Of a DNA stretch of 44,082 nt, positions 1 through 44,082 are shown in pieces. Source of the DNA: Pseudomonadota bacterium. Lineage in GTDB: Bacteria; Myxococcota; Myxococcia; Myxococcales; JAKAPL01. A model generated the notes under the pieces. It worked only from the letters and a program-made list of their open reading frames with translations. It was not told the DNA's origin and made no database searches. The number at the start of each line of letters is the position of its first letter. Position 1 is the stretch's first letter. The position numbers were made by a program, and so were the translations under genes. Location: the NCBI GenBank assembly GCA_027451705.1, contig DAIDIT010000042.1:1-44082 (forward strand), given 5' to 3'.

Positions 1-1350
1 CTTCGCGTTGGCCTCGCGTCGGTAGCGTGGGTCCTCGAGCAGCCTGGCGGCGTAGCGCCGGCTGTTGTCGACTCGCGCGGCCTCCAGGTCGGCGCCCGCG
101 TCGCTGGTGGTGGCCAGTATCCATTCGTCGATGGTGCGGGCGCCTACCGCCTCCATGCGCCGGTCGAGCTCGGCGAAGTAGCCCTGCATCCGCCCGTAGC
201 CCTTCGGCCGGAGGAGGTCGCTGCAGACGGTCACCGGGCAGAGGCCGAGGGCCACCGCGTCGGCGAAGTTCCGCTGGTCGATGCCCGCCGAGAAGGTGAT
301 CGGGAGTGCCCCGCCGAATGTCTCGCGGAAGCGGGCGACGAGCTGCATCGCGAGGACGTGGAGCGGCGGCCCCGACAGGTACATCTGCGCCTCGCCCGCG
401 GGAAGGAATCGGCTCTCGCCCGGAACGGGGTTCTCCACGATGAGCGTGTTTGTGAGCTTGACCCCGAAGCCGAGCCCCAGCGACGCGGCGCGGTCGCGGA
501 GCCGCCCGGTGAAGTCCACCGCGTGCTCCCAGCGCGTGTCGCGCTCGAACGCCAAGTCTGGGACTCGGTCGGCGTGGCCCAGGACGCCGTTGAGGATCCG
601 CCGCACCTCGGTGGCGCCCAGCAGCGTCGGGTTGAGCTTCACGATGCAGTGGAAGCCGTGCTCCGCTTGTAGCCATTCGATCATCCGCTCGATCTCTTCG
701 GGGGGGCAGCCGTGGAACGTCGAGAGCGTGAGGCTGTCGGCGAGATCCGTGCGGAAATCGAGGTCGCGCAGCCGGCGCCACGGTTCCGGGATCTCGCGCC
801 GCAGACGGTCGACGATCGGGCCCGCGTTCCGCATCCCATGCAGGAACGCCTGAACGCGCTCGCTCTGGATCCCGGCGAGGTCGTAGCCGGCGCTCACGTC
901 GAAGACGTAGCGCTCGAAGCCCGGGGCGAGGCCGAGGACGCCGCTCGCCGCGAGCAACTCGATGAGCATCGAGCCCTTGACGTACTCTGCCAGCGACTGC
1001 TCGAGCGTCAGCTCCTGCGACCACTCGACGTTGTAGCCCGCGGTCCGCATGTCGATGCAGGGGCGCGGGATCTTCAGCCGGTCCTGCACCTGGACGGTCT
1101 TGAGCTCGAAGATACGTGCCCCGCCGAGGAATCCAAGCACGAGGTTCTGAGCGAGCTGCGATTGCGGGCCGGCGGCGGGGCCGAGCGGCGTGGCCGCCGC
1201 GTGGCCATGGAAGCGGACGGAGAGGTCGCGTGCTCCGGGGCCGCGTACGAAGCGCCGCTCCGGGAGGTCGAAGATCGAGCCGTTCTGCGCAAGCTCGCGG
1301 AACATCCGCGTCACGAGCGCCGGGAATGGCGCGGGTACGAGATCCGCCAC
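1..1350 (-). CDS. ygfK: YgfK-like oxidoreductase, N-terminal dihydroorotate-dehydrogenase-like domain; 3' end lies outside the window
   Basis: Absent from the ORF track because no stop falls in the window. Manual translation from GTG at 1350 gives MADLVPAPF..., with motifs TPLGPAAGPQSQLAQN, FELKTVQ, PRPCID, YNVEWSQEL, TLSTFHGCPPEEIE, VKLNPTLLG and FGVKLTNTL that match the YgfK family. Confidence 0.85.
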   Translation of the reverse strand, partial: MADLVPAPFPALVTRMFRELAQNGSIFDLPERRFVRGPGARDLSVRFHGHAAATPLGPAAGPQSQLAQNLVLGFLGGARIFELKTVQVQDRLKIPRPCIDMRTAGYNVEWSQELTLEQSLAEYVKGSMLIELLAASGVLGLAPGFERYVFDVSAGYDLAGIQSERVQAFLHGMRNAGPIVDRLRREIPEPWRRLRDLDFRTDLADSLTLSTFHGCPPEEIERMIEWLQAEHGFHCIVKLNPTLLGATEVRRILNGVLGHADRVPDLAFERDTRWEHAVDFTGRLRDRAASLGLGFGVKLTNTLIVENPVPGESRFLPAGEAQMYLSGPPLHVLAMQLVARFRETFGGALPITFSAGIDQRNFADAVALGLCPVTVCSDLLRPKGYGRMQGYFAELDRRMEAVGARTIDEWILATTSDAGADLEAARVDNSRRYAARLLEDPRYRREANAK

Positions 1351-1430
1351 GCGTCCATCTAGCCGGTCTTCCGACGCGAATCAAAGCGGGACGGGTGATT
1401 TCGGAGTGCGCAGGGAGTACACTCCCCGCC

Positions 1431-4013
1431 GTGCGCCTCGAGGTGAACGGGCTCCTGCGGAACGTGGCGCCCGAGCCCGAGCGGACTCTGCTGTACGTCT
1501 TGCGCGAGGAACTCGGGCTCACCGGCGCCAAGTACGGCTGCGGGGAGGGCGAGTGCGGCATGTGCACGGTGCTGCTCGACGGACAGCCGGTCCATGCCTG
1601 CGTCACGAGGCTCGCGGAGGTCTCCGGGCGGAAAGTGACGACCATCGAGGGGCTCTCGGGCGACGGGTTACACCCCGTGCAGCGGGCGTTTCTCGAGGAA
1701 GGCGCCCTGCAATGCGGCTACTGCACGCCGGGGATGATACTCACGGCGTCGGCGCTGCTCGCGCGCAACCCCCGTCCCGACGACGCGGCGATCGCGGCAG
1801 CGCTCGAGGGAAACGTCTGCCGCTGTGGCGCCCACCCCCGCATCCTTCGCGCCGTGAAGCGGGCCGGTGCCGTGCCGGGGGCCGCGGTGGGTGAGGTGCC
1901 CCAGCAATCGCTCGAAGCGGACCCGACCGTGCCGTGGGACCAGCTCCAGCCGGGCGCCGCGCCGTACTTCGACGTCCTCGGGGAAGGGATCGTCGCCGTG
2001 GTCCCTCCCGGGCCGAGCCCGCGGGGACTGCCACGGGGGGGCGCCTGGGTCCACCTCGGGACCCGCGGAATGGCGACGGCGTTCACCGGGAAGATCGAGA
2101 TGGGGCAGGGCGCGCGGACCGGGCTCTCGCTGTTGGTCGCCGAGGAGCTGCGGCTGCCGCTCGAGGCGGTGCGCCTCGTCATGGGCGACACCGATGTCGT
2201 GCCGTGGGATGTGGGGACGTTCGGGAGCATGTCGACGGCAATCGCCGGGCAGGACCTGCGCGCGGCCGCGGCGGCGCTGCGGGAGCGGCTCGCGCTCCGG
2301 GCGGCCCGCCAGTGGGGGATCGACCGGAGTCGCCTCGACCTCGAGGGCGGCCTCGTGCGCGGCCCGGACGGGAGGACGGCCGCGTACCGGGCGCTGGTCG
2401 AGGGCCTTCGTGCGGTCGAGCAGGCGACAGGCGCACCGCCGCTCACGGCCGCGGAGGCGTGGACGGTCGCGGGCCGGGAGACGCCGATGCTCGGCCGGTA
2501 CGAGGCGGTGACGGGGAAAAAGCGCTTCCCGATCGACCTCGCCCGGCCGGACCTCTGGCACGGGCGCGTGCTGCGGCCGCCGGAGGTCGGGGCGAAGCTG
2601 CGGGGGGCCGACGTCTCCCTCGCGAAGGCGCTCGGCGCAACGGTCGTCCTGGAAGCCGGCTTCGTCGGGGTCGCCGCGCCGTCGCTCCACGAAGCGTCCG
2701 CCGCGCTCGCCGCGATCCGCGCCGACTGGGACTACACGCCCCAGCCCTCGGAGGGCGAGTTGGACGCGTTCCTGAGGTCGCACCCGATCGAGGGCAAGGG
2801 CTGGGAGGACAGCCCGGTCCACGACGTTGCCGGGGACAGCACCCGCGCGCTCGTGGCGTCGCCGCTGCGGGTCGAGGCGACCTACCGAACCGCGTACATC
2901 GCGCACGTGCCGGCCGAGGCGCGGTCTGCGATCGCGGAGTGGCGCGGGGAAAGGGTCTCGATCTGGACCGGGACGCAGCGACCCTTCGGAACGCGGGCGG
3001 CGGTCGCCGCGGCGCTCGGGATCCCCGATTCCCGCGTCCACGTCGTTGCGGGCGACATGGGTGACGGCTTCGGTGGAAAGCAGGGGGCCGACGCGCCGAT
3101 CGAGGCGGCGCGCCTGGCCCGGGCGGCGAAGCACCCGGTCAAGGTCGTCTGGGGGCGCGACGAGGAGACCGCGAGCGCCTACTTCCGGCCTGCCGCGCTC
3201 GTCGACGTCCGCGCCGGCGCCGGAAAGGACGGTCGCCTGCGCGCGTGGGAGCAGACGACGTGGAACGCCGGGGCGGCGGCGCTCTCGACCCCCTACGACG
3301 TCGCCGACCGGAGCGTGCACTTCCTGCCCGCCGAATCGCCGCTGCGGCAGGGGCCGTACCGATCGCTCGCGGCGGTCGCGAACAACTTCGCCCGCGAGTC
3401 GGCCATGGACGAGCTGGCCGCGGCGAGCGGGCTCGACCCGCTCGAGTTCCGGCTGCGCAACCTCGGCCACGACGACCGGCTCGCCGCAGTGCTGCGCGCC
3501 GCGGCGGAGCGGGCGGGTTGGAGTGGCCGGAGTGTCCGCGAGGGCGTCGGCTGGGGCCTCGCTTGCGGCTTCGAGAAGGGCGGCCGGGTCGCCACCTGCG
3601 CCGAGGTCGACGTCCGTGCCGGCCTCCGCGTCCTCAGACTCGTGACCGCATTCGACTGCGGTGCGATTGTCAACCCGGATGGCGTACGGGCGCAGGTCGA
3701 GGGGGCCGCGATCATGGGTCTCGGCGGTGCGCTGTTCGAGGCGATCCACTTCGAGAACGGGCGCATCCTGAACGGCAAACTGTCGCGCTACCGCGTCCCG
3801 CGCTTCTCGGACTTGCCGCAGATCGACGCCGTACTCGTCGGTCGGCCCGCCGCGCCGTCCGCCGGGGCGGGCGAGACGCCCATCATCGCGATCGCTCCCG
3901 CCATAGCGGCGGGCTGCTTCGCGGCGTCCGGGCGCCGCCTCCGGTCGCTCCCGCTGCTGGCCGAGTGGGACCCGTCGCGCCCGAGTTCCGAGCCTCACTT
4001 GCCGTCGAAGTAG
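1431..4013 (+). CDS. Molybdenum hydroxylase, fused (2Fe-2S) small subunit plus molybdopterin-binding large subunit (IorAB/nicotinate dehydrogenase-like)
   Basis: GTG at 1431 lies in frame within ORF 1116..4013. N-terminal GCGEGECGMC and QCGYC...CRC [2Fe-2S] motifs are followed by EMGQG, GDGFGGK, VRAQVEG and GAGETP MoCo-binding motifs. Confidence 0.9.
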   Translation: MRLEVNGLLRNVAPEPERTLLYVLREELGLTGAKYGCGEGECGMCTVLLDGQPVHACVTRLAEVSGRKVTTIEGLSGDGLHPVQRAFLEEGALQCGYCTPGMILTASALLARNPRPDDAAIAAALEGNVCRCGAHPRILRAVKRAGAVPGAAVGEVPQQSLEADPTVPWDQLQPGAAPYFDVLGEGIVAVVPPGPSPRGLPRGGAWVHLGTRGMATAFTGKIEMGQGARTGLSLLVAEELRLPLEAVRLVMGDTDVVPWDVGTFGSMSTAIAGQDLRAAAAALRERLALRAARQWGIDRSRLDLEGGLVRGPDGRTAAYRALVEGLRAVEQATGAPPLTAAEAWTVAGRETPMLGRYEAVTGKKRFPIDLARPDLWHGRVLRPPEVGAKLRGADVSLAKALGATVVLEAGFVGVAAPSLHEASAALAAIRADWDYTPQPSEGELDAFLRSHPIEGKGWEDSPVHDVAGDSTRALVASPLRVEATYRTAYIAHVPAEARSAIAEWRGERVSIWTGTQRPFGTRAAVAAALGIPDSRVHVVAGDMGDGFGGKQGADAPIEAARLARAAKHPVKVVWGRDEETASAYFRPAALVDVRAGAGKDGRLRAWEQTTWNAGAAALSTPYDVADRSVHFLPAESPLRQGPYRSLAAVANNFARESAMDELAAASGLDPLEFRLRNLGHDDRLAAVLRAAAERAGWSGRSVREGVGWGLACGFEKGGRVATCAEVDVRAGLRVLRLVTAFDCGAIVNPDGVRAQVEGAAIMGLGGALFEAIHFENGRILNGKLSRYRVPRFSDLPQIDAVLVGRPAAPSAGAGETPIIAIAPAIAAGCFAASGRRLRSLPLLAEWDPSRPSSEPHLPSK

Positions 4014-4618
4014 CCCGGGTATCCGTACTTCAGGGTGTCGGCGGTGAAGGTGTCCCCCTCCGACATCTTGTCCACGACGTACCAGCGCCCGTGGAACTGC
4101 CCGAGCAGGTACGCGGCCTTCTCGCCCGTGTAGTCGCCGCCTTCCTGGATCTGGTAGCTGTCCTCCGAGGTGTCGACGACGACCGTGCCGTGCACGGCGG
4201 GCGTGACCTTCTGGACCGTGAACGCCTTTAGGTAGAAGTTGTCCTTGGCCCAGTACCAGGGCGCCATGCTGTGGCGCTCCTCCCCGAGCCGCCGCTTCAC
4301 CTGGGCGATGGTCTCGAGGGTCTTCGGGTGGGTCAGCGCTCGGACCTCCTTCCACTTCTTGGCCTTGACGGCGTCGAGGTAGGTGACGAGGGTCGACTTC
4401 GCGGCGTCGAGCGTCGACTGATCGAGCTTCGGCGGCGGCTCCGTCGGCGCCGCCTCGGAGGGCGGCTTGGCGTGGTGGTGCTTGGGGGGGGGGACGGCGA
4501 CGTCCTCGTCGTCGTCGTCGTCCTTGGCGTTTGCCTGCGCCCGGGCCCTCTGCGCCGAGGCCACCAGGGTCAGCGCCGCGAGCGCGCTCGCGGCGATGCC
4601 GAATGCGGAGGTTCTCAT
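3995..4618 (-). CDS. Secreted hypothetical protein
   Basis: Signal peptide (MRTSAFGIAASALAALTLVASAQRARA), acidic/Pro linker, globular C-terminal part; host-like codon usage; clear upstream promoter. Confidence 0.8.
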   Translation of the reverse strand: MRTSAFGIAASALAALTLVASAQRARAQANAKDDDDDEDVAVPPPKHHHAKPPSEAAPTEPPPKLDQSTLDAAKSTLVTYLDAVKAKKWKEVRALTHPKTLETIAQVKRRLGEERHSMAPWYWAKDNFYLKAFTVQKVTPAVHGTVVVDTSEDSYQIQEGGDYTGEKAAYLLGQFHGRWYVVDKMSEGDTFTADTLKYGYPGYFDGK

Positions 4619-4626
4619 GGGAACGG

Positions 4627-4655
4627 ATCCTAGGAAGGCCTGCGCGAAGGGTCAA
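4627..4655 (-). promoter_or_regulatory. Sigma70-type promoter for 3995..4618 (probably leaderless transcript)
   Basis: Minus strand TTGACC-17 bp-TAGGAT, 8 nt before the ATG at 4618, with no SD sequence. Confidence 0.6.
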
Positions 4656-4768
4656 GGAAGACCCTTGCCGCAACCGCACCGGGGTTCCGCGGGCGGCCAA
4701 ATGACTCGTATCCGACGCTCAGCCCACGTATAAGCATGGGCCGTTTTCTCCACCGCGATCCGCAATCG

Positions 4769-6712
4769 ATGACCGAAGCTCACGACAGCCCCCCGGCAAC
4801 CTTCGAATCGCTCGGCCTGTCGCTGCGGGCGCTCGAGGCGGTGGCACACGCGGGCTTCGCGAGCCCGACCCCGATCCAGGCGCTCGCCATTCCTCCGGCG
4901 CTCGCCGGCCGCGACGTGATCGGCTGTGCCGCGACAGGGACGGGGAAAACCGCTGCCTTCGTGCTGCCGATGATCGAGCGCCTCGTCGGACGCCGGGGAA
5001 CGCGCGCGTTGATCCTCGCGCCGACGCGCGAGTTGGCGCTCCAGATCGGGACAGAGATCCGGAGGCTCGGCGCGCGGCGCGGCTTCGGGGCGACGGCGGT
5101 CGTCGGCGGACTGTCGTTCAGCGCGCAGGTCCAGGAGTTTCGGTACGGGAGGTCGGCGATCGTCGCCACGCCGGGCCGACTCGTCGACCATCTGGAGCGG
5201 CGCACCGTTCGCCTCGACCAGGTCGAATGCCTCGTCCTCGACGAGGCGGACCGGATGCTCGACATGGGCTTCGCGCCGCAACTCGAACGCATCCTGGCCG
5301 CGCTTCCGGCCCGCGACGGACGGCCGCGCCAGACGCTCCTCTTCTCGGCGACCATGGCTGGGGAGGTGGCCAAGTTCGCGTCCAGCCACCTCGTCGACCC
5401 GGTCCGCGTGGCGGCGAACCCGAGCGGCACCGCGGCGCCGCGGGTCGAACAGTGCGTCTACCTGGTGCCGCAGGGCGAGAAAACGGCGCTGCTGCTGGCG
5501 CTACTCGCCCGGGACGACGCCTCGACCCTGGTGTTCGCGCGAACCAAGCGGCGGGCCGATCGTCTGGCCGAGGCGCTCGTCCGTGCAGGGCACGCGGCCG
5601 CCTGCATCCACGCCGACCGATCGCAGCTCCAGCGGCGCCAGGCCCTGCAAGGGTTCTCGCGCGGGCACTACCGGATCCTCGTCGCGACCGACATCGCCGC
5701 GCGCGGCATCGACGTCGCGGACATCGGTCACGTCGTCAATTTCGATCTCCCGTTCGTGGCCGAGGACTACGTTCACAGGATCGGTCGCACCGCCCGCGCG
5801 GCCAAGAGCGGCCGGGCCTCGAGTTTCGTCTCCTCGGAGGACCTCGGTGCGCTCCGGGCAATCGAGCGCCTCCTTCGAGGGCCTGTTCGGCGTGGCGAGT
5901 TGCCGGCGGGAATCCGGGCGGAGACGGTTCGGGAGGCGGCGGTCCATCGGCCGGGGTCCGTGCGACCACAGCCGGGGAAGCACGCCGGCATCGGATCGAA
6001 GCACGGGCGGCAGCATCCGACCGGGCCAGGTCCGGGTCGGGAAAATCCGGGACGTCGGCAGGTACAGCCCGGGCCCAGCGATGGCCGGCGGCCGGATTGG
6101 GAGCGGCCGGCCCAGGGGAGGCCCTCGACTCGCTGGGCGCCGCGAGACGACACCTCCGGGTCGCCCATTCGCCATCCGCAATCCGGCGCCTCGCGGATTG
6201 ACGGGCGTCTTGGGCAAAGCGGCGACGCCGGGGCGAGATCCGGGTATCCCGACCGGGCGTCGCGTTGGCCCGCGCGCGGCGGTTCCGCTCGGATGGACCG
6301 CCCGTCCGCGGCCGCGCCGCCGGGCCGACCGGCCGATCGGCCGCGGCAGATGCCGGCGCCTCACCCGCCGGTGCGCGTTCGGGGAGAAGGCAGGTCCAGT
6401 CCGAAAGACCGGCGCTTCCCGCCGCGGCCGTCGAGCACCGCTGCTGCGGCAGCCGGAAAACCGGCCTCGCCCGCGAGACCCCCGCCCCTCCGGACGGCGG
6501 AAAGCGGGAAGCCGCGCCGCGACGATCGGCCCGGACGACCGACCGGACGTTCCGGCGAGCGCGGCCCGGCGTCGCCTCAGATCTGGCGCAATCCGGCGCA
6601 TCCGGGCGGGCAGAAGCCGGCGCCCGCGACCGACCGCGCGCGAAGCGGGACGAATCCCACCCGAGTCATGTCGCCGCGCCCGGGGACCTGGCGACCCCGC
6701 GGACAGCGCTGA
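4769..6712 (+). CDS. DEAD-box RNA helicase (RhlE-like) with long disordered C-terminal tail
   Basis: Q motif (PTPIQ), ATGTGKT, PTRELA, TPGRL, DEAD, SAT, ARGID and HRIGRTAR motifs. Alternative start at 4736. Confidence 0.95.
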   Translation: MTEAHDSPPATFESLGLSLRALEAVAHAGFASPTPIQALAIPPALAGRDVIGCAATGTGKTAAFVLPMIERLVGRRGTRALILAPTRELALQIGTEIRRLGARRGFGATAVVGGLSFSAQVQEFRYGRSAIVATPGRLVDHLERRTVRLDQVECLVLDEADRMLDMGFAPQLERILAALPARDGRPRQTLLFSATMAGEVAKFASSHLVDPVRVAANPSGTAAPRVEQCVYLVPQGEKTALLLALLARDDASTLVFARTKRRADRLAEALVRAGHAAACIHADRSQLQRRQALQGFSRGHYRILVATDIAARGIDVADIGHVVNFDLPFVAEDYVHRIGRTARAAKSGRASSFVSSEDLGALRAIERLLRGPVRRGELPAGIRAETVREAAVHRPGSVRPQPGKHAGIGSKHGRQHPTGPGPGRENPGRRQVQPGPSDGRRPDWERPAQGRPSTRWAPRDDTSGSPIRHPQSGASRIDGRLGQSGDAGARSGYPDRASRWPARGGSARMDRPSAAAPPGRPADRPRQMPAPHPPVRVRGEGRSSPKDRRFPPRPSSTAAAAAGKPASPARPPPLRTAESGKPRRDDRPGRPTGRSGERGPASPQIWRNPAHPGGQKPAPATDRARSGTNPTRVMSPRPGTWRPRGQR

Positions 6713-6730
6713 GGGGCCGAGGCCGCGCGC

Positions 6731-6773
6731 GAAAACGACGAAGCCGCCCCGGGCGGTACCCGGAGCGGCTTCG
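6731..6773 (-). terminator. Intrinsic terminator between convergent genes
   Basis: Minus strand CGAAGCCGC-T-CCGGG-taccg-CCCGG-G-GCGGCTTCG hairpin followed by TCGTTTTC. Confidence 0.7.
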
Positions 6774-6800
6774 AACAGCCCTCGAAGAAGGGGCGCCTGC

Positions 6801-6968
6801 TTACTTCTTGTCGGCCTTCTTGGCGGCGCCCTTCTCCTTCTTCTCGTGCTTCATCTTCTTCGCCTTCTTCTCCTTCTTGGCCTTGGCGGGCTTCTCCGCC
6901 TTCTCGCCCGCGAAGGCGTTGGCGGCGAAAGGAGTGGCGAGGGCGGCGATCAGCAGGAACTTCTTCAT
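6801..6968 (-). CDS. Small secreted Lys/Glu-rich protein (55 aa)
   Basis: MKKFLLIAALATPFAANAFA signal peptide followed by a low-complexity K/E/A tail; GGAGA SD upstream of ATG 6968; own terminator and promoter. Confidence 0.85.
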   Translation of the reverse strand: MKKFLLIAALATPFAANAFAGEKAEKPAKAKKEKKAKKMKHEKKEKGAAKKADKK

Positions 6969-7019
6969 GGCAGTTCTCCGGTTTGGGGTGGACAGTTCAT
7001 CCAACAATCATCCTAATCA

Positions 7020-7053
7020 AGCACGTCGCGTGCCACGGCCCAAGTTATTGAGT
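7020..7053 (-). promoter_or_regulatory. Sigma54 (-24/-12) promoter with adjacent IHF-like site
   Basis: Minus strand TGGCACGCGACGTGCT (GG-N10-GC) at 7020-7035; AT-rich ACTCAATAACTTG (IHF consensus WATCAANNNNTTR-like) at 7041-7053. Confidence 0.6.
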
Positions 7054-7188
7054 TCATTTGGAACTGATGGAAACGTCCCGGGGCGTTTCTCCTCACCCTG
7101 GGGCTCGCTGTCCCACTTCTCCCCGGCCTCGCACCCCAACCGGAAGAAGTGGACGGCGGCGGCGCTTTCGGCCTAAGAGTCGCCAGCG

Positions 7189-9738
7189 GTGAGGCCCGCC
7201 ACGACCGTTTCGCCGAATCCCCCCACTCCGCCGGAGCGGATCGGGCCACTCTCGGCGTGGCTCTCCCGCTTCTTCCGCGCGGTCTCCTTCCCCGAGGATC
7301 GGGTGGCCGAACTTCGACTGCTGGCGGGGCAGGGGACCCTCGTCTACGTCATGCGCTCCGCGAGCGTGCTGAACCTCGCGTACTTCAGCCAGGCCTACGC
7401 CCTCCGCGGGCTGCCCGTCCCTCGTGTGGTGCACGGCCTCGGGGCCGGTCCACTGCGGAGCGTCGAGACGCGAAAGGTCCGGCGGGTGGACCCCGGCGAA
7501 ATGGCGGCGTCGGTCGTGGCCGGTCAGAGCGCCCTGATCTTCCTCCGCCACCCCGAGGTCTTCGGTTCGCGCCGTGGCGTCCCGCTGGGCGACGATCCGT
7601 TCCCCGAGCTGGTGCGTCGCGCGCGCGAGAGCGGCCGCGAGATTTTCCTGGTCCCCCAGGTTCTCGTTTGGGAGAGGCATCCGGGTCGGCTCGAGAGTGG
7701 CCTCGTCGACGCCGTCTTCGGCACGCCGGACTCGCCGAACCTCGTGCGGACCGCCGGTGCGTTCCTCTACAACCGGCGCAACGCCTTCGCGAAGATCGGC
7801 CAGGCGATCGACCTCCAGCGCTTTCTCGAGGAGCGGGAGCAGGAGAGCGACGCCGACGTCGCGCGCAAGGTCCGCGGCGCGCTCTGGCAGCATCTCGCGC
7901 GCGAGACGCGGGTCGTGCGCGGGCCGCAGCTCAAGACCGAGGCCCGCGTCGTCGAGGAGGTCCTCCGCGACCGCGTCCTCCGGTCGACCCTCGACCGGAT
8001 CGTCGCGGAGGAGGGGGTCTCCCGCCCGGAGGTCGAGGCCCGCGCCCGCGCCGCCCTCCAGGAGATCGCCGCGAACTACAGCCCGACCGCGATCGAGGTC
8101 ATCAAGCCCACGATGAACCTCATCTTCAACCGGATCTACGACGGGATCGAGGTCGACGCGCAGGGCCTGGACCGCATTCGCCGCGCCGCCTCCCGCGCGG
8201 CGGTCGTGCTCTGTCCGAGCCACAAGTCCCACATCGACTACCTGATCCTTTCCACGGTGCTCTACGATGCCGGCCTCACGCCCCCACACATCGCCGCCGG
8301 CGCGAACCTCTCATTCTTCCCCCTCGGGGCGATCTTCCGTCGCGCGGGAGCGTTCTTCCTCCGCCGCTCGTTCAAGGGCGACCGCCTCTACGGCGCCGTC
8401 TTCCGCGCATACGTCAAGCGGCTGATGCGCGACCACTTCACCCAGGAGTTCTTCATCGAGGGCGGCCGCAGCCGGACCGGCAAGCTGCTCTCGCCCAAGC
8501 TCGGCCTGCTCGGGATGGAGGTCGACGCGTGGGTCGAAGGCGCCTCCCACGACGTGTACTTCGTGCCGATCTCGGTCGACTACGAGAAGATCGTCGAGGG
8601 CCGTGCCTACGCCGAGGAGCTCGCGGGCGGCGAGAAGCACAAGGAGGACATGCGCGGCCTGCTGCGCACCCCCCGGGTGCTCCGCTCGCGCTACGGCCGC
8701 ATCTACATCCAGATCGACGAGCCCGTCTCGCTGCGCGACTTCTTCCACGAGCGCGGCGTCGACCCCGCGAACCACACGCCCGAGCAGCGGCGGGCGCTCG
8801 TCCAGGTCCTCGCCCACCGCATCGTCGGCGGCATCGCACGGTCGGCGACGGTGACGCCCGCCTCGCTCGTCGCCGCGACGGTCCTCTGCCACCGCCAGCG
8901 CGGCATCTCGAGTCGCGCCATGGCCGAGCGGATCGCATTCTTGCGCAACGCCGCCGAGAAGATCGGCGCGCGCCTCTCGCGCGTGCTCTACGAGGCGCCG
9001 AGCGATCCCCTGGCCGAGGGGCCGGTTCGCGAGGCAGTCGACCTCTTGCGCGGGGACGGCAGCCTCGTGGAGCTGTCGGCCTTCGGCGAGACGTACTTCG
9101 CCGCGAATCAGGACCGCCGCAGCCAGCTCGCCTTCTACAAGAACACGCTCCTGCAGCACTACGTCGCCTGCGCGCTCCTCGCCGCGTCGGTCCTCTCCTT
9201 CCGCGAGGGCGTACCGGAGCTTTCGGCCGCCCGCGAGCGCACGCTCTGGCTCTCGCGGCTGTTCAAGTTCGAGTTCGTCTACCGCGTCGGAGCGTCGTTC
9301 GAGCAGATCTTCGACGAAACCCTCGAGGTCTGCGCCTCGCTGGGCCTGATCGAGCGGAACCGCGCGGCGGGCAAGATCCGTCCCGCGTCGATCGCCGCGC
9401 GGGAGCGGCTCGAGTTGCTACGCGACCTGCTCCGCGACTTCCTCGAGGGCTACTGGGTCGCGGCGGAGGGGCTTCAGGAACTCGTCCCCGTCCCCGAACT
9501 GGAGGGTCGCGAACTGACGCGCCGGACGCTGGAGCGCGGGCGGGCGGCCTTCCTGGCCGGCGGAATCGCGGAGCCGGAGGCGCTCAGCAGGCCGGCGCTC
9601 GAGAACGCGCTGCTCGCCTTCCAGGATCTCGGAGTTGTCGAATCGGCCTCGGACAAGAAGCTCCGGCTGACGGACGCGGCCCGCGCCGACCCGTCCCTCC
9701 TGCGCAAGCTCGGCGACGACATCCGCCGCTTCTCGTAG
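7189..9738 (+). CDS. plsB: Glycerol-3-phosphate O-acyltransferase
   Basis: Acyltransferase motifs SHKSHIDY (HX4D), AAGANL, GAFFLRRSF, FFIEGGRSRTGK and VPISVDYEK; 849 aa. Confidence 0.92.
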   Translation: MRPATTVSPNPPTPPERIGPLSAWLSRFFRAVSFPEDRVAELRLLAGQGTLVYVMRSASVLNLAYFSQAYALRGLPVPRVVHGLGAGPLRSVETRKVRRVDPGEMAASVVAGQSALIFLRHPEVFGSRRGVPLGDDPFPELVRRARESGREIFLVPQVLVWERHPGRLESGLVDAVFGTPDSPNLVRTAGAFLYNRRNAFAKIGQAIDLQRFLEEREQESDADVARKVRGALWQHLARETRVVRGPQLKTEARVVEEVLRDRVLRSTLDRIVAEEGVSRPEVEARARAALQEIAANYSPTAIEVIKPTMNLIFNRIYDGIEVDAQGLDRIRRAASRAAVVLCPSHKSHIDYLILSTVLYDAGLTPPHIAAGANLSFFPLGAIFRRAGAFFLRRSFKGDRLYGAVFRAYVKRLMRDHFTQEFFIEGGRSRTGKLLSPKLGLLGMEVDAWVEGASHDVYFVPISVDYEKIVEGRAYAEELAGGEKHKEDMRGLLRTPRVLRSRYGRIYIQIDEPVSLRDFFHERGVDPANHTPEQRRALVQVLAHRIVGGIARSATVTPASLVAATVLCHRQRGISSRAMAERIAFLRNAAEKIGARLSRVLYEAPSDPLAEGPVREAVDLLRGDGSLVELSAFGETYFAANQDRRSQLAFYKNTLLQHYVACALLAASVLSFREGVPELSAARERTLWLSRLFKFEFVYRVGASFEQIFDETLEVCASLGLIERNRAAGKIRPASIAARERLELLRDLLRDFLEGYWVAAEGLQELVPVPELEGRELTRRTLERGRAAFLAGGIAEPEALSRPALENALLAFQDLGVVESASDKKLRLTDAARADPSLLRKLGDDIRRFS

Positions 9739-9741
9739 ACC

Positions 9742-10353
9742 ATGATCGCGCCCGCGCTCATCGCACTGCTGCTCGGGCAGCCCGCCTGCCCGGCCCAGGG
9801 CGACGGCGGCGACCGGCTCCTCAACGTCCAGAAGAACCGCCTGCAGTCTCCGGAGCGGATCGACCCGATCGACGTCGGCGGGATCCTCGAGCTTCCGCGC
9901 CGCTTCGACGCGCCGCGCTGGCGCGATCGCTGGCCGCGCCGCGTCGCGTCGCTGGTGGCCGGGCAGGAAGCGCGCGGGGTCGCGCTCGTGGGCTACCTCC
10001 TCGCCGCCAGGCAGTCCGGGCCCGAGAGCTGCAACTGCCACCTCCCCGACCGGCGCGACTTCCACGTCTGGATCGGCGCCGCGCCCGCCGCGGACTACCT
10101 GGACGCGAAACTCCGCCGGGCCGAAGCCGTCATCGTCGAGATGACCCCGGGGGTCCGGGACCTCCACCCCGGCTGGCGGCTGCGGGTGCTCGAGCGGCTG
10201 GCCCACGACCGCGCGCGCGTGAGGGTGACCGGTTGGCTCATGTACGATCCCGAGCACCCCGAACAGCTCGGCAAGACGCGCGGAACACTCTGGGAGGTCC
10301 ACCCGGTCACCGGCTTCGAGGTCTGGAGCGGGGGGCGCTGGGTTCCGCTGTAG
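9742..10353 (+). CDS. Secreted hypothetical protein, possible OB-fold
   Basis: Signal-like N-terminus; motifs PESCNC, DFHVWI, VIVEMTP, VRVTGWLMYDPEH and WEVHPV; starts 3 bp after the plsB stop. Confidence 0.7.
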   Translation: MIAPALIALLLGQPACPAQGDGGDRLLNVQKNRLQSPERIDPIDVGGILELPRRFDAPRWRDRWPRRVASLVAGQEARGVALVGYLLAARQSGPESCNCHLPDRRDFHVWIGAAPAADYLDAKLRRAEAVIVEMTPGVRDLHPGWRLRVLERLAHDRARVRVTGWLMYDPEHPEQLGKTRGTLWEVHPVTGFEVWSGGRWVPL

Positions 10354-10621
10354 CCGACTCGCACGCGAGGTAGGCGGTCAGGCATGGCTCGTCGTCGGGG
10401 CTCGCCGCGCACTCGTGGGCGCCCCAGGGATCCTCCGGATCGAGACACTCCGCGAGCGCGTCGAGGCAGCACCAGCGGCTCGCATCGACCCCGACGCAGT
10501 TCTCGAAGTGGTCCGCGGCGCGGTGATCGGGTTCTTCCGAACAGCGGCTTCGAGGCCCGTCCTGTACCGAGCAGGCCCCGGCGACGAGGAGTATTACGAC
10601 GGGAAGGCGCGTCACGGCCAT
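10307..10621 (-). CDS. Putative small Cys-rich lipoprotein (104 aa)
   Basis: Internal ATG in the tail of spurious ORF 10307..12865: MAVTRLPVVILLVAGAC followed by 8 further Cys; fills an otherwise empty gap; sigma54 motif directly upstream. Confidence 0.55.
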   Translation of the reverse strand: MAVTRLPVVILLVAGACSVQDGPRSRCSEEPDHRAADHFENCVGVDASRWCCLDALAECLDPEDPWGAHECAASPDDEPCLTAYLACESATAEPSAPRSRPRSR

Positions 10622-10634
10622 CTGCAAGAGGAGT

Positions 10635-10650
10635 AGCAGCGGGCGTGCCA
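10635..10650 (-). promoter_or_regulatory. Sigma54 (-24/-12) promoter
   Basis: Minus strand TGGCACGCCCGCTGCT (GG-N10-GC), 13 nt before ATG 10621. Confidence 0.5.
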
Positions 10651-10786
10651 GCGCCAACCGCGCGAATTCACGCCATTCCGAGACCGGCTGCCGGATCGAC
10701 TTTCGAACTGGAGCGGCTATCGCGCGCGCCGTGCGGTCTGTTAGAGTGCCGGCGAACGAGGAGGGCTCGTGCGGCGCGCGGAAGAC

Positions 10787-13021
10787 ATGCCCCAGGGGTG
10801 GGTCGGCAGTTCGCCCGTCCGGCTCGACGGGCTGGACAAGGTCCTCGGCCGAGCGCGCTACCTGGACGACCTGACGTTTCCCGGCCAGCTCTGGGGCCGA
10901 ACCGTCCGATCGACGGTCGCGCATGCGCGGATCGTCCGCCTCGAGCGCGACCCGGCGTTCGACTGGAGCGGGCTCACGTTCGTGACCGCGGCCGACATCC
11001 CGGGCGAGAACGTCGTGCAGCTCATCGAGTCCGACCAGCCGTGCCTCGCGCGAGATGTGGTGCGCCACTGCCACGAGCCGCTCGCGCTGATCGCCGGGCC
11101 GGACCGGGAGAGGCTCGAGGAGGCGCTCGCGCACGTCCTCGTGGAGTACGAGCCGCTGCCCGCCGTCTTCGACCCGCTCGCGTCGACGCAGATCTTCAAA
11201 CACTACGCCTACGAGCGCGAGGCCGGCCGGATCGATGAGGCCTTCGTGCGCGCCGCCCGCGTCGTCGAAGGGCGCTACCGCGTCGGTCACCAGGAGCAGC
11301 TCTACATCGAGCCCAATGCCGTCTGCGCGGTGCCGCGCCCCGACGGCGGCCTCTCGCTCCATGGCTCGATGCAGTGCCCCTTCTACGTCCACCGGGCGCT
11401 GCAGCGTCTCCTCGGCCTCGACGACGACCGCCTCGCGGTGATCCAGACGGTCACCGGCGGCGGCTTCGGCGGCAAGGAGGACTACCCGTCGATGATCGCG
11501 GGCCACGCGGCGCTGCTCGCCCGCAAGTCCGGCCGCCCCGTCAAGATCGTCTACGGCCGCGCCGAAGACATTGCCGCCACGACCAAGCGCCACCCGGCCG
11601 TCGTCGACCACCGCACCGCCGTCGCCGCCGACGGGACCCTGCTCGGCGGCGAGATCCGGATCGTCCTCGACGGCGGCGCCTACTGCACCCTCTCGCCGGT
11701 GGTCCTCTCGCGCGGCGCGATCCACGCCCCCGGCGCCTACCGCTGGCCCTGCTGTCGCGTCGACGCGCGTGCGGTCGCCACGAACACCCCTCCGAACGGG
11801 GCCTTCCGGGGCTTCGGTGCCCCGCAGACGCTTTTCGCGATCGAGATGCACATCGAGAAGATTGCGCGCGAGCTGGGACTCGACCCCGTCGAGGTTCGCC
11901 GCCGCAATGCGCTGCGCGAGGGCGACGTCACGGCGACCGGCCAGAGGCTGCGCGAATCGGTCAGCGCCCTCGCCGCGCTCGACGCGGTCGCGGCGCGTGC
12001 CGGCCCCCTCGAGCGGCCACCCCGTGGCGCTCGCAAGCGGCGTGGCCGCGGCTTCTCGCTCGTCTGGCACGGCGCCGGCTTCACCGGTTCCGGCGAGGTG
12101 AAGCTCAAGGCGCGGGCCGGCGTGGAGCTGACCCCGAACGGCTGCCGGGTGCTCGCGGCCTCGACGGAGATCGGCCAGGGCACCGTGACGGTCTTCTCGC
12201 AGATGGTCGCGGACGCGCTCGGCGTGCCGCTCGACGCGGTGGAGGTCGCGGTCCCGGACACCTCGCGCGTCCCCGACAGCGGGCCGACCGTCGCGAGCCG
12301 CACCTGCATGGTCGTGGGCGGTACGCTGGCCGGTGCGGCCCGGGCGCTCGAGCGCCGCCTCTCGGCCTTCGCCGCCGAGTCGTTCGGCGGGGATCCCTCG
12401 CGCGTCGCCTGCCGGGGCGGTGTCTTCCGCGAAGGGGCGCGCGTTTTGGCGCCGTACTCGGTCGTGGCGGGACGCCATCTCGCCGAACACGGCCCGCTGC
12501 GGATCGTCGAGCAGTACTCCCATCCGCCCGGCATCGTTTGGGACGACGACGAGTTCCGCGGCGACGCCTACCCGGTCTACGCCTGGGCCGCGACCGCGGT
12601 GGACGTGGAGGTCGACCTCGACAGCTACGAGACCCGGATCCTCCGCGCCGTCACCGCGAGCGACGTGGGAAAGGCGATCCACCCGGTCCTCTGCGCGGGC
12701 CAGATAGAGGGCGGCACGGTGCAGGCGCTGGGCTGGGCTCTGCTCGAGGAGCTGCGCCACCGGGACGGCCGCGTGCTGAACGATCGGCTCCAGACCTACC
12801 TCATCCCCACGGCGCTCGACGCCCCGCCGATCGAGACGATCCTGATCGAGAACGGCTACCGCCACGGCCCGTACGGCGCGAAGGGCGTTGGCGAGCTGCC
12901 GATGGACGGTCCCGCGCCTGCGGTCGCGGCGGCGATCCTCGACGCGACCGGGGCGCTCGTTCCGGAGCTGCCGATCACACCCGACCGCCTCATGGCCGCG
13001 CTCGGAAAGGACCCGGCGTGA
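10787..13021 (+). CDS. Xanthine dehydrogenase molybdopterin-binding subunit
   Basis: QEQLYIEP, GGGFGGKE, VVLSRG, AFRGFGAPQ, EIGQG, GQIEGG and AKGVGE motifs. Confidence 0.93.
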   Translation: MPQGWVGSSPVRLDGLDKVLGRARYLDDLTFPGQLWGRTVRSTVAHARIVRLERDPAFDWSGLTFVTAADIPGENVVQLIESDQPCLARDVVRHCHEPLALIAGPDRERLEEALAHVLVEYEPLPAVFDPLASTQIFKHYAYEREAGRIDEAFVRAARVVEGRYRVGHQEQLYIEPNAVCAVPRPDGGLSLHGSMQCPFYVHRALQRLLGLDDDRLAVIQTVTGGGFGGKEDYPSMIAGHAALLARKSGRPVKIVYGRAEDIAATTKRHPAVVDHRTAVAADGTLLGGEIRIVLDGGAYCTLSPVVLSRGAIHAPGAYRWPCCRVDARAVATNTPPNGAFRGFGAPQTLFAIEMHIEKIARELGLDPVEVRRRNALREGDVTATGQRLRESVSALAALDAVAARAGPLERPPRGARKRRGRGFSLVWHGAGFTGSGEVKLKARAGVELTPNGCRVLAASTEIGQGTVTVFSQMVADALGVPLDAVEVAVPDTSRVPDSGPTVASRTCMVVGGTLAGAARALERRLSAFAAESFGGDPSRVACRGGVFREGARVLAPYSVVAGRHLAEHGPLRIVEQYSHPPGIVWDDDEFRGDAYPVYAWAATAVDVEVDLDSYETRILRAVTASDVGKAIHPVLCAGQIEGGTVQALGWALLEELRHRDGRVLNDRLQTYLIPTALDAPPIETILIENGYRHGPYGAKGVGELPMDGPAPAVAAAILDATGALVPELPITPDRLMAALGKDPA

Positions 13022-13539
13022 GCGCGACCCTGGAACTCTCGCTGACCGTCAACGGCGAAACGAGAACCGCAACGGTCGCCCCGCTGGCGCGGCTGCTCGA
13101 CGTCCTGCGCGAGGCGTTCGGCCTCACGGGTACCAAGGAGGGCTGCGGGGAAGGGGAGTGCGGAGCCTGCTCGGTGATCCTCGACGGCGAACTGGTCAAC
13201 GCCTGCCTCGTCCCCGCCTCGCAGGCGCAGGGCGCGGTCGTGACGACCGTCGAGGGGCTGGCCGCCCGCGACGGGACACCGAGCCCTCTCCAGCAGGCCT
13301 TCCTCGAATGCGGTGGGGCGCAGTGCGGGATCTGCACGCCCGGGATGCTCGTCGCGGGCCAGCGCTTCCTCGACGGCGGCGCGCCCGCGACGGACGCGGC
13401 CGTCCGGGAGGCCATCGCGGGCAACCTCTGCCGCTGCACGGGCTACGCGAAGATCGTCGACTCGATCCAGCGCGCCGCGGCGACTCCCTCTCCCCCGCCA
13501 GGGGAGCGGGCTGGGGTGAGGGGACCCGGCGATCGATGA
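13018..13539 (+). CDS. Xanthine dehydrogenase (2Fe-2S) subunit
   Basis: GTGA overlap with the upstream stop; GCGEGECGAC, QCGICTPG and GNLCRCTGY motifs. Confidence 0.93.
   Translation: MSATLELSLTVNGETRTATVAPLARLLDVLREAFGLTGTKEGCGEGECGACSVILDGELVNACLVPASQAQGAVVTTVEGLAARDGTPSPLQQAFLECGGAQCGICTPGMLVAGQRFLDGGAPATDAAVREAIAGNLCRCTGYAKIVDSIQRAAATPSPPPGERAGVRGPGDR
13486..13523. repeat. REP-like palindromic element inside the 3' end of the 2Fe-2S gene
   Basis: CCCTCTCCCC-cgcca-GGGGAGCGGG-CTGGGGTGAGGGG, resembling the widespread CCCTCTCCC..GGGAGAGGG..GGGGTGAGGG palindrome class. Confidence 0.6.
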
Positions 13540-14390
13540 TTGCGGACATCCCCGTCACGAGCGTCCGCTCGCTGGATGAGGCGTACGCCGTCCTCGCCCG
13601 GCGCGCCGCCGGCCTGCGCGTCCTGGCGGGCGGGACCGACCTGATGGTCCAGATCCAGGCGCGCGTCGGGCTGGAGCGCATCGGCCACATCCTCGACATT
13701 TGGAAGGTTTCCGAGCTGCGCCACGTCACCCTGGACGGCGGAACGCTTCGCGTGGGCGCGCTCGCGACCTACACCGATCTGCTCCGCTCCGAGGCCGTGC
13801 GCGCGGCGCTGCCTGCCCTGGCGCAGGTCGCGCGCGAGGTTGGCGCCTGGGCCATCCAGAACCGCGGAACGCTCGGCGGCAACGTCTGCAACGCGTCGCC
13901 CGCCGGCGACACGCTCCCCATTCTGATCGCGGCCGGCGCGACCTTCGTCGTCGGAGGCCCGCGCGGCGAACGGCGGATCGCTGCCGAGGAGTTCTTCGTC
14001 GCCTACCGCAAGACCGCGCTCGCGGCCGACGAACTGCTGCTCCGCGCCGAGCTTCCGGCCCTCGCGCCCGGGGAGCGGCTGGTCTACCGCAAGGTCGGCA
14101 CGCGCCGCGCGCAGTCGATCTCGCGCGCGTCCTTGGCCGTGCGCGCGCGCGTCGAAGCGGGCGCGTTCCGCGGCGTCCGGATCGCGGCCGGCTGCGTCGC
14201 GCCCGTGCCGCTGCGCTGTCGCGCAACCGAGGCCGCGCTCGAGGGCGGTGGGCCCGGTGCGGCCGCGTTCGCCGCCGCCCGCGCCGCGCTCGACGGCGAA
14301 ATCCGGCCCATCGACGACCTGCGCGCGACGGCGGCCTACCGCCGGCGGGTGGCGGGCAACGTCCTCGAGCAACTGCTCGCCGCGTTCTGA
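13536..14390 (+). CDS. Xanthine dehydrogenase FAD-binding subunit
   Basis: ATGA overlap; LAGGTDL, IQNRGTLGGNVCNASPAGD and PIDDLRATAAYRR motifs. Confidence 0.93.
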   Translation: MIADIPVTSVRSLDEAYAVLARRAAGLRVLAGGTDLMVQIQARVGLERIGHILDIWKVSELRHVTLDGGTLRVGALATYTDLLRSEAVRAALPALAQVAREVGAWAIQNRGTLGGNVCNASPAGDTLPILIAAGATFVVGGPRGERRIAAEEFFVAYRKTALAADELLLRAELPALAPGERLVYRKVGTRRAQSISRASLAVRARVEAGAFRGVRIAAGCVAPVPLRCRATEAALEGGGPGAAAFAAARAALDGEIRPIDDLRATAAYRRRVAGNVLEQLLAAF

Positions 14391-14396
14391 GCTCCC

Positions 14397-15752
14397 GTGA
14401 CGCTTCCTCCCCGCTCGGCCGCGCTCCTGCGCGGCGGCACCGTGATCGCGATGGACCCCGGACGGCGGCTGATCGAGGGCGGCGACGTGCTGCTCGATGG
14501 CGGCCGCATCGCCGAGGTCGGCCGCCGCCTGCGCGCGCCACGTGGTGCGGCCGTCGCCGACTGCCGCGGCAAGGCGGTGCTTCCCGGCCTCGTGCAGGCC
14601 CACGTCCACCTCTGCCAGGTCCTCTTCCGCAACCGCGCCGACGGGCTCGAACTGCTCGACTGGCTGCGCGAGCGGATTTGGCCGCTCGAGGCGGCCCACG
14701 ATGCCCGCTCGCTCCGCTTCTCCGCCCGGCTCGGGATTGCCGAGTTGCTCCTCGGAGGAACCACCGCCGTCCTCGACATGGCGACGGTCCACCATACCGA
14801 GCAGGTCTTCCTCGCGGCCCGTGAAATGGGGCTGCGCTACACCGGGGGCAAGGCGCTGATGGACGCGGGCGAAGGGGTGCCGCGCGGTTTGCGCGATCGG
14901 ACCGACGAGGCGCTCGCGGAGACGGCCGCGCTGGGCCGCCGCTGGCATGGCGCCGAGGCCGGCAGGCTGCGCTACGCGCTCTGCCCGCGCTTCGTGCTCT
15001 CGTGCAGCGAGCGGCTGCTGCGCCGGAGCGCGGAGCTGGCGCGGCGGGAAGGCTGGCTCGTCCACACCCACGCGAGCGAGAACCCGACCGAGACCCGGCT
15101 CGTGCGGGAGCGGCTCGGCACGGACAACGCCGCCTACTTCCACGGGCTGGGGCTGAGCGGGCCGCACGTGGTCCTGGCGCACTGCGTCCACCTGACCGCC
15201 GCGGAAGAGCGGCTGCTCGCGAGGACCGGCACGCACGCCGTCCACTGCCCGGGCGCCAACCTCAAGCTCGGCAGCGGCCTGGCCCCGCTGCCGCGGATGA
15301 GGCGTCGGGGGGTGCCGCTCGCGCTCGGCGCCGACGGCGCCCCGTGCAATAACAGCCTCGACGTCTTCCACGAACTTCGCCTCGCCGCGACGCTGCACCT
15401 GCCGCGCTTCGGGCCGCGGAGCGTCACCGCCCACGACGCGCTCGAGGTGGCGACGCTCGGGGGTGCCGCGGCGCTCGGGCTGCGTGACGAGATCGGGTCG
15501 CTCGAGCCCGGAAAGCGGGCGGACGTGACGGTCGTCGACCTCCGGCGCCCCCACCTCGCCCCGCGCGGCGAGGACCCCGTCGCGACGCTCGTCTACGGCG
15601 CCACGGCTGCCGACGTCACCGACGTCTGGGTGGACGGCCGCCGCCTCGTCCACGGCGGAGTCCTGCGAGTGGCGGACACGGGGCGTCTCGTCGCGGCGGC
15701 CGAGCGTGAGGCCCGCCGCGTCGTCCGCCGCGCCGGCCTCGACGGCGCGTGA
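14397..15752 (+). CDS. Amidohydrolase-family nucleoside deaminase (5'-deoxyadenosine/MTA-SAH deaminase-like)
   Basis: PGLVQAHVHLCQ (HxH), LLDWLRERIWPLE, HTHASE, LAHCVH, HCPGANLKLGSG, LGADG and GSLEPGKRAD motifs. Confidence 0.88.
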   Translation: MTLPPRSAALLRGGTVIAMDPGRRLIEGGDVLLDGGRIAEVGRRLRAPRGAAVADCRGKAVLPGLVQAHVHLCQVLFRNRADGLELLDWLRERIWPLEAAHDARSLRFSARLGIAELLLGGTTAVLDMATVHHTEQVFLAAREMGLRYTGGKALMDAGEGVPRGLRDRTDEALAETAALGRRWHGAEAGRLRYALCPRFVLSCSERLLRRSAELARREGWLVHTHASENPTETRLVRERLGTDNAAYFHGLGLSGPHVVLAHCVHLTAAEERLLARTGTHAVHCPGANLKLGSGLAPLPRMRRRGVPLALGADGAPCNNSLDVFHELRLAATLHLPRFGPRSVTAHDALEVATLGGAAALGLRDEIGSLEPGKRADVTVVDLRRPHLAPRGEDPVATLVYGATAADVTDVWVDGRRLVHGGVLRVADTGRLVAAAEREARRVVRRAGLDGA

Positions 15753-18001
15753 AGCGCCGCCGGCGTCCTCCCCGCCCGGCGGCCTTGCTCGATGCGAAGC
15801 TCTGGCGCATGATCGGCGGGGTGAGCGCGGGGCCGTCCGGGAGCTGGTCTTCGGCGCCGCCGTGGCAGCGGGCCGGGGGCGCGGTCTTCTCGCGGGCGGC
15901 CCGCCTCGCCGCGGCGCAGCCGGGCGTGCGCTGGGCGCAGCTCGCGATCCGTGGCGACCTGCTCGGTGAGGACCTCCCGCGCAGCCGCGCCGCGGTGCCG
16001 GTGGCCGAGCGCGTCGCGCGGGGGGGGCTCGCACCGAACGAGCGCGCGTCGCTCGAGCTGCTGCGAAAGCCACGTCCGCTCCCGAGCCGGGCCGCCAGGC
16101 GCGGCGTCCGGGTGCGGGTTCGCGGGGCGCCCGGCATCCTCGCCTACGCCCTGCGGATCGAGGGGCGCGTCGCGGGCCTACTGCATTTCGCCTGCGCCGG
16201 CGACGGCGCCACGCTCGAGGGCACCGCCCGCCGGATCGAGTTGCTCCTCGAGGCCGACCTGTCGCGCCGGCGCCTCGCGGCCGCCGAGGCACACTACCGG
16301 ACCATTCTCGAATCGGCGGGCGACGCGATCCTGATCGTCGAGTCGCGAACGGGGCGCGTGATCGAGGCGAACCGGCGCGCAGCCGCGCTGTCGCGCTACC
16401 GTCCGGCGGACCTCGTCGGGCGGGTGCTCTGGACCTTGCTCTCCGACGAGACGGTGCCGCGGGGCGCGCCGCCCGCGGCGATTTCGGGGCGCGACCGCGG
16501 CAGGCCCGTCCTCGCGCTCCTGAGGCGCCGCGGCGAGCCGCTGCCGGTCGCGGTCACCTTCGCGCGCGTGCCGGGGCCCACGCCGCTGCTCCATCTCATT
16601 CTGACCGACGTCTCGGCCGAAGAGCGCGCCCGCCGCGAGCTGACGCAGGCGAAGGAGACGCTGGCCGCGATCGCGATGGCGGCGGTGCGCTTGCAGACCC
16701 CGAGCGATCGGCACGCGGTCTTCGAGGTCATCGGCCGCGAGCTGGCGGGGCTCGGCTATTTCACCGCGGTGCTGCTGCCGCAGCAGGACGACGGGAGGTC
16801 CGAGGAGGGCGCGGCGGCGCGGCCATGGGAGGTCGCCCACCTCGCCGGTCCGCCCGAGCGGGCGGCGCCCCCCGAGCGGCTGCTCGGCTCGGTGTTCCCG
16901 CCGGGACGGGTGCGGCCGCTGGTGCGCGCGCTCCGCAGCGGGCGCGCTGCATTCAGCGATCGGCCGGCCGACGTGCTGCGCGCGCTCGCGCCCCCGCTCG
17001 CGGCGGACGCGGCGCGGTTCGTCGAGGCGCTCGACGTGCGCGGACTGCTCGTCGCCCCGTTCGGCCGCGAGGGTGCGGCGGCGGGCGCGATCGTGGTCGC
17101 CGGCGCGCGGCTCGGTCCGGCCGACGGCGAGGCGGTCGACGCGTTCGCGCGCCAGGCAGGCCTCGCGCTCGAACGGGCGCGGCTCTACGCGGAGCTGCGG
17201 CGCCGGTCGGCCGGGCTGGAGGCGGAGGTCGAGCGGCGCACGCGCGAGCTGACCCTCGCGGTCCGGGCGCTGCGGGAGATCGACCGGCGCAAGGACAACT
17301 TCATGGCGAACGTGAGCCACGAGCTGCGCACCCCGCTCGTGACCATCCTCGGCTACACGCAGCTCCTGCTCTCGGGCCGCATGGGGACGCTGGCGCCGGA
17401 GCAGGAGCGCTGCCTCGGGACGGTCCACCGCAACGGCCAGCGGCTGCGCGACTTCATCGAGGAGTTGGTCGACTTCTCCAGACACGAGCTGACGCGCGAG
17501 ACGCTGCGGCCGGAGCCCTTCGACATCCGGCAGGCGGTGGACCAGGCGACGGCCGCGCTCTACCCGCGCGTCCTCGAGCGCGGGCTTCGCGTGACCTCGC
17601 GAGTCGCGTCCGGCACGCCGCCGGCTTTCGGGGAGCGGAACCGGATTGTGCAGGTCTTGAGCAACCTGCTCTTCAACGCCGAGCGTCACTGCGAGCCGGG
17701 CGGGCGGCTGCGCGTCGCGGTCTCCGGGGGAGGGGGCCGCATCCGCGTCTCGGTCTCCGACGACGGCGTCGGCATCGCACCCGAGCACCGGGATCGGATC
17801 TTCGAGCGGCTCTACCAGGTTGGCGACCGGACGGCGGCCCGCGAGAAAGGCGCGGGTCTCGGCCTTGGGCTCGCGATCGCGAAGTCGATCGTCGAGGCCC
17901 ATGGCGGGCGCATCTGGGTCGACGGAAGGCCGCGCCGCGGCAGCCGCTTCCGCTTCGAGCTTCCGTCCGCGGACATCCTGGCCGCCCGCGCGCCCGCTTG
18001 A
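15749..18001 (+). CDS. Cytoplasmic PAS/GAF sensor histidine kinase
   Basis: PAS (YRTILESAGDAILIV...EANRRA), GAF-like segment, H-box FMANVSHELRTPL, N-box QVLSNLLFNA, DDGVGI and GLGLGLAI; start codon uncertain. Confidence 0.9.
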   Translation: MKRRRRPPRPAALLDAKLWRMIGGVSAGPSGSWSSAPPWQRAGGAVFSRAARLAAAQPGVRWAQLAIRGDLLGEDLPRSRAAVPVAERVARGGLAPNERASLELLRKPRPLPSRAARRGVRVRVRGAPGILAYALRIEGRVAGLLHFACAGDGATLEGTARRIELLLEADLSRRRLAAAEAHYRTILESAGDAILIVESRTGRVIEANRRAAALSRYRPADLVGRVLWTLLSDETVPRGAPPAAISGRDRGRPVLALLRRRGEPLPVAVTFARVPGPTPLLHLILTDVSAEERARRELTQAKETLAAIAMAAVRLQTPSDRHAVFEVIGRELAGLGYFTAVLLPQQDDGRSEEGAAARPWEVAHLAGPPERAAPPERLLGSVFPPGRVRPLVRALRSGRAAFSDRPADVLRALAPPLAADAARFVEALDVRGLLVAPFGREGAAAGAIVVAGARLGPADGEAVDAFARQAGLALERARLYAELRRRSAGLEAEVERRTRELTLAVRALREIDRRKDNFMANVSHELRTPLVTILGYTQLLLSGRMGTLAPEQERCLGTVHRNGQRLRDFIEELVDFSRHELTRETLRPEPFDIRQAVDQATAALYPRVLERGLRVTSRVASGTPPAFGERNRIVQVLSNLLFNAERHCEPGGRLRVAVSGGGGRIRVSVSDDGVGIAPEHRDRIFERLYQVGDRTAAREKGAGLGLGLAIAKSIVEAHGGRIWVDGRPRRGSRFRFELPSADILAARAPA

Positions 18002-18079
18002 TCCCGATCAAGTCGGGCGGGCGGGTGATCGCCTATGGTCGCGCGACTCTGCACCCCACCCGGGGGGAGGCCGTCGCGC

Positions 18080-19720
18080 GTGCGTGTACTTCTCGTCTGG
18101 CCGAAGTTCAGCAGCTTCTCGTTCTGGAACTTCGAGAAGGTGTCCGAGATCATCGGCGTGAAGTACATGACGCCGCCGCTCGGCCTGCTGACCGTCGCGG
18201 CGCTCCTGCCGCGCGACTGGGACCTGCGGGTCGTGGACGAGAACGTCCGCATGCTCGAGGATTCGGACTTCGCGGGCGTCGACCTCGTCCTCGTCAGCAG
18301 CAAGATCGTCCACCGGCTCCGGGCGCTCGACGTCATCCGCCTGGCGCGGTCGCGCGGAATCCGCGTCGCGGTCGGCGGCCCCGACCCGACGCTGACGCCT
18401 CAGCCCTACGTCGACGCCGGCGTCGACTACCTCTGTCGCGGGGAGGGCGAGGTGATCGTCCCCCGGCTGCTCGCGGACATCGAGCGCGGCGTCCCGCACG
18501 CCGTCTATGACGCGCGCGCGGAGCTCGCCGACGTGACGAAGACGCCGCCGCCGCGCTTCGACCTGATCAACCACCGCGACTACATCTACGTCGGCGTGCA
18601 GTACTCGCGCGGCTGCCCGTACCACTGCGAGTTCTGCAACGTCATCGACATCTTCAGCAACAAGTACCGGACCAAGACGCTCGAGCAGGTCCTCGCGGAG
18701 TTCGACACGGTCTACGCGCTCGGCTACCGCGGCCAGCTCGACTTCTTCGACGACAACCTCATCGGGGACATGAAGGCGGTCAAGCCGTTCCTGCGCGGCA
18801 TCGCCGACTGGATGAAGGCCCACCGCTACCCCTTCCAGCTATCGACGTCGGTGACGCTCAACCTCGCGAAGGACCCGGAGCTGCTCGACCTCTTCCGCGA
18901 ATGCCGTTTCAAGTACCTGCTCGTCGGAATCGAGAGCCCGGACGAGGAGGCGCTCAAACAGGCGGACAAGCCGCAGAACACCGGCTTCTCGATCCCGGAA
19001 GCGTGCGACGCGATTTACCGACGGGCGGGTGCGACGGTGCACTCGGGGTTCCTCCTCGGCCTCGACGGAGAGAGCGCCGACATCGCCGACCGGATCTGCG
19101 ACTGCGTCGACGCCTGTTCGATCCCGTGGGTCATGGCGGGCGTGGTCTTTCCATTGCCGGGCACTCGGCTGGCGCAGCGGCTCGACCGCGAGGGGCGCCT
19201 CTTCGAGATCGCGCGCGGTGACCGCGTGCTCGAGGTGGCGCGCGATCAGATCTCGGCCGGCCTGATGTTCCGGACCGAGCGCCCGCCCGCGGACGTGCTG
19301 CGCGACCTCGTCCGCATCATGCACCACGCCTTCGACCCCGAACTCTACCTCGCGCGCTGCGCGGAGGTCGCTAGCCGGCTGAACACCCTCCCGAACCTGT
19401 TCCCCGGCGCCTACGTCTTCTTCCGGAACCTGCGCACGTTCGCTCGCCTGTGCGTGGCGATGACCCGATCGAAGGCGACTCGGCGGCCGTTCTGGAAGGC
19501 GCTGTGGCACGTCGTCCGCAAGAACCCCGCGGGCGTCGAGGCGCTCGCGACGCTCTCCGTGCTCTATCTCCATTTCCAGTCGATGCTGCCCTACTGCTAC
19601 GAGCAGCTCGGCAAGCAGCGGGCGGAGCTCGACGCGATGGGCGAGGAGGCGTGGCTCGCCGGAAAGCTCGGGCCGCAGGAGCGGCCCGCGTTGGCGGCCC
19701 TCGGAACGGGCGGCCACTGA
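18080..19720 (+). CDS. Cobalamin-binding radical SAM protein (HpnP/DUF4070-like putative methyltransferase)
   Basis: GGAGG SD then GTG at 18080; PPLGLLTVAALLP, VDEN, VGGP and GEGE B12-domain motifs; CPYHCEFC; DDNL; GIES. Confidence 0.9.
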   Translation: MRVLLVWPKFSSFSFWNFEKVSEIIGVKYMTPPLGLLTVAALLPRDWDLRVVDENVRMLEDSDFAGVDLVLVSSKIVHRLRALDVIRLARSRGIRVAVGGPDPTLTPQPYVDAGVDYLCRGEGEVIVPRLLADIERGVPHAVYDARAELADVTKTPPPRFDLINHRDYIYVGVQYSRGCPYHCEFCNVIDIFSNKYRTKTLEQVLAEFDTVYALGYRGQLDFFDDNLIGDMKAVKPFLRGIADWMKAHRYPFQLSTSVTLNLAKDPELLDLFRECRFKYLLVGIESPDEEALKQADKPQNTGFSIPEACDAIYRRAGATVHSGFLLGLDGESADIADRICDCVDACSIPWVMAGVVFPLPGTRLAQRLDREGRLFEIARGDRVLEVARDQISAGLMFRTERPPADVLRDLVRIMHHAFDPELYLARCAEVASRLNTLPNLFPGAYVFFRNLRTFARLCVAMTRSKATRRPFWKALWHVVRKNPAGVEALATLSVLYLHFQSMLPYCYEQLGKQRAELDAMGEEAWLAGKLGPQERPALAALGTGGH

Positions 19721-19749
19721 ACACCGGAAGGGAAGCAACGGAGGCAGGC

Positions 19750-21042
19750 ATGCAAGCGACGACGGCTGCGGGCGAGGCGGCAGCGCAGGGGATCGACCAC
19801 AGGCGGCTCTACCGGCTGCCCTGGAGCCTCTCCGATAACGTCCTCGCGTGGCTCGAGCCGACGTGGGAGTGCAACCTCGCCTGCGAGGGCTGCTACCGGG
19901 CGAATACCAAGAAGCACAAGTCGATGGCGGAGATCCGGCGCGAACTCGAGATCTTCGAGGCGGCGCGCAACTTCGACAGCGTCTCCATCGCGGGCGGCGA
20001 TCCGCTGCTGCACCCGCAGATCGTCGACATCGTTCGGCTCGTCGCCGAGCGCGGCCACAAGCCGATCCTCAACACCAACGGCCTGGCGCTGAAGGACGAC
20101 AAGCTCATCGCCGAGCTGAAGGCCGCGGGCCTCGCCGGCTTCACCTTCCACATCGACAGCAAACAGGGGCGGCCGGGCTGGAAGAAGAAGAGCGAGGTCG
20201 ACCTGAACGAGCTCCGCCTCTCGTACGCGGAGCGCGTCGCGCGGGTGGGCGGGCTCGTCTGCTCGTTCAACTCGACGGTTTACGAGGACACGCTCGAGCA
20301 GGTCCCCGACCTCGTGCAGTTCGCTCAGGACCACATTGACATCGTCAACATCATGGTCTTCATCACCCTGCGCGGCGCGATGCTCGACGGAGCCTTCGAC
20401 TACTACCGCGGCGGGAAGAAGATCGACGCCGAGCCGCTCCAGTACTCGGTGGACCAGCCGAAGCAGCGGCTGGACATGACCTCGCGCGAGGTGGTGGCGA
20501 AGATCCGCGAACGTTTTCCGGACTTCGCGCCCGCCGCCTACCTCGGCGGCACCGAGAAGGCCGATTCGCTCAAGTGGCTCTTGACCGGGCGCGTCGGCAT
20601 GCCCGGCAAGGTCTTCGGCTATGTCGGTCCGCGGGTCATCGAACTCGGGCAGGTCGGCCACCACGCGCTGACCGGCCGCTACATGGCGTACCTCCCGCCC
20701 TCGATGCTCCACGGGGGCAGATCGATGCTGGCGCTCGCCCCGTTCGACGCGGGGATACGCTCGATCGCGGCCGCCTACGCCGGGCATCTCGCGCGCAGGC
20801 CGCTCGACGCGCGCAAGGAGCTCCACTTCCAGTCGATCATGGTCATCCAGCCGATCGACCTCCTGCCCGACGGCCGGCAGAACATGTGCGACGGCTGCCC
20901 CGACATGACGGTCCACGACGGACAGCTCGTCTGGTCGTGCCGCCTCGACGAGTGCCTGCAGTACGGTGGTTTCGTCCAGACCGTGCCGCGGAAGGCCGAC
21001 GCCCAGGCCCCCGTCCCGCTGCGCACCCAGGCGAGCGCGTAG
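19750..21042 (+). CDS. Radical SAM protein of unknown function
   Basis: GGAGG SD then ATG at 19750; CNLACEGC motif, AGGDPLLHP, NTNG; C-terminal MCDGCPD...WSCR. Confidence 0.88.
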   Translation: MQATTAAGEAAAQGIDHRRLYRLPWSLSDNVLAWLEPTWECNLACEGCYRANTKKHKSMAEIRRELEIFEAARNFDSVSIAGGDPLLHPQIVDIVRLVAERGHKPILNTNGLALKDDKLIAELKAAGLAGFTFHIDSKQGRPGWKKKSEVDLNELRLSYAERVARVGGLVCSFNSTVYEDTLEQVPDLVQFAQDHIDIVNIMVFITLRGAMLDGAFDYYRGGKKIDAEPLQYSVDQPKQRLDMTSREVVAKIRERFPDFAPAAYLGGTEKADSLKWLLTGRVGMPGKVFGYVGPRVIELGQVGHHALTGRYMAYLPPSMLHGGRSMLALAPFDAGIRSIAAAYAGHLARRPLDARKELHFQSIMVIQPIDLLPDGRQNMCDGCPDMTVHDGQLVWSCRLDECLQYGGFVQTVPRKADAQAPVPLRTQASA

Positions 21043-21132
21043 CCCGTCGAAGGCCCAGGCTGCGTGGATCCGCGGGGCGCCACCCGCGCCCGGCCTTCTC
21101 ATCCGGCGGCGCGGCGGGGTAAGACTGCGGCG

Positions 21133-22740
21133 ATGCCCGCTGCCGCCGAAGGCGCCGCTCCGCCGATACCCGAGGTGGCACCCGATCCCCCGCCTCCACG
21201 CACGGCGCGCTCGGCGCTCGTCGTCGGTGCCGGCATCCTCCTCTCCCGGCTCGTCGGGTTGATCCGGCAGAGGGTCTTCGCGCACTTCTTCGGCGACTCG
21301 TGGATCGCCGACGCCTTCAGCGCGGCGCTGCGGCTGCCAAATATCACCCAGAACCTCCTCGGCGAGGGGACGCTCAGCGCGTCCTTCATCCCGGTCTACG
21401 CCCGCAGCCTCGGGCGAGGCGACGAGGCGCGCGCGCGCGCGTTCGCCCGCGGCGCGCTCGGCCTGCTCGCGACGGCGGTGCTCGCGCTCTCGATCGCCGG
21501 AGTCGTCGCCGCGCGGCCCCTGACCCACGTCCTGGTCCCGGGCTTCACCGGCGACCGGCTCGACCTCGCGGTCCACCTCGTCCGGATCTTCTTCCCGATG
21601 ACGGGCCTCCTCGCGCTGTCGGCCTGGTGCCTCGGTGTCCTCAACAGCCACCGCCGCTTCTTCTTGCCTTACGCGGCCCCGATCCTCTGGAGCCTCGCGC
21701 AGATCGGCGCGGTGCTGCTCGGCAGCCGGCACTCCGAGGGGGCGATGCTCGCGCTCTGGATGGGCTACGGGGCGCTCGCGGGCGGGGGGCTGCAACTGCT
21801 CGTGCAGATCCCGCAGGCCCGCCGGCTCCTCGGCGGCCGCCTCGCCCCGACGGCGCACTGGCGGACCGACGACGTCCGCCAGGCGACCCGGGCGCTCGGG
21901 CCGGTGGTGGTCGGGCGCGGCATCGTCCAGCTTTCGGCGCTGCTCGACACTTTCCTCGCGAGCATGCTGAGGACGGGCGCCAACGCGACGCTCGGTTACG
22001 TGCAGACGCTCTACGTCCTGCCGATCAGCCTCTTCGGGGTGGGCGAGGCGGCTGCGGTCCTGCCGGAGATGGCGCGCGAGACGGCCGCGCAGAGCCTCGA
22101 GGAGCGCCACCGAGCGCTCCGCCGCCGGCTCGGCGAATCACTGACCCGCATCGGTTTCACGACCGTGCCTACGACCGTCGCCTTCGTGGTGCTCGCGACC
22201 GAAGTCGTCGGCGCCTTTTACCAGACCGGCCGTTTCGGCGCGAGGGCGACACAGGTCGTCGCCTCCGCGCTCGCGACGTACATTCTTGCCCTGGTCGCCA
22301 ACGCCTCGGTCCGGGTCATGGCCTCGGCCTTCTACGCCCTCGACGACACGGCGACGCCCGCCCGGCTGGCGGTCCTGCGCGCCGCGATCAGCGCCACGCT
22401 GAGCTTCGTGCTGATGCAGCGCTTCGACATCGTCGGGCTGTGCGCGGGCGCCGCGGCGGCAGGCTGGATCGAAGCGCTCGCGCTGGGCTTCATGCTGCGG
22501 CACCGGCTCGGTGGGCTCGAGCTGCCGGCCGGCCGGTGGCTCCGTTTCTTCGCGGCGTCGGCCCTCGCCGCGGCCGCCGGCCTCGCGGCCGCGCGGGCCA
22601 GCCACGGCTGGCCGGTGCTGCTCTCGGCGGCCGTCGCGCTGCCGGCCTTCGGGCTCGCCTATCTAGCGTCGGCCGCGGCGCTCGGCACGCCGGACGTGCT
22701 GGAGTTCGTCTCCGCGGTCCGGCGGCGCTTCACCCGGTAG
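21133..22740 (+). CDS. murJ: Lipid II flippase MurJ (MviN)
   Basis: LLSRLVGLIRQ, ADAFSAALRLPN, LLGEGTLSASFIPVY and LYVLPISLFG; about 14 hydrophobic segments. Confidence 0.92.
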   Translation: MPAAAEGAAPPIPEVAPDPPPPRTARSALVVGAGILLSRLVGLIRQRVFAHFFGDSWIADAFSAALRLPNITQNLLGEGTLSASFIPVYARSLGRGDEARARAFARGALGLLATAVLALSIAGVVAARPLTHVLVPGFTGDRLDLAVHLVRIFFPMTGLLALSAWCLGVLNSHRRFFLPYAAPILWSLAQIGAVLLGSRHSEGAMLALWMGYGALAGGGLQLLVQIPQARRLLGGRLAPTAHWRTDDVRQATRALGPVVVGRGIVQLSALLDTFLASMLRTGANATLGYVQTLYVLPISLFGVGEAAAVLPEMARETAAQSLEERHRALRRRLGESLTRIGFTTVPTTVAFVVLATEVVGAFYQTGRFGARATQVVASALATYILALVANASVRVMASAFYALDDTATPARLAVLRAAISATLSFVLMQRFDIVGLCAGAAAAGWIEALALGFMLRHRLGGLELPAGRWLRFFAASALAAAAGLAAARASHGWPVLLSAAVALPAFGLAYLASAAALGTPDVLEFVSAVRRRFTR

Positions 22741-23486
22741 GGGCCCTCGAGCGGGTCCGGGCCGCCTCCCGCGATGGAGGCGACGCGCTCGCGCGCGAGC
22801 GCGACGGCCTCCTCGGAGGCGTCGCATCCCCGGAAGCCGCAACCGGCGCGGAGCGCCGCGACGGCGGTCGAGCCGCTGCCGACGAACGGATCGCAGACCA
22901 CGAAGCCCGGCTCGGCGCTCGCGCGGACGAGGGTCTCGAAGAGGGCTACAGGCTTCTGGGTCGCGTAGGCGGCCGTCGTGATGCGGGGCACGCGGACGAT
23001 GTCCGGGAGGTCGCGCCGCGACAGGGGGCGCTTCCCCTTGCTCGCGAAGACGATCAGTTCGTGGCGCCGGCGGTAGTAGTGGCCCATCCCCAGGAGCGCC
23101 TTGTCCCAGACGAGGAGGTTCTTCACGTCGAAAACCTCGCGGACGAGGTGGCCGAGCGAGAGGAGCGAGTAGCTGTCGAACATCACATACACGTGCCGAT
23201 CGTCGCGCAGCACGCGGTGCAACTCCCGCAGCAGGGCGCGGAACGTCTCGGGGTCGTCCTGGAACTCCTGGAACCAGCGGCCGCCGGGCCGTCCGGCGTC
23301 GCTGTAACGGCCGACGATGCGCCCCCGGCCGAGCATGAGGTGCCGGTTCATGCCCGAATAGGCGGGGTCGGTCACGACGAGGTCGACCGACGCGGCGGGC
23401 AGCGATTGGAGGAAGGCCAGGCAGTCGCCGTGGTCGATACGCCAGAGGGGTGCCTCGTTCGCTTCGGTCGAGACGGCGGCGGCCAT
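22659..23486 (-). CDS. Orphan N4/N6 DNA methyltransferase (beta class)
   Basis: HGDCL, VDLVVTDPAY (motif IV), YRRRHELI, TQKP and VCDPFVGSGST (motif I) in beta order. Confidence 0.85.
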   Translation of the reverse strand: MAAAVSTEANEAPLWRIDHGDCLAFLQSLPAASVDLVVTDPAYSGMNRHLMLGRGRIVGRYSDAGRPGGRWFQEFQDDPETFRALLRELHRVLRDDRHVYVMFDSYSLLSLGHLVREVFDVKNLLVWDKALLGMGHYYRRRHELIVFASKGKRPLSRRDLPDIVRVPRITTAAYATQKPVALFETLVRASAEPGFVVCDPFVGSGSTAVAALRAGCGFRGCDASEEAVALARERVASIAGGGPDPLEGPYRVKRRRTAETNSSTSGVPSAAADAR

Positions 23487-23529
23487 GGGGCCTATCATGC
23501 ACGCAACTCTGACATCGAGAGGTGGCGCC

Positions 23530-24192
23530 ATGGAGAAGGGGTACGGGCAGGGCGATTCCGCCATCGCGGGATGGGCGGTCGCGACATTCGATCCGGAGGA
23601 CGCGGTGCTGCGGGAGATCCGTGAGCGCTCGCTCGCGAACCGGATGCCGGACATCCAGGTCGCCGCCATGGACGGCCGGCTCCTCGAACTGCTCGCGCGC
23701 GCGTCGGGGGCGCGGCGGGCGGTCGAGATCGGCACGCTCGGCGGCTACTCGGGCGTCTGCCTGCTCCGCGGCATGGGGCCGGGCGGCCGGCTCGACACGT
23801 TCGAGATCTCCGAGACTCACGCGGCGGTGGCGCGCGAATCTTTCCGGCGCGCGGGGCTCGAGGCGCAGGCGCGCGTTCACGTCGGGCCCGCCCTCGAGAG
23901 GCTCCGCGACGTCGAGGCCGAGGCGCCGTTCGACCTCTGCTTCATCGACGCGGACAAGGTGAACTACCCGGCCTACCTCGCCTGGGCGGGCGAACATCTG
24001 AAGATCTCCGGCCTCGTGCTCGGTGACAACGCCTTCGCCTTCGGCGAGATCGCGCGGGCACCGAGCGGGACGGGCGCGGCCTCGACCGCGGCGCTGCAAT
24101 CGTTCGCGCTCGACCTCGCCCGCGGCGGCCGCTTCCGGTCGACGATCATCCCCACCGCCGAAGGCCTCGCGATGGGCGTCAAGATCTGTTAG
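23530..24192 (+). CDS. SAM-dependent O-methyltransferase (COMT/CCoAOMT-like)
   Basis: VEIGTLGGYSG, FDLCFIDADKVNY and GLVLGDN motifs. Confidence 0.9.
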   Translation: MEKGYGQGDSAIAGWAVATFDPEDAVLREIRERSLANRMPDIQVAAMDGRLLELLARASGARRAVEIGTLGGYSGVCLLRGMGPGGRLDTFEISETHAAVARESFRRAGLEAQARVHVGPALERLRDVEAEAPFDLCFIDADKVNYPAYLAWAGEHLKISGLVLGDNAFAFGEIARAPSGTGAASTAALQSFALDLARGGRFRSTIIPTAEGLAMGVKIC

Positions 24193-24276
24193 CCCGACCG
24201 TGGGCTTGCGCGCCGGCGTCCGCGCACCCACATTGGCTTCCGGCGGCGCTTTCCGCGCCGCGGAGAGGGGGAGCGT

Positions 24277-24666
24277 ATGCCCACGAAGCGTGTGACCCGA
24301 CGGGCCGAGGAGCAGTTGCGGCGCGGCAAGCGGCCGACCACCGCGGCCGGGGAGTTCGTCCACGAGGAGATCGAGCACGTACGGCACGGCAAGCACGGCG
24401 CACGCTCGCCGAAGCAGGCCATTGCCATCGGCCTCTCGAAGGCGCGGCGCGCGGGGATCCCGGTGCCGTCGAAGGGGAAGTCCGCGAAGCACGCGGCGCC
24501 GAAGAGGTCCACCAAGCGGGGCGCCGCGTCCCACCGCGGCGCGTCGCACAAGCGGGCGGCCGCGTCGCTCGGGGCGCTGCGGCGGGAGTCGCGCGGGACG
24601 GTGTCGCGCGGTGCACTCGCCAGACAGGCCAAGACGTCGCGGCGGAGCACGGGCCGCCACGCCTGA
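24277..24666 (+). CDS. Small basic protein (DUF6496-like)
   Basis: AGEFVHEEIEHVRHGKHGARSPKQAIAIGLSKARRAG motif, then a K/R/A-rich tail; GGAG SD. Confidence 0.8.
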   Translation: MPTKRVTRRAEEQLRRGKRPTTAAGEFVHEEIEHVRHGKHGARSPKQAIAIGLSKARRAGIPVPSKGKSAKHAAPKRSTKRGAASHRGASHKRAAASLGALRRESRGTVSRGALARQAKTSRRSTGRHA

Positions 24667-24682
24667 AGCGCCGCGGTCGGGT

Positions 24683-26146
24683 ATGGACGCGGGCGGGCTG
24701 CGCCGCTGGACCCGGGAGGCCGGCCCGCTCGTGGCCGGCCGCGCCGCGTCCGCGGCGGCGGGGCTGCTCGTCCCGATCGTCCTCGCGCGGCTCCTCGTTC
24801 CCGACCAGTACGGATCGTTCAAGCAGCTCTTCCTCGTCGCGACCACGGGCGCCGGGCTCGTCCAACTCGGCATGTACCAGTCACTCTACTATTTCCTGCC
24901 GCGCGAGCCGGAGGCGGGCCGCGCCTACCTCGTCCACGCGACGGCGTACCTCGCCGCGGCCGGCCTCGCGGTCGGGACGGTGCTATGGGCTGCCGGGGGC
25001 CCGATCGCCGCGCTGATGCACAATCCTGCGCTGCGTCCCGCCGTCCTTCCCATGGCACTGTACGCGGCGTTCTGGACCGCGAGCGTTCCGCTCGAGCACG
25101 GACTCATCGCCTCGGGCCGGATCGGGCGGGGCGGCCTCGCCTACGTCGTCTCGGAGAGCGTGCGCGTCGGCGTGCAGGTGGGCGCGGCGCTTGCCTTCCG
25201 CAGCGTGGTCGCGATCCTCTGGGCGTCGGCCGCCTTCGCCTTCCTGCGGACGGCCGTGACCTGGGCGATCGCGCTCTCGTCGCTGCGAGGGCCCCTGTGG
25301 GAAGGCGGGCGGCTGCGGTCGCAGTGGAGCTACTGCCTGCCGTTCGGCGCCGCCGCGCTCCTGATGATCCCGCAGCAGTCGCTCCACCAGTACGTCGTGA
25401 GCGCCTGGGCGACTCCGGCCGAGTTCGCCCTCTACGCGATCGGCTGTCTCCAGCTCCCGGTCGTCGAACTGCTCTACACGCCGATCTCGGATCTCATGAT
25501 CCTGCGGATCGGCGCCGCGGACCGCGGCGGCGACGCGTCCGCGGCGCGCACGAGTTTCCGCGAGGCGGTCGGCAACCTCGCCTGGGTTTTCTGGCCGCTG
25601 GCGGCGGAGATGTGGGCCGTGGCGCCGGCCGCGATCCCGTGGGTCTTCACCGCGCGCTACGCGGCGGCGGTGCCGATCTTCCGGGTCTCGATCCTCTCGC
25701 TCGTCATCGCGGCCTTCCCCGTCGACGGCGTACTCCGGGCGCGGGCGCGCAAGCGCTTCTTCTTCTGGGCGCAGGTGGGCAAGCTGGCACTGACCGGCGT
25801 GCTCGTGACGGCCGGGCTGCATCTCTTCGGGCTGCGCGGCGCGGTCGGCGGGCAGGTGGGGGCGCAGGCGATCGTGGCGGCGGCGATGCTCTGGGAGTCG
25901 GCGCGGGCGCTCGGGACCTCGGGCGCGGAGCTCTTGCCCTGGCGCCGGCTCGCCGCCCACGCGCTGCCGGCGGCGCTCGCCGGGGTGGCGGCGGCGGCGC
26001 TGCGGGGGCGCCTCGCGCACGCGCTGCCGGAACAGGTCGTCGCCGCGGGCCTCGTCTTCGCGGTCATCTGGGGCGCCGGCCAACTGGTGATCTGGAGGGG
26101 CAGGCGCGGGGCGTTCGGGCCCGCCGCCACCGCCGCGGTTCCCTGA
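24683..26146 (+). CDS. Wzx-like oligosaccharide flippase (MOP superfamily)
   Basis: PIVLARLLVPDQYG, LGMYQSLYYFLP, EFALYAIG and YAAAVPIFR; about 12-14 TM segments. Confidence 0.85.
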   Translation: MDAGGLRRWTREAGPLVAGRAASAAAGLLVPIVLARLLVPDQYGSFKQLFLVATTGAGLVQLGMYQSLYYFLPREPEAGRAYLVHATAYLAAAGLAVGTVLWAAGGPIAALMHNPALRPAVLPMALYAAFWTASVPLEHGLIASGRIGRGGLAYVVSESVRVGVQVGAALAFRSVVAILWASAAFAFLRTAVTWAIALSSLRGPLWEGGRLRSQWSYCLPFGAAALLMIPQQSLHQYVVSAWATPAEFALYAIGCLQLPVVELLYTPISDLMILRIGAADRGGDASAARTSFREAVGNLAWVFWPLAAEMWAVAPAAIPWVFTARYAAAVPIFRVSILSLVIAAFPVDGVLRARARKRFFFWAQVGKLALTGVLVTAGLHLFGLRGAVGGQVGAQAIVAAAMLWESARALGTSGAELLPWRRLAAHALPAALAGVAAAALRGRLAHALPEQVVAAGLVFAVIWGAGQLVIWRGRRGAFGPAATAAVP

Positions 26147-26165
26147 GGAGCGGCTTCGAGTCGAT

Positions 26166-26240
26166 TGGAGGCGCCACCCAGATTCGAACTGGGGAATGAA
26201 GGTTTTGCAGACCTTTGCCTTACCACTTGGCGATGGCGCC
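26166..26240 (-). tRNA. tRNA-Cys (GCA)
   Basis: GGCGCCATCGCCAAGTGGTAAGGCAAAGGTCTGCAAAACCTTCATTCCCCAGTTCGAATCTGGGTGGCGCCTCCA folds into a cloverleaf with anticodon GCA, U discriminator and encoded CCA. Confidence 0.98.
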
Positions 26241-26252
26241 GGAAGCGCAGTC

Positions 26253-26282
26253 GAGGTAGCACGCGGTCCGTTCGGGCGTCAA
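26253..26282 (-). promoter_or_regulatory. Probable tRNA promoter
   Basis: Minus strand TTGACG-18 bp-TACCTC with TGn extension, 12 nt upstream of the tRNA. Confidence 0.45.
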
Positions 26283-26313
26283 GCGCCCCGGGCCCGAGAG
26301 GCGGGACGTCCGG

Positions 26314-26766
26314 CTACGGCCGCGCCTTGATCTTCTCGCGCTGGCGCTTGCCCTTCGTCTTGCGGATGACGCGGGTTCGGCGCCGCTTCTCCTTGGCCGC
26401 GACCTTCGTCTCGACGGGGATGTGGTGGCGGCCGCCGGGGCGGCGCAGGTGCGGCTCCTTCTGGACCGGATCGAGGCTGTCGTAGAGGGCGCGGAAGGCG
26501 GCCTGGAGCTTGTCGAGGTAGGCGACGAGGGCGGGGAGCGACGCGGTGCGGCCGACCAGCGCGGACTTCAGCGCGAGCTGCACGCGCTCGACGGCCCTGT
26601 GCGGCTCGAGGTGCCGATCGAGCTCGGCGAGGAGGTCTCGCGGCGTGCGCAGCTCGCCCGCGAAGGCGAGCAGGGTGCCTTCGGGGACGCGGTGGAGGAG
26701 TCGTTCGCGGAAGTCGGCCACGCGGGCCTTGATGCGGTGGTGGACGGCGTTGCGGGTGCGGGACAT
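26314..26766 (-). CDS. Small helical basic hypothetical protein (150 aa)
   Basis: MSRTRNAVHHRIKARV... with a very basic C-terminus (KVAAKEKRRRTRVIRKTKGKRQREKIKARP). ATG 26766 lies just outside the repeat array, although the frame is open to 27039. Confidence 0.75.
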   Translation of the reverse strand: MSRTRNAVHHRIKARVADFRERLLHRVPEGTLLAFAGELRTPRDLLAELDRHLEPHRAVERVQLALKSALVGRTASLPALVAYLDKLQAAFRALYDSLDPVQKEPHLRRPGGRHHIPVETKVAAKEKRRRTRVIRKTKGKRQREKIKARP

Positions 26767-26820
26767 GAGGCCCACCAGGGTAGACCCGAAGCTCGGGTCG
26801 CACCAGAGGAGCGTGCGGTC

Positions 26821-27260
26821 GGGCGACTCGAGGCTCGAGTCCAGGCGCCGGCATTCGGTGGAACGCCCCACCGAATGGAGCCGGGTCGAGTGCGAGCGCG
26901 ACTCGGGCGAGTCGAAGCTCGACTCGTGCCGCCTGCAATCGGAGGGGCGTTCCACCGATTGCGGCAACGTCGAATGCAAGCTCGACTCGGCCGATTCGGC
27001 CCTCGAGTCGGTCTCTCTGCATTCGGAGGTGCGCTCCACCGAATGCAGGAAGGGCGAGTCGAGGCTCGAAGAGGCCGAGTCGAGCTTCCAATCGGCCTTT
27101 CTGCATTCGGTCGTGCGCCCCTCCGAATGCAGTCAGGCCGAGTCGAGCCTCGACGGGCCATTTCGACGTTCGAGTCAGCCTCCCTTCATTCGGTGGAGCG
27201 CCCCTCCGAATTCAGGAAGGTCGAGTCGAGCCTCGCGGAGGTCGACTCGAGCTCGAATCC
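26821..27260. repeat. Degenerate tandem array, ~84-bp period, five palindromic hairpin units
   Basis: Hairpin cores (G)CAWTCGG-N12-CCGAWTG(C), less perfect in the fifth, start at 26851, 26935, 27019, 27103 and 27186. Linkers carry GAGTCGAG/CTCGA palindromic submotifs at ~21-bp spacing. Confidence 0.92.
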
Positions 27261-27523
27261 CGTCCCATCGAGGAGAAGCGGGGCCCCATCGGCGCTCGCC
27301 AGGCCGATCCTCGCGACGCCCGAGACGCCGCCGAGGAGCGCCATCGGGTCCCCGCGCGGGCGCCGCCACTCGACGGCGCAGCCTGCGACCAACCCGAGCC
27401 GGAAGGCGGCGGCGAAGGTCATCGACCGGAGAACGCGCGCAGCGCGCGCCTCGCGGGCAGGCCTTTCCGCCGCGGGGAACGAGGCGTGTCCGAGCCACCA
27501 CGTCCACCGCCGCAGCGGCTCGG

Positions 27524-27552
27524 TTGACAGCCTGGGGGGGGGGAACTAAGAC
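27524..27552 (+). promoter_or_regulatory. Sigma70-type promoter with G10 homopolymer in the spacer
   Basis: Perfect TTGACA (27524-27529), 17-bp spacer containing G10 (27534-27543), weak -10 TAAGAC (27547-27552), ATG at 27562. Confidence 0.6.
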
Positions 27553-27561
27553 CTGGGTTGA

Positions 27562-27933
27562 ATGCTGCGCCGAGGTTTCGCACTGGTGGGGGCAGTCTGC
27601 CTGGTCTTCTCGCCGGGAGCCGGTGGGCTCGGTCGCGCGCTGGCTTCGATGGACGCGTGCGGCTGCAACATGGGCCCCGACTGCCCGATGTGCCGGGCAC
27701 GCCGGATGCGAGAGAAGCGGGCGGCTGACCTGGCGCACCATTGTCCTTGCCGCCTCCAGCGGTCGACGGCCGCGGGACAGGGCGCCGCCTCGAGCACGGC
27801 TGAGTCCGATCCACAGGGCCGTCGGGCGGTCGCAACTCTGCCGTCTGCCGATCCCGACCGCTGGATATTGCCCGCGCTCCTTCCTCCCGAGTCCTGGTCC
27901 CCCAAGATCCCCCGTCGGCCGCCGCGCGCGTAG
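27562..27933 (+). CDS. CruR/CutF/DUF2946-like leader protein (signal peptide, Cys motifs, C-terminal RxPP)
   Basis: Signal-like N-terminus; CGC, CPMC and HHCPC motifs; Pro-rich tail ending PKIPRRPPRA-stop; first gene of an operon. Confidence 0.7.
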   Translation: MLRRGFALVGAVCLVFSPGAGGLGRALASMDACGCNMGPDCPMCRARRMREKRAADLAHHCPCRLQRSTAAGQGAASSTAESDPQGRRAVATLPSADPDRWILPALLPPESWSPKIPRRPPRA

Positions 27934-28028
27934 ATCGTGGCGTAGTCCTTCGTCTCGTTTCCAGGTTGTTCACTCGAGAGCCCCGCGGGCCGCGACGCCT
28001 GTCCGCCGCGCGGGGCGGGAGAAGTCCA

Positions 28029-28721
28029 ATGACGTTGAAGACGTGGAGAGGGGCCAGCTCGGGCCTCGTCGTGGCCGTGGCGCTGTGTGCGCCGGCGGTC
28101 CTGGAAGGTTGTCCGCAGCAGCCGATGGAGTGCGGCGACGGCGGTGGTGGCGGCGCCGGGGGGGGCGACGCGTCGTACGGCGCCCCGGTGGTCGGTCCGA
28201 TTGACAACCACTGCTACGTGAACCCGGTCGACGGCGGCATTCCCGGTGGACCGGTGCAGTTCACGGTGGTCGACCCCGACCACTGCAACCCGGACGCGGG
28301 GCCGCCGGACTCGGGCCAGCCGCCGGGGCCGGAGTTCGGGCCGACGAACTACAACAGCGAGGCGAACGACGACGACTGCAAGTACCAGGTCGGCTGGTGG
28401 TCGACGCCCATCCAGTACAACGCCGAGGTGACGTTCTACGTCTCGGTCGTCCGTACCGCGGACGGAACGCCCGTGACCGGCGCCACGGCCAACACCTATG
28501 CGGAGATCGCCTCGAACTCCGGGACCGGGACGCCGCCGCCCGACGTCGGCAAGGCGGTCACGACGGAGGTCAACCCGGGCTCGGGCGTCTACGGGATCGG
28601 TCCGTTCCTCATGAACGCGCACGGCCAGTGGCAGGTCCGCTTCCACATCAACGAGAATTGCAGCGACCTCTGGCCGGATTCACCCCACGGGCATGCGGCG
28701 TTCTACTTCACCGTTCCGTAG
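28029..28721 (+). CDS. Lipoprotein with YtkA/FixH-like Ig-type domain
   Basis: LEGC lipobox-like motif, DDDCKY, DGTPVTGA, GVYGIGP, GQWQVRFH and C-terminal PDSPHGHAAFY; GGGAGA SD. Confidence 0.7.
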   Translation: MTLKTWRGASSGLVVAVALCAPAVLEGCPQQPMECGDGGGGGAGGGDASYGAPVVGPIDNHCYVNPVDGGIPGGPVQFTVVDPDHCNPDAGPPDSGQPPGPEFGPTNYNSEANDDDCKYQVGWWSTPIQYNAEVTFYVSVVRTADGTPVTGATANTYAEIASNSGTGTPPPDVGKAVTTEVNPGSGVYGIGPFLMNAHGQWQVRFHINENCSDLWPDSPHGHAAFYFTVP

Positions 28722-28731
28722 AGGTTTGGCC

Positions 28732-29196
28732 ATGGGTGAGAAGTTCGTGATCTCGTTCGTCGCCCTCGGGCTCGCCGCTTGCGGCGGGCCTGGGGGCGGC
28801 CCCGCCGACGCGGGAAGCGACGGCGGTTGCGCCTTCCCGTCGCAGCCGCTCGTCACCCAGGCGAGCGACGGCGGCACCTACCAGATTGCCGCGCGGAGCT
28901 GCCCCGACCAGCCGCCGATGCGCGGGCAGGAGACGATCGAGTACACGATCACGAACGCCGCCGGAGCGCCGCAGGACGGCCTGACCGTGACGGTCGTGCC
29001 GTTCATGCCGGCGATGGGCCACGGCACCTCCGCTCAGACCACGGTCACGCCGATCGGCTCCGGGAACTACGTCATCGGCAACGTCTACTTCGCGATGCCC
29101 GGCGAGTGGCAGCTCATCACCGATATCTGGGCCTCCGGCGCGCCGACGTCGGGGCCCCCCACCGACAGTGCGACGATCACCGTCGAGATCAATTAG
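28732..29196 (+). CDS. YtkA/FixH-family lipoprotein
   Basis: LAAC lipobox; PFMPAMGHGTS, GNYVI and FAMPGEWQL motifs typical of YtkA-like domains. Confidence 0.8.
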   Translation: MGEKFVISFVALGLAACGGPGGGPADAGSDGGCAFPSQPLVTQASDGGTYQIAARSCPDQPPMRGQETIEYTITNAAGAPQDGLTVTVVPFMPAMGHGTSAQTTVTPIGSGNYVIGNVYFAMPGEWQLITDIWASGAPTSGPPTDSATITVEIN

Positions 29197-30094
29197 CCGG
29201 GCGCTCGTGGTGGCCGCGGTCGTCGGTCCGTCGGGGGCGGCGCTCGCGCAGGCGTGCTGCGCAGGCGGGAGCGCGCTGACGCCGGCGCGGCTCCAACTCC
29301 ACGAGTGGGCCGCCGTCGGTCTCGAGAGCCGCGCCACGGTCGACACGGGGTCGTTCGACCCGGCGGGAAACTACGTCCCCAACCCGGCGGGCTCGAGCGA
29401 GGTGGACCTCGAGGAGGACCTCGTCGGCAGCGTGCGCTTCCTCGACCGCGGGCAGGTGAGCCTCGACGTGCCGTGGATTGGGACCAACCGGGTGATCCGC
29501 GATCAGGGGGCCTTCGGCCAGGGCCTCGGTGACGTCAACCTCGGGGCGCGCTGGGACTTCCTCCAGGCGGGCGAGTCGGAGCACATCCCGGGGATCGCGT
29601 TGATGGCCGGCATCACGGTGCCGACGGGCCGGCCGCCCGAGGCGGCGACTCCGCCGCTCCTCGCGGACGCGACCGGCATCGGCGCCTGGCAGTTCGTCGG
29701 CGGCCTCGCCCTCGAGCAGACGTTCGGCCACCACCTGGTCGTCGACCTGGCGGGCCTGGTCAGCCAGCGGCTACCCCGGCACGTCGAGGGCATCGTCTCG
29801 ACGCTCGGCGTCCAGCTCTTCGCGATCGGCGGCGTCGCCTGGGCGTTCGACGGCGGCCAGGCGCTCGCGCTCTCCGCGACCTTCACCGGCGAGCAGGACG
29901 CGTCGATCGACGGCGTCACCGTGCCGGAGTCCGGGCGGTCGGAGACGACGGTCGCGCTGTCCGGTCTGCTCCCGATCTCCGACGACTGGCGGATCGGCGG
30001 GAGCGTGCTCGACGAGCTCCAGATCGCCGGGCTCGGCCGCAACCTGCCGATCGGCTTCGGCTTTACCTTCACCGTCCTGAGGACATGGTCATGA
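29168..30094 (+). CDS. Putative outer-membrane beta-barrel transporter with N-terminal CC motif
   Basis: Signal peptide ending at ALA then QACCAGG; GLGDVNLGARW and VPTG motifs of MetA/phenol-degradation-type barrels; amphipathic C-terminal strand ending RTWS. Start uncertain. Confidence 0.7.
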   Translation: MRRSPSRSISRALVVAAVVGPSGAALAQACCAGGSALTPARLQLHEWAAVGLESRATVDTGSFDPAGNYVPNPAGSSEVDLEEDLVGSVRFLDRGQVSLDVPWIGTNRVIRDQGAFGQGLGDVNLGARWDFLQAGESEHIPGIALMAGITVPTGRPPEAATPPLLADATGIGAWQFVGGLALEQTFGHHLVVDLAGLVSQRLPRHVEGIVSTLGVQLFAIGGVAWAFDGGQALALSATFTGEQDASIDGVTVPESGRSETTVALSGLLPISDDWRIGGSVLDELQIAGLGRNLPIGFGFTFTVLRTWS

Positions 30095-30654
30095 TGCGAA
30101 CGCTCGCCGCTCTCGCGCTGCTCTCCCTCCCTGCCGCCGCACTCGCCGACGCGTCGGCGCTGCCGGACGTCGCGCTCACCAGAAGCGACGGGACGACGGT
30201 CCGACTCGCGGCCGTCGTGTCCGCGCACCGGGCCACCGTCGTCGAGATGTTCTCGACGGGCTGCCCGGTCCAGCGCGCCCACGACGCCAGGCTCGAGAAG
30301 CTCTTCGAAGCGTGGCGCGGCGAGGGAGTCGCGCTCCTCGCGGTCGATCCCGAGCCCTCCGTCACGCGGGAGGCGCTGGCCGCGGAGGCCAAGGCGCGGG
30401 GCTTCCGCTTCCCGCTGCTGCTCGACCCGGGCGGCAAGCTCGCCCGGACGCTCGGGGCGAGGTTCTGCGCGACGGCGGTCGTGATCGACGCGCGCGGGCG
30501 CGTCCGCTACATGGGTGGCATCGACGGGGATTCGGCCCGGTTGCACGACGACGCGCGGCCGTGGCTGCGCGACGCGGTCGCGGCGGTACTCGCGGGCCGC
30601 GAACCCGATCCCGCGCGGACCGAGAGTCGCGGCTGCTACCTGCAGCGCTGGTGA
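30091..30654 (+). CDS. Exported AhpC/TSA-like redoxin
   Basis: ATGA overlap; signal peptide; TGCPVQRAH, FPLLLDPGG, VRYMGGID and a C-terminal GC. Confidence 0.85.
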   Translation: MMRTLAALALLSLPAAALADASALPDVALTRSDGTTVRLAAVVSAHRATVVEMFSTGCPVQRAHDARLEKLFEAWRGEGVALLAVDPEPSVTREALAAEAKARGFRFPLLLDPGGKLARTLGARFCATAVVIDARGRVRYMGGIDGDSARLHDDARPWLRDAVAAVLAGREPDPARTESRGCYLQRW

Positions 30655-30658
30655 GCCC

Positions 30659-31057
30659 GTGGCCGCTTCGCGCCTCCTGGCACTCTTGGCGACCGCCGCC
30701 TGCGCCTGCGGGCCCGGTCCCGACTCGGGCGACGGAGGGATCGATACCGCGAACCCGTGCGCAGGCGGCGTGCCGGAGGACATCCCGTCGAGTTGCCCGA
30801 GCCCGGCGCCAAGCTACGCGAAGGACGTGCGGCCCGTCCTCGCGCAGCGCTGCCTTCCCTGCCACACGCCGGGTGCGCCCCTCTACGCGCTGCCCGACAT
30901 GACGTCCTACGGCGCCGTGTACGACGCGCGCGGGGTCGTCTTAAGCCAGATTGCCACCTGTAAGATGCCGGCGGTCGACGCGGGCGCGGCTCCCCTCACC
31001 GAGGCCGAGCGGCAGGCCATCATGGGCTGGCTCGTCTGCGGCGCGCCGGACGATTGA
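30659..31057 (+). CDS. Monoheme c-type cytochrome lipoprotein
   Basis: TAACAC lipobox-like motif; PSYAKDVRPVLAQRCLPCH (CxxCH), distal MP, and LTEAERQAIMGWLVCGAP. Confidence 0.82.
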   Translation: MAASRLLALLATAACACGPGPDSGDGGIDTANPCAGGVPEDIPSSCPSPAPSYAKDVRPVLAQRCLPCHTPGAPLYALPDMTSYGAVYDARGVVLSQIATCKMPAVDAGAAPLTEAERQAIMGWLVCGAPDD

Positions 31058-31063
31058 GCGTCG

Positions 31064-31103
31064 AAAGAATCCGGTCCCGCCGGGAGGCCGGCCGGGGAGA
31101 TTC
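31064..31103 (-). terminator. Possible terminator between convergent genes
   Basis: Imperfect GC-rich stem closed by GAATC/GATTC and followed by TTT on the minus strand. Confidence 0.35.
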
Positions 31104-31115
31104 GTTCCGACTCTC

Positions 31116-32060
31116 TCAGCCCCCGCCGCTCGCGGTGTACTGGAGGTCCGAGGGACAGGTCGCCGAGATGGTGAAGTTGTCGGTCGTGTCCGCGACGCGC
31201 ATGCCCTTGTACGCGTCGAGCGACGTGCTCGTCGGAGCGAGCTGCGCCGCGGTCGCGGAGACAGGTGGCGGCAACGCCGACTGGCCGAGGGTCGTCATCG
31301 TCGAGGTGGCCTGGTAGCCGAACTCGTTGATGCCCTTGTACGGCGACCAGCTGAGGCCCGTGAGCAGCACGACGTCGCCGCGGTTCGGCGCGTTGGCCGG
31401 GGCGTTCTTGAGGCTCGAGCCGAAGTAAATGTCGACGCCGCTGCCCGGCTGCGGCGCGCCGGAAGCGACCGGATCCTGGACGTAGAAGTTGCCGCCGTTG
31501 CTCCCACCCCAGCCGGAAGCGACGAACGTCACGACGCCGTAGACGTCGGCCGTGAAGCCGCCGTCCGGGGCGGCCTTGGCCGCCGCAACCGCCGCGGCGA
31601 CGGTCATCCCGGCGTCGGGCGCCGTGAACGAGCCGCCGGTCGGCCCGTTGCCCACGCCGACGTCGTCACAGCCGCCCGGGTAGAGGCCGTTGATGGCCCC
31701 GCTCTGCGCGTACGCGTAGCTGTCCCAGATCCCGCCCACGACGTGCAGGGTGCCCGAGGTCGCGAAGCCGGCGTCCGTCGCGAGCGTCCCACACGAGGCG
31801 GCCACGTCCTGGGATTCGGGGTACATGAGCAGGTAGACGTCGTTGGAGCCGCTGCTCACCTGGATCCCGTCGCAGTAGGTGACCGAGCCGCCGTCGCTGC
31901 CACCGTTCCCGCCGCTCGTGCCGCCCGCGTCGCGTCCGGTCGAGCCGGCGTCGGCGCCGGAGGAGCCGCCGTCGGTGCCGGAACCGCCGCCTGAGCAGGC
32001 CGCGAAGGACAGGGTGGCTGCAAAGAGGAGGGCGATGCGCAACGTCGTGGGTCGGGTCAT
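31116..32060 (-). CDS. Lipoprotein with C-terminal OB-fold-like domain
   Basis: FAAC lipobox; Gly/Ser/Asp linker; VYGVVTFV...FYVQDP...SGVDIY...GDVVLLTG...YKG pattern of YhcR-type OB folds. Confidence 0.75.
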   Translation of the reverse strand: MTRPTTLRIALLFAATLSFAACSGGGSGTDGGSSGADAGSTGRDAGGTSGGNGGSDGGSVTYCDGIQVSSGSNDVYLLMYPESQDVAASCGTLATDAGFATSGTLHVVGGIWDSYAYAQSGAINGLYPGGCDDVGVGNGPTGGSFTAPDAGMTVAAAVAAAKAAPDGGFTADVYGVVTFVASGWGGSNGGNFYVQDPVASGAPQPGSGVDIYFGSSLKNAPANAPNRGDVVLLTGLSWSPYKGINEFGYQATSTMTTLGQSALPPPVSATAAQLAPTSTSLDAYKGMRVADTTDNFTISATCPSDLQYTASGGG

Positions 32061-32167
32061 CTCGTCGCTCGTTCGAGGAGCGGACGATTCCGCCCCTGGC
32101 GGCGCGGGATTTACCCTGGCCCTCGAGCGCCCGTCAAGCGGGCACGGCCCCCGCCGACCGCTCGGCT

Positions 32168-32563
32168 TCAGTCGATCTTCTGCACTTCGAGGAGCGCGAT
32201 CCCGCCGCGCTTGCTGACCACGCCGTGGGCCGTGACGGTCTGCCCCATTCGCGGCGCGAGAGTCGCGTTCATCGGCTTGTGGTCCTTGTCGATGATGAGG
32301 AAGACGTGCCCCTTCGCGTCGAGGAGGCCGATCGGCAGGTTGTTCTCGGCGCAGGAGCGGGCGCACGCCGCGTGCTTCTCACCGCGCTCGCCGCCGGCCA
32401 CGTAGCAGGCGACGTCGACCAGCTCCCCGCGGATCGCCACGGCCGGCTTCGCGTCGTCGTCGTCGTCGTGGTCGCCGTGGCCGTGGGCCCGGGCGAGGGG
32501 GGCGGCCAACAGCCCCGCCGCCACGAACAGGCCCATCGCCACCTGCCGCGTCGTCGCGTGCAT
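32168..32563 (-). CDS. Secreted His/Cys-rich hypothetical protein
   Basis: Signal peptide, HGHGDHDDDDD, GELVDVACY and HAACARSC...PIGLL motifs. Confidence 0.8.
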   Translation of the reverse strand: MHATTRQVAMGLFVAAGLLAAPLARAHGHGDHDDDDDAKPAVAIRGELVDVACYVAGGERGEKHAACARSCAENNLPIGLLDAKGHVFLIIDKDHKPMNATLAPRMGQTVTAHGVVSKRGGIALLEVQKID

Positions 32564-32575
32564 CGCTTCGTCTCC

Positions 32576-34093
32576 TCAGGTCTGCGTGACCCGGATGGTC
32601 GTCTTCATCGCCTTCCCGGTCGCGCGGTCCTGCGCGCTCATCGTGAGGATTCCCTCGACGTTCACGTCGAAGGTGATCTCGACCTGGGCATGGCCCTTGG
32701 GGCCGTTCTTGATCCCCGAGAAGAGGAAGTCCCCGAGGAGCTCGTTCTGGGCCACCATCTCGTGGTCGCCCTGGTAGATCCGCATCGCCAGCTCGGTCTG
32801 CCCGTCGTAGCTCGTGGTCGCGTTGACCTGCTTGGCGTTCGGGATCGGCGCGTTTCGCGGGAAGACGACGTGGAACTTGCCGTCGGCCTGCTCGAGGCCG
32901 ATCGCCATCGGGATCACGTCGAGGAGCTGGAGTCGGAGCGCGGAGTTGCCCTCGAGCGAGTGCGCGTAGAGCGCCGCGCCGATCGCGACGGCCTCGTCCG
33001 GGTGCACGCCCTTGCTCGGCGGCTTGCCGAAGAACTTGGTGATGCGGTCCTGCACCGCCGGCATGCGGGTCTGGCCGCCGACGAGCATCACCTCGTCGAT
33101 GTCCTTCACCCCCAGGCCGCTCTGCGTCAACACGTCCTCGACGATCTTGATCGTCCGGTCGACGTAGTGGCTCGTGAGCTGCTCGAGCAACTTGCGGGTG
33201 AAGGTCATCTCGATGTTGAGCGGCTGCCCCTGCGGGGTCATCGAGACGAACGGGATGTGGAACGGCGCCTCCTGGCGGGCCGACAGGTCGATCTTGGTCC
33301 GCTCGGCGAGGTCCTTGATCCGCTGCATCGCGACCGGGTCGGTCGAGAGATCGACGCCGTGCTTCTTCTTGAACTCGTCGATCACGTGGTGGATCATCGC
33401 GTTGTCGAAGTCGATGCCGCCGAGGAAGATGTCGCCCCCGGTCGACTTCACCTCGAAGACGCGGTCGCGGATCTCGATGACCGACACGTCGAACGTGCCG
33501 CCGCCCAGGTCGTAGATGATGACCTTCTCGTGGAGGTTCTTGCCCACGCCGTAGGCGAGCGACGCGCTGGTCGGCGCGTTGATGATCCGGACGACCTCGA
33601 GGCCGATCTGCTTGCCGGCGTCCTTCACCGCCTGCCGCTGCCGGTCGGTGAAGTAGGCCGGCACGGTGACCACCGCGCGCTCGACCTTCTGCTGGAGGTA
33701 GTCCTGGGCGACGTCGCGGATCTTGTTCAGGATGCGGGAGGCGATGTCCGACATCGCGAGCTTCGCCTTCCCGACCTTGATGACGACGTCGTTCTTGCCG
33801 CCCTCGTCCATGTCGTAGGCGACGACCTTCTTCATCGTGTCGACGACGTCGGACTTGTAGTTGCGGCCGATGAGCCGCTTGCTGGCGTAGACGGTGTTCT
33901 TGGGGTTGAGCTGCCACTGGCGCTTGGCCTCGTGGCCGATCAGCTCGCGCCCCTTGTCGTCGATCGCGAAGATCGAGGGAATGGTGAAGTCGCCGCCCTT
34001 GTAGGGGATCAGCTTGACCTCTCCGTTCGCCTCGACGACGGCGGCGCAGGAGTTGGTCGTGCCGAGGTCGATTCCGATGATGGGAGCTGCCAT
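32576..34093 (-). CDS. Hsp70/DnaK-family paralog (505 aa, no helical lid)
   Basis: IIGIDLGTTNSC, TVPAYF, YDLGGGTFDVS, LVGGQTRMP, PDEAVAIGAA and VEITFDV; ends right after the substrate-binding beta-sandwich. Confidence 0.95.
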   Translation of the reverse strand: MAAPIIGIDLGTTNSCAAVVEANGEVKLIPYKGGDFTIPSIFAIDDKGRELIGHEAKRQWQLNPKNTVYASKRLIGRNYKSDVVDTMKKVVAYDMDEGGKNDVVIKVGKAKLAMSDIASRILNKIRDVAQDYLQQKVERAVVTVPAYFTDRQRQAVKDAGKQIGLEVVRIINAPTSASLAYGVGKNLHEKVIIYDLGGGTFDVSVIEIRDRVFEVKSTGGDIFLGGIDFDNAMIHHVIDEFKKKHGVDLSTDPVAMQRIKDLAERTKIDLSARQEAPFHIPFVSMTPQGQPLNIEMTFTRKLLEQLTSHYVDRTIKIVEDVLTQSGLGVKDIDEVMLVGGQTRMPAVQDRITKFFGKPPSKGVHPDEAVAIGAALYAHSLEGNSALRLQLLDVIPMAIGLEQADGKFHVVFPRNAPIPNAKQVNATTSYDGQTELAMRIYQGDHEMVAQNELLGDFLFSGIKNGPKGHAQVEITFDVNVEGILTMSAQDRATGKAMKTTIRVTQT

Positions 34094-34350
34094 GACCCTG
34101 GATGTCCCCTCTTCGTTAAGGGTGGCGGAAAGACGACAGTCGACCCATGTGCGGGGAAGCTTAGCGGATCCGACTGGCCGGTGGAAGCCCCTGGGGTGGG
34201 GCCGGGCCGCCGCTCGCCCCCGCGAACGGCCGCCGAGCGGGGCTCCCGGAGGGGTCCTTGTGGCGTTCGATCGCCGTGTGTTACAGACGAATGTCGAACT
34301 TTCCACGGCGCATGAGCCGTGGCCGCACATCCGCCCAAGGGGTGCCCTCC

Positions 34351-36594
34351 GTGGACGTCCGCAGCTACCTCGAGACCCTCGGCAAGGACGTCCGGGATTC
34401 CTTCGCCCGGGACCGGACGATCCTCGCCTTCGACCAATACCTCGACCTCTTCGCCCAGGATCCGCTCCGCCACTCCCGCAACGCCGCGCAGTACCTCAAG
34501 GACGTCTTCGACCACTGGGGCGCCTACGACGTCGAGACGCCCGTCGGCAAGTTCCGCCGCTTCCGCCTCTTCGACTGCCCGTTCGCGGGCGGGGAGGGGA
34601 GGGTCGCCGGGCAGGAGGAGGTCCAGGCCGCGATCTACCGGATCGTCGGCAACTTCGTCCGGACGGGGCGCATCGACAAGCTCGTCCTCCTGCACGGCCC
34701 CAACGGCTCGGCCAAGTCGAGCCTCGTCGCGGCGATCCAGGACGCGATGGAGGCCTACAGCCACGAGCGGGAGGGCGCGCTCTACCGCTTCAACTGGATC
34801 TTCCCGAGCGAGAAGCTCGTCCGCGGCGCGATCGGCTTCGGCGAGGGCAAGAGCGGGCAGCCGCCGCCCGACGTCGCCTCCTACGCCCACCTGGACGGCG
34901 AGTCGATCGACGCCCGGCTCGGCTGCGAGGTGCGGGATCACCCGCTCTTCCTGATCCCGCGGACGGAGCGGCGCCGCCTCTTCGAGAAGCACCTCGGCGT
35001 CCTCGAGCCCGCCGGGCAGGGCTCGCGCCTCTCCGACTACGTGCTCGACGGCGACCTCTGCCACAAGTGCCGACAGATCTTCGGCGCGCTGCTCGGCGCC
35101 TACCAGGGCGACTACCTCAAGGTGCTGCGCCACGTGCAGGTGGAGCGGTTCTACGCCTCCACCCGCTACCAGGTCGCGCTCGCGACCGTCGAGCCGCAGC
35201 TCTCCGTCGACGCGGGTTTCCGGCAGGTGACGGCCGACCGCAGCCACGGGAGCCTTCCCGCCGCGCTCCAGAGCCTGAGCCTCTTCGAGCCCGTGGGCCC
35301 CCTGGTCGCCGGAAACCGGGGCATCGTCGCCTACGCCGACCTGCTCAAGCGGCCGCTCGAACACTTCAAGTACCTCCTCGGCGTGAGCGAGAGCGCGCAG
35401 GTCTCGCTCGAGCACTTCAGCCTCTACCTCGACACGATCCTCCTCGCGTCGACGAACGAGAAGCACCTCGCGGCCTTCAAGGAGGCCCCGGACTTCACCT
35501 CGTTCAAGGGGCGCATCGAGCTCGTCCGCGTGCCGTACCTGCGCCGCCGCACGATCGAGCGGGAGATCTACGAACAGCAGATCGCGCGCTCGCGCTTCGG
35601 CAAGCACGTCGCCCCGCACGCCCTCGACGTCGCGGCCGTCTGGGCGGTGCTCACGCGGCTCAAGAAGCCGATCCCGGAGCGCTACCAGGGCGACCTGCGT
35701 GACATCGTCGACGACCTCTCGCCGCTCGAGAAGCTCGACCTGTACGACCGCGGCCAGGTGCCGGACCGGCTCGCGATGTCGCAGGCCAAGGAGCTGCGCA
35801 AGAGCGCCGAGGAGATCTGGCGCGAGAGCGACGCCTACCCGAACTACGAGGGGCGGTCCGGCGCGAGCGCCCGCGAGATCAAGACCGCCATCGCCAACGC
35901 CGTGCAGAACCCGGCCTACCGCTGCGTGACGCCGCAGGCGGTGCTCGAGGAGCTGGCCGGGATCTGCCGCGACAAGTCGGTCTACGAGTTCCTCCAGCAG
36001 GAGGTCGTCGACGGCTTCCACGATCACGAGGAGTTCGTACGGACCGCGGAGGCGGAGCTGGTGGACGCGGTCGACGACGAGGTCCGCGACTCGATGGGCC
36101 TCATCAGCGAGGGGCAGTACCGCGAGCTGTTCGAGCGCTACGTGCTCCACGTCTCCCACTGGGTCAAGAACGAGAAGCTCCGCAACCGCGTGACCGGCGA
36201 ATTCGAGCCGCCCGACGAAGGGCGGATGGTCGAGCTCGAGGCCATCGTGATGCCGGAGGACGAGGACCGCGGCGACTTCCGCCGGGGCCTCATCGCCGCG
36301 GTCGGCGCCTACCGCCTCGACCACCCGGAGGTCGAGTCGATCGAATACCCGAGGATCTTCCCCGACCAGTTCCGGAGGCTGCGCGACCACTACTTCGTCG
36401 AGCACAAGAAGCTCCTGCGCAAGAACGGCGAGAACGTCCTGCGCTTCCTCTCGGGCGACCAGGGCGGCCTGTCCCCCCGCGACCTCGTCCAGGTCGAGAA
36501 GATGGTCGCCGCGATGACGGGCCGGCACGGCTACTGCCGCGAGTGCACGAAGGACGCGATCGTCTTCCTCCTGCGCAAGCGCTACGCCGATTGA
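34351..36594 (+). CDS. prkA: PrkA/YeaG-family serine kinase / AAA+ protein
   Basis: GTG at 34351; LLHGPNGSAKSS Walker A, DHPLFLIP, LCHKC, NRG..DLLKRP, STNE, VPYL and EGRSGASARE motifs. Confidence 0.85.
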   Translation: MDVRSYLETLGKDVRDSFARDRTILAFDQYLDLFAQDPLRHSRNAAQYLKDVFDHWGAYDVETPVGKFRRFRLFDCPFAGGEGRVAGQEEVQAAIYRIVGNFVRTGRIDKLVLLHGPNGSAKSSLVAAIQDAMEAYSHEREGALYRFNWIFPSEKLVRGAIGFGEGKSGQPPPDVASYAHLDGESIDARLGCEVRDHPLFLIPRTERRRLFEKHLGVLEPAGQGSRLSDYVLDGDLCHKCRQIFGALLGAYQGDYLKVLRHVQVERFYASTRYQVALATVEPQLSVDAGFRQVTADRSHGSLPAALQSLSLFEPVGPLVAGNRGIVAYADLLKRPLEHFKYLLGVSESAQVSLEHFSLYLDTILLASTNEKHLAAFKEAPDFTSFKGRIELVRVPYLRRRTIEREIYEQQIARSRFGKHVAPHALDVAAVWAVLTRLKKPIPERYQGDLRDIVDDLSPLEKLDLYDRGQVPDRLAMSQAKELRKSAEEIWRESDAYPNYEGRSGASAREIKTAIANAVQNPAYRCVTPQAVLEELAGICRDKSVYEFLQQEVVDGFHDHEEFVRTAEAELVDAVDDEVRDSMGLISEGQYRELFERYVLHVSHWVKNEKLRNRVTGEFEPPDEGRMVELEAIVMPEDEDRGDFRRGLIAAVGAYRLDHPEVESIEYPRIFPDQFRRLRDHYFVEHKKLLRKNGENVLRFLSGDQGGLSPRDLVQVEKMVAAMTGRHGYCRECTKDAIVFLLRKRYAD

Positions 36595-36660
36595 GGCGGA
36601 ATGCGCCCCGCCGCGGACCTGTTACACACCAGCCGCCCGAAAGACACCCGGACCCGACGC

Positions 36661-37518
36661 TTGCCCAGAACGCTCCTCCTGCTGCCTGCCGCCTTCGCCC
36701 TCGCGTGCGCCGGGCCGATCCAGGAGGGCAGGCGGGCGGCGGGGCCGGCCGATCGCTTCGAGGTCATCCAGTCCGTCCTGCCCGAGGCCGTCCGCGTGCA
36801 CGTCCTCGCGGCCGGCACGCTCGCCCGCACCGCGACGGCCGTCTGCCTGCGCGACGACCGCGCCCACCACCGCAGCTTCGTCCTGACCAACGCCCACGTC
36901 GTCGAGCGCGGCGACCTGCCGGCCGACCCCGCGTTCCAGGTGCTGGTCGAGGGGCGGCGCGGGACGACGGTCGCCTACGGCGCGACGCTCGTCGCGGTCG
37001 GAGCCGTCCCGGACGAGGACCTCGCGGTCCTCGAGATCCGCGGCGCGGACATCCGGCCGGCGCGGCTGGCCGAGGACGAGGGCACCCGCGTCGGCGAGGA
37101 CGTCGTCGTGATCGGCGCGCCGTTCGGCCGCGAGCTGTCCGTCTCCGCCGGCCTGGTCTCGAGCCTCGAGTGGGCCGGCGAGGGTCCGGCGCGGCGCCTC
37201 GACCGGCTCAAGACGGACGCGCCCATCGGCTACGGCACGAGCGGAGGCGGCATCTTCCGCGTCCGCGACGGCCGGCTCGCCGCGATCGTCGAGGGCTACC
37301 GGACGGCGCGGGTCGAGCTCCCGATCGACCGGATGCTCCGGCCGCAGGGGGCGCCCCAGGCCGCCGACCGGAGCTGGGGCTTCGACGTCCCGATGCCGGG
37401 CGAGACGTTCGCCGCGCCCGCCGCCAAGATCCGCCGCTTCCTCGAGTCGCACGGGCTCGCCGCGCTCGCGGACCCCGGCGCCGGCGAGGCGATCGCGGCT
37501 GCCTCCAGCCGCGGCTGA
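36661..37518 (+). CDS. Trypsin-like (S1) serine protease lipoprotein
   Basis: ALAC lipobox; triad motifs LTNAHVV, DLAVL and GYGTSGGG. Start could be 36601. Confidence 0.85.
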   Translation: MPRTLLLLPAAFALACAGPIQEGRRAAGPADRFEVIQSVLPEAVRVHVLAAGTLARTATAVCLRDDRAHHRSFVLTNAHVVERGDLPADPAFQVLVEGRRGTTVAYGATLVAVGAVPDEDLAVLEIRGADIRPARLAEDEGTRVGEDVVVIGAPFGRELSVSAGLVSSLEWAGEGPARRLDRLKTDAPIGYGTSGGGIFRVRDGRLAAIVEGYRTARVELPIDRMLRPQGAPQAADRSWGFDVPMPGETFAAPAAKIRRFLESHGLAALADPGAGEAIAAASSRG

Positions 37519-37541
37519 GCCGCGGAGGCAGCCGGAAAGGT

Positions 37542-37985
37542 TCAAGGCCCGGACGGCGGTGCCTCCGGCGTTCGCAGGTCGAGGCTGTCCGCGATGACCG
37601 TCGAGCGATCCTGCGTGTAGCTCGCGCGCACGTCCATCCCCGGCCGCAGTTCACCCAGGTGCCCGGTGCGGCCGTCGATCGTCACGCGGGTGATCGGCCC
37701 GACGAAGAGCGTCATCTCGGCCGGCGGGCCCGCGAGCGAGCGGCCGACGATCTCGACCTTGTCCGAGGACACGGCGACCACCTGCCCCGCGATGACGCCG
37801 ATGCGCGGGATGCTCTCGTACCCGTGGGTCACGGGCTTGCGCCCGGCGAGCCCCTGGAACTGGAGGCCCGGCTCCGCCACCGGAGACGCATTCGCGGTGT
37901 GAGGCGGAAGGTTCGAAGATTCGTGTGTCTCCGCGCAGCCGCAGGCGAGCGACAGCACGACGGCCGCGAGTGTCCGAGATCGCAT
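37542..37985 (-). CDS. Small lipoprotein with a beta-rich (OB-like) domain
   Basis: GGAGG SD; MRSRTLAAVVLSLACGC; GQVVAV...TRVTIDG...LRPGMDVRASY. Confidence 0.75.
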   Translation of the reverse strand: MRSRTLAAVVLSLACGCAETHESSNLPPHTANASPVAEPGLQFQGLAGRKPVTHGYESIPRIGVIAGQVVAVSSDKVEIVGRSLAGPPAEMTLFVGPITRVTIDGRTGHLGELRPGMDVRASYTQDRSTVIADSLDLRTPEAPPSGP

Positions 37986-38064
37986 GTCCGCCTCCTCCAT
38001 CGAAGGGTGAACAGTCCGGGCACGCCCGCCAACCCCCGGGACCGACGTGGCCGCGACGGCGCCC

Positions 38065-38106
38065 CCGGCCCCAACCGCGACCTCGACCGCGACCTCGATC
38101 CCGACC
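38065..38106. repeat. Degenerate hexamer (NCGACC) tandem repeat in a divergent intergenic region
   Basis: ccggcc ccaacc gcgacc tcgacc gcgacc tcgatc ccgacc. Confidence 0.7.
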
Positions 38107-38253
38107 GGAAAGAATCGTCAGAAAGCGCGTTGGCAGCTTCTGCGGGACCGGCTTCGGGTCTGAAGGGGTTCGTTCGGGGTCGCGTGTTCGAGGTCGGCGT
38201 CGATCTGCCGAGGTTGTCGCCGAGTTGTCAGCGGCGCGTGCTATGAGACACCG

Positions 38254-38679
38254 ATGCCCCGCAGCGGCTGGGACGGGTACTTCATGGACATCGCGCGCGT
38301 GGTGGCTTCGCGGGCGACGTGCGACCGCAAGCACGTCGGGGCGGTGCTGGTGCGGGAGCGGACGATCCTCTCCACGGGCTACAACGGCAGCATCCGCGGG
38401 CTGCCGCACTGCGACGAGGTCGGGCACATGATGGAGAACGGCCACTGCGTGGCGACGATCCACGCGGAGGCGAACGCGATCCTCCAGGCGGCCCGAAACG
38501 GGGTCCGGATCGAGGGGGCGGACATCTACACGACGGCGAGCCCGTGCTGGCCTTGCTTCAAGCTGATCGCGAACGCGGGCCTCGCCCGCATCGTCTACGG
38601 CGAGTTCTACCGCGACGAGCGCATCTTCGATTACTCGGCCAAGCTCGGCATCGTCCTGCAAGGGCCGTCGCGGCCCTGA
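38254..38679 (+). CDS. dCMP deaminase / ComEB-family zinc deaminase
   Basis: WDGYFM, RATC, VGAV, TGYNG, HAEANA and PCWPC motifs. Confidence 0.93.
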   Translation: MPRSGWDGYFMDIARVVASRATCDRKHVGAVLVRERTILSTGYNGSIRGLPHCDEVGHMMENGHCVATIHAEANAILQAARNGVRIEGADIYTTASPCWPCFKLIANAGLARIVYGEFYRDERIFDYSAKLGIVLQGPSRP

Positions 38680-38688
38680 GCGGCGGCG

Positions 38689-39075
38689 TCAGCGGCCGAG
38701 TTTGCTGCGGACGACGCCGAGCAGCTCGTCGTTGTCGAAGGGCTTGCGCAGGAAGTCGTCGGCGCCGGCCTCCTGCGCCTCGGACGCGGCCACCTCGCCG
38801 GGTCGCGCCGAGAGGACGACGACGGGAATCCCGCTCGTCTGCGCGTCGCCCTTGATCCGGCGGCACAGCTCGAGGCCGTCGACGCCGGGCATGGCGATGT
38901 CGAGCAGCACGAGGTCGATGCCACCGCCGGACAGGTAATCGAGCGCCTCCTCGCCGCCGTGCGCGCGCAGCGTCGAGAAGCCCTCGACGCCGAGCAGCAC
39001 GTCGATGAACTCGAGCACTTCCGGGTCGTCGTCGACGACGAGGACCCGGCGTGGCCCGTTGCCGATCTGGATCAC
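38689..39075 (-). CDS. Single-domain response regulator (CheY-like)
   Basis: VLVVDDD, DLVLLDIAMPGVDG, VVLSA and FLRKPF. Confidence 0.93.
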   Translation of the reverse strand: MIQIGNGPRRVLVVDDDPEVLEFIDVLLGVEGFSTLRAHGGEEALDYLSGGGIDLVLLDIAMPGVDGLELCRRIKGDAQTSGIPVVVLSARPGEVAASEAQEAGADDFLRKPFDNDELLGVVRSKLGR

Positions 39076-39617
39076 CGGGCCGTCCCCGCCGAGAGCGGGA
39101 CCTGCGCCTGCCCCTCCTCGCAGCCGATCGCGAGCAGCTTCGGCTCGAGGTCACGCGGGGCGTGCCGGCCGCCGGTGCCGCCCTTGCGGAAGCGGCCGAC
39201 CGGGACGGTCAGGTGGCCGCCGGGGTCGAGCGCGGCCTGCCGGTACACGTAGAGGCCGTTGAGCGTGTACGTGACGTCGGTCCACGGCGTCCCGGAGGTG
39301 TTGGTGACGAGGAGCACGGGACCGCCGACGGCCATCTCCGCGCGGACCTCGGCACCGAGCGCGTTGCCGCCGCCGCCGGAGAGGGCGAGCGTCGCGATCG
39401 TCGCGATCGACACGGCCAGCCAGCCCGCGACGAGGCACGCCTGGATCCGGAAGTAGCGGTCCTGCGCCCCGAATGCCCCGAGCGCCTTGTCGAGCAGCGC
39501 CTTCGGCCCGGTCGGGGGCGGCGCCGCAATCCTGAAGGTGCCGGACGGTGAACTGCGCGCCGAAGGCGGCGTCGGACGGCCAGCCGCGCCGGGCGCGGAG
39601 GTGCGTTCGGGCGTCAT
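39072..39617 (-). CDS. Hypothetical single-pass membrane protein
   Basis: GGAG SD and ATG at 39617; one TM segment (ACLVAGWLAVSIATIATLAL); stop overlaps the next start. Confidence 0.7.
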   Translation of the reverse strand: MTPERTSAPGAAGRPTPPSARSSPSGTFRIAAPPPTGPKALLDKALGAFGAQDRYFRIQACLVAGWLAVSIATIATLALSGGGGNALGAEVRAEMAVGGPVLLVTNTSGTPWTDVTYTLNGLYVYRQAALDPGGHLTVPVGRFRKGGTGGRHAPRDLEPKLLAIGCEEGQAQVPLSAGTAR

Positions 39618-39633
39618 CTCCCTCCGGAGCGTA

Positions 39634-40992
39634 TCACTTCTGCGGCGCGTCGAGGGCGGCCAGCAGGCGCGTCGCCGCGGCGTTGTCCGGCTGCTGCGCG
39701 AGGACGTCGTGGAGCCGCTTGCGGGCGGCGTCCGCGAACTGCCGGCGGACGTCGGGCGCCTTGGCCTCAAGGGCGCGCTGGACGTCGATGCCCCCGAGGC
39801 CGAGCTGCGCGGCCAGGTTCTTGGGGTCCTTCTTCAGCACCGCTTGCAGCTCCCGGTCCGCCCCGGGGAGGTCGCCCACGAGCGAGAGGGCCGAGGCGAG
39901 GCGGAGCCGCGTCTTGGGGTCGCCGTGCCGGATCGCGACGAGCGCCCGGAGCTGCGCCACCGCGTCCTTGCCGTCCCCCTCGTCGAACTCCATCTCCCCG
40001 AGCCGGTCGCGCGCGGCCTCGAGCAGCGGGTCCTGCGCGAGCGCGGCGCGGTACTGGGCCTCGGCCTGCCCGTACTTCTGCAGCCCGTGGTAGACCTCGC
40101 CCAGGTAGAAGTGCGGCCCGGGCAGCGTCGGATCGAGCGCGATCGCCTGCTCGAAGTGCTCGACCGCCTGCGAGGTGTCGCCGAGCTTCTCGTAGGCGAG
40201 CCCGAGCGCGGAGTAGAAGATCGGCACCTGGGGGAAGTCGGACGCGAGCGACTCGAGGACGTCGACGGCCCGCTGCGACGCGTCGTCGCGGTCGAGCCAG
40301 CCCATCGCCTCCTGGAACCGCGGCTTGGCTCCGGCGGGGATGGGGCGGTAGGGGTCGTGGATGACGTCGAGCAGCGCCCGCGCCTTCGCGAGGTCGTCGG
40401 CGCTCGGGGTGTGCTGGAGCGCCTCGGCGATCGCGGCGACCGCCTCGGCGTCGTGGCCGGTGCGGTGGAGGGCGAGCGCCAGCGGGAAGCGGGCGTGGGG
40501 GTCGTCGGGGGCGAGCGCGATGGCCGCGCGCAGCGGGGCGATCGCCTCGGCGTAGCGCTCGGATTCGACGAGGGCGAAGCCGTACCGGAGGGCCGGCTCG
40601 GCGCTCCGGGGATCGAGCTTGCGCGCGAGGGCCAGCTCGGCGAGCCCTTCCTTCTCGCCCCGCTCGCCGGCGAGGAGCGCGAGGCCGAGCTGGTAGTGGG
40701 CGCGGGCCGATTCGGGCTCGGACTTCACGCGCTCGCGCGCCCGGGCGGTGACCTTGCCGAGCTGCCCGCAACCGCGCGCCGCCGCGACCTCGTGCCGCAG
40801 CTCGCGCCAGCTCTCCGGCTGCAGCGCGAGCGCCTCCCGGAAGTCGGCGAGCGCCTCGCACGGCTTGTCGCCCGAGAGCGCCTCGCTGCCCGCCGCGTCG
40901 CGCCGGTCGGCCCGCTGCTCCGGGGTCAGTGTCGTGCAGCCCGCCGCGAGGGCGAGCGCGGCCGCCGCCGCCACCAGGCTACGGAACGTCAT
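39634..40992 (-). CDS. TPR-repeat lipoprotein
   Basis: AAGC lipobox; multiple TPR-like repeats (ARAHYQLGLAL, EAIAPLRAAIALAP, HFYLGEVY). Confidence 0.9.
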   Translation of the reverse strand: MTFRSLVAAAAALALAAGCTTLTPEQRADRRDAAGSEALSGDKPCEALADFREALALQPESWRELRHEVAAARGCGQLGKVTARARERVKSEPESARAHYQLGLALLAGERGEKEGLAELALARKLDPRSAEPALRYGFALVESERYAEAIAPLRAAIALAPDDPHARFPLALALHRTGHDAEAVAAIAEALQHTPSADDLAKARALLDVIHDPYRPIPAGAKPRFQEAMGWLDRDDASQRAVDVLESLASDFPQVPIFYSALGLAYEKLGDTSQAVEHFEQAIALDPTLPGPHFYLGEVYHGLQKYGQAEAQYRAALAQDPLLEAARDRLGEMEFDEGDGKDAVAQLRALVAIRHGDPKTRLRLASALSLVGDLPGADRELQAVLKKDPKNLAAQLGLGGIDVQRALEAKAPDVRRQFADAARKRLHDVLAQQPDNAAATRLLAALDAPQK

Positions 40993-41760
40993 CTAGGTGC
41001 GCTCCTCTCGGCCGGCGATCACAGCCGCGCGATCTCCGCCCGCCCCGCCGATGGCGAGGTGCAGGTCGATGAGCGCGTCGTGCACGTTCCGCATCAGCCG
41101 GTCGCGGTCCGCGAGGGTCATCCCCGCGGTCGCGATCGGCGCGCCGACCTTGATCCGCAGCGTGCCCGGCCGGATGGCCGGGTCGTGCTTGCGCCGGACG
41201 CGGTGCGACCCGTCGACCGCGACCGGCACGATGGGCACCTGCGACTCGAGCGCGAGCACGAAGCCGCCCTTCTTGAAGGCGCGGATCGCGCCGCGCTCGT
41301 CGTCCGAGCGCGTCCCCTCCGGGTAGATGAGGATGCTGGTCCCGCGCGCGACCTTGCGCGCCGCGGCCCGCAGCGAGTCGACCGCGCGTTGCCGGTTCCC
41401 GCGGTCGACGAGCACGTGCCCGGTCAGGTGGAGGTACCAGCCGAGGACGGGGATGAAGCCCAGCGAGCGCTTGGCCACGAAGCGGATCGGGTGCGGGATC
41501 GTCGCGAAGGCGGCGGGAATGTCGAAGTAGCCCTGGTGGTTGCCCACGAAGACGTAAGGCTGGCGCAGGTCGAGGGGGGGCAGCGGATCGGCGACGAGGG
41601 TGACGCCCGCGACGCGGAGCACCGCCGGCGCCCAGAGGTTGCGCGCCATCCAGCCCGCCGCGTCGCCTTCGAGGGTCAGGAGCACCGTCGCCGCGACGGG
41701 GACGAGCAGCACGAGGGTCCAGAGGGCCGTGAACACGATTGTCGCGATGGTCCTGAGCAA
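40993..41760 (-). CDS. plsC: 1-acyl-sn-glycerol-3-phosphate acyltransferase
   Basis: NHQGYFD, FVAKRSL, VDRG, YPEGTRS, FKKGGF and VPIVPV motifs. Confidence 0.9.
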   Translation of the reverse strand: MLRTIATIVFTALWTLVLLVPVAATVLLTLEGDAAGWMARNLWAPAVLRVAGVTLVADPLPPLDLRQPYVFVGNHQGYFDIPAAFATIPHPIRFVAKRSLGFIPVLGWYLHLTGHVLVDRGNRQRAVDSLRAAARKVARGTSILIYPEGTRSDDERGAIRAFKKGGFVLALESQVPIVPVAVDGSHRVRRKHDPAIRPGTLRIKVGAPIATAGMTLADRDRLMRNVHDALIDLHLAIGGAGGDRAAVIAGREERT

Positions 41761-41766
41761 TCCCCT

Positions 41767-42594
41767 CTAACCCCCGTCGCCTTTGGCGGCGGGGGCGGCC
41801 GCGATCCCCGCCGGTGCGGAGGAGGCCGAAGGCCGCGGCGTCCCGCCGACCAGCCGGTCGAACGCCGGATCGCCGCGCAGCGCGGCGAACGTCGGATCGG
41901 CCGCGACCGGCCCCTTCTCCGACGGGGCGGAGCCGACGAGGGCGGCGAGCGCCTGCACGGCCCCCGCGCGGTCGCCCTGCGCGAGGTCGAGCCGGGCCTG
42001 CCCGTAGGCGGCGAGGGGCGAGGCCGGCGCGAGCTTGGCGATGCGGTCGAACGCCGCCTTCGCGCCCGAGTAGTCCTTCGAGGCCGCCATCGCGGAGCCG
42101 TAGACGTACAGCACCGTCGGGTCCTCGTCGTCGAGCCGCGCGGCGAGCTTCGCGTCGGCGAGCGCGGCGGCGGCGTCGCCGTCCTGAAGCGCGAGCTGCG
42201 CGCGCGAGAGGCGGGCGTACAGGTTGCGGGGGCGAACGTCGAGCGCCCGCCCGAGCGAGTCGCGCGCGGCCTGGTCGTGCCCCTGCTCGCTCTGCACGCG
42301 CGCCATCCCGATCCACGCCTCGATCTGGGCGGGGTTGCGGGCGGTCGCCTGCCGGTACGCCGCGAAGGCCGCGTCCTTCTTGCCCTGCGCGTAGAGCAGG
42401 TCGCCCATCCGGAGCCACGGCGCGGAGATGCTCGTATCGGCGGCCGCCGCCTTCTGGTACTCGGCGATGGCTTCCGCGATCTTGCCCTGGTTCTGGAAGA
42501 CGTTGCCGCGCGCGAGGTGGGTCTGCGACTCGCTGTGGCAACCGGCGAGCGCGACGGCGGCCGCCGCGACGGCCGCGAGGAGGGAAACTTTCAT
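41767..42594 (-). CDS. TPR-repeat lipoprotein
   Basis: LAGC lipobox; TPR-like repeats; C-terminal DPTFAALRGDPAF motif. Confidence 0.9.
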   Translation of the reverse strand: MKVSLLAAVAAAAVALAGCHSESQTHLARGNVFQNQGKIAEAIAEYQKAAAADTSISAPWLRMGDLLYAQGKKDAAFAAYRQATARNPAQIEAWIGMARVQSEQGHDQAARDSLGRALDVRPRNLYARLSRAQLALQDGDAAAALADAKLAARLDDEDPTVLYVYGSAMAASKDYSGAKAAFDRIAKLAPASPLAAYGQARLDLAQGDRAGAVQALAALVGSAPSEKGPVAADPTFAALRGDPAFDRLVGGTPRPSASSAPAGIAAAPAAKGDGG

Positions 42595-42700
42595 CGGTGC
42601 CGCTGCTTACCGAAAGTCGGCGGGGAATTCAACGTTGCTTGCAGGGTGGCCGGGCGGCTTCGCCTGTCCCGGGGCGGGGGCGCGTGGTAGGTACGGGGCG

Positions 42701-43312
42701 ATGGCGAAGCGGTTCATCGCGCTCGCGGGCAACATCGGGGCCGGGAAGACCGAGCTCTGCAACTTCCTCTGCCGCCGCTACGGCATCGAGCCGTTCTACG
42801 AGCCGAACGACGACAACCCCTACCTGGCCGACTTCTACGGCGACATGAAGGCCTACGCCTTCAAGTCGCAGATCTGGTTCCTCACCCACAAGTTCCGCCT
42901 CCACCGCGAGCTCGAGCGGGCGCCCGGCGCCGCGGTGCAGGACCGGACCATCTACGAGGACGCCGAGATCTTCGCCCAGAACCTCCACCGGCAGCGGCTC
43001 ATCGACGGCCGAGACTGGGCCGTCTACCAGGACCTCTACCGGGTGGTCGGCCAGTCGCTCCGTCCGCCGGACCTCATGATCTACCTCCGCGCGCCGGTCC
43101 GCACGCTGCGCCAGCGCATCCGACGCCGCAACCGGAGCTTCGAGCAGGCCGTGCCCGCGTCCTACCTCAAGCGGCTCAACGACCTCTACGAGGACTGGAT
43201 GGCGAGCTACGCGCTCTCGCCCGTCGTGGTCCTGGAGACCGACCGCCTCGACTACCTCACCGATCTCGTCGACCGGATCGACGTCTTCGAGAAGGTGGAG
43301 AAGTACCTGTGA
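42701..43312 (+). CDS. Deoxynucleoside kinase (dAK/dCK family)
   Basis: IALAGNIGAGKT P-loop, NPYLADFY, QDRTIYED, PDLMIYL and YLKRLNDLYE. Confidence 0.93.
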   Translation: MAKRFIALAGNIGAGKTELCNFLCRRYGIEPFYEPNDDNPYLADFYGDMKAYAFKSQIWFLTHKFRLHRELERAPGAAVQDRTIYEDAEIFAQNLHRQRLIDGRDWAVYQDLYRVVGQSLRPPDLMIYLRAPVRTLRQRIRRRNRSFEQAVPASYLKRLNDLYEDWMASYALSPVVVLETDRLDYLTDLVDRIDVFEKVEKYL

Positions 43313-44082
43313 GACCGGCGGCCTGGCTCGGCTGCACGGCCGCCCTCGCCCTCTCGGCCTGCTGCAGATCGCCCGCGGCGCCGCGCGGCGGCGACGCGGG
43401 GGCCGAGGACGTCGGCGCGCCGCTCGACGGAGGCCTTCCGGACGGCGGGTTTCGCGACGCGGGACTGCCGCCGCCCGACGGAGGCGCGCCCGCCCCGATC
43501 CCGTGCCAGGCGTCGTCCGACTGCACCTCGGACAGCTTCTGCCGCGACGGCGGCTGCTCCGGCTGGCCCGACGGCGGCTTCGACCCCGCCTGCACGCACC
43601 CCGCGCAGCCCGCGCACTTCGCCCCCTCCATCCGCTGCGCCTGGCCGCCCGCGCTGCCCGACGGCGGCTACGCCGTGGATCCGGACCCGACCTGGATGCA
43701 GGTCATCACGACGCCGCTGGCCGCGAGCTTCGGCGCGGCCGTCGCGGACGGCGGCCCGGTCCTCGTCTTCCCGACGCAGAACACGCTCGGCGGCGGCAGC
43801 GACGAGTGCGTCGGCTCCGCGACGGCCTACGGGCTCGTGCGGATCCTCGACCCGCGGCGCTGCGCGCTCGTCGCCACCCTCGACGGGGCGGACCAGCACG
43901 TCATCGGATCGTCCACCCCGGCGATCGGCGACCTCGACGGGGACGGCGTGCCCGAGATCGTCGCGGCGGCGGTCGGCGGCGGGCTCGTCGCGTTCCACTT
44001 CGACGCCGCGTCCGGCGCCTGGGAGACGCTCTGGCACTCGACCTTCCCCGACGGCGGCCCCGACCTCCTGAACGCGGGCAAC
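43309..44082 (+). CDS. FG-GAP/VCBS-repeat lipoprotein; 3' end lies outside the window
   Basis: Not in the ORF track. GTGA overlap with the kinase stop; LSAC lipobox, PDGG linkers, Cys-rich CQASSDC...FCRDGGC module and STPAIGDLDGDGVPEIVA repeat; frame open to the window end. Confidence 0.8.
   Translation, partial: MRPAAWLGCTAALALSACCRSPAAPRGGDAGAEDVGAPLDGGLPDGGFRDAGLPPPDGGAPAPIPCQASSDCTSDSFCRDGGCSGWPDGGFDPACTHPAQPAHFAPSIRCAWPPALPDGGYAVDPDPTWMQVITTPLAASFGAAVADGGPVLVFPTQNTLGGGSDECVGSATAYGLVRILDPRRCALVATLDGADQHVIGSSTPAIGDLDGDGVPEIVAAAVGGGLVAFHFDAASGAWETLWHSTFPDGGPDLLNAGN

Follow-up and report, generated by a model that had tools for sequence, protein, structure and literature searches.

What might an array of palindromic 84-bp repeats be doing immediately upstream of a gene for a small basic protein? 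The window, that is, the whole stretch of DNA analysed here (44,082 nucleotides, the entire contig C42), contains such an array, which is real and extends over some 440 bases. The original prediction took array and protein together to be a two-part module, a structured DNA or RNA element with its cognate nucleic-acid-binding protein, and offered a structured RNA processed into units, a binding scaffold and a non-autonomous mobile cassette as forms that the module might take.

The array occupies positions 26819 to 27260 and comprises five 84-bp units (26821-27239) followed by a partial unit or tail to 27260, each unit being built of four 21-bp sub-units. Tandem Repeats Finder (TRF) reports it at 26851-27235 (period 84, 4.6 copies, 74% matches, score 325), with 21-bp sub-arrays nested inside it at 26882-26926 and 27051-27091. 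A repeat search placed the copy starts at 26821, 26905, 26989, 27073 and 27156, at spacings of 84, 84, 84 and 83 (n=5), with 65-80% identity between the copies and the reference copy. The five hairpin cores are spaced exactly as first described: core 1, GCATTCGG..CCGAATGG, lies at 26851-26878, and its equivalents lie at 26935-26962, 27019-27046, 27103-27130 and 27186-27213, with Watson-Crick pairs at 10-12 of 14 positions. When the sequence is laid out in rows of 21 nt, every unit resolves into two 21-bp GGNCGAGTCGAGNCTCGACTC dyads, which in the window are of the GAGTCGAG/CTCGACTC type, and one 42-bp hairpin, GCATTCGG...CCGAATGC. The near self-complementarity attributed to the units is borne out by these dyads and hairpins and by a pair of inverted arms (26906-27032 and 27033-27159) of 127 nt that are 77% complementary. 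Compared with its reverse complement, or with the related array on contig C173, the array is 72-75% identical. Beyond the array lies a segment (27261-27520) with no other copy in the genome; a 78-aa ORF on the minus strand (27186-27422), with a lipobox-like N-terminus, starts in this segment and runs into the array. In one DNA run (share 0.07), a 209-nt contig covers 26609-26817 and ends at the array edge, a result that argues neither way. At many contig ends it is an array that breaks the assembly.

The accompanying gene is on the minus strand at 26314-26766 (stop codon included), with the array upstream of it. Its ATG is 53-55 bp from the array end, in agreement with the distance of about 55 bp first given for this 150-aa protein with its Arg/Lys-rich C-terminus. 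The public gene call is 241 aa long and extends into the array. We take the true start to be the ATG at 26766, giving a probable product of 150 rather than 241 aa, because resemblance to the proteins encoded on C87 and C173 begins exactly there (MSR.RN being conserved), because differences before the ATG sit mostly on codon positions 1 and 2, and because GC3 within the array does not exceed 0.78, as against 0.91 for the ORF. A coding function for the array was rejected on the corresponding grounds, namely GC3 values of 0.78, 0.59 and 0.59 in the array versus 0.91 over the whole ORF frame, one unit spacing of 83 bp, and the codon positions of the differences between C42 and C87 that precede the ATG. 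The public annotation of this gene would accordingly be an overrun into the array.

An AF2 model of the 150-aa protein (pLDDT 88.8) contains a helix at residues 3-26, a beta-hairpin at 33-40, a long helix at 42-98, a loop with a conserved proline, and a basic helix region at 118-146 made up of helices 118-135 and 140-146; the protein is predicted to be a coiled-coil hairpin with a basic helix. Foldseek found no match in the PDB at E <= 1e-3, the top entry being prefoldin beta with a probability of 0.44, and a wide VIA-align search peaked at Z 6.7 on generic helical and coiled-coil structures. For an RHH or HTH fold these searches gave no significant structural match, their weak top entries being prefoldin-like coiled coils, and the family profile found nothing below E = 0.48 among PDB sequences. 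As a homodimer the protein reached an ipSAE of 0.69, compared with 0.00 for the best of three controls, a level attained by 20 of the 30 proteins whose solved structures are pairs and by 1 of the 23 whose structures are single chains. Across three homodimer runs, contact agreement was at least 81% and partner pLDDT at least 72, with predicted contacts running antiparallel between residues 45 and 94. The protein is thus predicted to form an antiparallel coiled-coil dimer.

Searches of Pfam and NCBIfam with the 150-aa protein produced no meaningful match, and PHROGs and Pfam searches with 71 family members produced scattered single matches only, none of those in Pfam being to a transposase. The multi-copy myxobacterial family to which the original prediction likened the protein tail is real: iterative HMM searches of six-frame ORFs identified 40 members in this genome (3.59 Mb in 267 contigs, 72% GC, 69.7% complete). 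Of 1.84 billion representative clusters (defined at 50% identity), the family profile matched 3156 at E <= 1e-3, with 1983 reaching E <= 1e-10. Members share the motif GNPxLxxFG ... K..TR..RGT.GK.Q, in which P74 and T105 are invariant in 21 sequences. The window protein matches the 119-position profile (A1) over its full length (HMM 1-119, E = 1.1e-34), including P74 and the TR..RGT.GK motif. Named cluster matches are entered as 'hypothetical protein [Myxococcales bacterium]', and the closest clusters in the Atlas are hypothetical proteins of Myxococcota. By profile similarity, this is a large family of small Myxococcota proteins that is without annotation.

Within the class the family was present in 5 of 201 sampled genomes, belonging to three small families of organisms (f1, f2 and f6), and was not found in the sampled genomes of two others (f5, 0/125; f7, 0/43). 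A word-index search with the window protein matched only the window's own 241-aa call, no close homolog was found in 40 other genomes, two scans of JGI metagenome contigs yielded no relative, and a plasmid collection contained no match to it or to a typical family member. A search with a 4-row alignment recovered one metagenome-assembled genome (MAG) contig, labelled Planctomycetales, that has a 21/42-bp array upstream of its family gene. A candidate on a viral contig (L162, 40% GC) was discarded as spurious, the family domain being absent by HMM and the array absent as well. In listings and abstracts of the openly available literature, no description of 21-bp phased arrays or of this protein family was found.

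The module recurs in this genome, with an array and a paralogous gene also on C87, C173 and C38. The C87 protein shows 79% identity, and its array is truncated by the contig end; on C173 the array lies at 13689-14148 and the gene, again 79% identical in its product, is cut after residue 53; the C38 copy is a degraded remnant. The window array type was seen at these four loci, with a weak piece on C200, and was not found in 20 relatives. The flanks of the copies are unrelated. Comparison with relatives for presence or absence, one of the checks proposed at the outset, showed that the module is missing from the same site in a genome of the same genus (G001), where the neighbourhood is syntenic and the tRNA-Cys gene is followed, after about 95 bp, by a homolog of the window ORF at 27562. 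Gene, array and the 260-bp unique piece together, spanning 26284 to about 27520, have no counterpart there; the indel is bounded to about +/-20 bp, and neither target duplication nor terminal repeats were seen by eye.

Several familiar classes of element were set aside. The proximity to tRNA-Cys given in the original prediction is correct, the tRNA gene lying at 26166-26240 on the minus strand as a neighbour outside the module, but it is incidental: a tRNA is found near neither the C87 nor the C173 copy, and the tRNA-Cys gene is present at the G001 site that has no module, so tRNA-linked integration was rejected. As had been stated, no cas, integrase or transposase gene occurs among the 29 window ORFs scanned against Pfam. 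A CRISPR array was rejected because the units abut, are all alike and have no unique spacers, in addition to the absence of cas genes from those ORFs, and an integron cassette reading was also excluded.

The 84-bp period of the window array is one instance of a more general pattern. TRF periods in this genome peak at 21, 42, 63 and 84 (67, 72, 31 and 25 of 386 rows, respectively). After merging, 91 arrays of at least 80 bp were obtained in 3.59 Mb, most of them non-coding by composition. Their sequences differ, falling into 14 small groups and 49 singletons, while their periods stay at 21, 42, 63 or 84, and repeat units within one array are homogenised up to 95-98%. The original prediction had proposed that periodic arrays be sought upstream of homologs, and there they were found. 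With a 105-bp window, lags of 21, 42, 63 and 84, a match threshold of 0.6 and a reach of 1.2 kb upstream, an array was detected at 22 of the 34 family genes that have at least 400 bp of upstream sequence, versus 47 of 1203 control genes (Fisher p = 2.6e-21). The same test gave 2/37 downstream of family genes, and 0/37 with a control lag of 17. Extending the reach to 3 kb raised the upstream count to 25/37, leaving 12/37 without an array.

Other genomes tell the same story. Five further genomes and one MAG contig supplied 31 family loci, of which 19 have an array upstream, none has one downstream and none scores at lag 17. In 152,510 bases sampled from G008, the sole array with a period that is a multiple of 21 (a 21n array) is directly upstream of the sole family gene, and in 397,364 bases from G004 two of four arrays immediately precede family genes. 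The DNA sampled from G001 and G003 (both of f1) contained 46 and 17.5 arrays per Mb, respectively, and the present genome as a whole has 25 per Mb; G020 (400 kb) and G005 (200 kb), in which the family was not found, had 7.5 and 5 arrays per Mb and no period-21 peak, all of these samples being small and not chosen blind. The pairing of array and gene is recurrent, upstream and lineage-wide in uncultured myxobacteria.

Occurrence of the array independently of the gene had been named in advance as evidence against a module, and this was found in part: 21n arrays also lie away from family genes, about 75 of the 91 arrays here not being adjacent to one, and 8 of the 14 sequence groups have no family-linked member. 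Some groups look like dispersed elements that have a common tail, as in C5, C29 and C160. The arrays of C114 and C196 share a BLAST group, their proteins being only 38% identical. Between genomes of the same genus, best-matching family members, for which orthology is not established, are 39-63% identical, and in one best-match pair (L011 and C187) the arrays differ by eye.

Some family genes also carry a sigma-54-type promoter motif. The strict -24/-12 form, TGGCA[CTA]-N5-[CTG]TGC, is found 90-164 bp before the start codon in 10/37 family genes versus 7/2118 controls, and at 9/31 family loci in other genomes; genome-wide, on both strands, it has 69 sites. In 6 of the 10 family loci an array lies 130-437 bp upstream of the motif. 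Away from family genes an array precedes just 3 of 59 strict sites, where about 2.4% is expected by chance, so that the arrays go with the family rather than with sigma-54 promoters at large. At the window gene and its C87 copy the motif is present in a loose form only, at -39. In the window this is TGGTGC-N5-GAGC, with GG-N10-GC spacing (26791-26805, minus strand), a weak regex match 39 nt before the ATG that overlaps a small hairpin at 26784-26800; it was found by regex at equal distance in the C87 copy and by eye in the C173 and C38 copies, and we infer only that it may be a promoter. A scan for sigma-70 promoters and terminators over 26000-27700 returned 0 sites. The genome encodes rpoN (one Sigma54_DBD domain) and 27 Sigma54_activat domains. 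Genes for enhancer-binding proteins (bEBPs) adjoin family genes on C114, C131, C20 and C36, being divergent across the array on C131 and C20, and 7 of 27 lie within 5 kb of a family gene, compared with a random mean of 2.4 (P = 0.008). The scanned neighbours of the paralogs are signalling genes.

Aspects of the module recall several known systems. REP/BIME elements, and REPINs with their RAYT transposases, are multi-copy imperfect palindromes between genes, sometimes beside a small gene, and the window array resembles them in all these respects. They occur, however, as tens to hundreds of dispersed palindromes of a single family, whereas the window type is present at three or four loci, in units that are tandem and phased at 21 bp. 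A REP/REPIN-RAYT assignment was rejected, as the 150-aa protein has no Y1/HUH transposase domain and the 71 members have no Pfam transposase match. Enhancer sites of the NtrC type are dyads, and the family loci share with sigma-54 enhancers the -24/-12 motif at about a quarter of the genes, phased dyad-rich arrays 130-437 bp further up, and an enrichment of bEBPs. Known sigma-54 enhancers have two or three sites as opposed to the 5-20 homogenised repeats seen here, arrays are rare at other sigma-54 sites (3/59), and the motif in the window is loose. Such promoters, with upstream activating sequences (UAS) bound by enhancer-binding proteins, are the subject of two reviews (PMC7175178, PMC7057263). 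Borg elements, which are archaeal and extrachromosomal and are reported to have pervasive tandem direct repeats (10.1101/2022.05.18.492195), are similar in having many locally unique, rapidly formed and highly homogenised tandem regions per genome, but their repeats neither keep to a period of 21 bp nor go with a single gene family.

What the module may work most like is a centromere or iteron array with a linked binding protein. Examples are parC/ParR of plasmid R1 (PMC2241845), the ParMRC families on Clostridium perfringens plasmids (PMC9426499) and the iterons of pMF1 with an orphan ParB in Myxococcus (PMC3235114); in these systems the protein binds tandem repeats cooperatively and autoregulates, and related systems are told apart by the specificity between repeat and protein. 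What they have in common with the module is a set of tandem repeats, in phase with the helix, that sits beside or ahead of a gene encoding a small protein. The parallel is limited by the absence of a ParA, ParM or TubZ gene among the scanned window ORFs, by a period of 21 bp here as compared with 10-11 or 20 bp, and by the lack of similarity of the family protein to plasmid proteins or of an RHH/HTH fold match. Unlike plasmid partition systems, moreover, the module is chromosomal and amounts to about 40 paralogous pairs per genome.

Whether the arrays act as DNA or as RNA bears on all interpretations. That the window array is transcribed and acts as a structured RNA, be it a leader or units of some 84 nt released by processing, is in our judgement very improbable. 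As a single strand it is predicted to fold with great stability (-309.9 kcal/mol, z = -13.4; 0/100 shuffles did as well), and, given that the array ends 53 bp from the ATG, a promoter further upstream would include it in the transcript; but such an array folds equally on both strands by construction, and in the whole window only tRNA-Cys reaches the gathering score in Rfam. Nor is there a wobble signature. Mismatches in the sense-strand stems of the window array are G.T/T.G in 4 cases versus A.C/C.A in 4 (5 versus 7 for C173), and the stems of both include many A.A, G.G and C.C pairs. Self-complementarity (z <= -3) characterises 16/24 family-linked arrays, 8/24 being no better than shuffles at that level and 5 having z >= 0, and because it is common without being universal, the conserved property is the period rather than the hairpin. 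At six paralog loci the array would lie outside the predicted transcript, as it is 130-437 bp upstream of the sigma-54-type motif. These results go against the processed 84-nt RNA of the original prediction. The C87 array retains a perfect 20-bp dyad in which the inner stem is altered on both arms, a change that fits a symmetric protein site as well as it fits a stem. The arrays look like DNA-level elements rather than RNA, being for the most part dyad sites in a row on one helix face.

Another interpretation, that the arrays are fast-evolving satellite DNA, neutral or selfish, whose 21-bp unit is prone to slippage and which accumulates in long upstream spacers and has no specific binder, we regard as improbable. 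It would accommodate the number of arrays and their frequent location beside unrelated genes, the dispersed-looking groups with a common tail, the broken assembly and the homogenisation of units. It is harder to reconcile with placement that is strictly upstream (0/31 and 2/37 downstream), with periods that are multiples of 21 whatever the sequence, with the single array upstream of the single family gene in G008, and with the missing period-21 peak in the sampled genomes that lack the family. The mobile cassette of the original prediction, in which the palindromic array would provide a recombination or end structure, is compatible with the other readings, and as an explanation for the locus it is decidedly improbable. 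In its favour are the indel between congeners, with the interval missing between tRNA-Cys and the next gene in G001, the three or four dispersed copies with unrelated flanks, and the failure to find the array type and its close protein subfamily in 20 relatives. Terminal inverted repeats and target duplication were not seen by eye at the junctions, and the scanned window ORFs include no transposase or integrase. The copies are also old (72-75% DNA identity, about 80% protein identity), the array is on one side only, and a deletion in G001 explains the indel equally well. A more serious competitor, though still an unlikely one, is that the arrays are enhancer-like UAS for other regulators, such as sigma-54 bEBPs or other dimeric factors, and that the family proteins are only regulated cargo. 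The excess of strict motifs at family genes here and elsewhere, the enhancer-like position of the array above the motif in 6/10 loci, and the presence of rpoN, 27 activator domains and bEBP genes beside family genes all argue for it. It is opposed by the near-chance frequency of arrays at other strict sigma-54 sites, by the at least 63 array sequence groups to be served by 27 bEBPs, by a rapid, locus-specific turnover of array sequence that is harder to square with an unlinked trans factor, and by the loose motif of the window gene.

We favour, tentatively and at somewhat short of an even chance, a cognate regulatory pair of array and protein, in which binding is our inference. The 84-bp array would be the local form of a DNA repeat array phased at 21 bp, or two helical turns, and would serve as a double-stranded regulatory platform, a row of sites that mostly have dyad symmetry and share one helix face. 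Its cooperative binder would be a dimeric protein, for which the neighbouring gene's product is the most plausible candidate, and the bound array would control a promoter located between array and gene. That promoter is of sigma-54 type in roughly one family member in four. Being linked, array and protein would co-evolve, which would explain how repeat sequences can be locus-specific while the 21-bp period is kept. A functional cis element is indicated because the pairing is linked, upstream-only and lineage-wide, and because the two-turn period is conserved while the sequences are locus-specific and homogenised. With array sequences that change quickly and are distinct from locus to locus, a binder encoded next to the array would be the easiest to keep in step; this, together with the fit between a predicted symmetric dimer and dyad units, is why a cognate pair is preferred. 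The protein would then bind its own array and may autoregulate.

Other observations weigh against a cognate pair. No known DNA-binding fold is apparent in the sequence or the predicted structure. About 75 of the 91 arrays are orphans, and for 12/37 family genes a reach of 3 kb upstream reveals no array. C114 and C196 have arrays that group together despite the 38% identity of their proteins. The basic helix, the most conserved part of the protein, cannot alone supply dozens of specificities, and the enrichment of bEBPs near family genes makes them another candidate binder. A bolder version of the cognate-pair reading, which we consider rather unlikely, holds that each paralog and its array form a self-addressed pair, so that dozens of mutually orthogonal pairs would coexist on one chromosome. 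Their DNA-binding architecture would be one not seen before, an elongated antiparallel coiled-coil dimer with a basic helix at each end; concerted turnover of the 21-bp repeats would proceed with co-evolving specificity, and orphan arrays would be targets in trans. If true, this would amount to a bacterial chromatin or regulatory scaffold of a new class, in many cases connected to sigma-54 promoters.

Should the pairing prove functional, a family of 3156 representative clusters that now has no annotation would gain a testable role, and a rule ignored by current annotation, repeats every two helical turns with a sequence specific to each locus, would emerge for these genomes. It would also account for the fragmentation of MAGs at array loci in this lineage. 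The family would offer natural orthogonal pairs of protein and DNA array and, possibly, a new DNA-binding architecture.

Tandem-repeat analysis of the genome (GCA_027451705.1; 3.59 Mb) yields 91 arrays whose period is 21, 42, 63, 84, 105, or 126 bp, examples being those on contigs C59 (8978-9322), C143 (872-1031), and C150 (8375-8680). Many arrays of this class lie at contig ends, and thus appear to break the assembly. Among those away from genes of the small-protein family, one 42-bp group (C5:1519-1700, C29:1-220, and C160:869-1260) is built on GGTATG..CATACC dyads, and its three arrays are closed by a common tail, GACCGCCCGTTTTGC...GAATTTCGG; this group resembles a dispersed element. One of its copies has a gene for a sigma-54 enhancer-binding protein approximately 600 bp downstream.

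In the window, the distal end of the array of 84-bp units is entered by a 78-amino-acid ORF (27186-27422, minus strand) with a lipobox-like N-terminus (LVAGC), perhaps the remnant of a gene that the module either carried with it or cut. Farther out, a TTGACA + TAAGAC pair with a 17-nt spacer was read by eye at 27524-27552 (plus strand), upstream of an ORF at 27562; a run of ten Gs (27534-27543) lies inside the spacer. The pair is absent from the output of the consensus promoter scan. The homolog of this ORF in a same-genus genome lacking the module at the syntenic site has TTGACA-N17-TATTAG, without the G-run. The window site could be a slippage-prone promoter. Elsewhere in the window, a minus-strand ORF (22662-23744) that encodes an N6_N4_Mtase DNA methylase domain overlaps the start of an opposite-strand O-methyltransferase ORF (23485-24192, plus strand) by about 260 bp; probably one of the two starts is wrongly assigned.

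Some family members in this genome are directly preceded, on the same strand, by genes of two small partner families (C131:5307-5705; upstream of C196:9158; also C102:8689-9270, C11:5709-6371, and C250:1244-1732), neither of which has a Pfam match. At these loci the array, if present, precedes the whole two-gene unit. Across a Gly/Ser-rich subfamily (loci on C24, C34, C35, C87 [6178], and C166), a leader element, ACGGCA-N7-CCGGCGGTGG(G/A)AGCG, is conserved about 60-75 bp upstream of the start codon, and may represent a variant -24/-12 promoter.
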